NCBI GenBank assembly: GCA_963771355.1
Contig: CAVYTA010000006.1
Coordinates: 1,376,001-1,440,000, forward strand
DNA: 64,000 nt
Direction of reading: 5' to 3'
From: an uncultured Candidatus Rokubacteria bacterium
Lineage (GTDB): Bacteria; Methylomirabilota; Methylomirabilia; Rokubacteriales; CSP1-6
The position numbers were made by a program, and so were the translations under genes. This document shows, piece by piece, positions 1 through 64,000 of the stretch. Under the pieces are notes generated by a model, which did no database searches, was not told the DNA's origin, and was given only the letters and a program-made list of their open reading frames with translations. Within the stretch, counting starts at the first letter, position 1; every line of letters starts with the position of its first letter.

Positions 1-1311
1 CGCCACGATCTCCGCGGCGAAGCGCGCCCCGTCGGCGCCGTCGGCGACGCGGTGGTCGAAGGTGAGCGTGAGCGGCAGCAGGAGGCGCGGAACGATGACC
101 CCGTCGCGCACCACCGGCTCGAGGCGCGCGCGCGCCAGCGCCAGGATCGCGACCTCGGGATAGTTGATGATGGGGATGGCGCCGGTGCCGCCCAGCGGGC
201 CGATATTGGTGACGGTGAAGGTGCCGCCGCGGAGATCGTCCAGGGCCGCCTTGCCCTCGCGCACGCGCTGCGCGAGCGCGGCCAGCTCGCGGGCCACCTC
301 CAGCACCGGCTTCTGGTCCACGTCGCGCAGCACCGGCACGATGAGGCCGCGGTCCGTGGCCACCGCCACGCCGAGATGGTAGTGGCGCTTGAGGACGAGC
401 TCGCCCGCGCCGGGGTCGAGGCTCGCGTTGAAGACGGGGTGCTTGGTGAGCGCGGTGGCCACCGCCTTCAGGAGAAAGCTCGTGAGCGTGAGATAGATCC
501 CCTGCGCGCGGGCGGGCTCGAAGCCGCCGCGCACCACCGCGTCGAGCTCCGTGATGTCGGCGCGGTCGAAGTGCGTCACGTGGGGGACGAGCGCCGCCGA
601 GAGCGCCATGCGCTCGGCGATGGTCCGGCGGAGGTGCGTGAGCGGCACGCGCTCCACCGGACCCCATTGCTCGAAGCGCGGCAAGGGCGGCGGCTGGAGC
701 CCCACCGCGGCGAGCGGCCGCGCGGGACCGGCGGGCCGGGCCGGCTCCGTCGGCACGCTGGACACCGTTGAACGAGGGGACGGTGCGACGGGCGAGGCCG
801 GCGCGCCGGCGCCGCCGCCGGCCGCGGCGCGCACGTCCGCGTCGGTGATGCGGCCCGCCGGGCCGCTCCCCGTCACGGAGGCGAGATTCACCGCCAGCTC
901 GCGCGCCAGCCGCCGCGTGGCGGGCGTCGCCGGGGGCGGTCCGCCGTCCGTGCGGCGCGTGCCGGCGGTCGCCGGGGCCGCGGCGATGGGTACGGCCGCA
1001 GTGGCAGGCGCCGGCGCGGCGGGCGCCGCGGTGGCGCGGCTCGGCGCGGGCGCGGCCGCCGCCGGGACCACTTTCGCGTCGGCGAAGCTGACCAGCACGG
1101 CGCCGACCTTCACCGTCTGGCCGGGCTGGACGTGCACCCGCTCCACGCGCCCCGCCATGGGGGACGGGATCTCCACCTGCGCCTTGTCGGTCTCGACCTC
1201 GAGGAGGGGCGCGTCCTCCGCGATCACATCGCCCTCGCGTACCAGCACCTTCACGATCTCGGCCTCGGTGAGTCCCTCCCCGAGATCGGGCAGCTTGAAG
1301 TCGCGCGACAT
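1..1311 (-). CDS. pdhC: Dihydrolipoamide acyltransferase (E2) of a 2-oxoacid dehydrogenase complex; 3' end runs off the window
   Basis: Read manually (absent from the ORF track): MSRDFKLPDLGEGLTEAEIVKVLV...VETDKAQVEIPSP lipoyl domain, ATPATRRLARELAVNL E3-binding domain, GGTFTVTNIG and FDHRVADGADGARF catalytic motifs; follows E1b. Confidence 0.93.
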   Translation of the reverse strand, partial: MSRDFKLPDLGEGLTEAEIVKVLVREGDVIAEDAPLLEVETDKAQVEIPSPMAGRVERVHVQPGQTVKVGAVLVSFADAKVVPAAAAPAPSRATAAPAAPAPATAAVPIAAAPATAGTRRTDGGPPPATPATRRLARELAVNLASVTGSGPAGRITDADVRAAAGGGAGAPASPVAPSPRSTVSSVPTEPARPAGPARPLAAVGLQPPPLPRFEQWGPVERVPLTHLRRTIAERMALSAALVPHVTHFDRADITELDAVVRGGFEPARAQGIYLTLTSFLLKAVATALTKHPVFNASLDPGAGELVLKRHYHLGVAVATDRGLIVPVLRDVDQKPVLEVARELAALAQRVREGKAALDDLRGGTFTVTNIGPLGGTGAIPIINYPEVAILALARARLEPVVRDGVIVPRLLLPLTLTFDHRVADGADGARFAAEIVA

Positions 1312-1323
1312 GGCTCGCGCCGC

Positions 1324-2304
1324 CTAGAAGGCCAGCGTCTCGCGGGCGGCGGCCACCACCCGCGCGGCGTCGGGGACATTGGCCTTCTCGCGCGCGAACC
1401 CGGGGAACGGGATGTCGTAGGCAGTGACGCGCCGGATGGGCGCCTCCAGCGAGAGGAAGGCCCCCTCCTGGATGGAGGCGGCAATCTCCGCGCCGGGGCC
1501 GAAGCTCCGCGGCGCCTCGTGCACGATCACCGCCCGCCCCGTCTTCCCCACCGAGGCCACCAGGGCCTCGCGGTCGAGCGGCGAGACCGTGAGGAGATCG
1601 ACGATCTCGGCCTGCACGCCATCCTCCTGCTCGAGCGTGTCCGCGGCCTCCCGCGCGACGCGCACCATGGCGCCATAGGCCACGAGGGTAAGGTCTCCCC
1701 CCTCCCGGTCCACGCGGGCCCGGCCCAGGGGCATGGTCTCCGGCTCGTCCGGCACCTCCTCCTTGGCCGCGTGATAGAGCGCCTTGGCCTCGAAGAAGAT
1801 GACGGGGTCGGGGTCGCGAATGGCCGCCGCCAGCAGGGCCCGGGCATTGCGGGGGCTCGAGGGCACCACCATCTTCAGCCCGGGGATGTGGGCGTAGAAC
1901 TGCTCCTCGCTCTCCGAGTGATGCTCGAGCGCGCGCACCCCGCCGCCGTACGGCATGCGCACCACCAGCGGGACCTGGAAGCGCCCCTGAGAGCGCTGGC
2001 GGAAGCGCGCGACGTGATTCTCGATCTGGTGGAAGCACTGGAAGGCGAAGCCGGAAAACTGGATCTCGCAGACGGGGCGCAGCCCGTACAGTGCCATGCC
2101 CACCGCGGTGCCCACGATGGCGGCCTCGGCCAGGGGACTGTCGATCACGCGCCGCGAGCCGAACTGCCGCTGCAGGTCGTCGGTGACGCGAAACACGCCG
2201 CCGTCCACGCCCACGTCCTCACCCAGGATGAGGACGTCGGGATCACGCTCCATCTCCTGCTGGAGCGCGACGTTCAGCGCCTTCACCATGTTGAGCTTGG
2301 TCAT
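1324..2304 (-). CDS. pdhB: 2-oxoacid (pyruvate or branched-chain) dehydrogenase E1 beta subunit
   Basis: MTKLNMVKALN...ILGEDVGVDGGVFRVT...DSPLAEAAIVG...EIQFSGF...EHHSES; ATGA overlap with the E1a stop. Confidence 0.93.
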   Translation of the reverse strand: MTKLNMVKALNVALQQEMERDPDVLILGEDVGVDGGVFRVTDDLQRQFGSRRVIDSPLAEAAIVGTAVGMALYGLRPVCEIQFSGFAFQCFHQIENHVARFRQRSQGRFQVPLVVRMPYGGGVRALEHHSESEEQFYAHIPGLKMVVPSSPRNARALLAAAIRDPDPVIFFEAKALYHAAKEEVPDEPETMPLGRARVDREGGDLTLVAYGAMVRVAREAADTLEQEDGVQAEIVDLLTVSPLDREALVASVGKTGRAVIVHEAPRSFGPGAEIAASIQEGAFLSLEAPIRRVTAYDIPFPGFAREKANVPDAARVVAAARETLAF

Positions 2305-3449
2305 CGTCTGGTCGTCCGCTGCCCGCGCATGGGCACGGGGGCGGGCGGCTCGTCGCCGTCGGCGGCCGCGGCGGGCGCGGGCGCGCTCGCGCGCAGCCGC
2401 GCCGCCACCTCCGCGCGCTGGGCTTCGACATTGGCCGGCGGCGCGCCATACGCGTGGTCGAACATGGTCAGGGGATCGGGCGGCTCCGCGGACTCGAAGC
2501 GGGCCACCGCGGCGGCGATCTCGGCGTCGATGTCCGCCTCGACACCGGCCACCATGATGTTCCGCTTCTCGAGATAGGCGGTGAAGCGCGTGAGCGGATC
2601 CTTGCGCTCCCAGGCCGCCACCTCCTCCTGCGAGCGGTACTTGGTCGGATCGTCGGCGGTGGTGTGGACGCCGAGCCGGTAGGTGACGCACTCGATCAGG
2701 GTGGGGCCGTCACCCGCCCGCGCGCGATTCACCGCGTCCCGGCTGGCGACATACGTCGCCAGCACGTCGTTGCCGTCCACCTGGATTCCGGGGAAGCCGT
2801 AGGCGAGCGCCTTCTGGGCGAGGGTCGCGGAGTGCGTCTGCTTCTTGAGCGGCACCGAGATCGCCCACTGGTTGTTCTGGACCACGAAGACGATCGGCAC
2901 CGACCAGACGCCGGCGAAGTTCAGCGCCTCGTGGAAGTCGCCCTCCGAGGTGGCGCCGTCGCCGCAGTACGCCATCACCACCGCGTCGTCGCCGCGATAC
3001 TGGATCGCGTAGGCCAGCCCCACCGCGTGGGGCAGCTGGGTGGCCACCGGGATGCACACCGGGAGGTCATGCTGCTCGGGGCCGGGCTGGCCGCCTTCCA
3101 GGTGCCCCGAATAGAGGAGGAGCATCTTCTCGATCGACCAGCCGCGCCAGATCATGGCCGCGGTCTCGCGGAAGGAGGGCACCATCCAGTCGGTGGGGCG
3201 AAGCGCGAACACGCTGCCCATCTGCGCGGCTTCCTGCCCCTTGATCGGCGCGAAGGTGCCGATCCGTCCCTGGCGCTGCAGCCGGACCATCCGCTCGTCC
3301 AGCCGCCGGCCGAGGACCATGGCGCGGTAGAGGTGCCGGAGCTCATCGGCGGTGAGCGCGGGGTCGAGCGCCTCGTCGAGATTGCCATCACTGTCCAGCA
3401 CGGACAGGTGCTCGATGGGGTACCGCGGCTCGACAGTGGTCCTCGGCAT
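2301..3449 (-). CDS. pdhA: 2-oxoacid dehydrogenase E1 alpha subunit
   Basis: LQRQGRIG, GDGATSEGDFHEALNFA...NNQWAIS TPP-binding motif, YRLGVHTTADDPTKYR; substrate (pyruvate vs branched-chain) not resolvable. Confidence 0.93.
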   Translation of the reverse strand: MPRTTVEPRYPIEHLSVLDSDGNLDEALDPALTADELRHLYRAMVLGRRLDERMVRLQRQGRIGTFAPIKGQEAAQMGSVFALRPTDWMVPSFRETAAMIWRGWSIEKMLLLYSGHLEGGQPGPEQHDLPVCIPVATQLPHAVGLAYAIQYRGDDAVVMAYCGDGATSEGDFHEALNFAGVWSVPIVFVVQNNQWAISVPLKKQTHSATLAQKALAYGFPGIQVDGNDVLATYVASRDAVNRARAGDGPTLIECVTYRLGVHTTADDPTKYRSQEEVAAWERKDPLTRFTAYLEKRNIMVAGVEADIDAEIAAAVARFESAEPPDPLTMFDHAYGAPPANVEAQRAEVAARLRASAPAPAAAADGDEPPAPVPMRGQRTTRR

Positions 3450-3462
3450 GGAGGTCTCCCGG

Positions 3463-3490
3463 AAAGAAAAAGGGGCCCGCGGGGGCCCCC
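3463..3490 (-). terminator. Intrinsic terminator-like hairpin after the pup/FmdB genes
   Basis: Minus strand: GC-rich GGGGCCC/GGGCCCC stem followed by TTTTTCTTT. Confidence 0.6.
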
Positions 3491-3517
3491 TGGACTAATC
3501 GGACCGACGCGCGATCG

Positions 3518-3742
3518 CTAGTGACACCCGCAGCCCCCGCCGCAGCAGCCGCCGCCCCCCAGGGGCGCGGCGCCGCCCGAGGGCGCGGAGCCCGCGGACA
3601 CCGCGGTACGCGCGCGGAAGAGCGACAGCCGCTTCATCACCCGCTCGGCGCCGCAGGCCGGGCAAGCCACCGCGGTGCTGCCGTTGACGAGCTTCTCGAA
3701 CTCGCGGTCGCAGGTCAGGCAGGTGTACTCGTAGATCGGCAC
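3518..3742 (-). CDS. FmdB-family zinc-ribbon protein with Gly/Cys-rich C-terminal tail
   Basis: MPIYEYTCLTC..FEKL....ACPACG..V.KRLS; tail GGGGCCGGGCGCH. Confidence 0.88.
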   Translation of the reverse strand: MPIYEYTCLTCDREFEKLVNGSTAVACPACGAERVMKRLSLFRARTAVSAGSAPSGGAAPLGGGGCCGGGCGCH

Positions 3743-3744
3743 CG

Positions 3745-3945
3745 CTATTCCCCTCCGCGCTGGACGTAGCTCTTCACGAACTCCTCCGCGTTCTCCTCGA
3801 GGATGTCGTCGATCTCGTCCAGGAGATTGTCGAGATCCTCCTTCAGCTTCTTGCCCTTCTTGGCGAGCTCGCCGCTTCCCGCGCCGGACTCATCGCCTTC
3901 CGCCGGCTTGCTCGGCCTCGTTTCCTTCTTCTTCTGCTCTGCCAT
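3745..3945 (-). CDS. pup: Prokaryotic ubiquitin-like protein Pup (C-terminal GGE)
   Basis: 66 aa, charged disordered N-terminus, then LDNLLDEIDDILEENAEEFVKSYVQRGGE, the Pup signature; GGAGG RBS upstream. Confidence 0.92.
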   Translation of the reverse strand: MAEQKKKETRPSKPAEGDESGAGSGELAKKGKKLKEDLDNLLDEIDDILEENAEEFVKSYVQRGGE

Positions 3946-3989
3946 GGGACCTTACCTCCTGGCCTCCTCGCGCGAGGCCGGCACGCGGG

Positions 3990-4541
3990 CTAGACCGTGG
4001 GGAGCACGATCCCCTGCTGGCCCTGGTACTTCCCCTGCCGATCCGCGTACGACGTCAGGCACGCCTCGTCCGACTCGAAGAACAGCACCTGCGCGATGCC
4101 CTCGTTGGCGTAGATCTTCGCGGGCAGTGGGGTGGTATTGCTGATTTCCAGCGTCACGAACCCTTCCCACTCGGGCTCGAAGGGAGTCACGTTGGTGATG
4201 ATGCCGCACCGGGCGTAGGTGGACTTCCCCACGCAGATGGTGAGGACGTTGCGCGGGATCTTGAAGTACTCGACGGAGCGCCCCAGCGCGAACGAGTTGG
4301 GGGGGATGATGCAGACGTCCCCCTGGAAGTCGACGAACGAGCGGGGATCGAAGGCCTTGGGATCCACGATGGTGTTGTTGATGTTCGTGAAGATCTTGAA
4401 CTCGTCGGAGATTCTCAAATCATACCCGTAGGAGGAGACGCCGTACGAGATCATGCCCTTGCGGACCTGCCGATCCTCGAAGGGCTTGATCATGCCCTGC
4501 TCGAGGGCCAGCTGCTTGATCCACCGATCGCTCTTGATCAC
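3990..4541 (-). CDS. dcd: dCTP deaminase
   Basis: IKSDRWI...[13 protein letters not shown]...[23 protein letters not shown]...YQGQQG. Confidence 0.96.
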
Positions 4542-4618
4542 GTCCGATCGCTCTTTCTCACGTCATGGCCCCCAGTGCATCTCACTACGGTCATGGTACT
4601 GCCGCCCCCGAGAGGGAG

Positions 4619-5521
4619 TCAAGCAACCGGCTCGCAGGTGACGCCGGTGACGTCCACCGCCAGCGTCACCGCGCGCCCGGCGGTGCCGGTCTCGCGCAGG
4701 GCCGCCTCCATGGCGGCGCTCACCGCGTCGCCGGGGCCCGCCACCGGGGCGAGGAGGGAGGGCCCCGCGCCGCTGAGCACGCAGCCGAGCGCGCCGGCGC
4801 CGCGCGCCGCCGCCACCGCGGCGGGCAGCCAGGGAAAGAGGCGCCAGCGCTGCGGCTGGTGCAGGCGGTCATCGAGCGCCGCCGGGAGGAGATCGAGACG
4901 CCCCGCGCTCAGGGCGCCGAGGAGCAGGCCCATCCGCTGGAGGTTGAACACGGCGTCCGCGCGCGACACCGAGGCGGCGAGCACGGCGCGGGCCTCCTCG
5001 GTCGAGCCTTCGATCTCCGGGATGAGCACCACCCATCGGATGGTGGGCGGCACCGGCAGCGACAGCGCGACCACGCGGTCGCCGGAGTGACAGGACACGG
5101 TGAGCCCGCCCAGGAGCGCGGCGGCCACGTTGTCCGGATGGCCCTCCGCGCGTGTGGCCAGCTCGAGCAGCGTGTCGCGCGAGAGGCCGCCGCCGGCCAG
5201 CGCATTGCCGGCCACGAGCCCGCCCATCCAGGCGGCGGCGCTCGATCCCAGGCCGCGGCTCGGCGGGATGCGATTCACGCAGCGGAGCGCCACGCCGCGA
5301 AACGGACGGCCGGCGGCCTCGAAGGCCATGCGCACCGCGCGCGCGACCACGTTCCGCGCGCCCGTCTCCAGCCGGCCCGCGCCCTCTCCCTCGATCACCA
5401 CCGAGACGCCGTCGGCCTCCTCGGCGTCGACATCATTGTGCAGCGCCAGCGCCAGCCCCAGCACGTCGAAGCCCGGGCCGAGATTCGCCGAGGTGGCGGG
5501 CACGCGGACGTGGACGCGCAT
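4619..5521 (-). CDS. thrB: Homoserine kinase
   Basis: VPATSANLGPGFD, IPPSRGLGSSAAA (GHMP motif), EGHPDNVA, LHQPQR, SGAGPS. Confidence 0.95.
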   Translation of the reverse strand: MRVHVRVPATSANLGPGFDVLGLALALHNDVDAEEADGVSVVIEGEGAGRLETGARNVVARAVRMAFEAAGRPFRGVALRCVNRIPPSRGLGSSAAAWMGGLVAGNALAGGGLSRDTLLELATRAEGHPDNVAAALLGGLTVSCHSGDRVVALSLPVPPTIRWVVLIPEIEGSTEEARAVLAASVSRADAVFNLQRMGLLLGALSAGRLDLLPAALDDRLHQPQRWRLFPWLPAAVAAARGAGALGCVLSGAGPSLLAPVAGPGDAVSAAMEAALRETGTAGRAVTLAVDVTGVTCEPVA

Positions 5522-5536
5522 GGCGGGGACTGTACC

Positions 5537-6274
5537 CTACAGCCGCTTCAGCAGCCACTCCGGCGTGAGGCTGAGCGCCCAGGAGTTCAGCACGATGTAG
5601 TAGTTGGTCACCACGAGGACGCCCACCGCGACGAGCAGCAGCCCGGCGACGCGCTCCACCACGGGGATGAACGGGCGATAGCGCTTGAAGAAGGCGAGGA
5701 AGCTTCCCAGCGCGAGCGAGAAGAGCAGGAAGGGAATGCCCAGCCCCGCCGAGTAGGCGAGCAGCAGCGCGGTGCCCTGCCCGACCGTGCGGTCGCTGCT
5801 CGCGAGCGTGAGGATGGAGCCCAGGATGGGCCCGACGCACGGGGTCCAGCCGATGGCGAAGGTGAGCCCGACCGCAAAGGACCCGACCACGCCGGCCGGC
5901 TTCTGCTGGATCTGGAGCTGGGCCGAGCGCCCGAAGAGACCCACGCGGAGAAACCCCGCGATGTAGAGCCCGAAGACGATGATGAGGATGCCGCCCGCCA
6001 CGCGGATCCAGTCCCGATACGCGAGGAGGAACTGGCCCGCGGCGCTCACCGAAACTCCGAGGCTCACGAACACCGCGGTGAAGCCCGCGATGAACGCGAG
6101 CGAGTGCAGGACCACGCGTCCCCGGGTGCCGGTCGTCACCTCGCCCGAGAGACGCTCCACCGACATGCCGGTGATGAAGGACAGGTAGGAGGGGAAGAGC
6201 GGGAGGACGCAGGGGGAAAGGAAGGAGAGAATTCCGGCCACAAGCGCCGCTGATAGACCAACCGAATCAGTCAC
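5537..6274 (-). CDS. ccdA: Cytochrome c biogenesis protein CcdA (DsbD transmembrane domain)
   Basis: AGILSFLSPCVLPLFPSY and FAIGWTPCVGPILGSIL; multiple TM segments. Confidence 0.93.
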   Translation of the reverse strand: MTDSVGLSAALVAGILSFLSPCVLPLFPSYLSFITGMSVERLSGEVTTGTRGRVVLHSLAFIAGFTAVFVSLGVSVSAAGQFLLAYRDWIRVAGGILIIVFGLYIAGFLRVGLFGRSAQLQIQQKPAGVVGSFAVGLTFAIGWTPCVGPILGSILTLASSDRTVGQGTALLLAYSAGLGIPFLLFSLALGSFLAFFKRYRPFIPVVERVAGLLLVAVGVLVVTNYYIVLNSWALSLTPEWLLKRL

Positions 6275-6284
6275 TTGAATCCAA

Positions 6285-6815
6285 TCATCTCAAGAGAGAC
6301 TCGAAGAGCTGCCTCGCGGCCGGACGATCCCACTCCCGGGGTCCCAGGGCGATGTGGGTGATGCTGCCCTTCCGGTCGATGATCAGGCTGGCCGGCAACA
6401 CCCGGACTCCGTAGAGGCTCGCCACGCGAAGCCTCGGATCGAGGCCGACCGGAAAAGTGAACCCGCTCTCCTTCACGAAGCGCGCGACGCTGCGGGTCGA
6501 GCCCTCGGAGTCGTTCGAGACGGCGAGCACCACCAGCCCTTGCTCGCGGAACTTCTGGTAGAGGCGCTCCATCGCCGGCATCTCCTCCTTGCAGGGCCCG
6601 CACCACGTCGCCCAGAAGTTGAGGAGCACCACGCGGCCGCGAAAATCGGCGAGCGAGACCTTGGCGCCATCGGGAGTCGGCACCTCGAAGGGCTTGGCGG
6701 ACTGCGCCCGGCCCGGCCGGACGAGCTCGAGCTGCGCTGCCGGATCCTCGGCGCGCGCGGCCACTCCGGGCGCCCCCACGAGCGCGAGCACGATGATCAG
6801 GAAGCTGCGTATCAC
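6285..6815 (-). CDS. TlpA/ResA-family thiol-disulfide oxidoreductase (exported)
   Basis: Signal peptide, LLNFWATWCGPCKEEMP; adjacent to ccdA; GTG start placed 6 nt after a TATACT box. Confidence 0.9.
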   Translation of the reverse strand: MIRSFLIIVLALVGAPGVAARAEDPAAQLELVRPGRAQSAKPFEVPTPDGAKVSLADFRGRVVLLNFWATWCGPCKEEMPAMERLYQKFREQGLVVLAVSNDSEGSTRSVARFVKESGFTFPVGLDPRLRVASLYGVRVLPASLIIDRKGSITHIALGPREWDRPAARQLFESLLR

Positions 6816-6884
6816 GACGGCAGTATACACGCCACCCCCGGCTCCCCCGGCGCCCAGCCGGTCTGTGATAGGGTGCTTCTGGGC

Positions 6885-8102
6885 ATGACTTTGACCATCA
6901 TCGCGGACGACCTCACCGGCGCCTGCGACACCGGCTGCCTCTTCGCCGGGCCGGCGCCCGTCGGCGTGATCGCGGAGCCCGGCCTCGACCAGAGCGACGC
7001 GGGCGTGGTGGCGGTGGACACCGAGAGCCGCGCCCTCCCCGCTCCCGACGCGGGCCGGCGCGTACGCGCCGCCGCCTCGCGGCTGGGAACGCGGCTGCAC
7101 GCGGGCCCGCTCTTCAAGAAGATCGACTCCACCATGCGGGGCCCGGTGGCCGCCGAGCTCGAGGCGCTGCTGGACACGGGCGGCTGGGACGGCGCGCTGG
7201 TGTGCCCCGCCTTTCCCGCGCAGGGCCGCGTGGTCCGCGACGGCGTGCTCCACGTCGACGGCGTGCCTGCTCACGGGACGGTGATCGGGCGCGATCGCCA
7301 CTATCCGGGCGCCACCTCCGACGTGGGAGAGATTCTTGCGCAGGGCATGGCCCACGGCACCAGGCGGGCGATTCACCGGCTACCGCTGGCCGCCGTGCGC
7401 GCCGGCGCCGAGGCCGTGCGCGACGCGCTGGGCCGGGCGGCAGGCGGGCTGGTCGCCGCCGACGCGGAGACGGACGCGGACCTCGCCGTGCTCGCCGGCG
7501 CCACCGCGCCGCGCCTGGCCTGGCTGCTCGCGGGCTCGGCCGGGCTCGGGCAGGCGGTGGCGGGCGCGCTCCAGTTTCCACGCGCCACCGTTCCCCTTCC
7601 GCCGGGCCGCGCCTGGCTCTGGGTGGTGGGCAGCCTGCACGCGGCGAGCCGCGCCCAGCTCGCCGCCCTCGAGGCGGCGGGCGCGGAGGGCGTGTATCTC
7701 GACGGCCGCACGAATGAGGGCGGCCGCGCGCCGGATCATGCGACGGTGCGACGCGCGCTCGGCCGCGGCCGCCCCGCCTTCCTCGCCAGCGCCCCCGGGG
7801 CGCGGCTCGCGCCGCGTGAGGCCTCCCGCGCGCTGGGCGCGGCCACCGCGCGCGTGCTCGCCGATTCCGCGCCCGACGTCCTCGCGGTGACCGGCGGCGA
7901 GACCGCCTACGAGGTGCTCCAGGCGCTGGGCGCCACGCGCCTCGATCTCCTCGGCGCGCCCGCGAGCGGGCTCGCGCTGGGGGCCCTCACCTTCGCGGGC
8001 TCCCCTCGACCGGAAGGAAGCCCCTTACCGCTGCTCGCCAAGGCGGGCGGCTTCGGCGCGCCGGATCTCTTTCTGACCCTTCTGGAGGGACGGGCCCCCT
8101 GA
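6885..8102 (+). CDS. Four-carbon acid-sugar kinase family protein (DUF1537; DtnK/OtnK-like)
   Basis: IIADDLTGACDTG, DTESR, FKKIDSTMRG, PAFPAQGR, GSAGLG, TGGETA, KAGGFG. Confidence 0.9.
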   Translation: MTLTIIADDLTGACDTGCLFAGPAPVGVIAEPGLDQSDAGVVAVDTESRALPAPDAGRRVRAAASRLGTRLHAGPLFKKIDSTMRGPVAAELEALLDTGGWDGALVCPAFPAQGRVVRDGVLHVDGVPAHGTVIGRDRHYPGATSDVGEILAQGMAHGTRRAIHRLPLAAVRAGAEAVRDALGRAAGGLVAADAETDADLAVLAGATAPRLAWLLAGSAGLGQAVAGALQFPRATVPLPPGRAWLWVVGSLHAASRAQLAALEAAGAEGVYLDGRTNEGGRAPDHATVRRALGRGRPAFLASAPGARLAPREASRALGAATARVLADSAPDVLAVTGGETAYEVLQALGATRLDLLGAPASGLALGALTFAGSPRPEGSPLPLLAKAGGFGAPDLFLTLLEGRAP

Positions 8103-9136
8103 GCGCGCGCCTCCCCCTGCTGGGCATCACCATGGGCGATCCCGCCGGCGTGGGGCCCGAGATCACCGCGAAGGCGCTGGCCCTGCCGGCGGTGGCCTCC
8201 ACGTGCCGTCCCGTCGTCATCGGCTCGGGCGACGTGTTGGCGGCCACGCTCGAGCTGCTGCACTCGCCGCTGGCGCTCCACCGTGTCAAGTCGCCCGCGG
8301 AGTGCCGCTTCGCCGCGGGCACCCTGGAGTGCCTCGACCTCGAGAACGTGGACGTGCCGAGCCTGCCGCGCCGCGCGGTGAGCGCGGAGGCGGGCCGAGC
8401 CGCCTACGACTACATCGAGACGGCGGTGCGCCTCTGCCAGGGGCACGAGATCGACGCCATGGTGACCGCCCCCATCAACAAGGAGGCGCTGGCCGCCGCC
8501 GGGCACCCGCACACGGGACATACCGAGATCCTGGCCAAGCTGTCCGACACCCGCGACTTCGCCATGCTCCTCATGGGCAAGGAGCTGCGCGTGATCCACG
8601 TGACCACCCACGTGGCGCTGCGCCGCGTCCCCGACCTGGTGACGCGCGAGCGTGTGGGCCGGGTGATCGGGCTCGCGCAGCAGACCATGAATTTCCTCGG
8701 CGTGGCGCGCCCGAAGATCGCGGTCTGCGGGCTCAACCCGCACGCGGGCGAGGACGGCCTCTTCGGCGACGAGGAAGGGCGCGTGATCACCCCGGCCATC
8801 GAGGCGGCGCGGGGCGAGGGCCTCGACGTGTACGGGCCCCTGCCCGCCGACACGCTGTTCTCGCGCGCGCGCGGCGGGGAGTTCGACATCGTGGTCGCCA
8901 TGTACCACGACCAGGGCCACGTTCCCGTGAAGACGCTGGGCTTCACGTTCGATCAGGCGGCGGGCACGTGGACGGGGCTGTCCGGCGTGAACGTGACCGT
9001 CGGCCTCCCGTTCCTGCGCGTGTCGGTGGACCACGGCACCGCCTTCGATCGCGCCTGGAAGGGCATCGCCAATCCCGAGAGCATGATCGAGGCCATCGCG
9101 GTGGCCACCCACATGCTCGGTGCGCGCGGGAACTAG
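8099..9136 (+). CDS. pdxA: PdxA-family dehydrogenase (probably PdxA2, 4-phospho-threonate/erythronate type); probable CTG start
   Basis: LLGITMGDPAGVGPEI, TAPINKE, GHTE, GLNPHAGEDG, AMYHDQGH, RVSVDHGTAFD; coupled to the DUF1537 kinase. Confidence 0.9.
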   Translation: MSARLPLLGITMGDPAGVGPEITAKALALPAVASTCRPVVIGSGDVLAATLELLHSPLALHRVKSPAECRFAAGTLECLDLENVDVPSLPRRAVSAEAGRAAYDYIETAVRLCQGHEIDAMVTAPINKEALAAAGHPHTGHTEILAKLSDTRDFAMLLMGKELRVIHVTTHVALRRVPDLVTRERVGRVIGLAQQTMNFLGVARPKIAVCGLNPHAGEDGLFGDEEGRVITPAIEAARGEGLDVYGPLPADTLFSRARGGEFDIVVAMYHDQGHVPVKTLGFTFDQAAGTWTGLSGVNVTVGLPFLRVSVDHGTAFDRAWKGIANPESMIEAIAVATHMLGARGN

Positions 9137-9153
9137 GCGCGCCCGCGCGGTCC

Positions 9154-10935
9154 ATGGACGAGGCGGTTCTCCGCGAGCGCGTTGGTGAGGTGGTCCGCGG
9201 ACGGGTGAGCCGCCGCCGCTTCATCCAGGAGCTGGTGGCGCTGGGGCTCACGACGCCGCTCGCCGCCCAGCTCTTGCCCCCCGCGCCGCCGGCGGCCGCG
9301 CAAGCGCCGGCGCGCCGCGGCGGTGGGGGCGCGCTTCGCCTCCTGTACTGGCAGGCGCCCACCAGCCTCAATCCCCACCTCGCCACCGGGGTCAAGGACG
9401 TGCACGCCGCCCGGCTCTTCTACGAGCCCCTGGCCGCCTTCGATCCCGAGGGAAACCTCGTGCCCCAGCTCGCCGCCGAGATCCCCACGCGGGACAACGG
9501 GGGCCTCGGGCGCGACGGCACCTGGGTGCGCTGGCGGCTCAAGCGCGGCGTGACGTGGCACGACGGCCGGCCCTTCACCGCCGACGACGTGGTGTTCAAC
9601 TGGGAGTACGCCGGCGACCCCGCCACCGCCGCCACCACGCTGTCCAACTATCGCGACCTCGAGCGCGTGGAAAAGATCGACGACTTGACGGTGCGGGTGG
9701 TCTTCAAGCAGCCCACCCCGTACTGGGCGGGCCCCTACTGCGGCGGCGCCGGGCTGATCATCCCGCGGCATCACTTCGATGCCTATCGCGGCGCGGCCTC
9801 GCGCGAGGCGCCCGCCAATCTGCGACCCGTCGGCACCGGGCCGTACCGGCACGGCGACTTCCGTCCCGGCGACGCCCTGCGGGCCGAGCTCAACCCCGGC
9901 TTTCATGTGGCGGGGCGCCCTGCCTTCGACCAGGTCGAGCTGAAGGGCGGCGGGGATGCCGCCTCCGCCGCCCGCGCGGTGCTCCAGACCGGGGAGTACG
10001 ATTTCGCCTGGAACATGCAGGTCGAAGACGACGTCCTCAAGCGCATGGAGGGAGGCGGCAAGGGCCGCATCGTGTTCACCCCCAGCAGCAGCACGGAGTT
10101 CATCGAGCTCAATTTCGCCGACCCCTGGCGCGAGGTGGACGGCGAGCGCGCCAGCGCAAAATCCAGCCACCCCCTCCTGTCCAGCGCCGACGTCCGGCAG
10201 GCGCTCGCCCTGCTGGTGGACCGCGAGACCATCCAGTCCGAGATCTACGGGCGCCAGGGACAGACCACGCCGAACTTCCTGGTCGCGCCGTCGCAATTCC
10301 GGTCGCCGAACACGCGGTGGGAGTTCAACCCCGAGCGGGCCACCCAGCTGCTCGAGGGCGCCGGCTGGCGCCGTGGCGCCGACGGGGTGCGCGCCAAGGA
10401 CGGTCGCCGGCTCGCGCTGGTCTTCCAGACGTCGATCAACGCCCCCCGGCAGAAGACGCAGGCCATCGTGAAACAGGCCTGCGCGCGGGCCGGCATCGCG
10501 GTGGAGCTCAAGTCCGTGGTGGCCGCCACCTACTTCTCCTCGGACGAGGCGAATCCGGACACCGTCCGGCACTTCAACGCGGACCTGCAGATGTACCAGC
10601 TCCTCATGGGCCGGCCGGATCCCCAGCGCTACATGGAGCGCTTCACCTCGTGGCAGATCGCGGCCAAGGAGAACAAGTGGACCCTCGGCAATACCGGCCG
10701 CTGGCGGAACGAGGAGTACGACCGGCTCTGGCGCGCCTCCGAGCGAGAGATGGACCCCGTCAAGCGCGCGGCCCTCTTCATCCGGATGAACGACCTGGTG
10801 ATGCGGGAGGGCGTGGTCATTCCCCTCGTCTGGCGCAACGAGGCCACCGCGGTCTCGACGCGGCTGCGCGGGGTCAACATCTCGCCCTGGGACGGCAATC
10901 TCTGGAACCTCGCCCTCTGGCAGCGCGCGACCTGA
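9154..10935 (+). CDS. Peptide/nickel ABC transporter substrate-binding protein (family 5), paralog 1, Tat-like leader
   Basis: MDEAVLRE...GRVSRRRFIQ leader; WQAPTSLNPH, GVTWHDGRPFTADDVVFN, PVGTGPY. Confidence 0.9.
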   Translation: MDEAVLRERVGEVVRGRVSRRRFIQELVALGLTTPLAAQLLPPAPPAAAQAPARRGGGGALRLLYWQAPTSLNPHLATGVKDVHAARLFYEPLAAFDPEGNLVPQLAAEIPTRDNGGLGRDGTWVRWRLKRGVTWHDGRPFTADDVVFNWEYAGDPATAATTLSNYRDLERVEKIDDLTVRVVFKQPTPYWAGPYCGGAGLIIPRHHFDAYRGAASREAPANLRPVGTGPYRHGDFRPGDALRAELNPGFHVAGRPAFDQVELKGGGDAASAARAVLQTGEYDFAWNMQVEDDVLKRMEGGGKGRIVFTPSSSTEFIELNFADPWREVDGERASAKSSHPLLSSADVRQALALLVDRETIQSEIYGRQGQTTPNFLVAPSQFRSPNTRWEFNPERATQLLEGAGWRRGADGVRAKDGRRLALVFQTSINAPRQKTQAIVKQACARAGIAVELKSVVAATYFSSDEANPDTVRHFNADLQMYQLLMGRPDPQRYMERFTSWQIAAKENKWTLGNTGRWRNEEYDRLWRASEREMDPVKRAALFIRMNDLVMREGVVIPLVWRNEATAVSTRLRGVNISPWDGNLWNLALWQRAT

Positions 10936-10945
10936 GAGGAGCCCC

Positions 10946-11629
10946 GTGGACCAGCCCTACGACGTGATCACCTTCGACTGCTACGGCACCCTCATAGACT
11001 GGGAGCGGGGCGTGCGCGACGGCTTCGCCGCCGCGGCGGCGGCGAGCGGGCGCCCGGTGGACACGTCGGCCGCGATGCGACTCTTCGCGGAGACGGAGCC
11101 CGTCGTGCAGGCCGAGGCCTTCCGGAGTTATCGTGACGTCCTCGCCGAGACCGGCCGGCGCGTGGCGGTACGTCTGGGCTGGGCGCTACCGGCCGCGCGC
11201 GCGGGCTTCCTCGCCGAGAGCATCCTGGGCTGGACGCCCTTCCCCGACACCAACGCGGCGCTGCGCCGCCTGGCGGGGGCGGGCTACCGGCTCGGCATCC
11301 TCTCCAACGTGGACGACGACCTCCTGGCCTGGACGAGGCGCCACCTCGCCGCGCCCTTCGACCTGGTCGTTACCGCGGAGCAGGTGCGCTCCTACAAGCC
11401 GGCCCCCGGCCACTTCCTCGCGGCGCGGGCCCGCATCGGGAGCCGTCCCTGGCTGCACGCAGCCCAGAGCTATTTTCACGACATCACCCCCTGTCGGGCG
11501 CTGGGAATCCCCTGCGCCTGGATCAACCGCAAAGGCGAAGCGTCCGGCGGCGCCGCGCGGCCGGACCGCGAGTTCCCCACGCTCACCGCGCTGACCGAGT
11601 GGCTGGCGCCGGTGCCGGCGCACGCTTGA
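10946..11629 (+). CDS. HAD-superfamily hydrolase (haloacid dehalogenase type II-like)
   Basis: ITFDCYGTLIDWE, ILSNVD, SYKPA, HAAQSYFHDI. Confidence 0.88.
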   Translation: MDQPYDVITFDCYGTLIDWERGVRDGFAAAAAASGRPVDTSAAMRLFAETEPVVQAEAFRSYRDVLAETGRRVAVRLGWALPAARAGFLAESILGWTPFPDTNAALRRLAGAGYRLGILSNVDDDLLAWTRRHLAAPFDLVVTAEQVRSYKPAPGHFLAARARIGSRPWLHAAQSYFHDITPCRALGIPCAWINRKGEASGGAARPDREFPTLTALTEWLAPVPAHA

Positions 11630-11654
11630 CAGTCATGGGGCACGCCCGTATAAC
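11626..11654 (+). promoter_or_regulatory. Sigma70 promoter of binding-protein paralog 2
   Basis: TTGACA-N17-TATAAC; the -35 overlaps the HAD stop codon. Confidence 0.75.
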
Positions 11655-11697
11655 GAGCCAACCCTCGAGCCGCCCACGCGAGACAGGAGACGTCACC

Positions 11698-13497
11698 ATG
11701 GACGAGCAGGCCCTTCGGCAACACGTCGACGACGTCAAGGCCGGGCGCGTGAGTCGCCGGTCGTTCATCCGCACCATGGCGGCGCTCGGCGTCACCGCGC
11801 CGCTGGCCGCCCAGATGCTCGCGTCCGCCGGCGTGCGGCCCGCGCAGGCTCAGTCCTCGGCCTTCACGCCCACCAAGCGCGGCGGCGGCGGGGCGCTGAA
11901 GATGCTCTGGTGGCAGGCGCCCACGCTGCTCAATCCCCACTTCGCCACCGGGACCAAGGACCAGGAGGCCTCCCGCATCTTCTACGAGCCCCTGGCCGGC
12001 TACGACCCCGACGGCACCGTGGTGCCGATACTGGCGGCCGAGCTCCCCACCGTGACCAACGGCGGACTGGCGAAGGACCTCACGTCGGTGACCTGGAAGC
12101 TCAAGAAGGGCGTGAGCTGGCACGATGGCAAGCCGTTCACCGCCGACGACGTCGTGTTCAACTACGAGTTCGTGATGGATCCCGCGAACAAGACCGTCAC
12201 CACCGGCTCCTACTCGGAGATCTCGAAGCTCGAGAAGCTCGACAGCCACACCGTGAAGCTCACCTTCAAGAAGCCCCAGCCCTTCTGGGCGGATGCCTTC
12301 TGCGGCGTGCGCGGCATGATCATCCCCAAGCACGTCTTCGAGCCGTTCCGCGGCGCCAAGGCCCAGGAAGCACCGGCCAATCTCAAGCCGGTCGGCACCG
12401 GAGCCTATCGGATCGTCGACTTCCGCCCGGGCGACATCGTCCGGGGGGATGCCTTCTCCGGCTACCACGTGCCCAACCGCCCCTTCTTCGACAGCGTGGA
12501 GATGAAGGGCGGCGGCGATGCCGCCTCCGCGGCACGCGCGGTGCTCCAGACCGGGGAGTACGACTACGCCTGGAACCTCCAGGTCGAGGACGACATCCTC
12601 AAGCGCATGGAGCAGGGCGGCAAGGGCAGGGTCAACATCTGGGCCACCGGCAATCCCGAGCACATCCAGTGCAACACCACCGACCCGTGGACCGAGGTGG
12701 ACGGGGAGCGCTCCAGCATCAAGACCAGCCATCCCACGCTCTCGGATCCCGCCGTCCGGGGGGCGCTCAACCTCCTGGTGGACCGTGCGGCGGTGCAGGA
12801 GCAGATCTACGGACGGGGCGGCCAGACCAGCGCGAACTTCCTCAACGCCCCCTCGCGCTTCCACTCCCGGAACATCCGCTGGGAGTTCAACCCGGACAAA
12901 GCCAACCAGCTCCTGGATGCCGCCGGCTGGAAGCGGGGGGCCGACGGCGTGCGCGTCAAGGACGGCAAGCGGCTCAAGTTCCTCTACCAGACCTCGATCA
13001 ACGCGCCCCGACAGAAGACCCAGGCCATCGTGAAGCAGGCGGCGGCGAAGGCGGGCATCGAGATCGAGCTCAAGTCGGTGGTGGCCTCGGTGTTCTTCGC
13101 CTCCGACCCGGGCAATCCCGACACCTACCCCCACTTCTACTCGGACCTGCAGATGTACAACACCACCATGAGCGCCCCGGACCCGCAGTCCTTCATGCTG
13201 CAGTTCTGCTCCTGGGAGGTGGCGCAGAAGGCCAATAGCTGGCAGGGCCGGAACATCACGCGCTTCCGGAACGACGAGTACGACCGTGCCTATCGGGCGG
13301 CGGAGGGCGAGGTGGACCCGCTGAAGCGGGCCGCGCTCTTCATCAAGATGAACGATATCGTGATCAGCAACGTCGCGGTGATCCCGGTGCTCTGGCGCAA
13401 CGGCGTCTCCGGCTCGGGCCTCAAGCTCCGCGGGATGGACCTCAGCGGCTGGGACAGCACCCTGTGGCGGCTGCCCTTCTGGCACCGGGAAGCGTAG
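11698..13497 (+). CDS. Peptide ABC transporter substrate-binding protein, paralog 2
   Basis: CAGGAG RBS; MDEQALRQ...GRVSRRSF leader; same family-5 motifs as paralog 1. Confidence 0.92.
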   Translation: MDEQALRQHVDDVKAGRVSRRSFIRTMAALGVTAPLAAQMLASAGVRPAQAQSSAFTPTKRGGGGALKMLWWQAPTLLNPHFATGTKDQEASRIFYEPLAGYDPDGTVVPILAAELPTVTNGGLAKDLTSVTWKLKKGVSWHDGKPFTADDVVFNYEFVMDPANKTVTTGSYSEISKLEKLDSHTVKLTFKKPQPFWADAFCGVRGMIIPKHVFEPFRGAKAQEAPANLKPVGTGAYRIVDFRPGDIVRGDAFSGYHVPNRPFFDSVEMKGGGDAASAARAVLQTGEYDYAWNLQVEDDILKRMEQGGKGRVNIWATGNPEHIQCNTTDPWTEVDGERSSIKTSHPTLSDPAVRGALNLLVDRAAVQEQIYGRGGQTSANFLNAPSRFHSRNIRWEFNPDKANQLLDAAGWKRGADGVRVKDGKRLKFLYQTSINAPRQKTQAIVKQAAAKAGIEIELKSVVASVFFASDPGNPDTYPHFYSDLQMYNTTMSAPDPQSFMLQFCSWEVAQKANSWQGRNITRFRNDEYDRAYRAAEGEVDPLKRAALFIKMNDIVISNVAVIPVLWRNGVSGSGLKLRGMDLSGWDSTLWRLPFWHREA

Positions 13498-13530
13498 GCA
13501 TCCGTACGGGCCCCGGGAGCCAAGCCATTC

Positions 13531-13560
13531 CAAGGGCGGCGGAACCCCCCGCCGCCCTTG
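13531..13560. terminator. 12-bp perfect hairpin between paralogs 2 and 3 (terminator or mRNA stabiliser)
   Basis: CAAGGGCGGCGG-AACCCC-CCGCCGCCCTTG; only a weak U tract follows. Confidence 0.55.
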
Positions 13561-13586
13561 ACAGTTTCCCTCTTGCAGCATATAAG
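13558..13586 (+). promoter_or_regulatory. Sigma70 promoter of binding-protein paralog 3
   Basis: TTGACA-N17-TATAAG. Confidence 0.65.
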
Positions 13587-13665
13587 AATGGGACCGTCCG
13601 CACGCAGTTGGCCGGTCACCGCCGACCCACCCAGGAGGACCACATTGCAGGAGGAGCACACGAAC

Positions 13666-15456
13666 ATGGATGAACGTGAACTTCGGAGTCTCATCGGTCA
13701 GGTCAAGGCTGGTCGCCTGAGCCGGCGCGCTTTCGTTCAGATGATGGTCGGCGTCGGCCTCACCGCCCCGCTCGCCGCCCAGATGCTGGCATCGGCCGGG
13801 GTCGCCCAGGCCCAGTCGAAGCTGGCCTACAAGCCCACCAAGCGCGGCGGGGGCGGAGCGCTGAAGGTCCTGTGGTGGCAGGGCGCCACCCTGCTGAATC
13901 CCCACTTCGCCACCGGCACCAAGGACCAGGACGGCTCACGGATCTTCTACGAGCCCCTGGCCTCCTGGGATCCCGACGGCAACCTCGCGCCGACCCTGGC
14001 CGCCGAGATTCCCAGCGTGCAGAACGGCGGCGTCGCGAAGGACGGCAAGTCGGTGACGTGGAAGCTCAAGAAGGGCGTTACCTGGCACGACGGCAAGCCC
14101 TTCACCGCCGACGACTGCGTGTTCACCTGGGAGTACTGCGCCGATCCCGCCACGGCATCGGTGAACATCGGCACCTACAAGGATGTCAAGGTCGAGAAGG
14201 TCGACAGCCACACCATCAAGGTCAGCTTCACCAAGCCCACGCCCTTCTGGGCCGACGTCTTCGTGGGCGTGCGCGGCATGATCATCCCCAAGCACCTGTT
14301 CGAGCCCTTCAAGGGAGCCAAGTCGCGCGAGGCGCCGGCCAACCTCAAGCCCGTCGGCACCGGGCCCTACAAGTTTGCTGACTTCAAGCCCGGCGACATG
14401 GTGCGGGGCGATCTGAACCCGACCTATCACATGGCGAATCGGCCCTTCTTCGACACCATCGAGATGAAGGGCGGCGGCGACGCGGTCTCGGCGGCGCGGG
14501 CCGTCATCCAGACCGGCGAGTTCGACTACGCCTGGAACATGCAGGTCGAGGACGAGATCCTCAAGCGGATGGAGCAGGGCGGCAAGGGCAAGGCCGACAT
14601 CGTGGCCGGCGGCAACATCGAGCACATCCAGTGCAACTTCACCGATCCGTGGAAAGAGGTGGACGGTGAGCGCGCCAGCATCAAGACCACGCACCCCGTG
14701 CTGAGCGACCCCGCCGTCCGGCAGGCGCTGAACCTCCTGGTGGACCGCGCCTCGGTGCAGGAGCAGATCTACGGCCGCACCGGGATCGCCACCGCGAACT
14801 TCCTCAACCAGCCCTCGCGGTTCGCATCGAAGAGCACCAAGTGGGAGCTCAACGTCGACAAGGCCAACCAGGTCCTCGAGGCGGCGGGCTGGAAGAAGGG
14901 CTCGGACGGCATCCGCGCCAAGGACGGCAAGAAGCTCAAGTTCGTCTACCAGACCTCCATCAATGCCCCGCGCCAGAAGACCCAGGCCATCGTCAAGCAG
15001 GCGGCGGCCAAGGCGGGCATCGAGCTCGAGCTCAAGTCGGTGACCGCGTCGGTGTACTTCTCGTCGGACGTGGCCAATCCCGACACCTACAGCCACTTCT
15101 ACACCGACATCCAGATGTACACGACCACGATGACCCAACCCGATCCCGAGCAGTTCATGCGCCAGTTCCTCACCGAGGAGGTCGCCTCCAAGGAGAACAA
15201 GTGGCAGGGGCGCAACATCACGCGCTGGCGCAACGAGGAGTTCGACAAGCTCCACAAGGCCTCCGAGTCGGAGCTCGATCCGGTGAAGCGCGCCGCGTTG
15301 TTCATCAAGATGAACGAGCTGGTGATCCAGAACGTCGTGGTCATCCCGGTGGTGTTCCGTCCCCGCGTGGCCGCCGTCGCCAACACGCTGCGCGCCGAGC
15401 AGAGCGGCTGGGACTCCGACTTCTGGAGCCTTCAGAGCTGGTATCGCGAGGGGTAG
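13666..15456 (+). CDS. Peptide ABC transporter substrate-binding protein, paralog 3
   Basis: GGAGGAG RBS; MDERELRS...GRLSRRAF leader; family-5 motifs. Confidence 0.92.
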   Translation: MDERELRSLIGQVKAGRLSRRAFVQMMVGVGLTAPLAAQMLASAGVAQAQSKLAYKPTKRGGGGALKVLWWQGATLLNPHFATGTKDQDGSRIFYEPLASWDPDGNLAPTLAAEIPSVQNGGVAKDGKSVTWKLKKGVTWHDGKPFTADDCVFTWEYCADPATASVNIGTYKDVKVEKVDSHTIKVSFTKPTPFWADVFVGVRGMIIPKHLFEPFKGAKSREAPANLKPVGTGPYKFADFKPGDMVRGDLNPTYHMANRPFFDTIEMKGGGDAVSAARAVIQTGEFDYAWNMQVEDEILKRMEQGGKGKADIVAGGNIEHIQCNFTDPWKEVDGERASIKTTHPVLSDPAVRQALNLLVDRASVQEQIYGRTGIATANFLNQPSRFASKSTKWELNVDKANQVLEAAGWKKGSDGIRAKDGKKLKFVYQTSINAPRQKTQAIVKQAAAKAGIELELKSVTASVYFSSDVANPDTYSHFYTDIQMYTTTMTQPDPEQFMRQFLTEEVASKENKWQGRNITRWRNEEFDKLHKASESELDPVKRAALFIKMNELVIQNVVVIPVVFRPRVAAVANTLRAEQSGWDSDFWSLQSWYREG

Positions 15457-15538
15457 ACCGGCCGTCCGCGGGCCGGGTAGCCCCCGGCCCGCGGCTCCCG
15501 CGTCACCGCTGACAACGACGACTGCCGACAACGACTGA

Positions 15539-16498
15539 ATGGCCAAGTATCTGGTCCGGCGCGTGCTGATCTCCATCCCGGTGCTGGCGGGGATCAGCCT
15601 CGTGCTCTTCACCATCCTCGCCCTGGCCCCCGGCGATCCCTTCGAGGAGCTGGCCACCAACCCGAACGTGCCGCCGGAGGTGCGCATGAACCTGCGCGCC
15701 CAGTTCGGCCTCGACGACCCCGTCGCCGTCCGCTACCTGCGCTGGTTCACCTCCATGATGAAGGGGGACTGGGGCTTCTCCTTCGTGAGCCGCGTCAACG
15801 TGGACCAGCTCATCCTGCAGCGGCTGCCCACCACCATCCTCGTCATCGGCTCCGCGCAGCTCCTGGGCCTCCTCATCGCCATCCCCATCGGGGTCATCTC
15901 GGCCACCCGGCCGTACTCGCTGTTCGACCAGGTGGCCACCACCGGCGCCTTCCTGGGCTTTTCCCTGCCCACCTTCTTCACCGGCCTTCTCTTCATCCTC
16001 TTCTTCAGCATCTTCCTCGACTGGCTCCCCTTCATCTACCGGGCCGACATCAGCGCTTCCGGCTGGCGGTGGTGGTGGGAGCATATCCGCCAGGCCATCA
16101 TGCCGGTCTCGGTGCTGGCCCTGTTCCAGGCCGCCTCCATGACCCGGTTCATGCGCTCGGCGGTGCTCGACGTGATCCAGCTGGACTACGTGCGCACCGC
16201 CCGGGCCAAGGGGCTCGCCGAGCGCGTGACCATCGTGCGGCACGTGGTGCGCAATGCCCTCATTCCGGTGGTCACCCTGGTGGCCCTGCAGGTTCCCACC
16301 ATCTTCGCCGGCGCCCTCATCACCGAGCAGATCTTCCGGGTGCCCGGCATCGGCTCGCTCCTCATCAGCTCGATCCTCGCCAACGACACCCCGGTGATCA
16401 TGGCCATCACCTTCGTGTTCTCGGCGCTGGTGGTCCTCTTCAACCTCGTCGCCGACATCCTCTATGGCTGGCTCGATCCCCGCATCTCGTACCGGTAG
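15539..16498 (+). CDS. Peptide ABC transporter permease (OppB/DppB-like)
   Basis: YLVRRVL..IP, DYVRTARAKGL..R....HVVRNAL, EQIFRVPGIG, LDPRI. Confidence 0.93.
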   Translation: MAKYLVRRVLISIPVLAGISLVLFTILALAPGDPFEELATNPNVPPEVRMNLRAQFGLDDPVAVRYLRWFTSMMKGDWGFSFVSRVNVDQLILQRLPTTILVIGSAQLLGLLIAIPIGVISATRPYSLFDQVATTGAFLGFSLPTFFTGLLFILFFSIFLDWLPFIYRADISASGWRWWWEHIRQAIMPVSVLALFQAASMTRFMRSAVLDVIQLDYVRTARAKGLAERVTIVRHVVRNALIPVVTLVALQVPTIFAGALITEQIFRVPGIGSLLISSILANDTPVIMAITFVFSALVVLFNLVADILYGWLDPRISYR

Positions 16499-17423
16499 GG
16501 AGGCGGCGGACGCGCTGGCGGGGGCGCCGGTCTTCGCGTGGCGCCCGTCCTCCTCGCTCCGCGCGGAGGCGTGGCGGCGCTTCCGACGTCACCGGCTCGC
16601 GCTGTTCGGCGGGGCCGTCCTCATGGTCATGGTGATTGCCGTCCTCGCCGGCCCCTTCGTGTACCGGGTGCCCATCGACGAGATCGACTTCAAGGCGAAG
16701 CTCAAAGGCCCCTCCTGGGCTCATCCGCTCGGCACCGACGACCTCGGCCAGGATCTCCTGGCCCGCATGCTCTACGGCGGCCGGATCTCGCTGGCGGTGG
16801 GGCTCAGCGCGATGCTCATCGCCATCCTCGCCGGCACCGCGGTGGGCGCCATCGCCGGCTTCACCGGCGGCATGGTGGACCACGCGCTGATGCGCATCAC
16901 CGACCTCTTCCTCTCGCTGCCCGGCCTGCCCCTCCTGCTCCTCATCGTGTATCTCTTCCGCGACACCCTGAAGAAGTACCTCGGGCCCGAGATCGGCGTC
17001 TTCGTGATGATCGTGGCGGTGATCGGCGGGCTCCGGTGGATGCCGGTGGCGCGGCTGGTGCGCGCCCAGTTCCTGTCGCTTCGCGAGAAGGAATTCGTGG
17101 AAGCGGCGCGCGGCCTTGGCGCGGCGCCCCTGCGGCAGGTGCTCCGTCACATCCTGCCGAACTCGGTGGGGCCCGTCATCGTGGCCGGCACCATCGACGT
17201 GGCGGCGGCCATCATCGCCGAGTCGTCGCTGTCCTTTCTCGGGCTGGGCTTCCCGCCCGACATCCCGACCTGGGGGCGCATCCTCTTCGACGCCAAGGAC
17301 AACCTCGACTTCGCCCCCCACTGGGCGCTGTTCCCCGGCACCGCCATCTTCCTCACCGTGCTCTCGATCAACTACATCGGGGACGGTCTCCGGGACGCCC
17401 TCGATCCTCGCAAAGTTCTCTAG
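16464..17423 (+). CDS. Peptide ABC transporter permease (OppC/DppC-like); start uncertain
   Basis: AWRRFRRHRLA, HPLGTDDLGQD, EFVEAARGLGA, HILPN, ESSLSFLGLG, GDGLRDALDP. Confidence 0.92.
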   Translation: MAGSIPASRTGREAADALAGAPVFAWRPSSSLRAEAWRRFRRHRLALFGGAVLMVMVIAVLAGPFVYRVPIDEIDFKAKLKGPSWAHPLGTDDLGQDLLARMLYGGRISLAVGLSAMLIAILAGTAVGAIAGFTGGMVDHALMRITDLFLSLPGLPLLLLIVYLFRDTLKKYLGPEIGVFVMIVAVIGGLRWMPVARLVRAQFLSLREKEFVEAARGLGAAPLRQVLRHILPNSVGPVIVAGTIDVAAAIIAESSLSFLGLGFPPDIPTWGRILFDAKDNLDFAPHWALFPGTAIFLTVLSINYIGDGLRDALDPRKVL

Positions 17424-17448
17424 ACCCCAGTCCGCCGGGAGGCTCGCA

Positions 17449-18897
17449 TTGACCGCACGTGAACTCTGCTACACGCCCGCCACCGAGCTCGTCCGTCTCT
17501 ACCGCGCCCGCAAGGTCTCGCCGCTCGAGGTCATGGAGGCGGTGCTGGCGCGGGTGGATTCGGTCAACCCCGCGCTGAACGCGTGCGTGACGGTGGCGCG
17601 CGAGTCGGCCCTGGCGGAGGCCCGCCGCGCCACCGCGGCGCTGCGCCGGCGCGGGGCGCTGCCACCGCTGCACGGGGTGCCGGTGTCGATCAAGGACCTC
17701 ACCCCCACCAAGGGGATCCGGACGACCTGGGGGTCGAAGATCTACGAGCACCACGTGCCGAAGGAGGACGCGCTGGTGGTCGAGCGGCTCAAGGCCGCGG
17801 GCGCCATCGTCTTCGCCAAGACGAATACCCCCGAGTTCGGCGCCGGCGGCAACACGTTCAACGCCGTCTTCGGCGCGACGCGGAACCCGTGGGACCCCGC
17901 GCTGACCTGTGGTGGCTCCAGCGGGGGCGCGGGAGTGGCGCTCGCCACCGGCATGGGCCCCATTGCCCAGGGCTCGGATCTGGGCGGCTCGCTCCGGACT
18001 CCCGCCGCGTTCTGCGGCGTGGTGGGGTTCCGGACCACGCCGGGCCTGGTGCCGCAGGTCCCGGCCGACCTCGCCTGGGACTCGCTCTCGGTGACGGGGC
18101 CCATGGCGCGGACGGTGGGCGACACCGCCCTCATGCTGGCCGCCATCGCCGGCCCCGACGCGCGGGCACCCCTGTCCTATGCGGTGGACACCCGCGTCTT
18201 CACGCAGGCGCTCCGGTCCCCCTCGGTGAAGGGGCTCCGCATGGCGTGGACGCCGGACCTGAACGGCCTCATCCCCGTGGACGCGGAGGTGGCCCGCGTC
18301 GCCGCCGGTGCCTGCCGCGTCTTCCGCTCGCTGGGGGCCCGCGTCGACCACGCGTGCCCGGACTTCTCCGAGGTCAACGACATCGTGCTCGGCACCCGCG
18401 GCCTCTCCATGGTGGCCCGGCACGCGGACAAGCTGCCCCAGTGGAAGGACAAGCTGCAGAAGGGGCTCCTGTGGAACATCGAGCAGGGGCTCGCACTCAC
18501 CGCCGCCGACATCGGTCGCGCCGAGGTCTCGCGCAGCGTCCTCTGGCAACGCGTGCGGGCCTTCATGGAGCGGTACGACTTCCTCCTCCTCCCCACGGTG
18601 GCGGTGCCCCCGTTCCCGGTGGAGCAGCGCTACCCGACCGAGATCAACGGCAAGCCGCTGGACAACTACACGCAGTGGTTCTTCCTCACCTACGGCATCA
18701 CCCTCACCGCCCTGCCCGTCATCTCCGTCCCGTGCGGATTCACCGCGAGTGGGCTGCCGGTGGGGCTGCAGATCGTGGGGCGCTGGCATGCGGAAGCGGC
18801 GGTGCTCCGGGCCGCGGCCGCCTTCGAGGCCGCGCAGCCGTGGGCGGACCGCATCCCGCCCGTGGTCACCGCCCGGGAGCGCGCGCACCGGGCCTAG
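17449..18897 (+). CDS. Amidase-signature family amidase
   Basis: GVPVSIKD, KTNTPEFG, GGSSGG, GSDLGGSLRTPA; TTG start after GGGAGG. Confidence 0.92.
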   Translation: MTARELCYTPATELVRLYRARKVSPLEVMEAVLARVDSVNPALNACVTVARESALAEARRATAALRRRGALPPLHGVPVSIKDLTPTKGIRTTWGSKIYEHHVPKEDALVVERLKAAGAIVFAKTNTPEFGAGGNTFNAVFGATRNPWDPALTCGGSSGGAGVALATGMGPIAQGSDLGGSLRTPAAFCGVVGFRTTPGLVPQVPADLAWDSLSVTGPMARTVGDTALMLAAIAGPDARAPLSYAVDTRVFTQALRSPSVKGLRMAWTPDLNGLIPVDAEVARVAAGACRVFRSLGARVDHACPDFSEVNDIVLGTRGLSMVARHADKLPQWKDKLQKGLLWNIEQGLALTAADIGRAEVSRSVLWQRVRAFMERYDFLLLPTVAVPPFPVEQRYPTEINGKPLDNYTQWFFLTYGITLTALPVISVPCGFTASGLPVGLQIVGRWHAEAAVLRAAAAFEAAQPWADRIPPVVTARERAHRA

Positions 18898-18960
18898 GCG
18901 GGCGCCCGGTTGCTTCTGACCTCGCGCGCCCCCGCCCATCCGGGCGGTATCATCGGACGC

Positions 18961-21477
18961 ATGAGCGCGGACTCCTGCCGCCCGCTCGCCCTCGCGCTCG
19001 CCTTTCTTGCCCTGTGCCTCGCGGGGCCCGCCGGGGCGCAGGCGCCTCCCGCGCCCGCCGGCGCCCAAGCGCCTGCCGGACCCGCCGCACCGACGTCCCC
19101 CGGCCCTGGCGCCGCGCAGCCGCCCGCCGGACCCGCCGCCGCGCCGATTCCCGTCCCCGACATCGTCCGCCGCGCCGACGAGGTGGCGGCGCGTCTGCGC
19201 GCGCTGGAAGAGGCGGCGCGCGCGCGGACCGATGTCTCGGAGATCGAGCGGCGGCTTCCCGCCCTCGGCGAGGATCTGCGCGCCCGCGCGCAGACGATGG
19301 CGCGCACGCTCGCGGACCGGCCGCGCGGCCCCCTCCTCGACAATCTCGCCAGCCCCTTCCTGGCCGCGCGCAGCCCGCTCACCGGGTGGCCGGATCAGCT
19401 CACGCGGCTCGCCACCGAGCTCGAGCGCGACCTGGGCGAGCTGGTCTCGCTCCAGGCCACCTGGCAGGCCACCCGCGCGGAGGCTCGGCGCACCGCCGCG
19501 CCCGCCGCGGTGCTCGCGCGCGTGGACGCCAGCCTCGCCGCCATCGCCGCCACCGAGAGGGCGATCAAGGCGCGACGCGCGGAAGTGCTGCAGCTCCAGG
19601 AGCGCGTCTCGCAGCAGAGCGCCGCGCTGGAGGCCGCGCTGGCCCGCATCGCCAAGGCCCGCGCGGACACGGATCGGCCGCTGCGGGTCCGCGACGCCGC
19701 ACCCCTCTGGGAGATGCGCGCCTCGCTGGATACGCTCGGCGAGGTACCGGCCCGCGCTCGCGAGTGGTTCGCCGCCGACCGGGACGCCCTCCGAGGCTTC
19801 CTGCAGCAGCATCAGGGTGTCATCCCGCTGCACGTCCTCATCTGGATCGCGCTCTCGGTGGCCTTCTTTCTCCTCCTGCGGCAGGCGCGCAAGCGCAGCG
19901 ACGAGGATCCGACCCTCGCGGAGGCGGTGCGCATCTTCGAGTACCCGCTCGCCGCCGCGCTGCTGGTGGCGCTCTTCTTCACGCCCTGGCTGTATGGCGA
20001 CCTGCCGCGGGTGGTACGGACGGTGGGGAGCCTCATCGGGCTCATCCCCGTCCTGCGCATCGTCACCGGGCTCGCGGAGCCGCCGCTGCGGGCGAGCTTC
20101 GTCGGGCTCGGCGCCTTCTACGCCCTCGAGCGCCTCGACGACATCGCGGAGGTGGTGCCGCTCTTCGACCAGCTCGTGTTCATCGGCGAGATGCTCGTGG
20201 GCATCGGCTACCTCGCCTGGGGGCTGTCGCGGCGGCGGTGGGTGCTGGCGGCCGCGCGCCGCCCGGCGCTGTTCCGGGCGCTCGGGCTCGGCATGCTCGG
20301 CGCGATGGCGGTGGCCGCCGTGCTGGGCGCCATCGGCTACGTGCGGCTGGGGCGGCTCCTGGGCTCCGGCGCGCTGTCCTTCGGCTACCTCGCCATGGTG
20401 TTCTACGCCGGCTTTCGCGTGGCGCTGGGACTGGTCGCCTACGCCCTCCGCACCCGGCCGCTCGTCTACCTGCGCCTCGTCCCGCGAAACCGCGCGCTGA
20501 TCGAGGCGCGCGCGCGCCAGGTGCTCCGCTGGCTCGCCCTCGGCGGCTGGGTGCTGGCCATGCTCGGAACGCTCGGCCTCGAGGACAAGGCGCGGGCCGC
20601 GCTGGGCAGCGTGCTTGCCGCCCGCATCTCCCGCGGCAACCTGAGCCTCTCGGTCGGTGACGTGGTGGCCTTCGGGGTGACGGTGTGGCTGGCCTTTCTC
20701 GTCTCGCGCCTGGTCCGCTTCGTCCTCGAAGAGGACGTCTACCCGCGCGTCGGCCTGGCGCGCGGGCTCCCGTACACGGTGTCCACGCTGCTCCATTACA
20801 GCATCCTGCTGCTGGGCTTCATCTTCGCGGTGGCGGCCATGGGGGTGGATCTCAACCGCGTCACCATCCTGGTGGGCGCGTTCGGCGTCGGCATCGGCTT
20901 CGGCCTCCAGTCGGTGGTGAACAACTTCGTCTCCGGGCTCATCCTCCTCGTCGAGCGCTCCCTCCAGGTGGGGGACGCGGTGCAGATCGGGGATCTCTCG
21001 GGAGAAGTCCGGCGCATCGGCATCCGCTCCAGCATCGTGCGCACCTGGGACGGCGCCGAGGTCATCGTCCCCAACGGGATTCTCACCGCGGAGAAGCTCA
21101 CCAACCTGACGCTCTCCGACCGACTGCGCCGCATGGACATCCGCGTGGGCGTGGCCTACGGCACCGACGCAGACCGTGTCCTGGCGATCCTGCGCGAGAC
21201 CGCCGTCGCGCACCCCGGCGTGGTCGGCGAGCCCGCGCCCCTGGTCTTCTTCACCGGCTTCGGGACGGTGGCGCTGGAGTTCGAGCTGAAAGCCTGGACG
21301 GCCCGCTTCGAGGAGGCGGGGCTGGTCAAGAGCGGGCTCGGGCTGGCCATCCTGTCTGCTCTCACCGAGGCGGGAATCGAGATCCCGTACGGCCACCAGG
21401 AGGTCCGGCTCGTGCAGGGGGAGCCGGCACGCGACGAGCCGGGGCTCGGCCCGCCCCCGCCCGCTCCCCGCGCCTAG
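18961..21477 (+). CDS. Large mechanosensitive channel (MscS family, MscK-like)
   Basis: Signal peptide, periplasmic helical region, many TMs, GAFGVGIGFGLQSVVNNFVSGLILL, GAEVIVPN, VGVAYGTD. Confidence 0.9.
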   Translation: MSADSCRPLALALAFLALCLAGPAGAQAPPAPAGAQAPAGPAAPTSPGPGAAQPPAGPAAAPIPVPDIVRRADEVAARLRALEEAARARTDVSEIERRLPALGEDLRARAQTMARTLADRPRGPLLDNLASPFLAARSPLTGWPDQLTRLATELERDLGELVSLQATWQATRAEARRTAAPAAVLARVDASLAAIAATERAIKARRAEVLQLQERVSQQSAALEAALARIAKARADTDRPLRVRDAAPLWEMRASLDTLGEVPARAREWFAADRDALRGFLQQHQGVIPLHVLIWIALSVAFFLLLRQARKRSDEDPTLAEAVRIFEYPLAAALLVALFFTPWLYGDLPRVVRTVGSLIGLIPVLRIVTGLAEPPLRASFVGLGAFYALERLDDIAEVVPLFDQLVFIGEMLVGIGYLAWGLSRRRWVLAAARRPALFRALGLGMLGAMAVAAVLGAIGYVRLGRLLGSGALSFGYLAMVFYAGFRVALGLVAYALRTRPLVYLRLVPRNRALIEARARQVLRWLALGGWVLAMLGTLGLEDKARAALGSVLAARISRGNLSLSVGDVVAFGVTVWLAFLVSRLVRFVLEEDVYPRVGLARGLPYTVSTLLHYSILLLGFIFAVAAMGVDLNRVTILVGAFGVGIGFGLQSVVNNFVSGLILLVERSLQVGDAVQIGDLSGEVRRIGIRSSIVRTWDGAEVIVPNGILTAEKLTNLTLSDRLRRMDIRVGVAYGTDADRVLAILRETAVAHPGVVGEPAPLVFFTGFGTVALEFELKAWTARFEEAGLVKSGLGLAILSALTEAGIEIPYGHQEVRLVQGEPARDEPGLGPPPPAPRA

Positions 21478-21606
21478 CGAGCCGTCGGCGTCCCCGGGGC
21501 GGCGCCGGAGGCATTCGCGCTACAATGCCGGCGATCCGCCGTCCGGGGCGGACCGTCCCTCACGCCGCACCTGCCCGAACGTCGGACCTGGAAGAGGAGC
21601 CCACGC

Positions 21607-22080
21607 ATGAAGCCGAAGATCGGGATCAACGACGACAAGCGAGAGAGCCTGGTGGAAGTCCTCAACGATCTGCTCTCCGACGAGTACGTGCTGTACACCA
21701 AGACGCGCAACTACCACTGGAACGTGGTGGGGACCCAGTTCAACGACCTCCACAAGTTCTTCGAAGCCCAGTACGAGGAGCTGGACGACTTCATCGACGA
21801 CATCGCGGAGCGCGCCCGCAGCCTGGGAGGCCACGCGCTGGGAACGCTGGCGGAGTTCACCCACCACGCCCGCCTGAAGGAAGAGCCCCGGAAGTTTCCC
21901 CAGGCGAAGCAGATGCTGGTCAATCTCCTCGGCGACCACGAGGCCCTGATCCGCACCCTGCGCGCGGATCTCCAGACCGCGCTGGACAAGCACGGCGACG
22001 CCGGCACCAGCGACTTCCTCACCGGGCTCATGGAGAAGCACGAGAAGATGGCCTGGATGCTGCGGTCGTTCCTCGGCTGA
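21607..22080 (+). CDS. dps: Dps DNA-protection/ferritin-like protein
   Basis: LYTKTRNYHWNVVG.QFNDLHKFFE.QY.EL...DDIAER, HEKMAWMLRS. Confidence 0.95.
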   Translation: MKPKIGINDDKRESLVEVLNDLLSDEYVLYTKTRNYHWNVVGTQFNDLHKFFEAQYEELDDFIDDIAERARSLGGHALGTLAEFTHHARLKEEPRKFPQAKQMLVNLLGDHEALIRTLRADLQTALDKHGDAGTSDFLTGLMEKHEKMAWMLRSFLG

Positions 22081-22095
22081 GCCCCGGGCCCGCGT

Positions 22096-22638
22096 CTAGC
22101 CGCGGCGGGCCAGGCTCCGGAGCGGCGCGCCCGTCAGGCGTGTGAGTATCCACTGCCGGCGCAGCCCGGCGCCGAGCCGCTCGTAGAAGCGGATGGCCGG
22201 ACGATTCCAGTCGAGCACGGCCCACTCCAGCCGGCCGCACCCGCGCTTCACCGCGATGCGGGCGAGCGCGGCGAGCAAGGCCTTCCCTGCCCCCGCCCCG
22301 CGCTCCTCGGGGAGGACGAAGAGGTCCTCCAGATACAGGGTGGGCTTGGCGAGAAAGGTCGAGAAGGTGAAGAAGTAGAGCGCCATACCCACCGGCCGCC
22401 CCCCACGCCGGCAGATGAGCGTCTCGAAGTAGCGGCGGCGGCCGAACCCGTGGCGGCGCACTTCGGCGGGGGTGGCCTTGCATTCATGGCGCAGCCGCTC
22501 GTAGTCGGCGAGCCCGCGGATCAGGGCGACGATGGTCGGGATATCGCGCACGGTCCCGGGGCGGATGGTGAGAGCGCCCGCGCGCTTCGCGCGAGCGAGC
22601 CGCCGCGACGGGCGGCGCGCGGACCGCTTCGCCCTCAT
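22096..22638 (-). CDS. GNAT N-acetyltransferase (spermidine/diamine acetyltransferase-like)
   Basis: LIRGLADYE, FSTFLAKPTLYLEDLFV..E.RGAGAG, LEWAVLDWN.PAIRFY. Confidence 0.88.
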   Translation of the reverse strand: MRAKRSARRPSRRLARAKRAGALTIRPGTVRDIPTIVALIRGLADYERLRHECKATPAEVRRHGFGRRRYFETLICRRGGRPVGMALYFFTFSTFLAKPTLYLEDLFVLPEERGAGAGKALLAALARIAVKRGCGRLEWAVLDWNRPAIRFYERLGAGLRRQWILTRLTGAPLRSLARRG

Positions 22639-23963
22639 GCCGCCGCGGCCGCGAGCAGCATCTCGGTATAGGCGCGCACGCCCTCCCGGATGTTCTCGAG
22701 CGAGAGCCGCTCGTCGTTGCCGTGAATGCGCCGGAGCTCGCCCTCGTCGCAGACGAACGGGCTCCAGCCATAGCCGTGCAGCCCCATGCGCCGGAACACC
22801 CAGTTGTCGGTGAAGGCGACCAGGATCTCCGGCGTGACCACCACGCCCGGCGCGCGCCGGCGCAGCGTGTCGGCCAGGTGCTTGTAGAGCTCGGTGTCCG
22901 GAGGCGAAAGGTTCGGCTGCTTGGCCTCGCCGGTGATCTCCACCGCCACCTGGGCGTCCGCCACCAGGCGCTCGACCCAGACCCGGATCTCGTCGGGATC
23001 GTCACCGGCCAGCATCCGGCAGTCCACCTCGGCCACCGCCTCGGGCGGGATCACGTTGCGCTTCTCGCTGCCCTTCAGCATGTTGACCGCGAAGGTGGTG
23101 CGCACCAGCGCGGCGTGATGCGGATTGGCGAGGAAGCGCGCGCGGAAGGCGGGGTCGGCGAGGGACCGCTCGACGTCGTCGAGCCCGCGGCCGGCCTCTC
23201 CGGGCAGCACCGAAGCCAGGGCGCGGAAATACTCGCGCGTCTCGGGCAGCACCCGGAGCGGACGCTCGGCCTGGAGCAGGCGTCCCAGCGCGCGGATGAG
23301 CCGGTGGGGCGCGGTGTCCGGCCACGGCATGGAGCCGTGCCCGGGCTCGCCGCGCGCGGTGAGGCGCAAGGACAGCCCCGTCTTCTCCGAGATCACGATG
23401 GTGCCCAGGGGGGCGCGTGCGTCGTGACGCGTCGCCACGAAGCCCAGCTCCGATATCGCGTATTCCGCGCCGTCCAGCCAGTGCGCCCGGTGGTCCGCCA
23501 CCCACTGGGCCCCGAAGCGGCTGCCCGCCTCCTCGTCGGCGGTGGCGAGATAGATGAGGTCGCGCTTGAGCGGAACCCGCGCCCGCTTGATGGCGAGCAC
23601 CGCACCCAGCTGGAGGATGCCGGTGGACTTCATGTCCAGCGCGCCGCGCCCGTAGAGATAGCCGTCCTGGATGACCCCGCCGAAGGGATCCACGCTCCAG
23701 TAGCGGCGGTCGGCGTAGACCACGTCGATGTGGTGGTGGAGCACGATGCCGGGCAGCGAGCCGTCGCCCTTGACGCGGGCCACCAGATTCCCCCGCCCCT
23801 CCGCCGACTCCGCGGTCTCGCTGGCGATCCCGTCGCCCTCGAGCGCAGCGGCGAGGAAGCGCGCGCCGCCCGTCTCCCGGCCGGGCGGATTGGTGGTATC
23901 GATGGTGAGGTAGCGGCGGAGGAGATCGATGGTCTCCTCGCCGAGGGCCTTCCAGTCCATCAT
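22635..23963 (-). CDS. M20/M25/M40 metallopeptidase or amidohydrolase
   Basis: IDTTNPPG, HHIDVV, YGRGALDMK, ADEEAG, GHGS, IHGNDER. Confidence 0.9.
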   Translation of the reverse strand: MMDWKALGEETIDLLRRYLTIDTTNPPGRETGGARFLAAALEGDGIASETAESAEGRGNLVARVKGDGSLPGIVLHHHIDVVYADRRYWSVDPFGGVIQDGYLYGRGALDMKSTGILQLGAVLAIKRARVPLKRDLIYLATADEEAGSRFGAQWVADHRAHWLDGAEYAISELGFVATRHDARAPLGTIVISEKTGLSLRLTARGEPGHGSMPWPDTAPHRLIRALGRLLQAERPLRVLPETREYFRALASVLPGEAGRGLDDVERSLADPAFRARFLANPHHAALVRTTFAVNMLKGSEKRNVIPPEAVAEVDCRMLAGDDPDEIRVWVERLVADAQVAVEITGEAKQPNLSPPDTELYKHLADTLRRRAPGVVVTPEILVAFTDNWVFRRMGLHGYGWSPFVCDEGELRRIHGNDERLSLENIREGVRAYTEMLLAAAAA

Positions 23964-25243
23964 GCCCGGCTCTCCCAGTACCGACCGGGATGGGGCCGCT
24001 TGGCGAGCCGGCGCTCGAGGAGACCGCGGCTCTGCGCGACGTCGCCACCGCGCAAAGCCGCGGCCAGCAGGGTGTCGTGAAAGACCTCGCGCTGGGCGTG
24101 GCTGCCGCCCACCTCGAGGATGCGCGACTCGACGGGGGCGATGCGCGCCACCGCGGCGGCGTGCTCGCCGCGGACGAAGGCGTGGAGCCCTTCCAGCAGC
24201 GGGATGACCACTTCCCCGAGGGTCGGGTTGCGCGACTTCTTCCCGCGCGCGCGCAGCCGATCGAGCTGGAGCTCGGCGCTGGCCCACTCTCCCGCCGCGG
24301 CCAGCGCCATGCCCACGTGGAGGTCGTGGAACAGCAGCAGCGGCAGCTCGAGCCGGCTCCGCGCCGCCTCGCCCAGCTGGCGCCATCGCTCGGGGTCCGG
24401 ATGCTCGAAGAGGTCGAGCCGCCAGGCCAGCGACACCGAGTCCTGGAGGTCGGCGCTCACCTGGATGGGGATACGGCCGAACACCGACTGGAAGAGCGCC
24501 GCCGCGCGGTCGTAGCGCCCGGCCGCGAGGTGCATGAGGGCCAGGTGCCAGAGCAGGTGGTTCCGGAAATACCCCAGGTGGTCGCAGGGATGAATGCGCG
24601 GCGGCAGCGCCTCCGCCCCGCGGTCGTTCTCCCCGGTCTCGTACAGCACATGCGCGACGGTATGGACTGCCCAGGCGTCCTTCGGGTTCATTCCCAGCGC
24701 GCGCTCCGCCAGCGGCAAGGCTTCGGCGTAGCGGCGATTCTCCTCCAAGCTGAAGGCGTGGAGCCCCAGCACATAGGAGTCGCCGTCGAGGGCGCCCCGC
24801 ACCGACTCCGTCAGGGCCAGCATCTCCTCGGAGCGTCCCTGCCAGAAGTGGATGTAGTAGAGGCGCTGGATCAGCATCATGTCGCGTGGATGTTCGGCGA
24901 GGATCTCCCGGATGAGCGGGATGGCGTCGTTGCCCCGCCCGCCCACCCAGAGCGCGAGGGCCTCTACGTGGCGGCGCTCGCGCGCCGAGAGGTCGGAGGT
25001 CGCCGCGGCGGCCACCGCGCGGCCCATCTCCGCGCGCCCCTCGGACATCTCCTCATTCAGATAGCGCGCGACGGCCAATCCACACCGGGCCAGCACGAAC
25101 TCGGGATCGGCCGCCAGCGCGGCCTCGAAGTCGGTCACGGTGTCCGCGGCGAATCCCAGGAGCGCGCGCACGCCGCGATCGTAGCCGTCGACGGCGACGC
25201 GGGAGTCGGTGGAGACGGTCAGCCCGTAGGCGTCGCGCAGCAC
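23960..25243 (-). CDS. Tetratricopeptide repeat protein 38 (TTC38)-like protein
   Basis: D.YGL.VST, AFSLEE...Y..A, WAVHTVAHV, NHLLWHLAL, GGSHAQREVF. Confidence 0.8.
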   Translation of the reverse strand: MLRDAYGLTVSTDSRVAVDGYDRGVRALLGFAADTVTDFEAALAADPEFVLARCGLAVARYLNEEMSEGRAEMGRAVAAAATSDLSARERRHVEALALWVGGRGNDAIPLIREILAEHPRDMMLIQRLYYIHFWQGRSEEMLALTESVRGALDGDSYVLGLHAFSLEENRRYAEALPLAERALGMNPKDAWAVHTVAHVLYETGENDRGAEALPPRIHPCDHLGYFRNHLLWHLALMHLAAGRYDRAAALFQSVFGRIPIQVSADLQDSVSLAWRLDLFEHPDPERWRQLGEAARSRLELPLLLFHDLHVGMALAAAGEWASAELQLDRLRARGKKSRNPTLGEVVIPLLEGLHAFVRGEHAAAVARIAPVESRILEVGGSHAQREVFHDTLLAAALRGGDVAQSRGLLERRLAKRPHPGRYWESRA

Positions 25244-25306
25244 GGCGGCATCGTAGCAGACACGCCCTCGGGCTGTCGACGGCGCCCCGCCGGCTCGCGC
25301 CGCGCT

Positions 25307-25507
25307 TCAGTCCGCCGCGCTGGGCACGATGATCCAGAGGATGATGTAGACGAGAATCCCGGGGAACGCCACCGACAGGATGGAGCCGACGACGTAGAGC
25401 ACCCGCACCAGGGTAGGATCCCAGCCCAGCCATTCCGCGATGCCGCCGCAGACGCCGGCAACCATGCGGTGCCGCCGCGAGCGCCGGAGCGGCCGGCGCA
25501 GATCCAT
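25307..25507 (-). CDS. PspC-domain membrane protein
   Basis: LRRSRRHRMVAGVCGGIAEWLGWDPTLVR...YIILWIIVP. Confidence 0.9.
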   Translation of the reverse strand: MDLRRPLRRSRRHRMVAGVCGGIAEWLGWDPTLVRVLYVVGSILSVAFPGILVYIILWIIVPSAAD

Positions 25508-26496
25508 CACGCGGCCCCCCGGAAATTCCGCGCGAGGAACTCCACCGCGCGTCGCTCCGCCCAGGAGGGCCCGGCGCCGCCCTCGAGGAAGCCCGCATGG
25601 CCGCCCTCGGCGGGAAAGGCCGCCTCGAGCCAGGCTGAGCGCTCCACCTCGGCCCGCGGCAGGGTCTCCGGCGGGACGAAGGGGTCGTTCACGGCGTTGA
25701 TGAGGAGCGTGGGCCGGCGGATCTCGGGCAGATACGGTCCGCTGCTCGACCGGCTCCAGTAGTCCTCCTCGTCGGCGAAGCCGAAGATCGGCGCCGTCAC
25801 CAGCCGGTCGTAGAGCCTGAACGTCCCCGCGCGCAGGGCGGCCGGCACGTCCACCCGCTCCGTGTAGAGCGCCGACTTCGCCCGGATCTTGGCCTTCATG
25901 GTGCGGAGGAAGTGGGCGGTGTAGAGGAGGCGGTTCATCCCGCGGTCGAGCGCCGCCGCGCAGGCGGCGAGGTCGAAGGGCACCGAGATCGCGACCGCGG
26001 CCGCGATCTCGTCCGGCGCGCCGTCCCCCTGCTCCCCGAGCCACTTCAGCGCGACGTTGCCGCCGAGGGAGACGCCGACCAGGCCCAGACGCGCGCCGGG
26101 CGCCGCGGCGATGAGCCGCCGCACCGTCCAGTCCAGATCGGAGGTCTCCCCGGAGTGGTAGAGGCGTCCCAGCCGATTCAGCTCCCCGCTGCAGGAGCGG
26201 AAGTGCAGCACGACGCCGCGCCAGCCCGAGGCCTCCACGAGCCCCATGAGCCCCAGGGCATAGTGCGAGTCCGACGAGCCTTCCAGCCCATGGAGGACGA
26301 CCACGCAGGGCGCGCGGGCATCATCGCGACCGGCCGCCAGCCAGTCGAGGTCGAGGAAGTCGCCATCCGGCGTCTCCCAGCGCTCGCGTCGGAGCGCGGG
26401 CCGCCGCGGGCGCCTCCGGAGCGGTCCCCAGAGGCTTTGCAGGTGCCGCCCCCGCAGCCACCACGGCGGCCGGTAGTCAGCGGGGGCGGCAGTCAT
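25507..26496 (-). CDS. YheT/ABHD-like alpha/beta hydrolase
   Basis: HLQSLW, PDGDFLDLDW, HGLEGSSDSHY, YHSGETSD, GVSLGG, DPFVP, GGHAGF. Confidence 0.9.
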   Translation of the reverse strand: MTAAPADYRPPWWLRGRHLQSLWGPLRRRPRRPALRRERWETPDGDFLDLDWLAAGRDDARAPCVVVLHGLEGSSDSHYALGLMGLVEASGWRGVVLHFRSCSGELNRLGRLYHSGETSDLDWTVRRLIAAAPGARLGLVGVSLGGNVALKWLGEQGDGAPDEIAAAVAISVPFDLAACAAALDRGMNRLLYTAHFLRTMKAKIRAKSALYTERVDVPAALRAGTFRLYDRLVTAPIFGFADEEDYWSRSSSGPYLPEIRRPTLLINAVNDPFVPPETLPRAEVERSAWLEAAFPAEGGHAGFLEGGAGPSWAERRAVEFLARNFRGAA

Positions 26497-26514
26497 ACGT
26501 ACGCGAGGGCGCCG

Positions 26515-27051
26515 CTACTCCTGGCCCTCGAGGATGAGCTTCACCACCTGCGGCGCGATCTCGCGCGCGCGCTGATCCAGCTGGGCCTCGGAGAGGTTGG
26601 CGATGGGATGCGGCATGGCGAGGAACTTGTACGCGGGCAGCCCCCACGACTGGGCCATCGCCCGCCCGGTGCCCTCGAAGACGTCGGTGACGATCGACGC
26701 GGCGGGAACGCCGTTCTTCTCCATCAGGATTCCGTCGAGCACACTGCCCGACGAGCAGGACCCTCAGTCGCCGATGCCGGCGACGACGACGTCGACGGTC
26801 CGCTTGGCCTCCTCCAGGATCTCCGCGTGCGCGGGGACGCTGGCATTGTGCTTCCGCCACATGCGGCACTCCGCCGCGCCGTAGTCGTTGATGAGGATCT
26901 CGCCGATCCGGTGCAGCAGCCGATCGGAGTTGAACTTGGTGTTCTCCACCAGGCCCACGCGCTTGCCCTTCAGCGAGTCCGGGCGCGCCACGAAGGTCAA
27001 CGGCTGGCGGCGCGGCTCCACGGTGGGGTCGAGGATTTCGATGGGTGCCAT
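26515..27051 (-). CDS. UGSC-family selenoprotein (178 aa; Sec at codon 96, UGA at 26764-26766)
   Basis: Two track ORFs (the 3' part of 26764..29271 and 26515..26742) are in one frame separated only by TGA: ...VVVAGIGD-U-GSCSSGSVLDG...; hairpin CGUCGGGCA-GUG-UGCUCGACG starts 10 nt after the UGA. Confidence 0.85.
26733..26753 (-). promoter_or_regulatory. Putative SECIS hairpin of the UGSC gene
   Basis: 9-bp stem (one G-U pair) with a G-containing apical loop just 3' of the in-frame UGA. Confidence 0.65.
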
Positions 27052-28100
27052 CAGGCCCTCCTCTCTCGGATGAGCTTCGTCACCGACTGGGAGGAGCGGC
27101 GGCCCCCCGCCCAGCCTGGGATGTAACACGAGAACGCGCCCGCGCGACCGCCCGCGGCGAGCACGAGCACGTCCTCCGGTCCCGCCACCAATGACTTGTA
27201 GGTGGTCTCGTCCTGCGGGGTCACTCCCCCGGGCAGGCGCTCCGTACGCTTGAAGTGGGCGAGGCTGACCTGGGTATTGTCGAAGACGTACTTCCGGATG
27301 TCGGCCTTGGTCCAGCCCCCCGCCGCGATGGTCCGCATGTGCTCGCCGGCGAGCACCACCACGTACTGGGGCTGACCCCCGGTGCTGTTGTGGTGACGCA
27401 TGTCGTCGCAGAGCGTCTTGAGGATCCCCTCCGGGGTGCTGGAGAGCTGGTTGTAGAACTGCCGCGGCCCTTCCGCCGACATCACCGTCACCGTGCTGTC
27501 GCCGGCGGCGAAGCCCCGCTCGACGTGCAGCGGTGTCCAGGGGCTCTCCGCCTCGTTCTCCGCGATCACGTAGGTGTACTTCCCGGGATGGCCGATGGTG
27601 CCACGGTCGAGCAGGCCGGGCAGCGTCCCGATCACGTTTCGCATGACCAGGCGCAAGGCGCGCCCCACGGTGGCGTTGGAGCGCCAGCCCGGCCCGAAGA
27701 GATTGTCCTCGCAGTTGAAGCCGAAGCGAGTGGCGATGGGCCCGTTGACGATCATGAGGACGGCGGCGCCGCCGGTGGAGGTGGCGGGTCCGTGATAGCC
27801 CCAGGCCGGCTCCGCGATGCCCTCCACTGCCGCCACCACGATGGGCATGTACTCGGGCCGGCAGCCCGCCATCACCGCGTTGATGGCGACCTTCTCCGCC
27901 GTCACCGCGACCTGGCGATTGGTGATGTAGGCGATCTGATGGTCCGGCTCGAGCCCGGCGGCCTCGAGCATGGCCCGCACCGCCGGCTCGGTGGGCGGGA
28001 CCACGGGGAGTCCGTCCGTCCAGCCCCGGTCGTAGCACAGCTCCATGGCCAGCCCGATGTCCGCGACGACGTGACGCTTGGAGGCGAGTGCCGTTGTCAT
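27051..28100 (-). CDS. Conserved uncharacterised protein (UGSC-associated partner)
   Basis: GWTDGLPVVPPT, TAEKVAINAVMAGC.PEY, NGPIA, GPG.RSNATVGRALRL, GHPGKY, AENE.ESPW.PLH.ERGF; TGATG overlap with the UGSC gene; ATG 7 nt after TATAAT. Confidence 0.8.
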   Translation of the reverse strand: MTTALASKRHVVADIGLAMELCYDRGWTDGLPVVPPTEPAVRAMLEAAGLEPDHQIAYITNRQVAVTAEKVAINAVMAGCRPEYMPIVVAAVEGIAEPAWGYHGPATSTGGAAVLMIVNGPIATRFGFNCEDNLFGPGWRSNATVGRALRLVMRNVIGTLPGLLDRGTIGHPGKYTYVIAENEAESPWTPLHVERGFAAGDSTVTVMSAEGPRQFYNQLSSTPEGILKTLCDDMRHHNSTGGQPQYVVVLAGEHMRTIAAGGWTKADIRKYVFDNTQVSLAHFKRTERLPGGVTPQDETTYKSLVAGPEDVLVLAAGGRAGAFSCYIPGWAGGRRSSQSVTKLIRERRA

Positions 28101-28128
28101 GCCGGGGATTATACCCGAAGATGCGAGC

Positions 28129-29391
28129 ATGCCCGGGGCCGCGACGCCGCACGTGGTCATCGTGGGGGGCGGCTTCGCCGGCCTCAACGCCGCTCGCGTG
28201 CTCGCGCGCCGGCCGGTGCGCGTGACCCTGGTGGACCGCCGCAACCATCACCTCTTCCAGCCGCTGCTCTACCAGGTCGCCACCGCGGGGCTCTCTCCCG
28301 CCAACATCGCCACCCCCCTGCGGTCGATCCTGAGAAAAGCACCCGGCGTCCGCGTGCTCCTCGCCGCCGCCGAGCGCGTGGAGCCGGCGGCACGCCGCGT
28401 GATCCTCGACGAGGGCGAGCTGACCTACGACGCGCTCATCCTCGCGGTCGGCGCCACCCACTCCTACTTCGGCCACGACGAGTGGGAGACGCTGGCCCCC
28501 GGGCTCAAGACCCTGGAGGACGCGCTGGAGATCCGCCGGCGCGTGCTGCTCGCCTTCGAGGCCGCCGAGCGCGCGCGCGACGGCGCCGAGCGCCGCGCCC
28601 TCCTCACCCTGGTGGTCATCGGCGGCGGCCCCACCGGCGTGGAGCTGGCCGGCGCGCTGGCCGAGCTCGCGCGCCACACCATCGCCCGCGACTTCCGGGA
28701 GGTGGACCCGACCCAGACGCGGGTCGTCCTCCTCGAGGGGGGACCGCGAATCCTCGCGACCTTTCCCGAGGACCTCGCCCGCGCGGCGGCGCGCAGCCTC
28801 GAGCGCCTCGGCGTGGAGGTACGCACCGGCGCCCTGGTGACGCGTATCACGCCGGATGCGGTGTGGGTGGGCGGCGAGCAGATCCGTTCGCGCGCCGTGC
28901 TCTGGGCGGCGGGGGTGGCGGCGGCCCCGCTGGCCCACACGCTCGGCGTGCCGCTGGACCGCGCCGGACGCATCCCGGTCACCCCCGATCTCTCGGTGGC
29001 GGGGCATCCGGAGATCTTCGTGGCCGGCGATCTCTGCGCCTTCAGCCACGGGACGGACGGGCCCCTTCCCGGCGTGGCTCCGGTGGCAATTCAGCAGGGG
29101 CGGGCGGCGGCCGCCAATGCCTGGCGCCGGCTGGCCGGCGAGGCCACGCACCCCTTCCGCTATCGCGACCGCGGCAGCATGGCCACCGTGGGCCGCGCCG
29201 CCGCGGTCGCGGTGATCGGCCCCCTTCGGCTCTCGGGGCTCACCGCCTGGCTGGCCTGGCTCGTCGTGCACATCGCCTTCCTGATCGGCTTCCGGAACCG
29301 TTTCCTCGTGCTCTTCGAATGGGCATGGGCGTACAGCACGTGGCAGCGGGGCGCCCGCCTGATCACCGGCTGCTGGCGCGGTCCGGCCTAG
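28129..29391 (+). CDS. ndh: Type II NADH:quinone oxidoreductase-family flavoprotein
   Basis: VVIVGGGFAG, NHHLFQPLLYQVAT, IGGGPTGVELAG, WAAGV, AGD, APVAIQQG. Confidence 0.92.
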   Translation: MPGAATPHVVIVGGGFAGLNAARVLARRPVRVTLVDRRNHHLFQPLLYQVATAGLSPANIATPLRSILRKAPGVRVLLAAAERVEPAARRVILDEGELTYDALILAVGATHSYFGHDEWETLAPGLKTLEDALEIRRRVLLAFEAAERARDGAERRALLTLVVIGGGPTGVELAGALAELARHTIARDFREVDPTQTRVVLLEGGPRILATFPEDLARAAARSLERLGVEVRTGALVTRITPDAVWVGGEQIRSRAVLWAAGVAAAPLAHTLGVPLDRAGRIPVTPDLSVAGHPEIFVAGDLCAFSHGTDGPLPGVAPVAIQQGRAAAANAWRRLAGEATHPFRYRDRGSMATVGRAAAVAVIGPLRLSGLTAWLAWLVVHIAFLIGFRNRFLVLFEWAWAYSTWQRGARLITGCWRGPA

Positions 29392-29439
29392 TACACTGGA
29401 ACGGTCCCACTACACTGAACCCGGAGGATTCGAGCGTCC

Positions 29440-31017
29440 ATGCCCCTCATCGCGTATTTCTCGATGGAGTACGGGTTGCACGAGGAGTTCCCCTCGTACG
29501 CCGGCGGTCTCGGTATCCTCGCCGGGGACTTCATGAAGTCGGCGGGCGACCTCGGGATGCCGGTGGTCGGCATCGGACTGCGCTGGGCCCAGGGCTACAC
29601 CGCCCAGCGCATCGGCGAGGACGGCCAGCCGGTGGACGAGTGGCACGATCACAAGCCCGACTTCCTCACCGATACCGGCACGCGGGTGCGGGTGCGCGTG
29701 GCCGCCCGTGAAGTCGAGTGCCGCGTGTGGCGCGTGGCGCGTTACCAGATCGCGCCGCTCTTCCTCCTCGAGCCCACCGACCCGCGCGACCTGTGGATCA
29801 CCCGCCGCCTCTATGACCCCCGCCCCGACTGCCGCATCGCCCAGGAGATGCTGCTCGGTATCGGCGGCATGCGCGCCCTCCGCGCCATGCACCAGCCGGT
29901 GGACCTCTACCACTTCAACGAGGGGCATGCGGTGTTCGCCGGGCTCGAGCTCATCGCCGACCGGATGGAGGCGGGGCATCAGTTCGAAGACGCGTGGCAG
30001 GCGGTGCGGCCCACCATCGTCTTCACCACTCATACCCCGGTGCCGGCGGGAAACGAGGCGCACTCGCTCGACGATCTCCACCGGCTCGGCGCGGACTGCG
30101 GCCTCCTGCCCGCCGAGCTGCGCGCGCTGGGCGGCGATCCGTTCAATATGACGGTGGCGGGGCTGCGCCTGGCCCACCGGGCCAATGCGGTGGCCCAGCT
30201 GCACGGCGAGACCGCGCGGAAGATGTGGGCGGGCGTGGAGGGCGCCGCGCCCATCATCGCCATCACCAACGGGGTCCACGTGGGCACCTGGCAGGACCCG
30301 CGCGTGCCCTCGGCACTGTCGAGCGACGGCGCGCTCCGCGCCACGCGGCGCGAGCTCAAGGAGGAGCTCTTCGCGGAGGTGGCACGGCGCACCGGGGTGC
30401 GCATGGACCCGGGCGCGCTGACCATCGGCTTTGCCCGGCGCGCCGCCACCTACAAGCGCCCCGATCTCCTCCTCCGCGAGCCCCAGCGCCTGGCCCGCCT
30501 CCTCAAGGAAGGGGGCGTGCAGGTGCTCTTCGCCGGAAAGGCGCATCCCGCGGACCAGGAAGGCAAGGCGGTGATCGCAAACCTGGTCCGGACCATCCGC
30601 CAGTGGCCGGAGTCCATCGCCTTCCTCGAGAACTACGACATGGGGCTGGCGCGCTTGCTCACGCGCGGGTGCGACGTGTGGCTCAACAATCCGAAGCGGC
30701 CGCTGGAGGCCTCGGGGACCTCGGGCATGAAGGCGGCCATGAACGGCGTGCTCAACCTGTCGGTGCTGGACGGCTGGTGGCCGGAGGGGTGCGAGCACGG
30801 CGTCACCGGCTGGGCCATCGGGGACGACACCGAGCCGCCCGACGTCGACCGCCGCGACCTCGCCGCGCTGTACGACACGCTGGAGACCGAGGTGCTGCCC
30901 ACCTGGGCCGCTCCCGACCGCTGGACGCGGATGATGCGCGCCTCCATCAAGATGGGAGTCGAGCGGTTCTCCTCCGACCGGATGGTGCGCGAGTACTTCG
31001 AGAAGCTCTACGTCTAG
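29440..31017 (+). CDS. glgP: Alpha-glucan (glycogen/maltodextrin) phosphorylase, compact form
   Basis: AYFSMEYG...YAGGLGILAGD, HFNEGH, FTTHTPV, FARRAATYKR, GKAHP, EASGTSGMKAAMNG (PLP lysine). Confidence 0.92.
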   Translation: MPLIAYFSMEYGLHEEFPSYAGGLGILAGDFMKSAGDLGMPVVGIGLRWAQGYTAQRIGEDGQPVDEWHDHKPDFLTDTGTRVRVRVAAREVECRVWRVARYQIAPLFLLEPTDPRDLWITRRLYDPRPDCRIAQEMLLGIGGMRALRAMHQPVDLYHFNEGHAVFAGLELIADRMEAGHQFEDAWQAVRPTIVFTTHTPVPAGNEAHSLDDLHRLGADCGLLPAELRALGGDPFNMTVAGLRLAHRANAVAQLHGETARKMWAGVEGAAPIIAITNGVHVGTWQDPRVPSALSSDGALRATRRELKEELFAEVARRTGVRMDPGALTIGFARRAATYKRPDLLLREPQRLARLLKEGGVQVLFAGKAHPADQEGKAVIANLVRTIRQWPESIAFLENYDMGLARLLTRGCDVWLNNPKRPLEASGTSGMKAAMNGVLNLSVLDGWWPEGCEHGVTGWAIGDDTEPPDVDRRDLAALYDTLETEVLPTWAAPDRWTRMMRASIKMGVERFSSDRMVREYFEKLYV

Positions 31018-31028
31018 CCGGCGCGAGC

Positions 31029-31480
31029 TTACTTCGCCTTGGCGATCTCGTCGGCCAGCTCCTGGGCGCGCTTTTGTCCATGGGCTGGAGGCGCTCCAGG
31101 ACCTTCCGCGCCTCCTCCACCTGCCCCATCTTCACGTAGGCCTCGCCGAGATACTCGAGCGCCTCCGGGAAGCGCGGCTTGAGCCGCAGCGCCTCGTCGT
31201 AGGCCTTCACCGAGTCGGGATAGTTGCCCACGTTCCTGAGCGCGTAGCCCAGCTCGTTCCACGCCTCCGGGTAGTCGGGCTTGAGCTCGGTGGCCTTCTT
31301 GAAGGACGCCACCGCCACCGACCACTCCTTCGCTTTCTTGGCGCGCACGCCCTTGCCGTACTCCTCCTCGGCCGGTGTCTGTACGGGACCTCGGCTGGGC
31401 GAATACGGGGTGGACTCGGCGCGCGCGGCGATGGGCGCGGCCACGATCAGAGCAAGAGCGAGCGCGATCAATGTCGTCAT
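31029..31480 (-). CDS. Exported TPR protein; apparent 1-nt frameshift near 31072-31075
   Basis: Signal peptide; TPR repeats (PEAWNELGYAL, PEALEYLGEAYV); natural end KRAQELADEIAKAK* lies in a shifted frame. Confidence 0.8.
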
Positions 31481-31530
31481 AGGGCCTCCCTTCGAGCGTG
31501 GGATTCGTGGGCCTGCGCGTGACGGGACTA

Positions 31531-32715
31531 TCATAGCCCCCCGCGCAACCCCGTCCCCCGAATCGGTCGCACCGACAGCAACGCGAGCACGGCTGCGAGC
31601 GCGCAGACCCCGCCCGCGACCGCGAAGGCCGCGGTGAAGGCCCCGCTCCAGCCCAGCGCGCGCTCGAGCCCGCCGAACACGGTGGCGGAAGCCTGGACCC
31701 CCGCCACGATGCCCAGCGTGCGGCTCATGAAGGCCAGGCCGCCCGCCGCGCCCTGCCCCGCCGCCGGGAAGGCGCGCATCACCTGGGTGAGATTGGGCAC
31801 CTGGAAGAGGCCGAGGCCCAGTCCCACCAGGGCCAGCGCCGCTCCCACCAGCGGCCACGACGACGTCGCGTCGAGGCGGCTGATGAGGATGAGCCCGGCC
31901 GCTTCCGCCGTCAGCCCGAGCGTGATGGGAAGCCGCGGGCCCGCGCGATCGGTGATGCGGCCGGCCAGCGGCGACATGGCGGCGGTGCCGAGCGGCGTCA
32001 GCGTGAAGAGGAGGCCCGCGCGCGCGGTGGAGAGCCCGAGCACGCCCACGAGATAGTAGGGCACCAGGAGCCAGACGGCGAACTGGGCCCAGTTCGCGAG
32101 CGCGGACAGGAGCAGGGCGCCCAGCACACTGCCGCGCAGCCATTCCGTGCGCGGCGGGAGACGCCACACGCCCCCGCGCCCGCCGCGGGGCAGCTGGAGC
32201 AGCGCGAGAACACCCACCGCGAGGGCGAGCGGGGCGCGATAGAGGAAGACCGCGCGCCAGCCGGACACGTCCACCAGGGCGCCCCCGACGATGGGCCCCA
32301 GCGTCAACCCTACTCCCATGCCGAGCGCGAGGCGGCCCAGCCCGAACCCGTGACGCTCACGCGGGAGCGCGAGGGTGATCAGCGCCGGCGCGGTCCCGTA
32401 GATGAGGCCACCGCCCACGCCCTGCAGCACGCGGGCGGCGAGGAGGAGCCCGAAGGACGACACCACGAGATAGCCCGCGAAGGCGGCGGTGGAGATCCAG
32501 AGCCCCGCCGTGAACACGGGGCCCGGGCCGAAGCGATCGGCGAGGAGCCCCGCGCCGAAGGCGGTGAGCGCATACGTGAGCACGTAGCAGACGATCACCC
32601 AGCGAATGGACACCGGGCCCACGTCGAAGGCCACCGACATGGCGGGAAAGGCGATGTTCACGGAGGCGTCGAGCGAGACCACCAGCGCGCCAAGCGCGGC
32701 GACGGCGACGGACAC
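31531..32715 (-). CDS. MFS transporter (EmrB/QacA-like, shortened); start uncertain
   Basis: LDASVNIAFP, GLLADRFG, ARVLQGVGGG, GPIVGG...GWRAVF, GRITDRAGPR. Confidence 0.85.
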   Translation of the reverse strand: MSVAVAALGALVVSLDASVNIAFPAMSVAFDVGPVSIRWVIVCYVLTYALTAFGAGLLADRFGPGPVFTAGLWISTAAFAGYLVVSSFGLLLAARVLQGVGGGLIYGTAPALITLALPRERHGFGLGRLALGMGVGLTLGPIVGGALVDVSGWRAVFLYRAPLALAVGVLALLQLPRGGRGGVWRLPPRTEWLRGSVLGALLLSALANWAQFAVWLLVPYYLVGVLGLSTARAGLLFTLTPLGTAAMSPLAGRITDRAGPRLPITLGLTAEAAGLILISRLDATSSWPLVGAALALVGLGLGLFQVPNLTQVMRAFPAAGQGAAGGLAFMSRTLGIVAGVQASATVFGGLERALGWSGAFTAAFAVAGGVCALAAVLALLSVRPIRGTGLRGGL

Positions 32716-32764
32716 CAGAGTATACTAGCCGGGCTGTCCAGCCATTTCGAGGAGGTTTTCAGCG

Positions 32765-33553
32765 ATGCGCTTGAGAAATCAGGTCGCCCTCGTCACCGGC
32801 GCCGGCCGCGGCATCGGCGAAGCCATCGCGCGTGCCTTTGCCCGCGAGGGCGCGCGCGTCGCCGTGGCCGACATCGATCCGCGGACCGCGGCCGCCACCG
32901 CGCGCCGGCTGGGCGCGGGCCGCGGCCTCGCGCTGCACATGGACGTGGCCGATTCCGCGTCGGTGGCCGCGGGCTTCGCCGTCATCGAGCGGAAGTGGAA
33001 GCGCCTCGACATCGCAGTGACCAATGCCGCCATCGAGCCCATCGTGCCCTTCCTCGAGCTCACCGAGGACACGTGGGACCGGGTGCTCGATACCAACCTC
33101 AAGGGCACCTTCCTCGTCGCGCAGGCGGCCGCGAGGCGGATGGTCCCGCGCCGCCGCGGGGTCATCATCACGCTGTCGTCCGTGAACGCGGAAGTGGTGC
33201 GGCCGGAGTCCGCCGCCTACGGCGCCTCGAAGGGCGCGGTGCGCCAGCTCACCAAGGCCATGGCGATCTCGCTGGCGCCGTACGGCATCCGCGTCAATGC
33301 CATCGGCCCGGGCACGGTGGTGACGGGGCTGACGCGGCATCTCCTCCGCAAGAAGACGTGGCGTGACGCCGTCTACGCGCGCACGCCCATGCAGCGCGTG
33401 GCCGACGCGAAGGAGATCGCGGCGGTGGCGCTCTTCCTCGCCTCGGACGAGTCCTCCTACATGACCGGCACCACCGTCTACGTGGACGGGGGCCGGCTCG
33501 CGCTCAATGGCCTGATGCCGCCCAAGGGTTCCCGCCGCCGGACCCGTCGCTAG
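32765..33553 (+). CDS. Short-chain dehydrogenase/reductase (classical SDR)
   Basis: TGAGRGIG, NAAI, YGASKGAV, IRVNAIGPG, VDGG. Confidence 0.92.
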   Translation: MRLRNQVALVTGAGRGIGEAIARAFAREGARVAVADIDPRTAAATARRLGAGRGLALHMDVADSASVAAGFAVIERKWKRLDIAVTNAAIEPIVPFLELTEDTWDRVLDTNLKGTFLVAQAAARRMVPRRRGVIITLSSVNAEVVRPESAAYGASKGAVRQLTKAMAISLAPYGIRVNAIGPGTVVTGLTRHLLRKKTWRDAVYARTPMQRVADAKEIAAVALFLASDESSYMTGTTVYVDGGRLALNGLMPPKGSRRRTRR

Positions 33554-34288
33554 GTGCCGGAGCCGGCCGGCTGGCTCGCGCTGGGCCTGGCCGCCATCGT
33601 CGCCTCGTCCATCGGCGGCGTGGCCGGCTTCGGAACCGGCGCCATGATGATCCCCGTCATCGCGTGGACCCTCGGGCCCAAGGCCACCGTGCCGGTGCTC
33701 ACGGTGGGCATGTTCATCGGCAACGGCGCGCGCGTCTGGTTCTCCCGCCACGAGATCGACTACCGCGTGGTGGGGGCGTACCTCCTGGGCGCCATCCCCA
33801 CCGGCATCGTGGGTGCCGTCCTCTACTCCTCCATCGAGGGCGCGTGGATCAGCCGCCTGCTGGGCGGCTTCCTCCTCATCGCCGTTCCCGGCCGCCGCTG
33901 GCTCAAGGCCCACGGCATGCGGGTGCGCCTGGTCCACTTCCCGCTCATCGGCGGCGTCTTCGGCTTCCTGTCCTCGCTGGTGGGTGCGGTGGGGCCCATC
34001 CTGAGCCCGTTCTTCCTGGGCTACGGTCTCCTCCGCGGGGCCTACGTCTCCACCGATGCCCTCTGCACCGTCGGCACCTACTTCACCCGCGGTCTCGTCT
34101 TCCACCGCTATCACCTGATGACGGAGCCCACCGTCACCGTGGGGATCTACATCGGGGTCATCATGATCGCGGGCGCGTGGATCGGCCGCCGGCTCCTCGA
34201 CCGGATGACCGAGCGGGCCTTCCTGCGCCTGATCGAGACCCTGCTCGTGCTCTGCGGCCTGCAGATGCTGCTCTTTCCCGCCCGTTGA
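33554..34288 (+). CDS. Sulfite exporter TauE/SafE family membrane protein
   Basis: GGVAGFGTG..MIP, GAVGP; about 8 TM segments. Confidence 0.82.
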   Translation: MPEPAGWLALGLAAIVASSIGGVAGFGTGAMMIPVIAWTLGPKATVPVLTVGMFIGNGARVWFSRHEIDYRVVGAYLLGAIPTGIVGAVLYSSIEGAWISRLLGGFLLIAVPGRRWLKAHGMRVRLVHFPLIGGVFGFLSSLVGAVGPILSPFFLGYGLLRGAYVSTDALCTVGTYFTRGLVFHRYHLMTEPTVTVGIYIGVIMIAGAWIGRRLLDRMTERAFLRLIETLLVLCGLQMLLFPAR

Positions 34289-34322
34289 CCCCGGCTTGCG
34301 TGTCGCGGTAGAACTGGGGCTC

Positions 34323-34730
34323 ATGACTTCGCCGCTGGCCCCGGGCCTGTCCGCCGAGATCCAGATCGCCGTCACCCGCGAGCTCACCGCCGACGCCCTG
34401 GGCAATACGGGGGTGCTCGTGTTCGCCACCCCCCACGTGATCGCGTGTCTCGAGAACGCCTCCAGCGTGGTCCTCAAGGGCCACCTCCCACCCGGTGGGG
34501 GGTCGGTGGGCACCATGATCGAGATGAGGCATCTCGCCGCCACCCCGATGGGCATGACGGTGCGGGCCAAGGCCACCATTCTCGAAACCGACGGCAAGCG
34601 GGTGCTGTTCGCGGTGGAGGCCTGGGACGAGGTGGAGAAGATCGCCGAGGGCCGCCACGAGCGTTTCGTCGTGGGCAACCTCGAGCGCTTCCTCGAGCGC
34701 GCGATGGCCAAGGGCAAGTCCAGAAGCTGA
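34323..34730 (+). CDS. Fluoroacetyl-CoA thioesterase (FlK)-like hotdog thioesterase
   Basis: VFATP..IACLENA, SVGT..EMRHLAATPMG, GRHERF. Confidence 0.87.
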   Translation: MTSPLAPGLSAEIQIAVTRELTADALGNTGVLVFATPHVIACLENASSVVLKGHLPPGGGSVGTMIEMRHLAATPMGMTVRAKATILETDGKRVLFAVEAWDEVEKIAEGRHERFVVGNLERFLERAMAKGKSRS

Positions 34731-34740
34731 GGAGATCCCC

Positions 34741-35196
34741 ATGCCCATATCGATCAACACGAGCATCAAGGGCAAGGAGTACGCGCCCTACGTGGTTCAC
34801 GTGGAGCGGGGCAAGATCAAGGAGTTCGCCCGCGCCATCGGCGACCTCTCCCCCTTCTATCTCGACGACGAGGTGGGGCGCGCGTCACCGTGGGGCGACA
34901 TCATCGCCCCGCCCACCTTCGCCATCACCTTCCGCGACGAGCGAGCCGACACCGGCGCGCTCCTGAAGGATCTCGGCACCGACATCTCCCGCATCCTCCA
35001 CGGGGAGCAGGAGTTCGAGCACTACAAGCCCATCCGGCCCGGCGACACCCTGCTGTGCCGGGGGCGGATCTCGGACGTCTACGAGAAGTCCGGCAAGTCC
35101 GGCCCCATGGCCTTCGTGGTCCGCGAGACCACGGTCACCGACGCCGACAACGAGGTGGTGGCTCGGGTCCGCGGCATCACCGTGGTCCGTCTCTGA
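34741..35196 (+). CDS. MaoC dehydratase N-terminal-type protein (HadA-like)
   Basis: VERGKIKEFARAIGD..P.Y, APPTF, ILHGEQEFE...PI..GD. Confidence 0.85.
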   Translation: MPISINTSIKGKEYAPYVVHVERGKIKEFARAIGDLSPFYLDDEVGRASPWGDIIAPPTFAITFRDERADTGALLKDLGTDISRILHGEQEFEHYKPIRPGDTLLCRGRISDVYEKSGKSGPMAFVVRETTVTDADNEVVARVRGITVVRL

Positions 35197-35203
35197 GGAC
35201 GCC

Positions 35204-35656
35204 ATGAAATACGCCAAGGTCTATTTCGAGGACGTCGAGGTCGGCAGCGAGATGCCCCCGCTGGTCAAGGGGCCCATCGAGCAGATTCAGCTCACACGCT
35301 ACGCGGGCGCCTCGGGCGACTTCAACCCTATTCACCAGGACGCCGCCTTCGCCCGGGCGGCGGGCATGGGCGACGTCTTCGGTCACGGCATGCTCTCCAT
35401 GGGCTTCGTGGCCCAGTCCGTGACGGATTGGCTCGGGGTGGGCACCGCGCAGAAGATCGGGGTGCGCTTCGCCGGCCTGGTGCGCCTGGGCGACGTCATC
35501 ACGTGCCGCGGCAAGGTCATCGCCAAGCGGCCCGCGAAGGAGCCTGGCCGCGGGCCCGGCCAGGTGGACCTCGAGCTGTGGGCGGAGAATCAGAAGGGCG
35601 AGAAGGTCGTCACCGGGCGCGCGACGGCCACCCTCGTCTCGCGCGAGAACGAATAG
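35204..35656 (+). CDS. MaoC-family (R)-hydratase/dehydratase (HadB-like)
   Basis: RYAGASGDFNPIHQD..FA..AG....GHGML hydratase-2 motif. Confidence 0.88.
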   Translation: MKYAKVYFEDVEVGSEMPPLVKGPIEQIQLTRYAGASGDFNPIHQDAAFARAAGMGDVFGHGMLSMGFVAQSVTDWLGVGTAQKIGVRFAGLVRLGDVITCRGKVIAKRPAKEPGRGPGQVDLELWAENQKGEKVVTGRATATLVSRENE

Positions 35657-35683
35657 GCGGAAGGTCGGCGAGGCGGACGACGC

Positions 35684-36220
35684 CTAGACGGTCCTGCCGC
35701 TCAGGAACTCACGGAGCGCGGCATCGGTGGACGGAAAGGCCAGCTCCGCCCACGGGATGTCCGCCGGGGCCACCCACTCCACGCGATCGCACTCGTGGCA
35801 GGTGGTCAGCGTGCCGCCGGTGACGGCGGCGCGGTACACGACGATCACGATGGGCGAGGCGCGATAGGAGTAGACCCCCACCAGCCGCCCGAGCTCCACG
35901 CGGAGCCCGGTCTCCTCCCAGGTCTCGCGCACCGCCGCCGCCTCCACCGGCTCGCCCCAGTCCACGAAGCCGCCCGGAAAAGTCCACTTGCCGTAGGACG
36001 GGTGGATGGCCCGTCGCGTGAGCAGGATCCGGCCGTCGGACTCCGGGATGGTGCCCGCGACCACCTTGTGATTGAGGTAGAAGACGAATCCGCAACCCGT
36101 GCACACCGGCTCGGGTCGACCCTCCGGCCCCACAGGCCGGCGCTCGAGAGCGCCGCCGCAGAGCGGGCAGAAGCGCACGCCGTCCGGCGTGAGCTGGCGG
36201 AGGGATTCGTTGACGCTCAT
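35684..36220 (-). CDS. NUDIX hydrolase with N-terminal zinc ribbon
   Basis: FCPLCG...CTGCG..FY.N; PGGFVDWGEPVEAAAVRETWEETG. Confidence 0.9.
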   Translation of the reverse strand: MSVNESLRQLTPDGVRFCPLCGGALERRPVGPEGRPEPVCTGCGFVFYLNHKVVAGTIPESDGRILLTRRAIHPSYGKWTFPGGFVDWGEPVEAAAVRETWEETGLRVELGRLVGVYSYRASPIVIVVYRAAVTGGTLTTCHECDRVEWVAPADIPWAELAFPSTDAALREFLSGRTV

Positions 36221-36337
36221 CCGCGCAGAGTCTACCATCGGGCAAGTATTATCTGCGGGGGCCTCGACATGGCCCCCGCACTCCCCCCAAGGTGGGCGAT
36301 CAACGCGCGTGATGACTTGCCCTGAGAGAAAGCAGTC

Positions 36338-37774
36338 ATGAAGTGGGTGGCGGCGAAGTCGGGCTTCGACGAGATGTTCGGGCGGGGCCACACCCCGCGC
36401 GCGCACTATGCCGCCCTCATCTCCATCCTCGAGTCCTTCACCCTCGAGGACGTGGCGCGGCGCGAGCGCCTCCAGCGCCTGGCCCTCATGAATCAGGGCA
36501 TCACCTTCACCGTGTACGGCGAGAAGGAGGGGCTCGAGCGCATCTTCCCCTTCGACTTCGTGCCCCGCATCATCCCCGCCCCGGAGTGGAAGCTGGTCCA
36601 GGACGGCCTCGTCCAGCGCATCACCACGCTCAATCTCTTCCTCCTCGACATCTACGGGGACCAGAAGTGTCTCGCCGACAAGATCGTTCCCGCCGAGCTC
36701 CTCCTCTCGCGCAAGGAGTACAAGCGCGAGCTGCGCGGGGTGGTGCCGCCGCGGAAGATCTTCACCCACGTGGTCGGCACCGACATCATCCGTGACGGCA
36801 AGGGCCAGTACCTGGTGCTCGAGGACAATTGCCGGGTGCCCAGCGGCGTGTCCTACGTGCTGGAGAACCGCACCTTGCTCAACCGCGTGTTCCCGGAGTT
36901 CTTCGCCTCCTACCCGGTGCGCCCGATCAAGGACTATCCGAGCCTCCTCCTCGACACGCTGCTGCACGCCGCCCCGCGATCCAGCCAGAGCCCGGTCACG
37001 GTGCTGCTCTCGCCCGGCATCCACAACTCCGCCTACTTCGAGCACTCCTACCTCGCCCGCGAGATGGGCGTGGACCTGGTGGAGGGCCGGGATCTCCTCG
37101 TCGAGGGCAACCGCGTCTTCATGCGCCGCACTCACGGCAAGCGGCAGGTGGACGTCATCTACCGGCGGGTCGACGACGAGTTCCTCGATCCCCTCACCTT
37201 CCGCCGCGATAGCCTGCTCGGCGTGCCCGGCCTCCTCAACGTCTACCGCGAGGGCAACGTGGCCCTGGCCAACGCGCCGGGGGCGGGCGTGGCCGACGAC
37301 AAGAGCGTCTACGCCTTCATGCCCGCCCTCATCAAGTACTACCTGGGCGAGGAGCCGCTGCTGCCCCAGGTGCCGACGTATCTCGGCGCCAGCAAGGACG
37401 GCCTGCGCCACATCACGGAGCACGCGCACGAGCTGGTGGTGAAGACCACCGGCGACGCGGGCGGGTACGGGATGCTCATGGGCCCCTTCGCGTCGAAGAA
37501 GGAGATCGAGGCCTACGTGGCCCAGGTGAAGAAGAACCCCGGCAACTACATCGCCCAGCCGCTGGTGGACCTCTCCTCGCATCCCACCCACGTGGAGGGG
37601 CGCTTCGAGCCGCGCCGCATCGACCTGCGGCCCTTCATCCTCTATGGCGACCGCATCCGCGTCCTGCCCGGCGGGCTCACCCGCGTGGCGCTGCGCCCCG
37701 GCTCCTACGTCGTCAACTCCTCCCAGGGCGGCGGCAGCAAGGACACCTGGGTGCTCGCGCCCCGCGACCCATGA
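36338..37774 (+). CDS. Circularly permuted type 2 ATP-grasp protein
   Basis: QGITFTVY, IFPFDFVPRII, VLEDNCRVPSGVSY, NSAYFEH, VIYRRVDDEFLDP, GGLTRVAL, NSSQGGGSKDTW. Confidence 0.93.
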   Translation: MKWVAAKSGFDEMFGRGHTPRAHYAALISILESFTLEDVARRERLQRLALMNQGITFTVYGEKEGLERIFPFDFVPRIIPAPEWKLVQDGLVQRITTLNLFLLDIYGDQKCLADKIVPAELLLSRKEYKRELRGVVPPRKIFTHVVGTDIIRDGKGQYLVLEDNCRVPSGVSYVLENRTLLNRVFPEFFASYPVRPIKDYPSLLLDTLLHAAPRSSQSPVTVLLSPGIHNSAYFEHSYLAREMGVDLVEGRDLLVEGNRVFMRRTHGKRQVDVIYRRVDDEFLDPLTFRRDSLLGVPGLLNVYREGNVALANAPGAGVADDKSVYAFMPALIKYYLGEEPLLPQVPTYLGASKDGLRHITEHAHELVVKTTGDAGGYGMLMGPFASKKEIEAYVAQVKKNPGNYIAQPLVDLSSHPTHVEGRFEPRRIDLRPFILYGDRIRVLPGGLTRVALRPGSYVVNSSQGGGSKDTWVLAPRDP

Positions 37775-38730
37775 TCCTCTCCCGCGTCGCCGACGGGCTG
37801 TACTGGATGGGCCGCTATCTCGAGCGGGCCGAGAACACCGTCCGCCTCCTGCTCGTCGCCGAGGAGCTGTCCACCGAGGTGTTCGGGCTCGACGAGGACC
37901 TCGCCCGGTCGGAGTGGCACGACCTGGGCGAGATCTTCCCCGGCCCCGCGCTGCCCGAGCGGACGACCCGGCAGGTGGCCAGCCTCGCCGCGATCTCGCT
38001 CCAGGCGCTCACCTTCTCCGCCGCCCATCCGAACTCGGTGTACTTCTCGCTCAAGCGGGCCCGCGACAACGCGCGGGGCGTGCGGGAGGCGCTCACCTTG
38101 GAGGTCTTCGTCAATCTCAACGAGACCTACCGCGAGCTCGAGGAAGCGGCCAAGCGGCGCCTGGTGGACACGCCCTCCTTCCGCAGCGCGCTCGGCAGCA
38201 CCCACCGCGGCATCCTCGCCACCGTGGGATCCGTCGAGCACACGCTCACGCGGCAGCCGGGCTGGCTGTTTCTTCGGCTCGGGGAGTCGATGGAGCGCCT
38301 GTACCGGACGGCGGCCGTGCTGCGGGTGAAGCTCCCCGCCCTCATCGTGCCGGAGCCCAAGGTGGACCTGCCGCTTCTCCATACGCGCTGGCGGGGCCTC
38401 CTGCGCGGGCTCTCGTGCTTCGAGGCCTTCCGCCAGTCGTACGGGGCGCGACTGGAGCCCCTGGAGGTGCTGCATTTCCTCCTCTTCGACGGCCAGGCTC
38501 CCCGCTCGCTCCGCTACGGCACCACCGCGGTGAAGGAGTACCTCGACCGGCTCTCCGCGGGCGGCAGCCCCAGCGCGCCCGCGCGCCTCATGGGCCGCCT
38601 CTTCGCGGAGCTGACCTATCAGAGCGACGAGGTGATCCGCCGGAGCGAGTACATCCCCTTCCTCGAGCACGTTCTCGAAGAGGTCACCAAGACTCACGAG
38701 GCGCTCTCCACGCAGTACTTCGGGACCTGA
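37771..38730 (+). CDS. Alpha-E domain protein (DUF403)
   Basis: MILSRVADGLYWMGRYLERAEN..R, ARDNAR.VRE, FLRLGESMER, PRSL; ATGA-coupled to the ATP-grasp gene. Confidence 0.92.
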   Translation: MILSRVADGLYWMGRYLERAENTVRLLLVAEELSTEVFGLDEDLARSEWHDLGEIFPGPALPERTTRQVASLAAISLQALTFSAAHPNSVYFSLKRARDNARGVREALTLEVFVNLNETYRELEEAAKRRLVDTPSFRSALGSTHRGILATVGSVEHTLTRQPGWLFLRLGESMERLYRTAAVLRVKLPALIVPEPKVDLPLLHTRWRGLLRGLSCFEAFRQSYGARLEPLEVLHFLLFDGQAPRSLRYGTTAVKEYLDRLSAGGSPSAPARLMGRLFAELTYQSDEVIRRSEYIPFLEHVLEEVTKTHEALSTQYFGT

Positions 38731-38735
38731 GCCTC

Positions 38736-39703
38736 GTGTTCCTCGAGGTCGAGCACCGGCTGTCCTTCGACTACGACGCGTTCATCCGCGAGTCCTTCAT
38801 CGAGCTGCGGATGCAGCCGAAGACCACTCCGCATCAGACGCTCCAGTCCTTCGTCCTCGCGGTGGGGCCGCCCACCACGCTCTCGCGGTACCGGGACTGG
38901 AACGACAACATCGTCCACCACTTCACGGTGACGTCCTACCACGACCGGATCGCGGTGGCGGGCCGCGCGCTGGTGAGCACCCATCCCGCGGCCTCCCCGC
39001 TCGACGACGTCATCGATCGCCTTCCCCTGGAGAGCCTCCCCTATCCGTTCTGGGACTTCCTCCAGCTGGGCGGCCCGGTGCGAGGCAGCGCGGCTCTGCG
39101 CAAGTTCAACCAGGGGGTGTCGATCCCGCCCGGCGCCGGGCTGGGGGAGCAGATCGAGGCGCTGGGCGGCCACATCCACACGAGCTTCGAGTACCGGAAG
39201 AACGTCACCCGGTACGACTCCAGCACCGACGACTTCCTGGTCGCCGGCGCGGGCGTCTGCCAGGACTTCACCCACCTCATGCTGGGGCTCCTGCGCCTGC
39301 GGCAAATCCCCTGCCGGTACGTGAGTGGCTATCTCCACGTGGCACCGGCGGAGGGCGAGGCGGCGCAGAGCCATGCCTGGGTGGAGGTCTACTCGCCCGC
39401 GCGCGGCTGGGTGCCGTTCGACCCCACCCACAACCGGCCCATCGACGAGCGGTACGTCGCGGTGGGCCACGGCCGCCACTACGAGGACGTTCCCCCCAAC
39501 AAGGGTATCTTTCGCGGGAACGCGAAGGAGGCGCTCACCGCCGAGGTCTACACGCGCCCTTCCATGCAGAAGGACATCTCGACCTTGCGCGAGGAGATCG
39601 AATCCATCGACCTGCCCGTGTTCCAGGAGATTCCCGAGCGCACGCGAGACTGGACGGTGGCGGTCTCGGACGCCAACATCGCGCGCAGCAGCAGCAGCAG
39701 TAG
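38736..39703 (+). CDS. Transglutaminase-like protein; probable end ...NIAAQQQQQ* masked by a 1-nt deletion near 39683
   Basis: GVCQDFTH, RYVSGYL, SHAWVE, FDPT, GHGRHYEDVPP.KG; (CAG)5-TAG at 39686-39703 lies one base out of frame. Confidence 0.88.
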
Positions 39704-39708
39704 TCCGC

Positions 39709-40473
39709 TCAGTCGGGAGAGGCCGGACTCTCCGGCTCCGCCCGCCGCGGCAGCTGCAGCCGCGCCACCACCGGCAGATGATCCGAGGCGACGCGGGCCA
39801 GCCGGCTCCGGTGCACCCGGAAGCCGTCGCCCTGTATGACGCGGTCCCAGTAGATCCGGTCCAGCGCGAAGAACGGCATCGGCGAGGGATGGGTGCGCCG
39901 GTGCCGCGGTCCCGCCAGCGCGCCCCGAAGCGCCCGTCCCACCGCGCCGGGGAACCACTCGTTGAGGTCGCCCACCACCACCCGGGGCCCGGTGAGGTCG
40001 GCGTGAAGGATGTGCTGGCTGACTAGCCGCGCCACCTGCGCGGCCCGCTCGCGGATCCGCAGGCCGAAGTGCACGTTGAAGAGATGCAGCAGGCCCTCGG
40101 GAAGGATCAGGTCCACGCGAATGCCGCCGCGCGGCTCGCGGATCGAGTGAGTGAGGTCGAACACGCCCGACCCGCGCGCGGGGAGCCGCGTGAGCACGGC
40201 ATTGCCGTACGGGCCCTCCAGTCGGGTGTGGGTGACCCCCATGTGCATCTGCAGCCCCAGCCGCGCCGCGAGCATCTCCGCCTGCGGGCGAAAGATCTCC
40301 TGGACGCCCACGAGGTCGGCATTGAGCTCCTCGATGACGGCGGCGATCCGCATGAGATCGACGCGGCCGTCGATCCCCTGGCCCTTGTGGATATTGTAGG
40401 AGGCAACGGTGAGCGTGGTCCGGTGAGGCTCGCTCGTCGGGTCCGTCCCTCTCGGTCGGCGTCGTCGGAACAT
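39709..40473 (-). CDS. Endonuclease/exonuclease/phosphatase (EEP) family protein, YbhP-like
   Basis: ASYNIHKG, GVQE, YGNAVLTR, HFGL, GDLNEW, LDRIY, ASDHLP. Confidence 0.9.
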   Translation of the reverse strand: MFRRRRPRGTDPTSEPHRTTLTVASYNIHKGQGIDGRVDLMRIAAVIEELNADLVGVQEIFRPQAEMLAARLGLQMHMGVTHTRLEGPYGNAVLTRLPARGSGVFDLTHSIREPRGGIRVDLILPEGLLHLFNVHFGLRIRERAAQVARLVSQHILHADLTGPRVVVGDLNEWFPGAVGRALRGALAGPRHRRTHPSPMPFFALDRIYWDRVIQGDGFRVHRSRLARVASDHLPVVARLQLPRRAEPESPASPD

Positions 40474-40552
40474 GGCTTCTCCTTGCTATCTTAACAAGCC
40501 GTCTGGTAGGCTGGCGCCACCCGAGACGGACGCCCACACCGCGAGGACTTCC

Positions 40553-42841
40553 GTGAGCGAGGTGCTCTCACCCGATCCAGCGACGCCGCCTCCCCCGTCC
40601 GCCGTGCATCCGCCCGCGGCGCATCCGATCATCTCCACCATCCGCCGATTCGTGGAGACCGAGGTGACGCCGGTGGCCGCCGCGCTCGAGCACGCGGACG
40701 AGTACCCTCACGCCCTCGTCGGCCGCATGCGAGAGCTGGGACTGTTCGGCGCGCTGGTGCCACCGGAGCACGGCGGGCTCGGCCTGCGCATGACGGACTA
40801 CGCGCGAGTGATCGAGGAGCTGTGCCGGGGCTGGATGTCGCTGGCGGGCGTGATCAATAGCCACACCATGGCCGCCCTCATCGTACTTCACCACGGCACC
40901 GACGAGCAGCGCCAGCGCCTCCTGCCGAAATTGGCCAGCGGGGTCGCGCGCGGGGGCCTTTGCCTCACCGAGCCGCACGCGGGCTCCGACGTCCAGGCCA
41001 TCCGCACGGTGGCGCGCCGACACGGCGACGGCTACCTCATCTCGGGCACGAAGATGTTCGTCACCAATGGTCGTGAGGGTAACACTTTTGCTCTCCTCGC
41101 TCGCACCGACACTGCCGCCGAGCCTCCGCATCGCGGCATGTCCTGCTTCATCGTGGAGAAGGGCGCGCCCGGTCTCGAGGTGGTCAAGTCCATCGCCAAG
41201 CTCGGCTACAAGGGCGTGGACACCGCGGAGCTGGTCTTCGACGGCTTCCTCGTTCCCGCCGCCAACCTGGTGGGCGGGGCGGAGGGCCGCGGCTTCAAGC
41301 ATGTCATGGACGGGCTGGAGACGGGGCGCATCAACATCGCCGCGCGCGCGGTAGGAGTGGCGCAGGCCGCTCTCGAGGAGGCGACCGCCGCCGTCCGGCA
41401 GGACACCGCGGAGCCCGCCCTGGCCGCGCTGGCCGGCATTGCCGCGCGCGTGGAAGCCGCCCGCCTCCTCACCGGCTGGGCGGCGGGAATGAAGGACCGC
41501 GCCGAGCGCTGCGACCTCGAGGCGGGCATGGCCAAGCTCTATGCCTCCGAGGCCGCGCAGGAGGTGGCGGTGGAAACCCTCCGGATCGCGGGCCGGCGCG
41601 GTGTCCTCGCGGAGTCGCCGGTGGAGCGCTTCTACCGCGACACGCCGCTCATGATCATCGGCGAGGGCGCCAACGAGATCCAGCGGATCCTCATCGCCCG
41701 CCAGCTCCTCGAGCGCCACGGCGAGCGGTTCGGCGCCACCACCTCGCGCGAGAACGAGCCCGAGGAGCGACGGCAGGTGATCATGGCGGTGCGGCAGTTC
41801 GTCCAGAAGGACGTGATGCCGCTGGCCCAGGAGGAGGATGCCGCCGGCCGATTCCCGGGCGCGCTCGTGGAGCAGCTCGCCGAGCTCGGGGTGTTCGGCG
41901 CGCTGGTGCCCGCGGACTACGGCGGGCTCGGTCTCGACCTCACCACCACCGCCATGGTGGTCGAGGAGCTGGCGCGCGGCTGGGCCATGCTGGGAGCCCT
42001 GGTCGCCGGCCACCTCGCCACCGCCGACGCCATCGCGCACTACGCGGGAGGGGCGGAGCGCGCGCGGCTGCTCCCCGCCATGGTGCGGGCCGAGCGCCTC
42101 GGCGCCGTGGCGCTGGGCGCTCCCGCCGCCGCACGCCGCGCCGGCGGCGGCTGGGGCCTGGCCGGCCGCGCGCCGCTGGTCCCCGCGGCCGCGCGCGCGA
42201 CGGTCTTCGCGATCCTCGCCGACCACGAGGGCCATCGGGCCGCCTTCCTGGCCGAGAGCGGCGTCGCCGGCCTCGAGGCGGGGCCCGCGGTGGATACCCT
42301 CGGGCTGCGAGGGCTCGGCGCCGCCGACCTGACCTTCGCCCACCTGCGCCTCCCGTACGACGCTCGCCTGGGCGGTGACGACGCGGACGTGGCCACCGCG
42401 ATCGAGTCCCGCCTGCGCCTGGGCGAGGCGGCGGTGGCAGTGGGAATCGGCGAGGCCGCCTTCGAGGCGGCGCTCCGGTACGCGCAGCAGCGCAGCACCT
42501 TCGGCAAGCCCATCGCCCAGCACCAGGCCATTCAGCTCAAGCTCGCGGACATGGCCACCCGCATCGCCGCCGCACGCCTGCTCGTCTATCGCGCGGCCGC
42601 TCGCCTCGGCGCGCGCCCGGGCGAGGCCGCCGCGGCGGCGATGGCGCGACTGGAGGCCGCCGAGACCGCCTATCACGCCGCGCTCGAGTCCATGCGCACG
42701 CACGGCGGCTACGGCTACACGAAGGAGTTCCCGGCGGAGCGCTTCTATCGGGACGCCGCCGTGCTGCTCGCGGGCGATGGCGCGGCGGGACGGCTGCGAC
42801 TCACGGTGGCTCGCGCGGTGCTCGAGGGACGGCCGGTATGA
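40553..42841 (+). CDS. Tandem (double-domain) acyl-CoA dehydrogenase
   Basis: Domain 1: LTEPHAGSD, GTKMFVTNG, KLGYKG, IIGEGANEIQR. Domain 2 starts at EERRQVIMAVRQFV, with QRSTFGKPI.QHQAIQ and HGGYGY; start approximate. Confidence 0.85.
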   Translation: MSEVLSPDPATPPPPSAVHPPAAHPIISTIRRFVETEVTPVAAALEHADEYPHALVGRMRELGLFGALVPPEHGGLGLRMTDYARVIEELCRGWMSLAGVINSHTMAALIVLHHGTDEQRQRLLPKLASGVARGGLCLTEPHAGSDVQAIRTVARRHGDGYLISGTKMFVTNGREGNTFALLARTDTAAEPPHRGMSCFIVEKGAPGLEVVKSIAKLGYKGVDTAELVFDGFLVPAANLVGGAEGRGFKHVMDGLETGRINIAARAVGVAQAALEEATAAVRQDTAEPALAALAGIAARVEAARLLTGWAAGMKDRAERCDLEAGMAKLYASEAAQEVAVETLRIAGRRGVLAESPVERFYRDTPLMIIGEGANEIQRILIARQLLERHGERFGATTSRENEPEERRQVIMAVRQFVQKDVMPLAQEEDAAGRFPGALVEQLAELGVFGALVPADYGGLGLDLTTTAMVVEELARGWAMLGALVAGHLATADAIAHYAGGAERARLLPAMVRAERLGAVALGAPAAARRAGGGWGLAGRAPLVPAAARATVFAILADHEGHRAAFLAESGVAGLEAGPAVDTLGLRGLGAADLTFAHLRLPYDARLGGDDADVATAIESRLRLGEAAVAVGIGEAAFEAALRYAQQRSTFGKPIAQHQAIQLKLADMATRIAAARLLVYRAAARLGARPGEAAAAAMARLEAAETAYHAALESMRTHGGYGYTKEFPAERFYRDAAVLLAGDGAAGRLRLTVARAVLEGRPV

Positions 42842-43320
42842 GCTACGGCCGCTACTACGAGGAGTTCACGGTCGGCCAGGAGTTCCACCACTGGCCGGGC
42901 CGCACCATCACCGAGGCGGACTGCACCTGGTTCGCGCTCCTCACCATGAACCAGCACCCGCTCCACTCGGACGCGCACTATGCCGAGACCCACACCCAGC
43001 ACAAGCAGCGCGTGGTCCTCGGTCCCCTCGTCTACAGCGTGGTGATCGGAATGACGGTGGCCGACATCTCCGGCCGCGCCATCGCCAACCTCGAGGTGAA
43101 CACGCTCAAGCACGAGAAGCCCACCTTCATCGGCGACACGCTCTATGCGCACAGCCGGGTGCTGGAGCTGCACGAATCCCGGCAGGGAGATCGCGGGATC
43201 GTGACCGTGGAGACGCGCGGCACGAACCAGCGCGGCGACCAGGTGTGCTCCTATACGCGCAAGGTCCTGGTGCCGAGGAAGAATCACCCCACCCTCGGCG
43301 AGGGCCGTCTCCCCTACTGA
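42838..43320 (+). CDS. MaoC-family dehydratase
   Basis: GRYYEEF.VG, GRTITEAD...F...TMNQHPLH.D..YA, PTFIGDTL. Confidence 0.9.
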   Translation: MSYGRYYEEFTVGQEFHHWPGRTITEADCTWFALLTMNQHPLHSDAHYAETHTQHKQRVVLGPLVYSVVIGMTVADISGRAIANLEVNTLKHEKPTFIGDTLYAHSRVLELHESRQGDRGIVTVETRGTNQRGDQVCSYTRKVLVPRKNHPTLGEGRLPY

Positions 43321-43321
43321 C

Positions 43322-44542
43322 ATGACCCGACCACCTCTGCAGGGCGTGCGGATTCTCGCGGTGTCGCAGTTCGGCGCGGGCCCCTTCGGCACCCAGGTGC
43401 TGGCCGACCTGGGCGCCGAGGTCATCAAGATCGAGGACCCCAGCGTGGGCGGCGACAGCGCTCGCTACGTTCCTCCGTTCGAGGGCGAGGCCGACTCCCC
43501 CTACTTCCAGTCGTTCAATCGGGGCAAGCGCTCGCTCACGCTGAACCTCCGCCATCCCGACGGCCAGGCCGTGCTCCACGACCTGGTGCGGGTCTCGGAT
43601 GCGGTCTTCAACAACGCGCGCGGCGATCTCCCCGGCAAGCTCGGGCTGACCTACGAGACCCTCAAGGCCGTCAACCCCCGGATCGTCTGCTGCGCCCTCA
43701 CCGGGTTCGGCACCACCGGGCCGCGCGCCGCGGAGCCGGCCTTCGACTATCTGATCCAGGGCTACGCGGGCTACATGTCCGTGACCGGCGAGCCGGACGG
43801 CCCTCCCGGCAAGTGCGGCGTCTCCATCATCGACTTCGCGGGCGGCTATGTGGGCATGGTCGGGCTCATGGTCGGCCTCTTCGACGCCCAGCGCACCGGG
43901 ATCGGGCGGGACGTGGACATCGCCCTCCTCGACACCGCGGTGAGCATGCTGTCGTACTTCGCGATCTGGACGCTCAACCGCGAGTGGGCGCCCGAGCGGA
44001 CGCGCGACTCGGCGCATCAGGTGCTGGTCCCCGCCCAGAACTTCCCCACCAAGGACGGCTGGATCGTCGTCTTCTGCAACAAGGACAAGTTCTGGCAGGA
44101 GCTCGTCGAGGCCCTGGAAGCGCCGGAGATCGGCGCGGATCCGCGCTTCCGGACCTTCCCCGACCGCCACACCCACCGTGACGTGCTGCTCCCGCTGCTC
44201 AAGGCGCGCTTCGCGACGCGCACCACCGCGGACTGGCTGGACCGGCTGCGCGGCCGCGTGCCGTGCGCGCCCGTCAACGACGTGCGCCAGGCCCTGGCCG
44301 ATGAGCAGGTCCGCGCACGCGACATGATCGTGGAGGTCCCGCACCCGGAGTTCGGGATGCTCAAGGAGGTGCGCAGCCCCATCCGCACCGAGGGCGAGGT
44401 GCGCAATCCCCGGCGCGCGCCGAAGCTCGGCGAGGATACCGACGCCATCCTGGGCGAGGTCCTCGGCTATAGCGCCTCCACCATCGCCCGGCTGCGGGCC
44501 CAGCGGGTGCTGGGCGCCCCCTCATCCGCGCCGACGGAGTGA
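43322..44542 (+). CDS. CaiB/BaiF family III CoA-transferase
   Basis: AGPF....LADLGAEVIKIE, NRGKRSLTLNL, AFDYLIQG, APKLGE. Confidence 0.92.
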   Translation: MTRPPLQGVRILAVSQFGAGPFGTQVLADLGAEVIKIEDPSVGGDSARYVPPFEGEADSPYFQSFNRGKRSLTLNLRHPDGQAVLHDLVRVSDAVFNNARGDLPGKLGLTYETLKAVNPRIVCCALTGFGTTGPRAAEPAFDYLIQGYAGYMSVTGEPDGPPGKCGVSIIDFAGGYVGMVGLMVGLFDAQRTGIGRDVDIALLDTAVSMLSYFAIWTLNREWAPERTRDSAHQVLVPAQNFPTKDGWIVVFCNKDKFWQELVEALEAPEIGADPRFRTFPDRHTHRDVLLPLLKARFATRTTADWLDRLRGRVPCAPVNDVRQALADEQVRARDMIVEVPHPEFGMLKEVRSPIRTEGEVRNPRRAPKLGEDTDAILGEVLGYSASTIARLRAQRVLGAPSSAPTE

Positions 44543-44546
44543 TCCC

Positions 44547-44852
44547 CTGAGCCCGCTGTCGAACGCTGCTCCCTCGAAGGCTCCGGACGCGGAGCAGGTC
44601 GAGCGCACGGAAGAGACCCTCGCGCCCCCGTGGATGACCATCCTGCACAACTGCGAGTGCCATACCTTCGAGCAAGTGGTGCAGCAGCTCATGAAGGCCA
44701 TCGCCTGCTCCGAGGAGCGCGGCTGGGAGCTGGCCTGGGAAGTCCACAACCGGGGCAAGGCCGTCGTGAAGGTCGGCCCCGAGTCCGAGTGCGTCCGCGT
44801 GGGAAACGTGCTCGCCGCGATTGGTCTCGTGGTCACCGTGGTGCAGTCCTAG
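44547..44852 (+). CDS. clpS: ATP-dependent Clp protease adaptor ClpS-like protein; probable CTG start
   Basis: PPWMTILHNCECHTFEQVV..L...I......A.EVHNRGKAVV..G....C....L...GL; the frame is open back to a CTG 7 nt after GGAG. Confidence 0.8.
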   Translation: MSPLSNAAPSKAPDAEQVERTEETLAPPWMTILHNCECHTFEQVVQQLMKAIACSEERGWELAWEVHNRGKAVVKVGPESECVRVGNVLAAIGLVVTVVQS

Positions 44853-44855
44853 CGG

Positions 44856-44961
44856 GTCTCGCTCCACCACGCAGTCCCTTCGCGGGAAAACCACTCTCCA
44901 ATTTATCGAGGTACGTCCTACTTTGAGGTGGTCCGCGTTCGACCCCGGGTGGTGGTGAGAC
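44856..44961. ncRNA. Possible structured RNA element (family unknown)
   Basis: Closing helix GTCTCGC..CACCAC / GTGGTG..GTGAGAC, inner helix ACCAC/GTGGT, side hairpin TCCC-TTCGC-GGGA. Confidence 0.3.
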
Positions 44962-45006
44962 ATGAAGGATGGACGTGATTTCAGCTACTTACGGAAAATC
45001 AGGCAC

Positions 45007-45022
45007 TGGCATCCTGATTGCT
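45007..45022 (+). promoter_or_regulatory. Sigma54 (-24/-12) promoter
   Basis: TGGCAT-CCTGA-TTGCT; GG at 45008-45009 and GC at 45020-45021 give the exact spacing; lies in an AT-richer intergenic region. Confidence 0.75.
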
Positions 45023-45065
45023 CTAGGGATGTGTGGCTGAAGTCAGGCCCACAGGAGCCCCGACA

Positions 45066-45257
45066 ATGAACCGACTGCTCGATCTGATCCGGGAAGCGTG
45101 GCAGGAAGATCATCGGGGCGGTATCGTTCGCCCCTGGTACCGCCGCCCCAATGCGTGGATGCTGGGCGCAGCTATCGTGCTTCCGTTCGGCTGGCTGCTT
45201 CCGATCGCGAAGGTGGCCTACGTCGAGGCCCGCAACCGTCGAGCCCGCCGCTTCTAG
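45066..45257 (+). CDS. Small hypothetical membrane protein (63 aa)
   Basis: CAGGAG RBS; downstream of the sigma54 promoter; hydrophobic WMLGAAIVLPFGWLLPIA followed by a basic tail. Confidence 0.6.
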   Translation: MNRLLDLIREAWQEDHRGGIVRPWYRRPNAWMLGAAIVLPFGWLLPIAKVAYVEARNRRARRF

Positions 45258-45286
45258 CTTGCCGTCTCAAACCAGGTGAGGGCGGC

Positions 45287-45859
45287 GTGAGCCCCGGAGG
45301 CCATCTCGTCACGACGGCGGTGGCTTGTGCCGCCGTCCAGGTCGCTACCGGTTCCGCCGCCCTCACCGTAGGAGTCGCCGCCGGCGGCTTCCTGATCGAC
45401 CTCGACCACGTCCTCGACTACGTTGCCTTCGAGCGGCAGCGTGACCTTCGCCCCGCCGCCTTCCTCCGCTACTACCTGGCCGGACGTCCTCGCACCGTGG
45501 TGCTGCTCCTGCACTCGTACGAGATACTGGCGCTCCTCGCCCTCGCCGCCTGGTCGTGGAACCTGGAGTGGCTCTGGGGCTATGTGCTGGGGGCGGCGGC
45601 GCTGCACCTGCCGCTGGACATCGTGTTCAACGGCAAGGTGGCCGGCCGCAACATGGTGCCGTTCTACAGCCTCGTCTATCGGGGTCGCGCGGACTTCCAG
45701 ACCGAGCGCCTCCTCGACACGCGCCGGCTGGCCGCGCCGCCGTCGCGCTTCTGGTCCGCCTTCTTCGTGGGGGCCGTGGTCACTCCTAAGACGGCGGTCA
45801 TTTCGCCGGAGTTGGTGCCACCGGCCTCGCTCCGCTCGGCGAGGCTCTCTGTTCTCTGA
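45287..45859 (+). CDS. Membrane metal-binding hydrolase-like protein (YdjM-like)
   Basis: N-terminal His (GGHL), LIDLDH..DY, LLHSYE, ALHLPLD. Confidence 0.7.
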   Translation: MSPGGHLVTTAVACAAVQVATGSAALTVGVAAGGFLIDLDHVLDYVAFERQRDLRPAAFLRYYLAGRPRTVVLLLHSYEILALLALAAWSWNLEWLWGYVLGAAALHLPLDIVFNGKVAGRNMVPFYSLVYRGRADFQTERLLDTRRLAAPPSRFWSAFFVGAVVTPKTAVISPELVPPASLRSARLSVL

Positions 45860-45956
45860 TTGCTCGCCTCGCCTTCGGCTGCGGCTCGCCCGCCCTCGCT
45901 CCGCTCGGACACCTCTTTATCGAATTGCTCGCCTCGCCTTCGGCTGCGGCTCGCCC
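45824..45956. repeat. REP/BIME-like composite repeat between convergent genes
   Basis: ATTGCTCGCCTCGCCTTCGGCTGCGGCTCGCCC (33 nt) identical at 45859 and 45924; CCTCGCTCCGCTCGG at 45825 and 45894. Confidence 0.8.
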
Positions 45957-47506
45957 TACATTACCGGCCCGATGATCCAGGGGGCGAACTCTTCCTCGCC
46001 GACTCCGCTTAGCTCACTCTTCGACCGCTTCCCGGACGCCACCGCCACGATCTCCTCGAAGATCTGACGACCCACCTCGGGGAGGGGCACGCCCTCGAGG
46101 ATGGTCCCGCAGTTGATGTCCATGTCCTCCGCCATGTGCCGGTACATGAGGGAGTTGGTGGCGAGCTTGATGGAGGGCACCGGCTTGCAGCCGAAGACGG
46201 AGCCGCGGCCGGTGGTGAAGCAGACGAGGTTGCACCCGCCCGCCACCAGCCCCGTGATGGAGACGGGATCGTGGCCCGGCGTGTCCATGAAGACGAAGCC
46301 GCGGGTGGAGATGGGCTCGCCGTACTGAAAGACGTCCTGCATCGGCGTGGTGCCGCCCTTGGTGACACCGCCCAGCGATTTCTCGAAGACGGTGGTGATG
46401 CCGCCCGCCTTGTTGCCGGGGGCGGGATTGTTATCCATGGCCTCGATGCCGCGGCAGTACCACTCCCACCACTTGTACCGGTCGATGAGCTTCTTGGCCA
46501 CACCCTCGTTGACCGCGCGCCGGATCAGCAGGTGCTCGGCGCCGTAGATCTCCGGGGTTTCGGCCAGCACGCCGGTGCCGCCGTAGCGCACGAGCTCGTC
46601 CACCGCCCAGCCCAGAGCGGGATTGGCGGTGATGCCGGAGTTGGAGTCGGAGCCCCCACAGTTGGTGGCGAGGCAGATCTCTGACACCGGCTGCCGGCTC
46701 CGCCGCGCCTCGTTGGCCTGCGGCAGGAGCCGGGCCACCTCGCGTGCCGCGATCTCCACCGTCTTCCGGATCCCGCCCGCCTCCTGGATGTTCACCACGA
46801 AGGGCTTGCGCTCCGGATGTCCCGGCGCGGCCATGCGCTGCTTGTCCACCATCACCGCGGCCTGGTTGACCTCGCAGCCGAGCCCGACCAGGATGTAGGC
46901 GGCCACGTTGGGATGCTTGGCGTAGCCGGCCAGCACCCGCTGCAGCGCCATATGGTCCTCGCCGAAGAGCTTGGTGCCGCAGCCGGACTTGTGCGTGATG
47001 GCGAGCACCCCGTCGATGTTCGGATAATCCTTCTGGACGTCACGGAACTTGTCCTTCACGAACTGGCTCACCGAGGCGGAGCAGTTGACGCCGGAGATGA
47101 TGGCCACGTAGTTCCGCGTGCCGACGCGGCCGTCCTCGCGCTGGTAGCCGTCGAAGTAGCGCATCTGCGCGGGCGGATAATAATCCACCGGCCGCACGTC
47201 CACGCCCACCTCGTAGCGGTCGGCGGCAAGCTCGCCGATGCCCAGGTTCTGGGTGTGGACGTGGTCGCCCACCGCGATGGCCTCGGTGGCGAAGCCGATC
47301 ACCTGGCCATAGCGCCGCACCGTCTCCCCCGCCGCGCGCGCGTGCCGGGCCACCTTGTGGCCGGGGCGGATGTCCTGCCGCGCGGTGATGGCCACGCCCC
47401 CCGTGTCCGCGAGCACGGTGCCGGCCTTGATCTCCTTCTTGGCGATGGCGACGTCGTCCTGCGGGTGAAGGACGATCGCGACGTCGGTGAGCGCGTGCGT
47501 GGCCAT
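45956..47506 (-). CDS. UxaA/GarD-family sugar-acid dehydratase (SAF + altronate dehydratase domains)
   Basis: LHPQDDVAIA, GHKVA, HVHTQN, RVGTRNY, HKSGCG, CGGSD..SGITANP, DTPGHD, FTTGRGS. Confidence 0.92.
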   Translation of the reverse strand: MATHALTDVAIVLHPQDDVAIAKKEIKAGTVLADTGGVAITARQDIRPGHKVARHARAAGETVRRYGQVIGFATEAIAVGDHVHTQNLGIGELAADRYEVGVDVRPVDYYPPAQMRYFDGYQREDGRVGTRNYVAIISGVNCSASVSQFVKDKFRDVQKDYPNIDGVLAITHKSGCGTKLFGEDHMALQRVLAGYAKHPNVAAYILVGLGCEVNQAAVMVDKQRMAAPGHPERKPFVVNIQEAGGIRKTVEIAAREVARLLPQANEARRSRQPVSEICLATNCGGSDSNSGITANPALGWAVDELVRYGGTGVLAETPEIYGAEHLLIRRAVNEGVAKKLIDRYKWWEWYCRGIEAMDNNPAPGNKAGGITTVFEKSLGGVTKGGTTPMQDVFQYGEPISTRGFVFMDTPGHDPVSITGLVAGGCNLVCFTTGRGSVFGCKPVPSIKLATNSLMYRHMAEDMDINCGTILEGVPLPEVGRQIFEEIVAVASGKRSKSELSGVGEEEFAPWIIGPVM

Positions 47507-47630
47507 GGGCTCCTCCTCGGGGATGGGCGGGCTCTTGAGTGGCGGCCCGGTGCCGCTACTCTACCGCGGGGCCGCCCCCTATTGCCAAGGCTTCACCGCG
47601 GGCGCTAGATTCGCCGCGGAGCCTGACCCC

Positions 47631-48863
47631 GTGACCTTACGCCCCCTCGCCACCGCCCTCCGCCATCCGGGACTTTGGCGGGGTCTCTGGGTGGGTCTCT
47701 GGCTCCTGGGTCTGTCCAGCGCGCCGGCCGCGCGCGCCCAGGAGCCCGAGCTTCGCTGCGGCCAGGAGCCGGGCTCGCGCTTCTTCTGGACGGAGTGGGG
47801 CTTCTGCGATCTGCCGCCGCATGGCCCGGAGAAGGCGCGCGGGCTCGTGATCTGGAACCACGGTATCGCGGGCACCGCGGAGCAGTACAAGGCGGCGCCC
47901 GCGCTGGCGCTGCGGCTCCTCCATTCCCGCGGCTGGGACATCCTCAAGCTCAACCGGAACAATCTCGGCGAGACCCGCGATCTCTCGCTCGCGCGGGCCG
48001 CCGAGCGCAACGCGGCGGAGATCCGCACCCAGCTTGCCCGGGGCTATCGCCGCGTGGTGCTGGCCGGCCAGTCCTTCGGCGGGTACATCGCCCTGGAGAC
48101 GGCGGCGGGATCGCGCGACGTCTTCGGCGTGGTGGCGATGGCTCCCGGGGTGACGGCGCGCGGTGGGGTGGACCGGCTCGACCCGAGCATCACCGAGCGG
48201 CTGATCGCGGAGGTCAAGGCGCGCCGCCTCGCCTTGGTCCTTCCCCAGGGGGACGCCCTCTTCGACAACCGGGTCCGCGGCCCGGGGGTGCTGCGGGCAC
48301 TGGCCGGCCGGCCGGCGCCTTATCTCCTGATTGACGAGACGGCCACCGCCGTCACCGGCCATGGCGGCGGCCTCGGCGGCCGCTTCGCGCTACGCTACGG
48401 GCACTGCCTGGCCGACTTCCTCTCCGCCGCCGACGCGCCGCCGCCCGGCCGCATCGTCTGCTCCGGCGGCCGCGAGGCCGCCGCCGCGCGCGACCTGCTC
48501 CTGACTCCGTGGCCCGCGGGCGCGCCGCCCACGCGCGACGGCGACGCGCCGGCCGCCTTCCCGCCACCTCCCGGGGGATTCTGGTACGGGCTCGTGGGGG
48601 AGACGGTGGTGGTGGCCATCGTGCTGCGAGGGGAGGGCGATGCCCTGCGCGTGCTCTATCGCGCGGCGAGCCCGAACGTGAGCGGCGGAGTGCATCCCGC
48701 GCGGTGGCAAGGCGACGAGCTCCGCGCCACGCTGGGCGAAGGAAGCGTCCCCTCCATCGCGCTCCGGCGCGCGCCGGGAAACGCGCTGGAGCTCCACTGG
48801 ACCTCCGCCGACGGCGGACGCACGCTTCGCACCACGCTCTATCCCGCGGGCGATCTCGACTAG
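47631..48863 (+). CDS. Exported alpha/beta-hydrolase-fold protein; start approximate
   Basis: Signal peptide, VIWNHG, LAGQSFGG nucleophile elbow, GHGG. Confidence 0.7.
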   Translation: MTLRPLATALRHPGLWRGLWVGLWLLGLSSAPAARAQEPELRCGQEPGSRFFWTEWGFCDLPPHGPEKARGLVIWNHGIAGTAEQYKAAPALALRLLHSRGWDILKLNRNNLGETRDLSLARAAERNAAEIRTQLARGYRRVVLAGQSFGGYIALETAAGSRDVFGVVAMAPGVTARGGVDRLDPSITERLIAEVKARRLALVLPQGDALFDNRVRGPGVLRALAGRPAPYLLIDETATAVTGHGGGLGGRFALRYGHCLADFLSAADAPPPGRIVCSGGREAAAARDLLLTPWPAGAPPTRDGDAPAAFPPPPGGFWYGLVGETVVVAIVLRGEGDALRVLYRAASPNVSGGVHPARWQGDELRATLGEGSVPSIALRRAPGNALELHWTSADGGRTLRTTLYPAGDLD

Positions 48864-48871
48864 GGCCATAT

Positions 48872-48900
48872 TTGACCGGGCCCTTGCCCCGCCGTACACT
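48872..48900 (+). promoter_or_regulatory. Sigma70 promoter of the following hydrolase
   Basis: TTGACC-N17-TACACT, ending 10 nt before ATG 48911. Confidence 0.6.
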
Positions 48901-48910
48901 CGCCCTCGCC

Positions 48911-49762
48911 ATGACACCCAATACTGAGCCCCGCGATCACACGCTCACGCTGCGCGGCATCCGCTTCCACTACGTCGAGTGGGGCGATGCCGCCGGCCGT
49001 CCGCTCGTTCTCCTCCACGGCATCACCGGCCATGCCCGCACCTGGGATCACCTGGCCGCTTCGCTCGGCCCCACCTGGCGCGTGCTCGCCCTGGACCAGC
49101 GCGGCCACGGGGACTCCGAGCCGGCGCCCGATCGGGACTACGGCGTGGGCGCCATGGCCGAGGACCTCGCCGCCTTCGTGGACGCGCTGCGCCTCGACCG
49201 CCTCACTCTGCTCGGGCTCTCCATGGGCGGGCGCGTGTCCATGGCCTATGCCGCCGCGCATCCCGCGCGGCTCGAGCGGCTCGTGATCGTGGACATCGCG
49301 CCCGACATCCATCCCCCCGGCATGGCGCGCATCCGGACCATGATGGCCAATGCCCCGGAGGCCATCGAGTCGGAGGAGTGGGCGGTGGAGACGGCGGCCG
49401 CGGCCAATCCGCGCGCCGACCTCGGCGAGCTGCGCCACCGCATCAAGCACGCGATCCGGCGCGCGCCCGACGGGGTGCTGACCTGGAAGTACGACCGCGA
49501 GCTGCGCGAGATGATGCGGCGGGGCGGGCGGCGCGAGACCCTCGACCTCTGGGCCTGCCTGCCGCGCATCACCTGCCCCACCTTGCTCATCCGCGGCGCC
49601 GAGAGTGACGTGTACTCGCCCGAGCTCGCGCAGCGCATGCTCGCCGCGCTGCCCGACGGCCGCGTGGTCGAGGTGCCGGGCGCCGGGCATACCGTGCCGG
49701 GCGACCGACCCGAGCAATTCGCCGACCTCGTGCGGCGCTTCGTGGGCGACGGCGGCCGCTAG
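48911..49762 (+). CDS. Alpha/beta hydrolase (Abhydrolase_1/6)
   Basis: LLHG, DQRGHGDS, GLSMGG, RGAESD, AGH. Confidence 0.9.
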   Translation: MTPNTEPRDHTLTLRGIRFHYVEWGDAAGRPLVLLHGITGHARTWDHLAASLGPTWRVLALDQRGHGDSEPAPDRDYGVGAMAEDLAAFVDALRLDRLTLLGLSMGGRVSMAYAAAHPARLERLVIVDIAPDIHPPGMARIRTMMANAPEAIESEEWAVETAAAANPRADLGELRHRIKHAIRRAPDGVLTWKYDRELREMMRRGGRRETLDLWACLPRITCPTLLIRGAESDVYSPELAQRMLAALPDGRVVEVPGAGHTVPGDRPEQFADLVRRFVGDGGR

Positions 49763-49820
49763 CTCCCGCTGACCCGGGAGCGAAGCACGGGTCGTCCAGG
49801 GCGGTGGGGCCGCCCGCGCG

Positions 49821-50462
49821 TCAGCGGCCGCGTAGTTTCCGCGCCGCCTCCGCCCGCAGGCGCTGCATCGCGTCCGTCTCCTGATCGGAGTAGCGCTCCT
49901 CTTTCCACGGGTCCGCGTGCATGTGGTAGCCGTTCAGCTCCCAGAAGCCGGGCGCGTTGACGTCGAGGAACTCGAAGGCCCGGAGCCACTTCGCGCTCTT
50001 CCAGAAGTAGAGCTTGGGCACCACCAGCCGCAGGGGTCCCCCGTGGTCCGGGGTGAGGTCCTGGCCATCGTGACGGAGGGCGAGGAGCACGTCGTCGTCC
50101 ACCAGCTCGGCGAGGGGGAGATTGGTGGTGTAGTCGGGATCGGCGTGGATGCGGACGAAGCGCGCCTCAGGCTTCACGCGCACCCGCCGCATGATCTCCC
50201 CGATGGGCACCCCCTCGAAGCGGTTGTCGAGGCGCGACCATCGCGTCACGCAGTGGATGTCGCAGCGCATCTCCGCGCGCGGCAGGGCCCGGAACTCGTC
50301 CCAGGACCAGGAGACTTCCGCCTCCACGAGGCCGAAGCATCGGAAGCTCCACTTCTTCGGGTCGAAGCGGGGCGTCTGCCCATAGGTGAGCACCGGCCAC
50401 TTCTCGGTGAGCACCTGGCCCGGGGGCACGCGGTGCGCCAGCTCGGGCGGAGGCTTCCTCAC
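49821..50462 (-). CDS. Sulfite oxidase-like molybdopterin oxidoreductase (YuiH-like)
   Basis: PPGQ...KWPVL, DIHCVTRWS, HGGPLRLVVP.LYFWKSAKW, GFWE.NGYH..DPW.EER. Confidence 0.9.
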   Translation of the reverse strand: MRKPPPELAHRVPPGQVLTEKWPVLTYGQTPRFDPKKWSFRCFGLVEAEVSWSWDEFRALPRAEMRCDIHCVTRWSRLDNRFEGVPIGEIMRRVRVKPEARFVRIHADPDYTTNLPLAELVDDDVLLALRHDGQDLTPDHGGPLRLVVPKLYFWKSAKWLRAFEFLDVNAPGFWELNGYHMHADPWKEERYSDQETDAMQRLRAEAARKLRGR

Positions 50463-50746
50463 TCGCGGATCCAGGACTCGGCCAGCGGGATGTCGGGGAC
50501 GCGGCGCTTGCGCGCGCGGTCACGGTCGGGAGGCGCGGGAGACACAGGCGCCGGGCCGCCCGCGGGCGCCACCCGCAGCAGCGCCTCCACCTCGGCGCGC
50601 CGGTACAGGCGCTGGCGCTTGATCCCCTGCCGGTAGCTCCGGATGACGCCGCGGCTCACATAGGCGTAGAGCGACGCCGGCTTGATACCGAGCCGGGCCG
50701 CCGCCTCCTCCACGGTCAGGAACTCATCGCCGTCGAGCACGATCAT
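50459..50746 (-). CDS. Stand-alone excisionase/BldC-like (HTH_17, MerR-type) DNA-binding protein
   Basis: FLTVEEAAARLGIKPASLYAYVSRGVI.S....RLYRRAEVEAL; GTGA-coupled to the oxidoreductase. Confidence 0.8.
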   Translation of the reverse strand: MIVLDGDEFLTVEEAAARLGIKPASLYAYVSRGVIRSYRQGIKRQRLYRRAEVEALLRVAPAGGPAPVSPAPPDRDRARKRRVPDIPLAESWIRE

Positions 50747-50877
50747 CGCGCCTCCATCGTACAGGCCAGTCCGCCGGCGGGCAGCCGATTCAATGGGTGT
50801 CTACTTGAATCAATATAAATCATGTATAGTCAATCTGTACCGAAACCGGCTCGGCAACCTACGAGGAGGGACCACCC

Positions 50878-52074
50878 ATGGTGACGGCGACGCGGGACGA
50901 CTGGAAGGCGGGCCTGGAAGACGTAGTGGCGGCACGGTCGGCGATCTGCGCGGTGGACGGCACGGCGGGGCGCCTGTACTACCGGGGCTACGAGATCGGC
51001 GACCTCGCCGGGCGCGTCTCGTTCGAGGAGGTCACCCAGCTCCTCTGGGAGGGCGAGCTGCCCGAGCCCGCCTCTGGCCGCGCCTTCGCCGCCCTCCTCG
51101 CGGAGGCGCGCGGCCTGCCCGCCGAGGTGGCGGCGCTGCTCCATACCCTGCCCCGCGACTGCCACCCCCTGGACGCGCTCCGCACCGCGATCTCCCTGGC
51201 CGCCATCCGCGATCCCGACGTCCGGTCCAGCGACCCCGCCGCCAACCACCGCAAAGCGATCCGGTTGATGGCGCTGGTGCCGGAGGCGGTGGCGGCGTGG
51301 CACCGCATCCGGTCGGGTCGCGAGCCGGTGGCGGGCCCCCGCGACGGCGCGCACGCCGCCCACTTCCTCCACCTCCTGGAGGGCCGGGCGCCGACGGCCG
51401 AGGTGGCGCGCGTCCTGGACGTCATCCTCACCCTCCACGCCGACCACGAGCTCAACGCCTCCACCTTCGCGGCGCGCGTGGCGGTGGCCACGCTCGCCGA
51501 TCTCCATGCCGCCGTGGTCGCCGCCATTTCGACCCTCAAGGGTCCCCGCCACGGGGGGGCCAACGACGACGTGCTCGCCATGCTCCACGAGATCGGCGAC
51601 CCCACGCGCGCCGAGGCGTACGTCGAGGCACGCATCGGCGGGCGCGGCCGCCTCTCCCGGGCCGAGCGCGCCGACCCCCGGGCACGCATGCCCGGCTTCG
51701 GCCACCGCGTCTACAAGGTGGATGACGCGCGGGCGCGCGTCCTGCGCGGCATGGCCCGCGACATGGCCGAGGCCACCGGACGCACGCAGCTCTTCGAGGT
51801 CGCGGAGGCCGTGTACGCGGCGGTGACCTCCCGCACCGGGCTCCCCGTGAACGTGGACTTCTTCTCCGCGGTGGTGTACGACGCCCTCGGCATCCCGCCC
51901 GACTTCTGCACCTCGATCTTCGCCACCGGCCGCGTGGCCGGCTGGTGCGCCCACGCGCTCGAGCAGTTCGCCGACAACCGCCTCATCCGGCCGCGCGCCC
52001 ACTTCATCGGGCCGTCCCCCCGTCCCCTCTCCCGGCCGCTGCCACCGGTCTCTCCGCCTCCCCGGCCGCGCTGA
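50878..52074 (+). CDS. Citrate / 2-methylcitrate synthase
   Basis: GLEDVVA, G.LYYRGY, ADHELNASTF, GPRHGGAN, GFGHRVYK, NVDF, NRLIRP. Confidence 0.92.
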   Translation: MVTATRDDWKAGLEDVVAARSAICAVDGTAGRLYYRGYEIGDLAGRVSFEEVTQLLWEGELPEPASGRAFAALLAEARGLPAEVAALLHTLPRDCHPLDALRTAISLAAIRDPDVRSSDPAANHRKAIRLMALVPEAVAAWHRIRSGREPVAGPRDGAHAAHFLHLLEGRAPTAEVARVLDVILTLHADHELNASTFAARVAVATLADLHAAVVAAISTLKGPRHGGANDDVLAMLHEIGDPTRAEAYVEARIGGRGRLSRAERADPRARMPGFGHRVYKVDDARARVLRGMARDMAEATGRTQLFEVAEAVYAAVTSRTGLPVNVDFFSAVVYDALGIPPDFCTSIFATGRVAGWCAHALEQFADNRLIRPRAHFIGPSPRPLSRPLPPVSPPPRPR

Positions 52075-52160
52075 TCCCGCCCGCCGATCCTTGGCCCGCC
52101 CCGCGGAGCCCCCCTATAATGGGGACCAGAGGGCGGGCCGCCCCGCAGGAAGGACGGAGG

Positions 52161-52922
52161 ATGAGCGACGACAGGAAGCTCGCGATGTTCATCGACTTCG
52201 AGAACATCGTGCGCGGGGTCAAGGAAGCGCAGTACAAGCAGTTCGAGATCAAGCTGGTGCTGGAGCGGCTCGTCGAGAAGGGCAAGATCATGGTGAAGCG
52301 GGCCTACGCGGACTGGAACCGCTACACCGAGTACAAGCGCCCCTTCCACGAGCACGCCATCGAGCTCATCGACGTCCCCCAGAGCCGGTATAGCGGCAAG
52401 AACTCGGCGGACATCCGGATGGTGGTGGACGCCATGGACCTCGCCTACGCCAAGCAGTACATGGACACCTTCGCGCTGGTCTCGGGCGACTCCGACTTCT
52501 CTCCCTTGGTCTCGAAGCTACGGGAGAATGATAGGTATGTGATAGGGCTCGGGGTGAAGTCGTCCTCCTCCGAGCTGCTCGTGGGCAACTGCGATGAGTT
52601 CATCTTCTACGAGGACCTCATCCGCGAATCCCGGAAGACCACCGCGCTCCGCGGGCTCCCGGAGAAGAAAGCCGAGGCCTTCGCCCAGCTCATCGAGGCG
52701 ATCCTCGCGCTGCAGCGCGAGAACAAGGACACCCTCTGGGGTTCCATGGTCAAGCAGACCATGATCCGGAAGAACCCGGCCTTCAACGAGACGTACTACG
52801 GGTACTCGACCTTCTCCAAGCTCCTCGAGGAGGCCGAGAAGCAGAAGATCCTCACTCTCGAGCGCGACGCGAAGAGCGGCACGTACATAATTACCTCCCT
52901 CGAGGAGGGCCGCGCCGCCTAG
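52161..52922 (+). CDS. NYN-domain (LabA/DUF88) protein with C-terminal OST-HTH/LOTUS domain
   Basis: MFIDFEN, KRAYADW, GKNSADIRMVVDA, SGDSDFSPL, CDEFIFY, FNETYYGYSTFSKLL. Confidence 0.92.
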   Translation: MSDDRKLAMFIDFENIVRGVKEAQYKQFEIKLVLERLVEKGKIMVKRAYADWNRYTEYKRPFHEHAIELIDVPQSRYSGKNSADIRMVVDAMDLAYAKQYMDTFALVSGDSDFSPLVSKLRENDRYVIGLGVKSSSSELLVGNCDEFIFYEDLIRESRKTTALRGLPEKKAEAFAQLIEAILALQRENKDTLWGSMVKQTMIRKNPAFNETYYGYSTFSKLLEEAEKQKILTLERDAKSGTYIITSLEEGRAA

Positions 52923-53116
52923 CCCCGGCGGGGCGTCCGGCCGCGATGCGTGGCGGCCGATTTTTGCTCCGCGCGCCCGTCGATCTTGCCTCACCTCGGG
53001 GTCTCGCGTATTGTGAACTCACCCCTGAAGCTACCCTATGGTGCTGCGGTTGAACCGGATGCATTCGATCGCTGACTCAGATAACGAGACGCCGGATCAC
53101 GAGACGAAGGAGAAGC

Positions 53117-53722
53117 GTGACGCGAACGGCAAGCCTGGCCGCCCTGGCGCTGGCCCTCTGGGTGAGCGCGTGCTCCGGCCAGACGGATCGAACCACGGCG
53201 GGCTCCATCACGGTGGATCCCGTGATGACCAAGGGCCCCGCGGAGGCCGTCGTCACCATCGTCGAGTTCTCGGACTACCAGTGACCCTTCTGCAAGCGAG
53301 CCCAGCAGGTGCTGGGCCAGGTCATGGCGGAATTCCCGGGTCAGGTGCGCCTGGTCTTCAAGGACTTCCCGCTCGACTTCCACGACCGCGCCCGGCCGGC
53401 GGCGCGGGCGGCGCGCTGCGCGGGCGAGGCGGGACGCTTCTGGGAGTACCACGACCTGCTCTTCGTCGGCCAGTCAGACTTGAGCCAGGAGCGCCTGCTC
53501 CAGTACGCGGACCAGGTGGGCATGGGCCGCGAGACCTTCGCGCGATGCCTGGACGGCGAGCGCTTCCAGACGGAAGTGGAGAAGGACCTGGACGAGGGCC
53601 GCGCGCTCGGGGTGACCGGAACGCCGACCTTCTTCATCAACGGCCGCCGGCTGGTGGGCGCGCATCCGGTCGAAACCTTCCGCGAGGTCGTGCGCGAGGC
53701 TCTGGAATCTGCCCGGCGCTAG
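53117..53722 (+). CDS. DsbA/BdbD-like thioredoxin-fold lipoprotein, selenoprotein (201 aa; Sec at codon 56, UGA at 53282-53284)
   Basis: AAGGAG RBS + GTG; lipobox VSAC; KGPAEAVVTIVEFSDYQ-U-PFC continues in frame into ORF 53309..53722 (FKDFPL..H, GVTGTPTFFING); hairpin follows. Confidence 0.88.
53300..53317 (+). promoter_or_regulatory. Putative SECIS hairpin of the DsbA-like gene
   Basis: GCCCAGC-AGGU-GCUGGGC perfect 7-bp stem starting 15 nt after the UGA. Confidence 0.7.
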
Positions 53723-53758
53723 CGTCGGGAGAACCGTACCTGGTCGGGAGAGCGTGAG

Positions 53759-54091
53759 ATGAGCGAGGCAATGACGAGTCACTTCGTGAGCACCGCGGAC
53801 GTGCCGTGGGTGGAGCGACGCCCGGGCGTGTTCTGGAAGACAGTATGGGAAGACCCGGATGGCCGGCACAAGGCCATCCTCATGCGGTACGCGCCGGGGG
53901 CCGTCATTCCCCGGCATCGCCACCTCGGGGACGAGCAGATCTACGTGCTCGAGGGCAGCGTCGCCGACGAAACCGGAGTATGCACCGCAGGCAACTATGC
54001 CCGGCGCCCGCCGGGCTGCGTCCACAGCGTCCGGAGCGAGACGGGTGCGCTCGTCTTCGCCGTGACGTCGGGACCCACGGAGGCCGTCTGA
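53759..54091 (+). CDS. Cupin-domain protein (ChrR-like, Cupin_7)
   Basis: RYAPGAVIPRHRHLGDEQIYVLEGS, RPPGCVHS. Confidence 0.85.
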   Translation: MSEAMTSHFVSTADVPWVERRPGVFWKTVWEDPDGRHKAILMRYAPGAVIPRHRHLGDEQIYVLEGSVADETGVCTAGNYARRPPGCVHSVRSETGALVFAVTSGPTEAV

Positions 54092-54092
54092 G

Positions 54093-54329
54093 ATGGAGCG
54101 TCGCGTGAACCACGTCCGCAAAGCGCTGGGAATGAGAATTCGCGGGCTCCGCAAGGAGCGCGGCTGGAGTCAGGAAGCGCTGGGCGAACGCTCCGCGTTG
54201 TCCGGCAAGTTCATCGGCGAGGTCGAGCGCGGCGAGAAGTCGATCTCGGTGGACAGTCTCTACCGCGTCTCGGTCGCGCTGAAGATCCAGTTGCGCAAGC
54301 TCATCGACCTGCCCGCGCGCCCGCAGTAG
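54093..54329 (+). CDS. XRE-family HTH transcriptional regulator
   Basis: LGMRIRGLRKERGWSQEALGERSAL...FIGEVERGEK.IS. Confidence 0.88.
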   Translation: MERRVNHVRKALGMRIRGLRKERGWSQEALGERSALSGKFIGEVERGEKSISVDSLYRVSVALKIQLRKLIDLPARPQ

Positions 54330-54336
54330 GGGCGCG

Positions 54337-54825
54337 TCAGCGGTCCACGGGCCCGAGGTCGAGGGCATCGGTGAGGGTGCCGAGCAGGAGGGCGAGGTTG
54401 GCCCGCACCCCGTCGTCGTAGTCCGCCGCCGCCCCGCCGCCTCCGTAGAGCGTGGCGAGAATGTGGGTGACCAGGCTCGGGTGCGCCGCGCCGTCCATCG
54501 CGCGCACCACGGTGCCGGGATCGGCCGTTTCCTGCCCGTCCAGCCAGGCCCGGGTGGCCGCGTAGGCGTCGGTGATGCGCGCCTCCGCCAGCTCCGGGAA
54601 CGGCCGCCCCAGGCTCCGCTCCAGCACCTTGAAGAGCAGGAAGCACAGCCCGAGGCCCGCGCGCTGGACGGTCTCGTTGGCGCCCCGAGTGACCGCGTGG
54701 GAGAAGGCGACGACGTGCGGCTGTTGCGCGAGGAAGGCCTGGGCTTCCACCGCCACCCGTTCGGGCGCGTAGCCCGTCATCTCGCGCCACACCTCGTCGA
54801 CGAGCTCCGGGTCGATTCCGCGCAA
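54337..54825 (-). CDS. Hypothetical protein; probable TTG start
   Basis: Protein-like helical sequence IDPELVDEVWREM...QPHVVAF...LGLCFLLFKVLE; AAGGAG just upstream. Confidence 0.6.
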   Translation of the reverse strand: MRGIDPELVDEVWREMTGYAPERVAVEAQAFLAQQPHVVAFSHAVTRGANETVQRAGLGLCFLLFKVLERSLGRPFPELAEARITDAYAATRAWLDGQETADPGTVVRAMDGAAHPSLVTHILATLYGGGGAAADYDDGVRANLALLLGTLTDALDLGPVDR

Positions 54826-54915
54826 AACTCCTTGCCCCGCTGGGACGTCTCCGGTAAGGTGAACCGCTGGAATTCTAGCACGCAGCCGCGGGGAGCCCCC
54901 GGGAGCGAAAGGCAG

Positions 54916-55200
54916 ATGACCGGAGAGCATGTCTGGGTGGCGGTAGGCTTTCTCGGGCAGACGCTCTTCTTCATGCGCTTCTTCTTCCAGTGGATCGCCT
55001 CCGAGAAGCGAAAGGAGAGCGTCATCCCGGTGGTGTTCTGGTACTTCTCCATCGGCGGCGGCCTCGTGCTCCTGATCTACGCCATCTACCGCCGTGACCC
55101 TGTCTTCATCGTCGGCCAGGGCTGCGGGCTCTTCGTCTACCTGCGCAATCTCTTCCTCATCCGCCAGAAGGAGCGCCGGCTCGCTGAAGCCGGCGCCTGA
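54916..55200 (+). CDS. Lipid-A-disaccharide synthase N-terminal (LAB_N) domain membrane protein
   Basis: GFLGQ.LF.MRF..QWIASEK..ESVIP..FWYFSI.GG..LL.YAI.R.DPVFI.GQ...VY.RNL. Confidence 0.9.
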   Translation: MTGEHVWVAVGFLGQTLFFMRFFFQWIASEKRKESVIPVVFWYFSIGGGLVLLIYAIYRRDPVFIVGQGCGLFVYLRNLFLIRQKERRLAEAGA

Positions 55201-55229
55201 TCCCGGCGGGGAGCCTCGGAGGACCATTC

Positions 55230-56456
55230 ATGGAGTCCGGCATCCAGTGGGGCACGCCGCAGGGCCGTGCGATCCTCATGATCCCCGGCCCCACCGAGCT
55301 GCCCTGGTCGGTGGTCCAGGCGATGAATCAGCCGCCGACCATCCAGTACGACATGAACTTCGACGTGAACGTGCTCGAGCCCACCACCCTGGCCCTGCGC
55401 GACGTCTTCCAGACGCCCCGGGGCGAGGTCATCGTGATGCCGGGATCGGGCCGTACCGCGCTGGAGGCGGGCGCGATCTCCGTGATCGAGCCGGGTGACC
55501 GGGTGCTGGTGGTGGTGGCGGGCGTGTTCGGCGTGCTCATGCGCGAGATCATGGTGCGCGCGGGCGCGGAGGTCACCGAGTTCTCCGTGGAGTGGGGCCG
55601 GCCCCTCGACCTGGCGCAGCTCGAGCGCGAGATCGAACGCGTGCGGCCGAAGGCCGTCACCATGGTGCACAACGAGACCTCGACCGGCAGCACCTACCCT
55701 GCCGCCGAGGTGGGCCGGGTGGTCAAGCGCCACCGCGCGCTCTACCTCCTCGACACCGTGTCCTCGCTGGCCGGCATCGACGTGCGGACCGACGAGTGGG
55801 GCATCGACCTCAACATGACGGGATCGCAGAAATGCCTGGCCGCGCCGCTGGGGATGGCCCTGGCCTCCGTCGGCCCCGCCGCGTGGGACGCCATGGAGCG
55901 GCGCAAGCACAAGGCCAGCTCGCTCGTCTACGATCTGCTGCGCTGGAAGGAGAACTGGATCCCCACCTCTCGCGGAGGGCAGATCCCCGACGGCCAGGGC
56001 CGCCGCCAGCCGGTTTCCATCCCCACCCACCTCACCGCCGCCCTCGCGGAAGCTGCGCGGCTGATCCGGGAAGAGGGGCTCCCGAATCGCTTCCGCCGTC
56101 ACGCGGTGGCGGGCGCGGCGTTCCGGGCGGGTCTCGACGCCATGCGGCTCGAGATGTTCCCCGAGGCCGCCATCGCCTCGGATACCGTGTCCTGCTTCAA
56201 GACCCCGGCGGGGATCGATCCCGCCGCGGTGGTGAAGCACATGCGGGACCGCTACGGCATCCTCATCGGCACCGGGCTCGACAAGATCCGCACCACCACC
56301 CTCCGCGTCGGCCACATGGGGATCACCGCCAACCCGATGTACGTGCTGCCCACGCTGTCGGCGCTGGAGCTCACGCTGCGCGACCTGGGCCACCGCAGCG
56401 AGTCCGGGGCGGGCGTGGCCGCCGCCCAGGCCGTGTTCTCGGCGAAGACCGCGTGA
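55230..56456 (+). CDS. Class V aminotransferase (alanine/serine-glyoxylate type)
   Basis: LMIPGPT, GSGRTALEA, VHNETSTG, DTVSS, TGSQKCL (PLP Lys), RVGHMG. Confidence 0.92.
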   Translation: MESGIQWGTPQGRAILMIPGPTELPWSVVQAMNQPPTIQYDMNFDVNVLEPTTLALRDVFQTPRGEVIVMPGSGRTALEAGAISVIEPGDRVLVVVAGVFGVLMREIMVRAGAEVTEFSVEWGRPLDLAQLEREIERVRPKAVTMVHNETSTGSTYPAAEVGRVVKRHRALYLLDTVSSLAGIDVRTDEWGIDLNMTGSQKCLAAPLGMALASVGPAAWDAMERRKHKASSLVYDLLRWKENWIPTSRGGQIPDGQGRRQPVSIPTHLTAALAEAARLIREEGLPNRFRRHAVAGAAFRAGLDAMRLEMFPEAAIASDTVSCFKTPAGIDPAAVVKHMRDRYGILIGTGLDKIRTTTLRVGHMGITANPMYVLPTLSALELTLRDLGHRSESGAGVAAAQAVFSAKTA

Positions 56457-57415
56457 TCGTCGTCCCCGACGACTTCCCGTCGGTGTTCCAGGGCTCGGCC
56501 GCCCAGGAGCGCGCCAAGGCCCTGGGCGCGCTGCGCGTCTTCAGCGAGCGCGGGGCCGATCAGGAGCAGGAGCTGATCCGCCGCATCGGTGATGCCCGGG
56601 TCGCCATCAATATCCGGGCGCACGCTCGCTTCGGCGACGGCGTGTTCGTCGCTTGCCCCGCGCTCAAGATGGTCTCGGTGTGGGGCACCGGCACCGACAA
56701 CATCGACCTCCACGCCGCCGGCATGCGGGGCGTCACCGTCTGCAACACCCCCGGGGTCAACGCCTTCGCGGTGGCGGAGCACGCGCTCACGCTCATGCTC
56801 GCGGTGGCGCGGAAGATTCCCGCCATCGACCGGGAGATGCACGCGGGCAAGTGGCCGCGCGAGATGCTCACCCAGCTCCTGGGCAAGACCCTGGGCGTGT
56901 TCGGCATGGGCACCATCGGGAGCCGGGTGGCCGCGCTCGGACGCGCCATCGGGATGGACGTGCTCGCGTGGAGCGCGCGCGGCGACGAGGGCCGCATCCG
57001 CGCGGCGGGGGCGCGCGCGGCGACCAAGGAGGATCTCCTGCGCCAGGCCGACGTGGTGAGCCTGCACGTGCGGCTGGCCGAGGACACGCGCGGCTTCATC
57101 GGCCGGAAGGAGCTCGCGATGATGAAGCCCACCGCCATCCTCGTGAACACCGGCCGGGGGGCGCTGGTGGAGCGGGACGCGCTCATCGCCGCGCTCCGCG
57201 AGGGGAAGATCCTGGGCGCCGGGCTCGACGTCTTCCACCACGAGCCGCTGGCGCCGGACGACCCCATCCTGACATTGCCGAACATCATCTGCTCGCCGCA
57301 CAATGCCGGGCAGACCCCGGAGGTCGTGCGGGACGGCCTCCTGCGCGCCGTGGCCAACGTCGAGCACTTCCTGGCCGGCAACCCCACCGACGTCGTCGTC
57401 GCCCCCGTCCGATAA
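56453..57415 (+). CDS. D-2-hydroxyacid dehydrogenase (SerA/hydroxypyruvate reductase-like)
   Basis: GTGTDNID, AVAEH, GVFGMGTIG, VNTGRG, GLDVF..EP, SPHNA; GTGA-coupled to the aminotransferase. Confidence 0.92.
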   Translation: MIVVPDDFPSVFQGSAAQERAKALGALRVFSERGADQEQELIRRIGDARVAINIRAHARFGDGVFVACPALKMVSVWGTGTDNIDLHAAGMRGVTVCNTPGVNAFAVAEHALTLMLAVARKIPAIDREMHAGKWPREMLTQLLGKTLGVFGMGTIGSRVAALGRAIGMDVLAWSARGDEGRIRAAGARAATKEDLLRQADVVSLHVRLAEDTRGFIGRKELAMMKPTAILVNTGRGALVERDALIAALREGKILGAGLDVFHHEPLAPDDPILTLPNIICSPHNAGQTPEVVRDGLLRAVANVEHFLAGNPTDVVVAPVR

Positions 57416-57420
57416 ACCGC

Positions 57421-58179
57421 ATGGTCCTCAGGGAGGACCGCGGGTCCGTGGCCGTGCTCCGGATCCAGCACGGGCGGGCCAACGCGCTCGATCCGGAGCT
57501 CCTGGGCGCCATCGGGCAGGCGCTCACCGCCGCAGAGGACGCGGGGGCGATCGTCCTCACCGGCACCGGCCCGATGTTCTCCGCCGGCGTCGATCTGAAG
57601 CGCCTGGCCGCCGGCGGCTCCAGCTATCCCGCCGCGCTCCTCCCCGCACTCTCCGACTGCTTCGCCCGCCTCTTCTTCCATCCTCGCCCGGTGCTCGCCG
57701 CCGTCAACGGTCACGCCATCGCCGGCGGGTGCGTGCTGGCCTGCGCCGCCGACCGGCGGCTGGGCACGCGGGGCCCCGGCCGCATCGGGGTCACCGAGCT
57801 GCTGGTCGGAGTCCCCTTCCCCGCCATCGCGCTGGAGATCATGCGGTCGGTGACGACAGGCCCCGCCTTGGCGGAGATGCTCTACACGGGGCGGACCTGG
57901 GACATGGCGGACGCGGAGGCGCGCGGGCTGGTGGACGCCCTCGTGGATCCCGACGCCCTGATGGACACGGCCGTGAGGGAGGCGGCGGCGCTCGCTGCCC
58001 TGCCCGCGCAGAGCTTCACTCTTACCAAGGCGCAGGCGCGTCAGCCCATCCGCGATTTTCTGAGCCTCCACGCGGCGCGCCTCGACGGCGAGGTGGCGCG
58101 GATCTGGAGCGCCGCGCCCGCGCAGGACGCCATCCGGCGCTATGTGGACAAGACGCTCGGGGGGACCGCGCGCGACTAG
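57421..58179 (+). CDS. Enoyl-CoA hydratase/isomerase family protein
   Basis: ANALD, FSAGVDL, AAVNGHAIAGGCVLA, GVTELLVG. Confidence 0.9.
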   Translation: MVLREDRGSVAVLRIQHGRANALDPELLGAIGQALTAAEDAGAIVLTGTGPMFSAGVDLKRLAAGGSSYPAALLPALSDCFARLFFHPRPVLAAVNGHAIAGGCVLACAADRRLGTRGPGRIGVTELLVGVPFPAIALEIMRSVTTGPALAEMLYTGRTWDMADAEARGLVDALVDPDALMDTAVREAAALAALPAQSFTLTKAQARQPIRDFLSLHAARLDGEVARIWSAAPAQDAIRRYVDKTLGGTARD

Positions 58180-58182
58180 CGG

Positions 58183-58212
58183 TTGACAAGCCGGGCTCCC
58201 CCTTCCTATTCT
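58183..58212 (+). promoter_or_regulatory. Sigma70 promoter with a roughly 190-nt leader ahead of the transporter
   Basis: TTGACA-N18-TATTCT. Confidence 0.6.
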
Positions 58213-58405
58213 CAGCCGGACTCGCCCCAAACGTCCGACCCGCTCCCAGGGGAGGTCGTATGGTCCTCGCTCGGGCCTTCGCATTCGGTCCTTGCGTCCG
58301 CGCTGGCGCGGTCACGTGCCGGTGCCCGCGCCCTCCTCCGCCATCGGCCTGGCCGTCACCCTCACGCCTCGCAGCGCACCCGCGGGACTCAACGAGGAGG
58401 CCCGA

Positions 58406-59891
58406 ATGGCACGCGTGATGGACAATCCGGGCTCGATCGCGTCCGACGAGCGCACCATACACAAGGTCCCCGACCCATTTCCCCTGACCCTGGCGGGCAT
58501 GCTGGCCGCGCTCGGCCCGCAGGCCATCAACTTCGGCATCTCGATCGGCGGCGGCGAGGCCTATCTCCTCCCGAACGTGTCCGCGCGCGGGACGCTCGGG
58601 ATGCACTGGCTCATGGCCATCTCGGTGGTCCTCGAGACCGCGCTCGTCTACGAGTGCATCAAGTACAGCGTCTGCACCGGTCGCTCGTTCTTCGCCGCGA
58701 CCAACGAGCTCAAGCCGCTCGGCTTCTGGCCGTGGTTCTGGACCGTGGTGACCATCGCCACCTTCGCGTGGCCGGCGTGGATGGGCGGCGCCGTCATCGC
58801 CGCGCACCGCTTCACCGGCATCGGCAATCCGCCCGTCCTGGGCCTCCCGCCGCACTACATCTGGGCGGTGGTGGCCCTCCTCGCCGTGCTCGTCGTCTTC
58901 TATTTCTCCGATCGGACCTACAACTTCCTCTCGAAGTTCTTCACCTTCATCATGTTCGCGAACATCGTGCTGGTGCTGGCGGTGACCCTCATCGCGGCGA
59001 AGCCCCAGCACTACTGGCAGGTCCTGATGGGCTATCTCGGCATCACCTTCATGCTCGAAGGGTATCCCGCCGCCCTGCCCAAGACCGACGCCCTCGCCCT
59101 CTTCAATCAGCCCGGCGGGAGCCTCATGTGGGTGAGCTTCTGGGTCATCGCCGCGGGCTTCGGCATGGGCCGCTACGCGGGGCAGGTCACCGGGGTGCTT
59201 CGCCCGCCGGAGCGGATCACCGCCCACGAGCTGCGCTGGGACAGCTCGGATGCCGGAGGAGCGGCGGAAGATGGACCAGTGGGTGAAGATCGGCGGCTAC
59301 AGCCTCATCCTCTGGTGGGCGATCATCGGCGGCCTCATCATGACCTATCTCTACTCCGTATGCGGCCTCGCCTACCTCCACGAGGACTTCCTCAAGACGG
59401 GCAAGATCCCCACCGGCGTCGAGGTCCCGATCCAGATGGCCACCATCGCCCAGGGGGTGCTGGGACCGATGGCGGGCTGGCTCATGCTGGTCTTCATCAT
59501 GGTCACGCTTTACGACGCCCAGTTCCCGCTCTACGACACCTTCATCGGGCGCACCACCTGCGATGCCATCGCGGTCACCGGGCGGGCCCGCCGGCCGTAC
59601 CGCTTCTACTACTTCGTCGTGGTCACCGCCGCGGTCGCGGCGGGCTTCTACCTGATCACGGTGGCCCAGCCCTTCATCTTGTGGATCGGGGTGGCCATCT
59701 CGGCGCTGGTCTATCGCTCGATCGGAGCCTGGCAAATTCTATTGTTGAACAACCGGCGCCTTCCCGAGGGCTTCAAGGTGAGCCGGCTCAACACCGTGCT
59801 CCTGTGGATCACCATCGTCACCGGCTTCGGGGGGGTCGGGATCTGGGCGGTCACGGTGCTCCCCGGGGAGATCGCCAAGCGGTTCGGATGA
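58406..59891 (+). CDS. Nramp-like (APC superfamily) transporter; apparent 1-nt frameshift near 59252-59256
   Basis: LGP.AI..GISIGGGE..L.P, KY..CTG.SFF, many TMs; continues in ORF 59250..59891 (further TMs, LLLNNRRLP). Confidence 0.75.
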
Positions 59892-60085
59892 AGGCGTACC
59901 TCTGGCTCGTCATGATGCTGGTCTGGCTCGGCGCCCTCCTCGGGGGGCTCTGGTGGATCTGGCCGCACCTGGAGGCGATGCGGCCCACGCGCGACCTCTT
60001 CATCGGGCTCGCCTGGCTCATCGCGGGCGGAGCCGCCTGGCTCCTCGCCCTGAACCTCGGCGTCGCGCGTTACTGGCGGCGCTGA
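59888..60085 (+). CDS. Small two-TM membrane protein coupled to the transporter
   Basis: ATGA overlap; MKAYLWLVMMLVWLGALLGGLWWIW...LFIGLAWLIAGGAAWLLALNL. Confidence 0.65.
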   Translation: MKAYLWLVMMLVWLGALLGGLWWIWPHLEAMRPTRDLFIGLAWLIAGGAAWLLALNLGVARYWRR

Positions 60086-62952
60086 GGTCCGAGCAGCGCG
60101 TCGCGGAGGACCTCGGCGGGGTGGCGCGCCTGCCGCTCGGTGAGGTGCGCGATCTGCTGGCGGCAGGAGATGCCCGGCGCCACCACCACGGTGTCGGCGG
60201 CGGCCGCCTTGACCGCCGGGGCCAGGCGGCGATTGCCCAGGCTCACCGACAGATCGTAGTGCTCCTTCTCGAAGCCGAAGGCGCCCGCCATGCCGCAGCA
60301 ACCGGAGTCCACCTCCGACACCTCGTAGCCCGCCCAGGCCAGCGCGGCCACCGTGGGCGCCGTGCCCACCATGGCCTTCTGATGGCAGTGCCCGTGGAGG
60401 AGCGCCCGGCGCGGCGCGCCGCCGTTCCGCCACGGCAGCGTGAGCCCCCGCGCCCGCTCGCGGAGCAGGAATTCCTCGAGGAGATAGCTCGAGCGCGCCA
60501 CCGCGCGGGCGGCGTCGGTGCGGAGGAGGTCCACGTACTCGTCGCGGAGCGTGAGGAGGCACGAGGGCTCGAGCCCCACCACCGGAACCCCGCGTTCCAC
60601 CCACGGCGTCAGCCGGGTCACGTTCCACTCGGCGTGGTTACGCGCTTCGTCGAGCATGCCCTTGGAGATGAGGGGCCGCCCGCAACACTTCCGCCCTACC
60701 AGCTCCACCCGATAGCCCGCCGCCTCCAGCAGCTCCACCGCCGCCTGGGCGACCTCGGGCGTGTTGTAGGTATTGAAGGTGTCGTGGAAGAGAACCACGC
60801 TGCCGCGCGGGGCGACGGCGTTCGGCTTGCGCGCGTCGAACCAGTCCGTGAAGGACCGGCGCGCGAAGGCGGGCAGCGGCCGGCGGCGGTCCACCCCCAC
60901 CACCACGTCGAGCAGCCAGCGGTTGATCCGCCAGCCGCCGACCCAGTTGGAGAGGGGCGCCAGGCGCGAGCCCCACCAGGACAGATCGCCGATATGCGCG
61001 AAGAGGTCGTTGCGCATCGTGGTGGGGTGGACCTTGTAGTAGTGGTACAGGAACTCGTACTTCATCTTGGCCATGTCGACGTTGGACGGGCACTCCGCCT
61101 TGCAGCCCTTGCACTCGAGGCAGAGGTCCATGACCTCGTAGAGCCGGCGGCCGGTGAAGTCCGCCTCCGGAACCCGGCCGGAGAGCACCGCGCGGAGCGC
61201 GTTCGCGCGACCCCGGGTGGAATGCTCCTCGTCCCGCGTGGCCATATAGGACGGGCACATGGTGCCCTCGAGGTTCTTCCGGCACACGCCCACGCCATTG
61301 CACATCTCCACCGCGGCGGCGAAGCCGCCCTGCTCCCGGAAGTCGAGCAGAGTCTTGGGCTCCCAGGTCTTGTACTGGGCGCCATAGCGCATGTGCTCGG
61401 TGATGCCGGGGCTGGCCACGATATTCCCGGGATTGAGGAGGTTCTTGGGGTCGAAGGCGGCCTTGAGCTCCCGGAAGGCGCCGAACACCAGGGGCCCGAA
61501 CACGCGCTCGAGGTAGGGGCTCCGCGCCCGGCCGTCGCCGTGCTCGCTGGAGATGGCTCCCTCGAACTCGAGCACCATGTCGAAGATCTCCCCCGCCATC
61601 GCCTGGACCTGCTCGAGCCCGCGCTGGGTCTTGAGGTTGATCAGCGGGCGAATGTGCAGGCATCCCACCGAGCAGTGGCCGTAGTAGGCCCCCTCGGCGC
61701 CGTGCTTGGCCATGATGTCGCGAAAGCGCGGCACGAAGGCCGGCATGTGCTTGGGGTCCACCGCGGTGTCCTCGATGAACGCGATGGGCTTGGCGTCGCC
61801 GCGGGTGCCGAGGAGGAGGCCCAGCCCCGCCTTGCGGAGCTTCCAGATGGACTGCTGCTCGGCGGAGTCCAGGGCCACGTGGCCGGCGTAGCCGAAGCGC
61901 TCGCGCGCGCGGAGCGCCTCCAGCTTCTCCACCTTGTCCTTCGCCTCGGCCTCCGTGTCCCCCGTGTATTCCACGATGAGGATGGCGGCGGGATCGCCCT
62001 GCACGAAGGCCATGCGCTTGCTGTGCTCGATATTCGCCCGGGCGAGGTCGAGGATCATCTTGTCCGTCAGCTCGACGGCGTAGGGCCCGGTTTCCAGGAT
62101 GGCCTGCGAGGATTCCAGCGCCTCCTGGATGTCGCGATAGTGGATGACGTCCACCGAGGTGTGCTTCGGCCGTCGCACCAGCCGCACCTTGGCCTCGACG
62201 ATCGTGAACAGCGTCCCCTCCGAGCCCACCAGCAGCCGCGCCATGTTGAGCGCACCGTCCTTGATGAGCTCGTTGAGGTTGTAGCCGCAGACCCGGCGCC
62301 AGTGGCCGCGGAAGCGCCGCGCGATCTCCTCGCGGTACTGAACGCGGATCCGGGCGACCTCGGCATAGATCTGCCCCTCGAGGCCAGGGAGGCGCGTCTT
62401 GGCCGCGAACTCCGCCGGCGTCACCGTACCGAACGTGACGGGGCTGCCGTCGGCGAGAAAGCCCTTGAGCTCGATCACGTGCTCGACGGTGAGGCCGTAG
62501 GCGATGGAGTGACTGCCGCCGGAGTTGTTCCCGAGCATGCCGCCGAGGGTGGCCCGGTTCGAGGTCGAGGTGTCGGGACCGAAGAGGAGGCCCGGCCCGC
62601 GGACGTGGTGGTTCAGCTCGTCCTGGACCAGCCCCGGCTGCACCCGGGCCCAGAGCTCCTCCGTATTGACCTCCAGCACCCTGTTCATGTAGCGCGAGAA
62701 GTCGAGCACCACCGCGTGGTTCACCGTCTGGCCGGTGAGCGAAGTGCCGCCGCCGCGCGCGAGCAGCGGCGCGCTCAGCCGATTGGCCACCTCCAGCACC
62801 GCTTGCACGTCGTCGGCGTGACGCGGGATCACCACCCCGATGGGCTCCACCTGGTACATGGACGCGTCGGTGGAGTACAGCAGGCGCGAGTAGGGGTCGA
62901 AGCGGACATCGCCCTCGACGGCGCGGCGCAAGGCGTGCTCGAGTTCGCTCAT
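60070..62952 (-). CDS. FAD-linked oxidase / 4Fe-4S / CCG-domain protein (YdiJ, D-lactate or glycolate dehydrogenase-like)
   Basis: YSTDAS.Y, RGGGTSL.GQ, GSEGTL, GCLH.RP, SEHGDG, CNGVGVC, CLECKGCKAECP, CCG motifs. Confidence 0.92.
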   Translation of the reverse strand: MSELEHALRRAVEGDVRFDPYSRLLYSTDASMYQVEPIGVVIPRHADDVQAVLEVANRLSAPLLARGGGTSLTGQTVNHAVVLDFSRYMNRVLEVNTEELWARVQPGLVQDELNHHVRGPGLLFGPDTSTSNRATLGGMLGNNSGGSHSIAYGLTVEHVIELKGFLADGSPVTFGTVTPAEFAAKTRLPGLEGQIYAEVARIRVQYREEIARRFRGHWRRVCGYNLNELIKDGALNMARLLVGSEGTLFTIVEAKVRLVRRPKHTSVDVIHYRDIQEALESSQAILETGPYAVELTDKMILDLARANIEHSKRMAFVQGDPAAILIVEYTGDTEAEAKDKVEKLEALRARERFGYAGHVALDSAEQQSIWKLRKAGLGLLLGTRGDAKPIAFIEDTAVDPKHMPAFVPRFRDIMAKHGAEGAYYGHCSVGCLHIRPLINLKTQRGLEQVQAMAGEIFDMVLEFEGAISSEHGDGRARSPYLERVFGPLVFGAFRELKAAFDPKNLLNPGNIVASPGITEHMRYGAQYKTWEPKTLLDFREQGGFAAAVEMCNGVGVCRKNLEGTMCPSYMATRDEEHSTRGRANALRAVLSGRVPEADFTGRRLYEVMDLCLECKGCKAECPSNVDMAKMKYEFLYHYYKVHPTTMRNDLFAHIGDLSWWGSRLAPLSNWVGGWRINRWLLDVVVGVDRRRPLPAFARRSFTDWFDARKPNAVAPRGSVVLFHDTFNTYNTPEVAQAAVELLEAAGYRVELVGRKCCGRPLISKGMLDEARNHAEWNVTRLTPWVERGVPVVGLEPSCLLTLRDEYVDLLRTDAARAVARSSYLLEEFLLRERARGLTLPWRNGGAPRRALLHGHCHQKAMVGTAPTVAALAWAGYEVSEVDSGCCGMAGAFGFEKEHYDLSVSLGNRRLAPAVKAAAADTVVVAPGISCRQQIAHLTERQARHPAEVLRDALLGPQRRQ

Positions 62953-62976
62953 GCGCGGATTATACTGGATGACGTC

Positions 62977-63480
62977 ATGGCCCGATCACGCCTTCTCCGC
63001 CCCGGCGCCGCGCTCGCGCTCGTCCTGGTGCTCGCGGGGCCGGCGGCGGCCGCGCCCGACACGCCCGCGGCGCCGGCCTTCTCCGCCCGGCTCCTCGACG
63101 AGGGCCGGACGCTGGACTCCCGCGCGCTCATCGGCAAGAAGGTGGTGGTGCTCCGCTTCCAGGGCTCGTGGTGCAAGGTGTGCACCGCGCAGGCGGGGGC
63201 GATCCAGCGGCTCACCGAGAAGTACGGCCCGCGCGACGTCGAGGTGATCGGCGTCCACGTCAACGAGACCGCCGCCGACGCCCGCGCCTGGCGCAAGCGC
63301 TACAAGCAGACCTACGCGGCCGCCCTCGACCCCGGCGCGCGCATCGCCACCCGATTCGGCTTCAAGCGCGCCCCCTATACGGTGGTGATCGACAAGAAGG
63401 GCGAGATGGTCGCGCGCATCACCGGCTCCGCCGACGAGGCGCGCCTGGCCAAGATCATCGAGCCCCTGCTCGCCCCCTAG
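62977..63480 (+). CDS. Exported redoxin (TlpA/AhpC-TSA-like)
   Basis: Signal peptide, APAF, VVLRFQGSWCKVC, PYTVVIDKKG. Confidence 0.85.
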   Translation: MARSRLLRPGAALALVLVLAGPAAAAPDTPAAPAFSARLLDEGRTLDSRALIGKKVVVLRFQGSWCKVCTAQAGAIQRLTEKYGPRDVEVIGVHVNETAADARAWRKRYKQTYAAALDPGARIATRFGFKRAPYTVVIDKKGEMVARITGSADEARLAKIIEPLLAP

Positions 63481-64000
63481 GGCTTGAGCATCACCTTGAT
63501 GGCGCCCTCTTCCTTCTTGTCGAAGATGGCATAGCCCCGCGGCGCCTCGTCGAGGCCGATGGTGTGCGTGATGATGCGACGCGGGCTCAGCCGGCCCGCC
63601 TGGACCAGCCCCATCAGCGGCGTGATGTAGTTCCGCGCATTGCAGATGCCCATCCGGAGGGTGAGGTCCTTGAAGAACGCCTCGCGCACCGGGAAGCCGA
63701 TGGCGTCCTCCACGTAGACTCCCACCGAGGACACCGTGCCGCCCGGGCGCACCGCCATGATGGCCTGGGAGAACGGCACCTCGTGCCCCACGCACTCCAG
63801 CACGGCGTCGGGTCCGCGCCCGGCCGTCTGGGCCCGGAGCTGCTGGACCGGGTCGCCCGCGTCGAGGTTCACCGGGATGCCGCCCAGCTCCTCCACCAGC
63901 TTCAGGCGATAGTCCACGCGGTCCACCACGTAGACCCGACTGGGGCCGAAGAGATGCGCCGACTGCAGCGCGAAGAGCCCCACCGGGCCCGCGCCGAAGA
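63477..64000 (-). CDS. Zinc-dependent alcohol dehydrogenase (MDR), 5' part outside the window
   Basis: FGAGPVGL, GRGPDAVLECVG, VRPGGTVSSVGVY, ITH...L.EAP.GY..F, IKV. Confidence 0.88.
   Translation of the reverse strand, partial: FGAGPVGLFALQSAHLFGPSRVYVVDRVDYRLKLVEELGGIPVNLDAGDPVQQLRAQTAGRGPDAVLECVGHEVPFSQAIMAVRPGGTVSSVGVYVEDAIGFPVREAFFKDLTLRMGICNARNYITPLMGLVQAGRLSPRRIITHTIGLDEAPRGYAIFDKKEEGAIKVMLKP

Follow-up and report, generated by a model that had tools for sequence, protein, structure and literature searches.

A UGSC-family selenoprotein and its 'Unknown_1' partner in a Candidatus Rokubacteria genome: a candidate thioredoxin reductase-linked selenol reductase

Introduction

Betaine-reductase chemistry is the C-N cleavage of an activated (onium) substrate, and MsrA/B, ArsC and PAPS reductase are thioredoxin-dependent small-molecule reductases. 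Attack by selenocysteine (Sec) has been described for PrdB, which loses its activity when this residue is replaced (U151C), according to PMC11229817. A further Sec-containing family, UGSC, was catalogued in PMC2398784, PMC1976440 and PMC13188914, whose accessible portions give no function for it. The first of these papers proposed a 'likely Trx-like fold' for UGSC and, in 2008, drew a domain named 'Unknown_1' fused to it (Fig. S1A of PMC2398784). The literature consulted also included PMC9312934 and PMC5029168. Here we describe a UGSC gene and its partner gene in a 64,000-nucleotide stretch of DNA (the window) from an uncultured Candidatus Rokubacteria bacterium, whose genome of 5.5 Mb is 99.8% complete.

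Results and discussion

Organization of the locus

The open reading frame of the UGSC gene is split at an in-frame TGA, and read-through yields a 178-aa protein with the sequence AGIGD-U-GSCSSGS (Table 1). Both this split and two further features noted in an initial, sequence-only reading of the window, namely the overlap with the 349-aa upstream gene and the TATAAT 7 nt ahead of the partner start, were recovered from the sequence. The partner's stop codon and the ATG of the UGSC gene overlap by one base, and junctions overlapping by 1 or 4 nt were found in 63 of 73 cases among relatives, which suggests translational coupling of the two genes. The TATAAT box lies within the 28-bp gap between the partner gene and a divergent NDH-2-like gene. 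Of 65 relatives examined, 9 have the box with identical spacing; these 9 belong to the closest ones, and a Shine-Dalgarno motif takes its place in most of the others. A promoter scan detected no -35 match upstream of the box, which is why it is missing from the list produced by that scan; it is likely the -10 box of a leaderless partner transcript. Word matches to the locus were present in 14 DNA runs (at least 0.79 of words each) and in two RNA runs of one study (0.54 and 0.27), from which neither strand nor expression level can be read.

Table 1 Features of the UGSC-partner locus (positions in the window)
Feature	Position	Strand	Basis
Partner gene ('Unknown_1' family), 349 aa	27051..28100	(-)	ORF 28100-27051; without sequence match in Pfam, NCBIfam or PDB
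UGSC-family selenoprotein gene, 178 aa, predicted Sec at codon 96 and Cys99 (UxxC)	26515..27051	(-)	NF041046, PF24696
In-frame TGA, inferred Sec codon (codon 96)	26764..26766	(-)	Paralogues, aligned copies, Cys homologues
Hairpin of bacterial SECIS type with 10-bp stem; GUG loop 19 nt past TGA	26732..26754	(-)	bSECIS criteria, conservation
Overlapping stop/start TGATG, suggested translational coupling	27049..27053	(-)	Sequence; junctions of relatives
TATAAT, likely -10 box, leaderless transcript	28108..28113	(-)	7 nt before partner ATG

A YheT-like hydrolase gene begins 18 nt past the UGSC stop, and the sequence-only reading had left it undecided whether this and the following genes are linked to the pair. 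Among 88 loci, many of them on contigs that end early, the YheT-like hydrolase was found downstream in 58, a TPR protein in 44, a GNAT protein in 17, an M20 peptidase in 10 and PspC in 4. All of these occurrences fall in the orthologous clade, one sub-clade of which has different neighbours. None of the genes was found at 7 paralogous loci, and none is named in 12 annotated loci. Being restricted to the orthologue of Rokubacteria-like genomes, the downstream genes are probably outside the module, and we rejected them as part of it. Their arrangement looks like lineage synteny; co-transcription of the YheT-like hydrolase with UGSC is possible, and a common function is not supported.

The in-frame TGA as a selenocysteine codon

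The read-through product scored 141.2 bits against NF041046 (cut-off 125) and 195.9 bits against PF24696 (cut-off 25), and it contains the U-G-S-C motif, as anticipated in its initial assignment to the UGSC family. A single Pfam domain (PF24696) runs across the TGA. At the aligned codon, TGA was present in 6 of 6 UGSC paralogues of the host genome and in 102 of 102 aligned copies from 80 related loci. Two checks proposed with the sequence-only reading, one for homologues with Cys aligned to codon 96 and one for the sel genes, agreed with read-through: among the 107 full-length homologues from a protein search that span the motif, 106 had Cys at positions 96 and 99 and one had Arg, with the alignment extending across the TGA, and tRNA-Sec (selC), selA, selB and selD were all detected in the host genome, each above its cut-off. 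Sec was retained together with the downstream hairpin in 148 of the 163 UGSC matches read. Cultured bacteria with a TGA-type gene include Paracoccus ferrooxidans and Acidovorax sp. T1. The TGA is thus, on sequence evidence, most probably a Sec codon.

The hairpin, described initially as stable and 10 nt downstream, indeed begins at nucleotide 10 after the TGA, with a folding energy of -16.6 kcal/mol. In a bSECIS-type scoring, its loop, stem, spacing and energy fall within the ranges listed in the legend to Fig. 2 of PMC13188914 (loop of 3-9 nt with G in the first two loop positions, stem of 4-16 bp, spacing of 16-37 nt and MFE of at most -7.5). Its energy alone is no evidence, being barely beyond chance in DNA of 70% GC (z of -0.8, -0.95 and -2.2 for three fragments), and it is conservation that carries the case. 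The hairpin contains 7 codons with four- or six-fold degeneracy; across 76 orthologues, the commonest codon at these positions was used in 98.5% of cases, compared with 62.5% at 36 similar codons elsewhere in the UGSC gene, although these orthologues are kin and the p value of this comparison is therefore overstated. The loop serine is invariably encoded by AGT, which otherwise accounts for 1.8% of Ser codons. Of the 8 stem pairs, 66 distinct TGA-type sequences retain 7.6 on average and 10 Cys-type sequences 4.6, and one stem pair shows a C-G/G-C swap (39 versus 27 sequences). The hairpin is under synonymous constraint, with conservation beyond chance.

Pairing of UGSC with the 'Unknown_1' partner

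Compared by eye, partner residues 72-130 match the 'Unknown_1' alignment (AVNGVMAGCRPEYMP...NGP) printed in Fig. S1A of PMC2398784. The pair had been taken as undescribed in the sequence-only reading, which does not hold, because the UGSC-'Unknown_1' fusion is already drawn in that figure. The partner family is large (5,367 relatives at 50% clustering) and has two conserved Cys columns, C80 (97%) and column 178 (87%; Val in this partner). A role of Cys80 as a redox relay or Fe-S ligand is not favoured: two fusions whose U/C-S-T-C is intact have Ala at this position (L005, L150), and four fusions whose UGSC domain lacks the motif retain the Cys (L148, P0156, P0177, P0266). Although the structure model of the partner is confident (pLDDT 95.6), no clear fold match was obtained (Foldseek TM at most 0.28; best VIA Z 5.7 over 48,161 chains), which does not make its fold new. 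The ESM Atlas returned only unnamed clusters of the partner's own family, and PDB sequence searches with both proteins and both profiles yielded nothing credible.

All 6 UGSC copies of the host genome adjoin, or in one case are fused to, one of its 8 partner copies, 2 of which have no UGSC nearby; tandem partner doubles also occur. Across 121 genomes of the phylum, which as kin are not independent, 102 contain both proteins and the remaining 19 neither, genome for genome. The 78 other genomes of the host's family all contain both, with 2-13 matches each, and 7 of 7 plasmid records retrieved by searching with UGSC encoded the partner too. In the fetched loci, 155 of 162 UGSC domains were fused to a partner or had one at most 500 nt away in the same orientation, 5 were within 3 kb, 2 were at contig ends and none was alone; this count is biased by the choice of most loci via the partner, a bias that the 6-copy, 121-genome and plasmid counts do not share. 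Among longer partner representatives (59/150 scanned), 35 of 59 carried a UGSC domain, N-terminal in 30 and C-terminal in 5. UGSC was always beside or fused to the partner in the 12 annotated loci examined out of 24 plasmid or chromid loci. Coupling to a conserved partner, as initially proposed, is thus borne out by co-occurrence and by fusions in both orders; the dependence of UGSC on the partner is close to obligate, and that of the partner on UGSC is looser.

Recurrent association with thioredoxin reductase

The repeated fusion to, and co-location with, thioredoxin reductase (TrxR) is the strongest functional clue at hand and was absent from the sequence-only reading. The best 7,986 candidates yielded 104 partner proteins of more than 611 aa, of which 73 carried UGSC, 22 a TrxR-type domain, 2 a redoxin domain and 7 other or no domains. 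The TrxR-type domains all retain CxxC (22/22) and are C-terminal in 18 proteins and N-terminal in 4; the existence of both orders implies at least two fusion events. Five of the 22 were checked against TIGR01292, and one was above the cut-off. In a midpoint-rooted FastTree phylogeny of 206 of the 212 partner domains (6 were too short), the TrxR fusions fall into 5 groups that appear separate. Further partner fusions involve redoxin/AhpC-TSA (3/59) and the ferredoxin-thioredoxin reductase beta chain (2/59).

Three of the 12 annotated loci have trxB in one gene run with the pair, each with a Cys-type UGSC: Arthrobacter sp. ERGS1:01, in the order trxB-trxA-partner-UGSC, and Roseovarius sp. THAF8 and Variovorax sp. 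SRS16, both in the order partner-UGSC-trxB. A fourth contains a TrxR-like gene with CxxC; no TrxR gene was found within 9 kb in the other 8. TrxR or TrxR-like genes were also seen in 5 of 21 metagenomic relatives of the Variovorax query locus, which are not independent. No TrxR-like recurrent neighbour family was detected among 80 close-relative loci, where N-terminal sequence was compared and few clusters were family-scanned, and the trxB and trxA genes of the host genome are located away from the UGSC-partner locus. Taken from these fusions and gene neighbourhoods, TrxR probably supplies electrons to the UGSC-partner pair.

Most of the 12 annotated loci are flanked by TRAP, TTT, TAXI, ABC or MFS transporters and LysR/IclR regulators, as are two UGSC paralogues of the host genome, and CoA transferases or dehydrogenases also accompany annotated loci. 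Neighbour genes vary between loci.

Kinship of UGSC with the GrdB selenocysteine domain

Profiles were built for GrdB and PrdB-like genes taken from relatives, with their identity verified on three examples; the sequences came from the 8 of 30 GrdB loci and 16 of 20 PrdB-like loci that a motif pattern had picked up. With hhalign, the UGSC profile (36 sequences) aligned to the GrdB profile (8 sequences) at 94.3% probability (E 1e-7, 133 columns), placing U over U and C over C. The probability remained at 68-72% when the UxxC was masked, whereas the best of 40 column shuffles reached 2% and the best of 39 decoy families 6%. Earlier, narrower profiles had given 37% with 2 GrdB sequences and 65% with 8, and UGSC against the PrdB-like profile gave 59%. 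The N-terminal half of UGSC alone was not significantly similar to GrdB. A reciprocal scan with the GrdB-side profile placed 3 of the 6 UGSC genes among the seven best of 30,030 genome segments, with no UGSC gene below E 0.4. On these profile comparisons, we consider it quite likely that UGSC and the GrdB Sec domain are remotely related. The resemblance to GrdB/PrdB pointed out in the sequence-only reading therefore stands as a remote kinship of the Sec region, and membership in the Grd/Prd systems does not follow from it, the partner being unlike GrdE/PrdA.

Proposed mechanism and alternative functions

The reading that we favour, with moderate confidence, is that UGSC and its partner together make up a selenol reductase that receives its electrons from TrxR and acts on a small compound taken up by the cell. 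The partner would hold a small organic substrate for attack by the predicted U96 of UGSC, after which Cys99 would free the reduced product and TrxR, with or without thioredoxin, would re-reduce the UxxC pair using NADPH; in the host genome, TrxR and Trx would act in trans. The partner may bind the substrate, which might be an imported organic acid or an organosulfur or nitrogen compound, and electrons may be passed on in the order given. Candidates for the bond reduced are S-O, S-S, N-O or, as in Grd/Prd, C-N/C-S. With no pyruvoyl subunit, C-N cleavage would require a substrate that is already activated, such as an onium compound, so that reduction of an S-O, S-S or N-O bond is at least as likely.

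A bolder version, which we regard as somewhat unlikely, is a third, aerobic-compatible branch of the glycine/proline reductases, in which a minimal GrdB-like Sec domain docked on a partner of new fold would cleave C-N or C-S bonds by selenolate attack. That such a branch would act on onium or other activated organic acids, with no pyruvoyl group and with NADPH entering via TrxR, is likewise a speculative and doubtful proposition. If it were true, the paralogues with their different partners would be an enzyme family for various substrates in Rokubacteria and marine bacteria.

Alternatively, the partner could be a non-redox enzyme (a hydro-lyase, an isomerase or similar) that UGSC and TrxR only maintain in an active state or to which they lend a nucleophile, with no net reduction. 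UGSC domains without Sec/Cys and without the second Cys are still fused to partners in at least five cases (L147, L148, P0156, P0177, P0266), and the two annotated loci with a motif-less UGSC both adjoin aconitase X; together with the orphan partners, such fusions imply that loss of the proposed redox centre does not always end the module. The tandem partner doubles also speak for a non-redox role. A weak resemblance of the partner model to class I fumarate hydratase (Z 5.0, 189 aligned, rmsd 5.1) points the same way, but it lies within the search background. The alpha subunit of class I (Fe-S) fumarate hydratase has three conserved cluster-binding Cys, which the partner does not match. As the TrxR fusions of all five clades have kept CxxC, and most UGSC matches (148/163) their Sec and hairpin, we judge a non-redox role improbable.

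A role in general antioxidant defence, or as a protein thiol-disulfide oxidoreductase of the peroxidase or Msr type, would agree with the UxxC motif, with the TrxR/Trx links and with a housekeeping-like distribution (all 78 other family genomes, 2-13 matches each), as well as with the thioredoxin-like fold suggested in PMC2398784. The structure model of UGSC (pLDDT 94.0), however, shows an alternating alpha/beta domain with five strands; its best fold matches are generic flavodoxin-/Rossmann-like chains (top Z 10.3, rmsd 3.3, 125 aligned, to a designed protein), which sits poorly with that suggestion. In the model, U96 opens the helix after strand 3, the UxxC thus following the third strand. 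Neither thioredoxin-fold chains nor GrdB/PrdB chains were among the fold matches listed for it; PF24696 was the sole Pfam match at E 0.1, with none from the thioredoxin clan, and an ESM Atlas search with a Cys-type UGSC homologue gave no usable named match once PF24696 was skipped. The strict requirement for a 349-aa partner, and the transporter-plus-regulator catabolic clusters in which cultured hosts place the module, further argue against a general antioxidant role, which we hold to be rather unlikely.

It is more doubtful still that the pair is a true glycine, sarcosine, betaine or D-proline reductase acting on one of their known substrates, a reading to which the profile kinship and the genuine GrdB genes of many relatives give some colour. 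Neither UGSC nor the partner matched PF07355 (GRDB), TIGR01917/01918 or TIGR04483 at E 0.1, although these models do match true GrdB and PrdB-like proteins. A GRDB match was absent from the nearly complete host genome and from 3 congeners, while the same search was positive in 89 of 121 genomes. The partner showed a probability of 0.5% against a 17-sequence GrdE profile and no PF09338 match; GrdA and PF09338 (GrdE/PrdA) were also without a match in the host genome, in searches that matched no control genome either. By these sequence comparisons the UGSC-partner pair is not a Grd/Prd member, and since the partner is unlike the pyruvoyl subunit GrdE/PrdA, Grd/Prd chemistry is not simply transferable to it.

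That the TGA is instead a true stop or an assembly error, leaving two small genes or a pseudogene, is very unlikely, given its invariance in aligned copies (102/102) and paralogues (6/6), Cys in the same column of 106 of 107 homologues, one Pfam domain across it, a hairpin constraint absent from the Cys forms and a complete sel machinery.

Significance

The UGSC family and its fusion are already known, whereas the functional picture is absent from the literature searched: no GrdB kinship, TrxR linkage or function for UGSC was found in it, in the parts accessible and with subscription journals mostly uncovered. UGSC is a catalogued orphan, not a new discovery, now with a testable model. The module is present in every searched genome of the host's soil family, in several copies each. 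A fixed partner, an electron donor and the link to the GrdB Sec domain allow an orphan of 18 years' standing to be studied in a defined assay of three components, for which Cys-type versions in cultured, harmless Arthrobacter, Roseovarius, Variovorax and haloarchaea sidestep the difficulty of selenoprotein production. The partner family itself is a structural target, with thousands of clusters, no Pfam model and no clear fold match.

Comparison with known systems

The gene described here is a member of the UGSC family (NF041046, PF24696), with which it shares the UGSC motif, the in-frame TGA and the hairpin, and its partner shares with 'Unknown_1', as printed in Fig. S1A of PMC2398784, the alignment, the fusion with UGSC and the conserved Cys80. 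Like GrdB/GrdF/GrdH (TIGR01918) and PrdB (TIGR04483), UGSC has an aligned UxxC followed by E-x-x-G-[VI]-P and then an H-P motif, and in both cases a Sec subunit is paired with a separate larger subunit. Unlike these proteins, UGSC comprises only 178 aa and lacks the N-terminal GRDB region, and the electron donor of its system appears to be TrxR, directly or via Trx. The proposed cycle, with a nucleophilic Cys or Sec, a resolving Cys and TrxR/Trx, would be common to UGSC and to MsrA/B, ArsC and PAPS reductase; these enzymes have no sequence match here, and the UGSC system differs from them in consisting of two proteins, with a partner that belongs to no known family.

UGSC-partner pairs and fusions in other genomes

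In Paracoccus ferrooxidans, selA and selB flank a TGA-type pair (L144:8399-10056), whose UGSC is entered in the record as two hypothetical proteins; cysteine desulfurase, TusA and DsrE are also encoded nearby. In another genome (G034:C178), the pair is directly followed by two further TGA-split genes, one for a CxxU protein of YciW/AhpD-like type and one for a MerB/SaoL-like protein, and this region (L169:4711-7593) is possibly a three-selenoprotein operon. The gene order partner-UGSC-partner at the haloarchaeal loci L143 and L145, together with tandem partner doubles (e.g., P0123 and P0134), suggests that a single UGSC goes with two or more partner domains. In the window the partner gene starts divergently from an NDH-2-like gene, and these two genes are neighbours in 24 of 88 loci.

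A large clade of partner-family proteins (P0430-P0495), with Kiritimatiellae and Clostridia among its names, consists of UGSC-partner fusions in which C-G-L-C replaces U-G-S-C. The N-terminal extensions of the five members read are signal-peptide-like and continue into a C-x-D-G-x-C motif, so that, judged from these sequences, the clade may be an exported form of UGSC-partner. Two other fusions carry an altered UGSC motif (see table), and aconitase X and DUF126 adjoin both.

Features of the window and variant fusion genes
Feature	Location	Strand	Remark
Pup (pupylation tag) gene	window 3745-3945	-	TIGR03687 match over cut-off
Intergenic gap between divergent starts of partner and NDH-2-like gene	window 28101-28128		just 28 bp
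Second candidate selenoprotein, DsbA/thioredoxin-like lipoprotein	window 53117-53722	+	split at TGA 53282-53284
Fusion, UGSC domain with D-M-G-T-S instead of D-U-G-S-C	L147:8323-10008		
Fusion, UGSC domain with D-M-G-T-S instead of D-U-G-S-C	L148:8311-10035		

Other candidate selenoproteins

The lipoprotein gene in the window has a DYQ-U-PFC motif at its TGA, and its top NCBIfam match is the Rcas_1661 family (seleno)lipoprotein (118.7 bits, under the cut-off of 190). Across the source genome, a rough scan for TGA, a Cys motif and a hairpin yielded 14 candidates, several of them Trx/Grx/Prx- and AhpD-like, a number that is an undercount because the scan found just 2 of the 6 UGSC genes. A TrxR-like gene (C6:2323676) lies 3.5 kb from one of these candidates, which is Prx-like with UxxC (C6:2320178).

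The phylum commonly has short PrdB-like selenoproteins, whose motif is U-P-[IV]-C or U-G-L-C (L119-L138). By eye, no PrdA-like gene was recognised among their called neighbours, which include rplU-rpmA-obg or radical-SAM-like genes.
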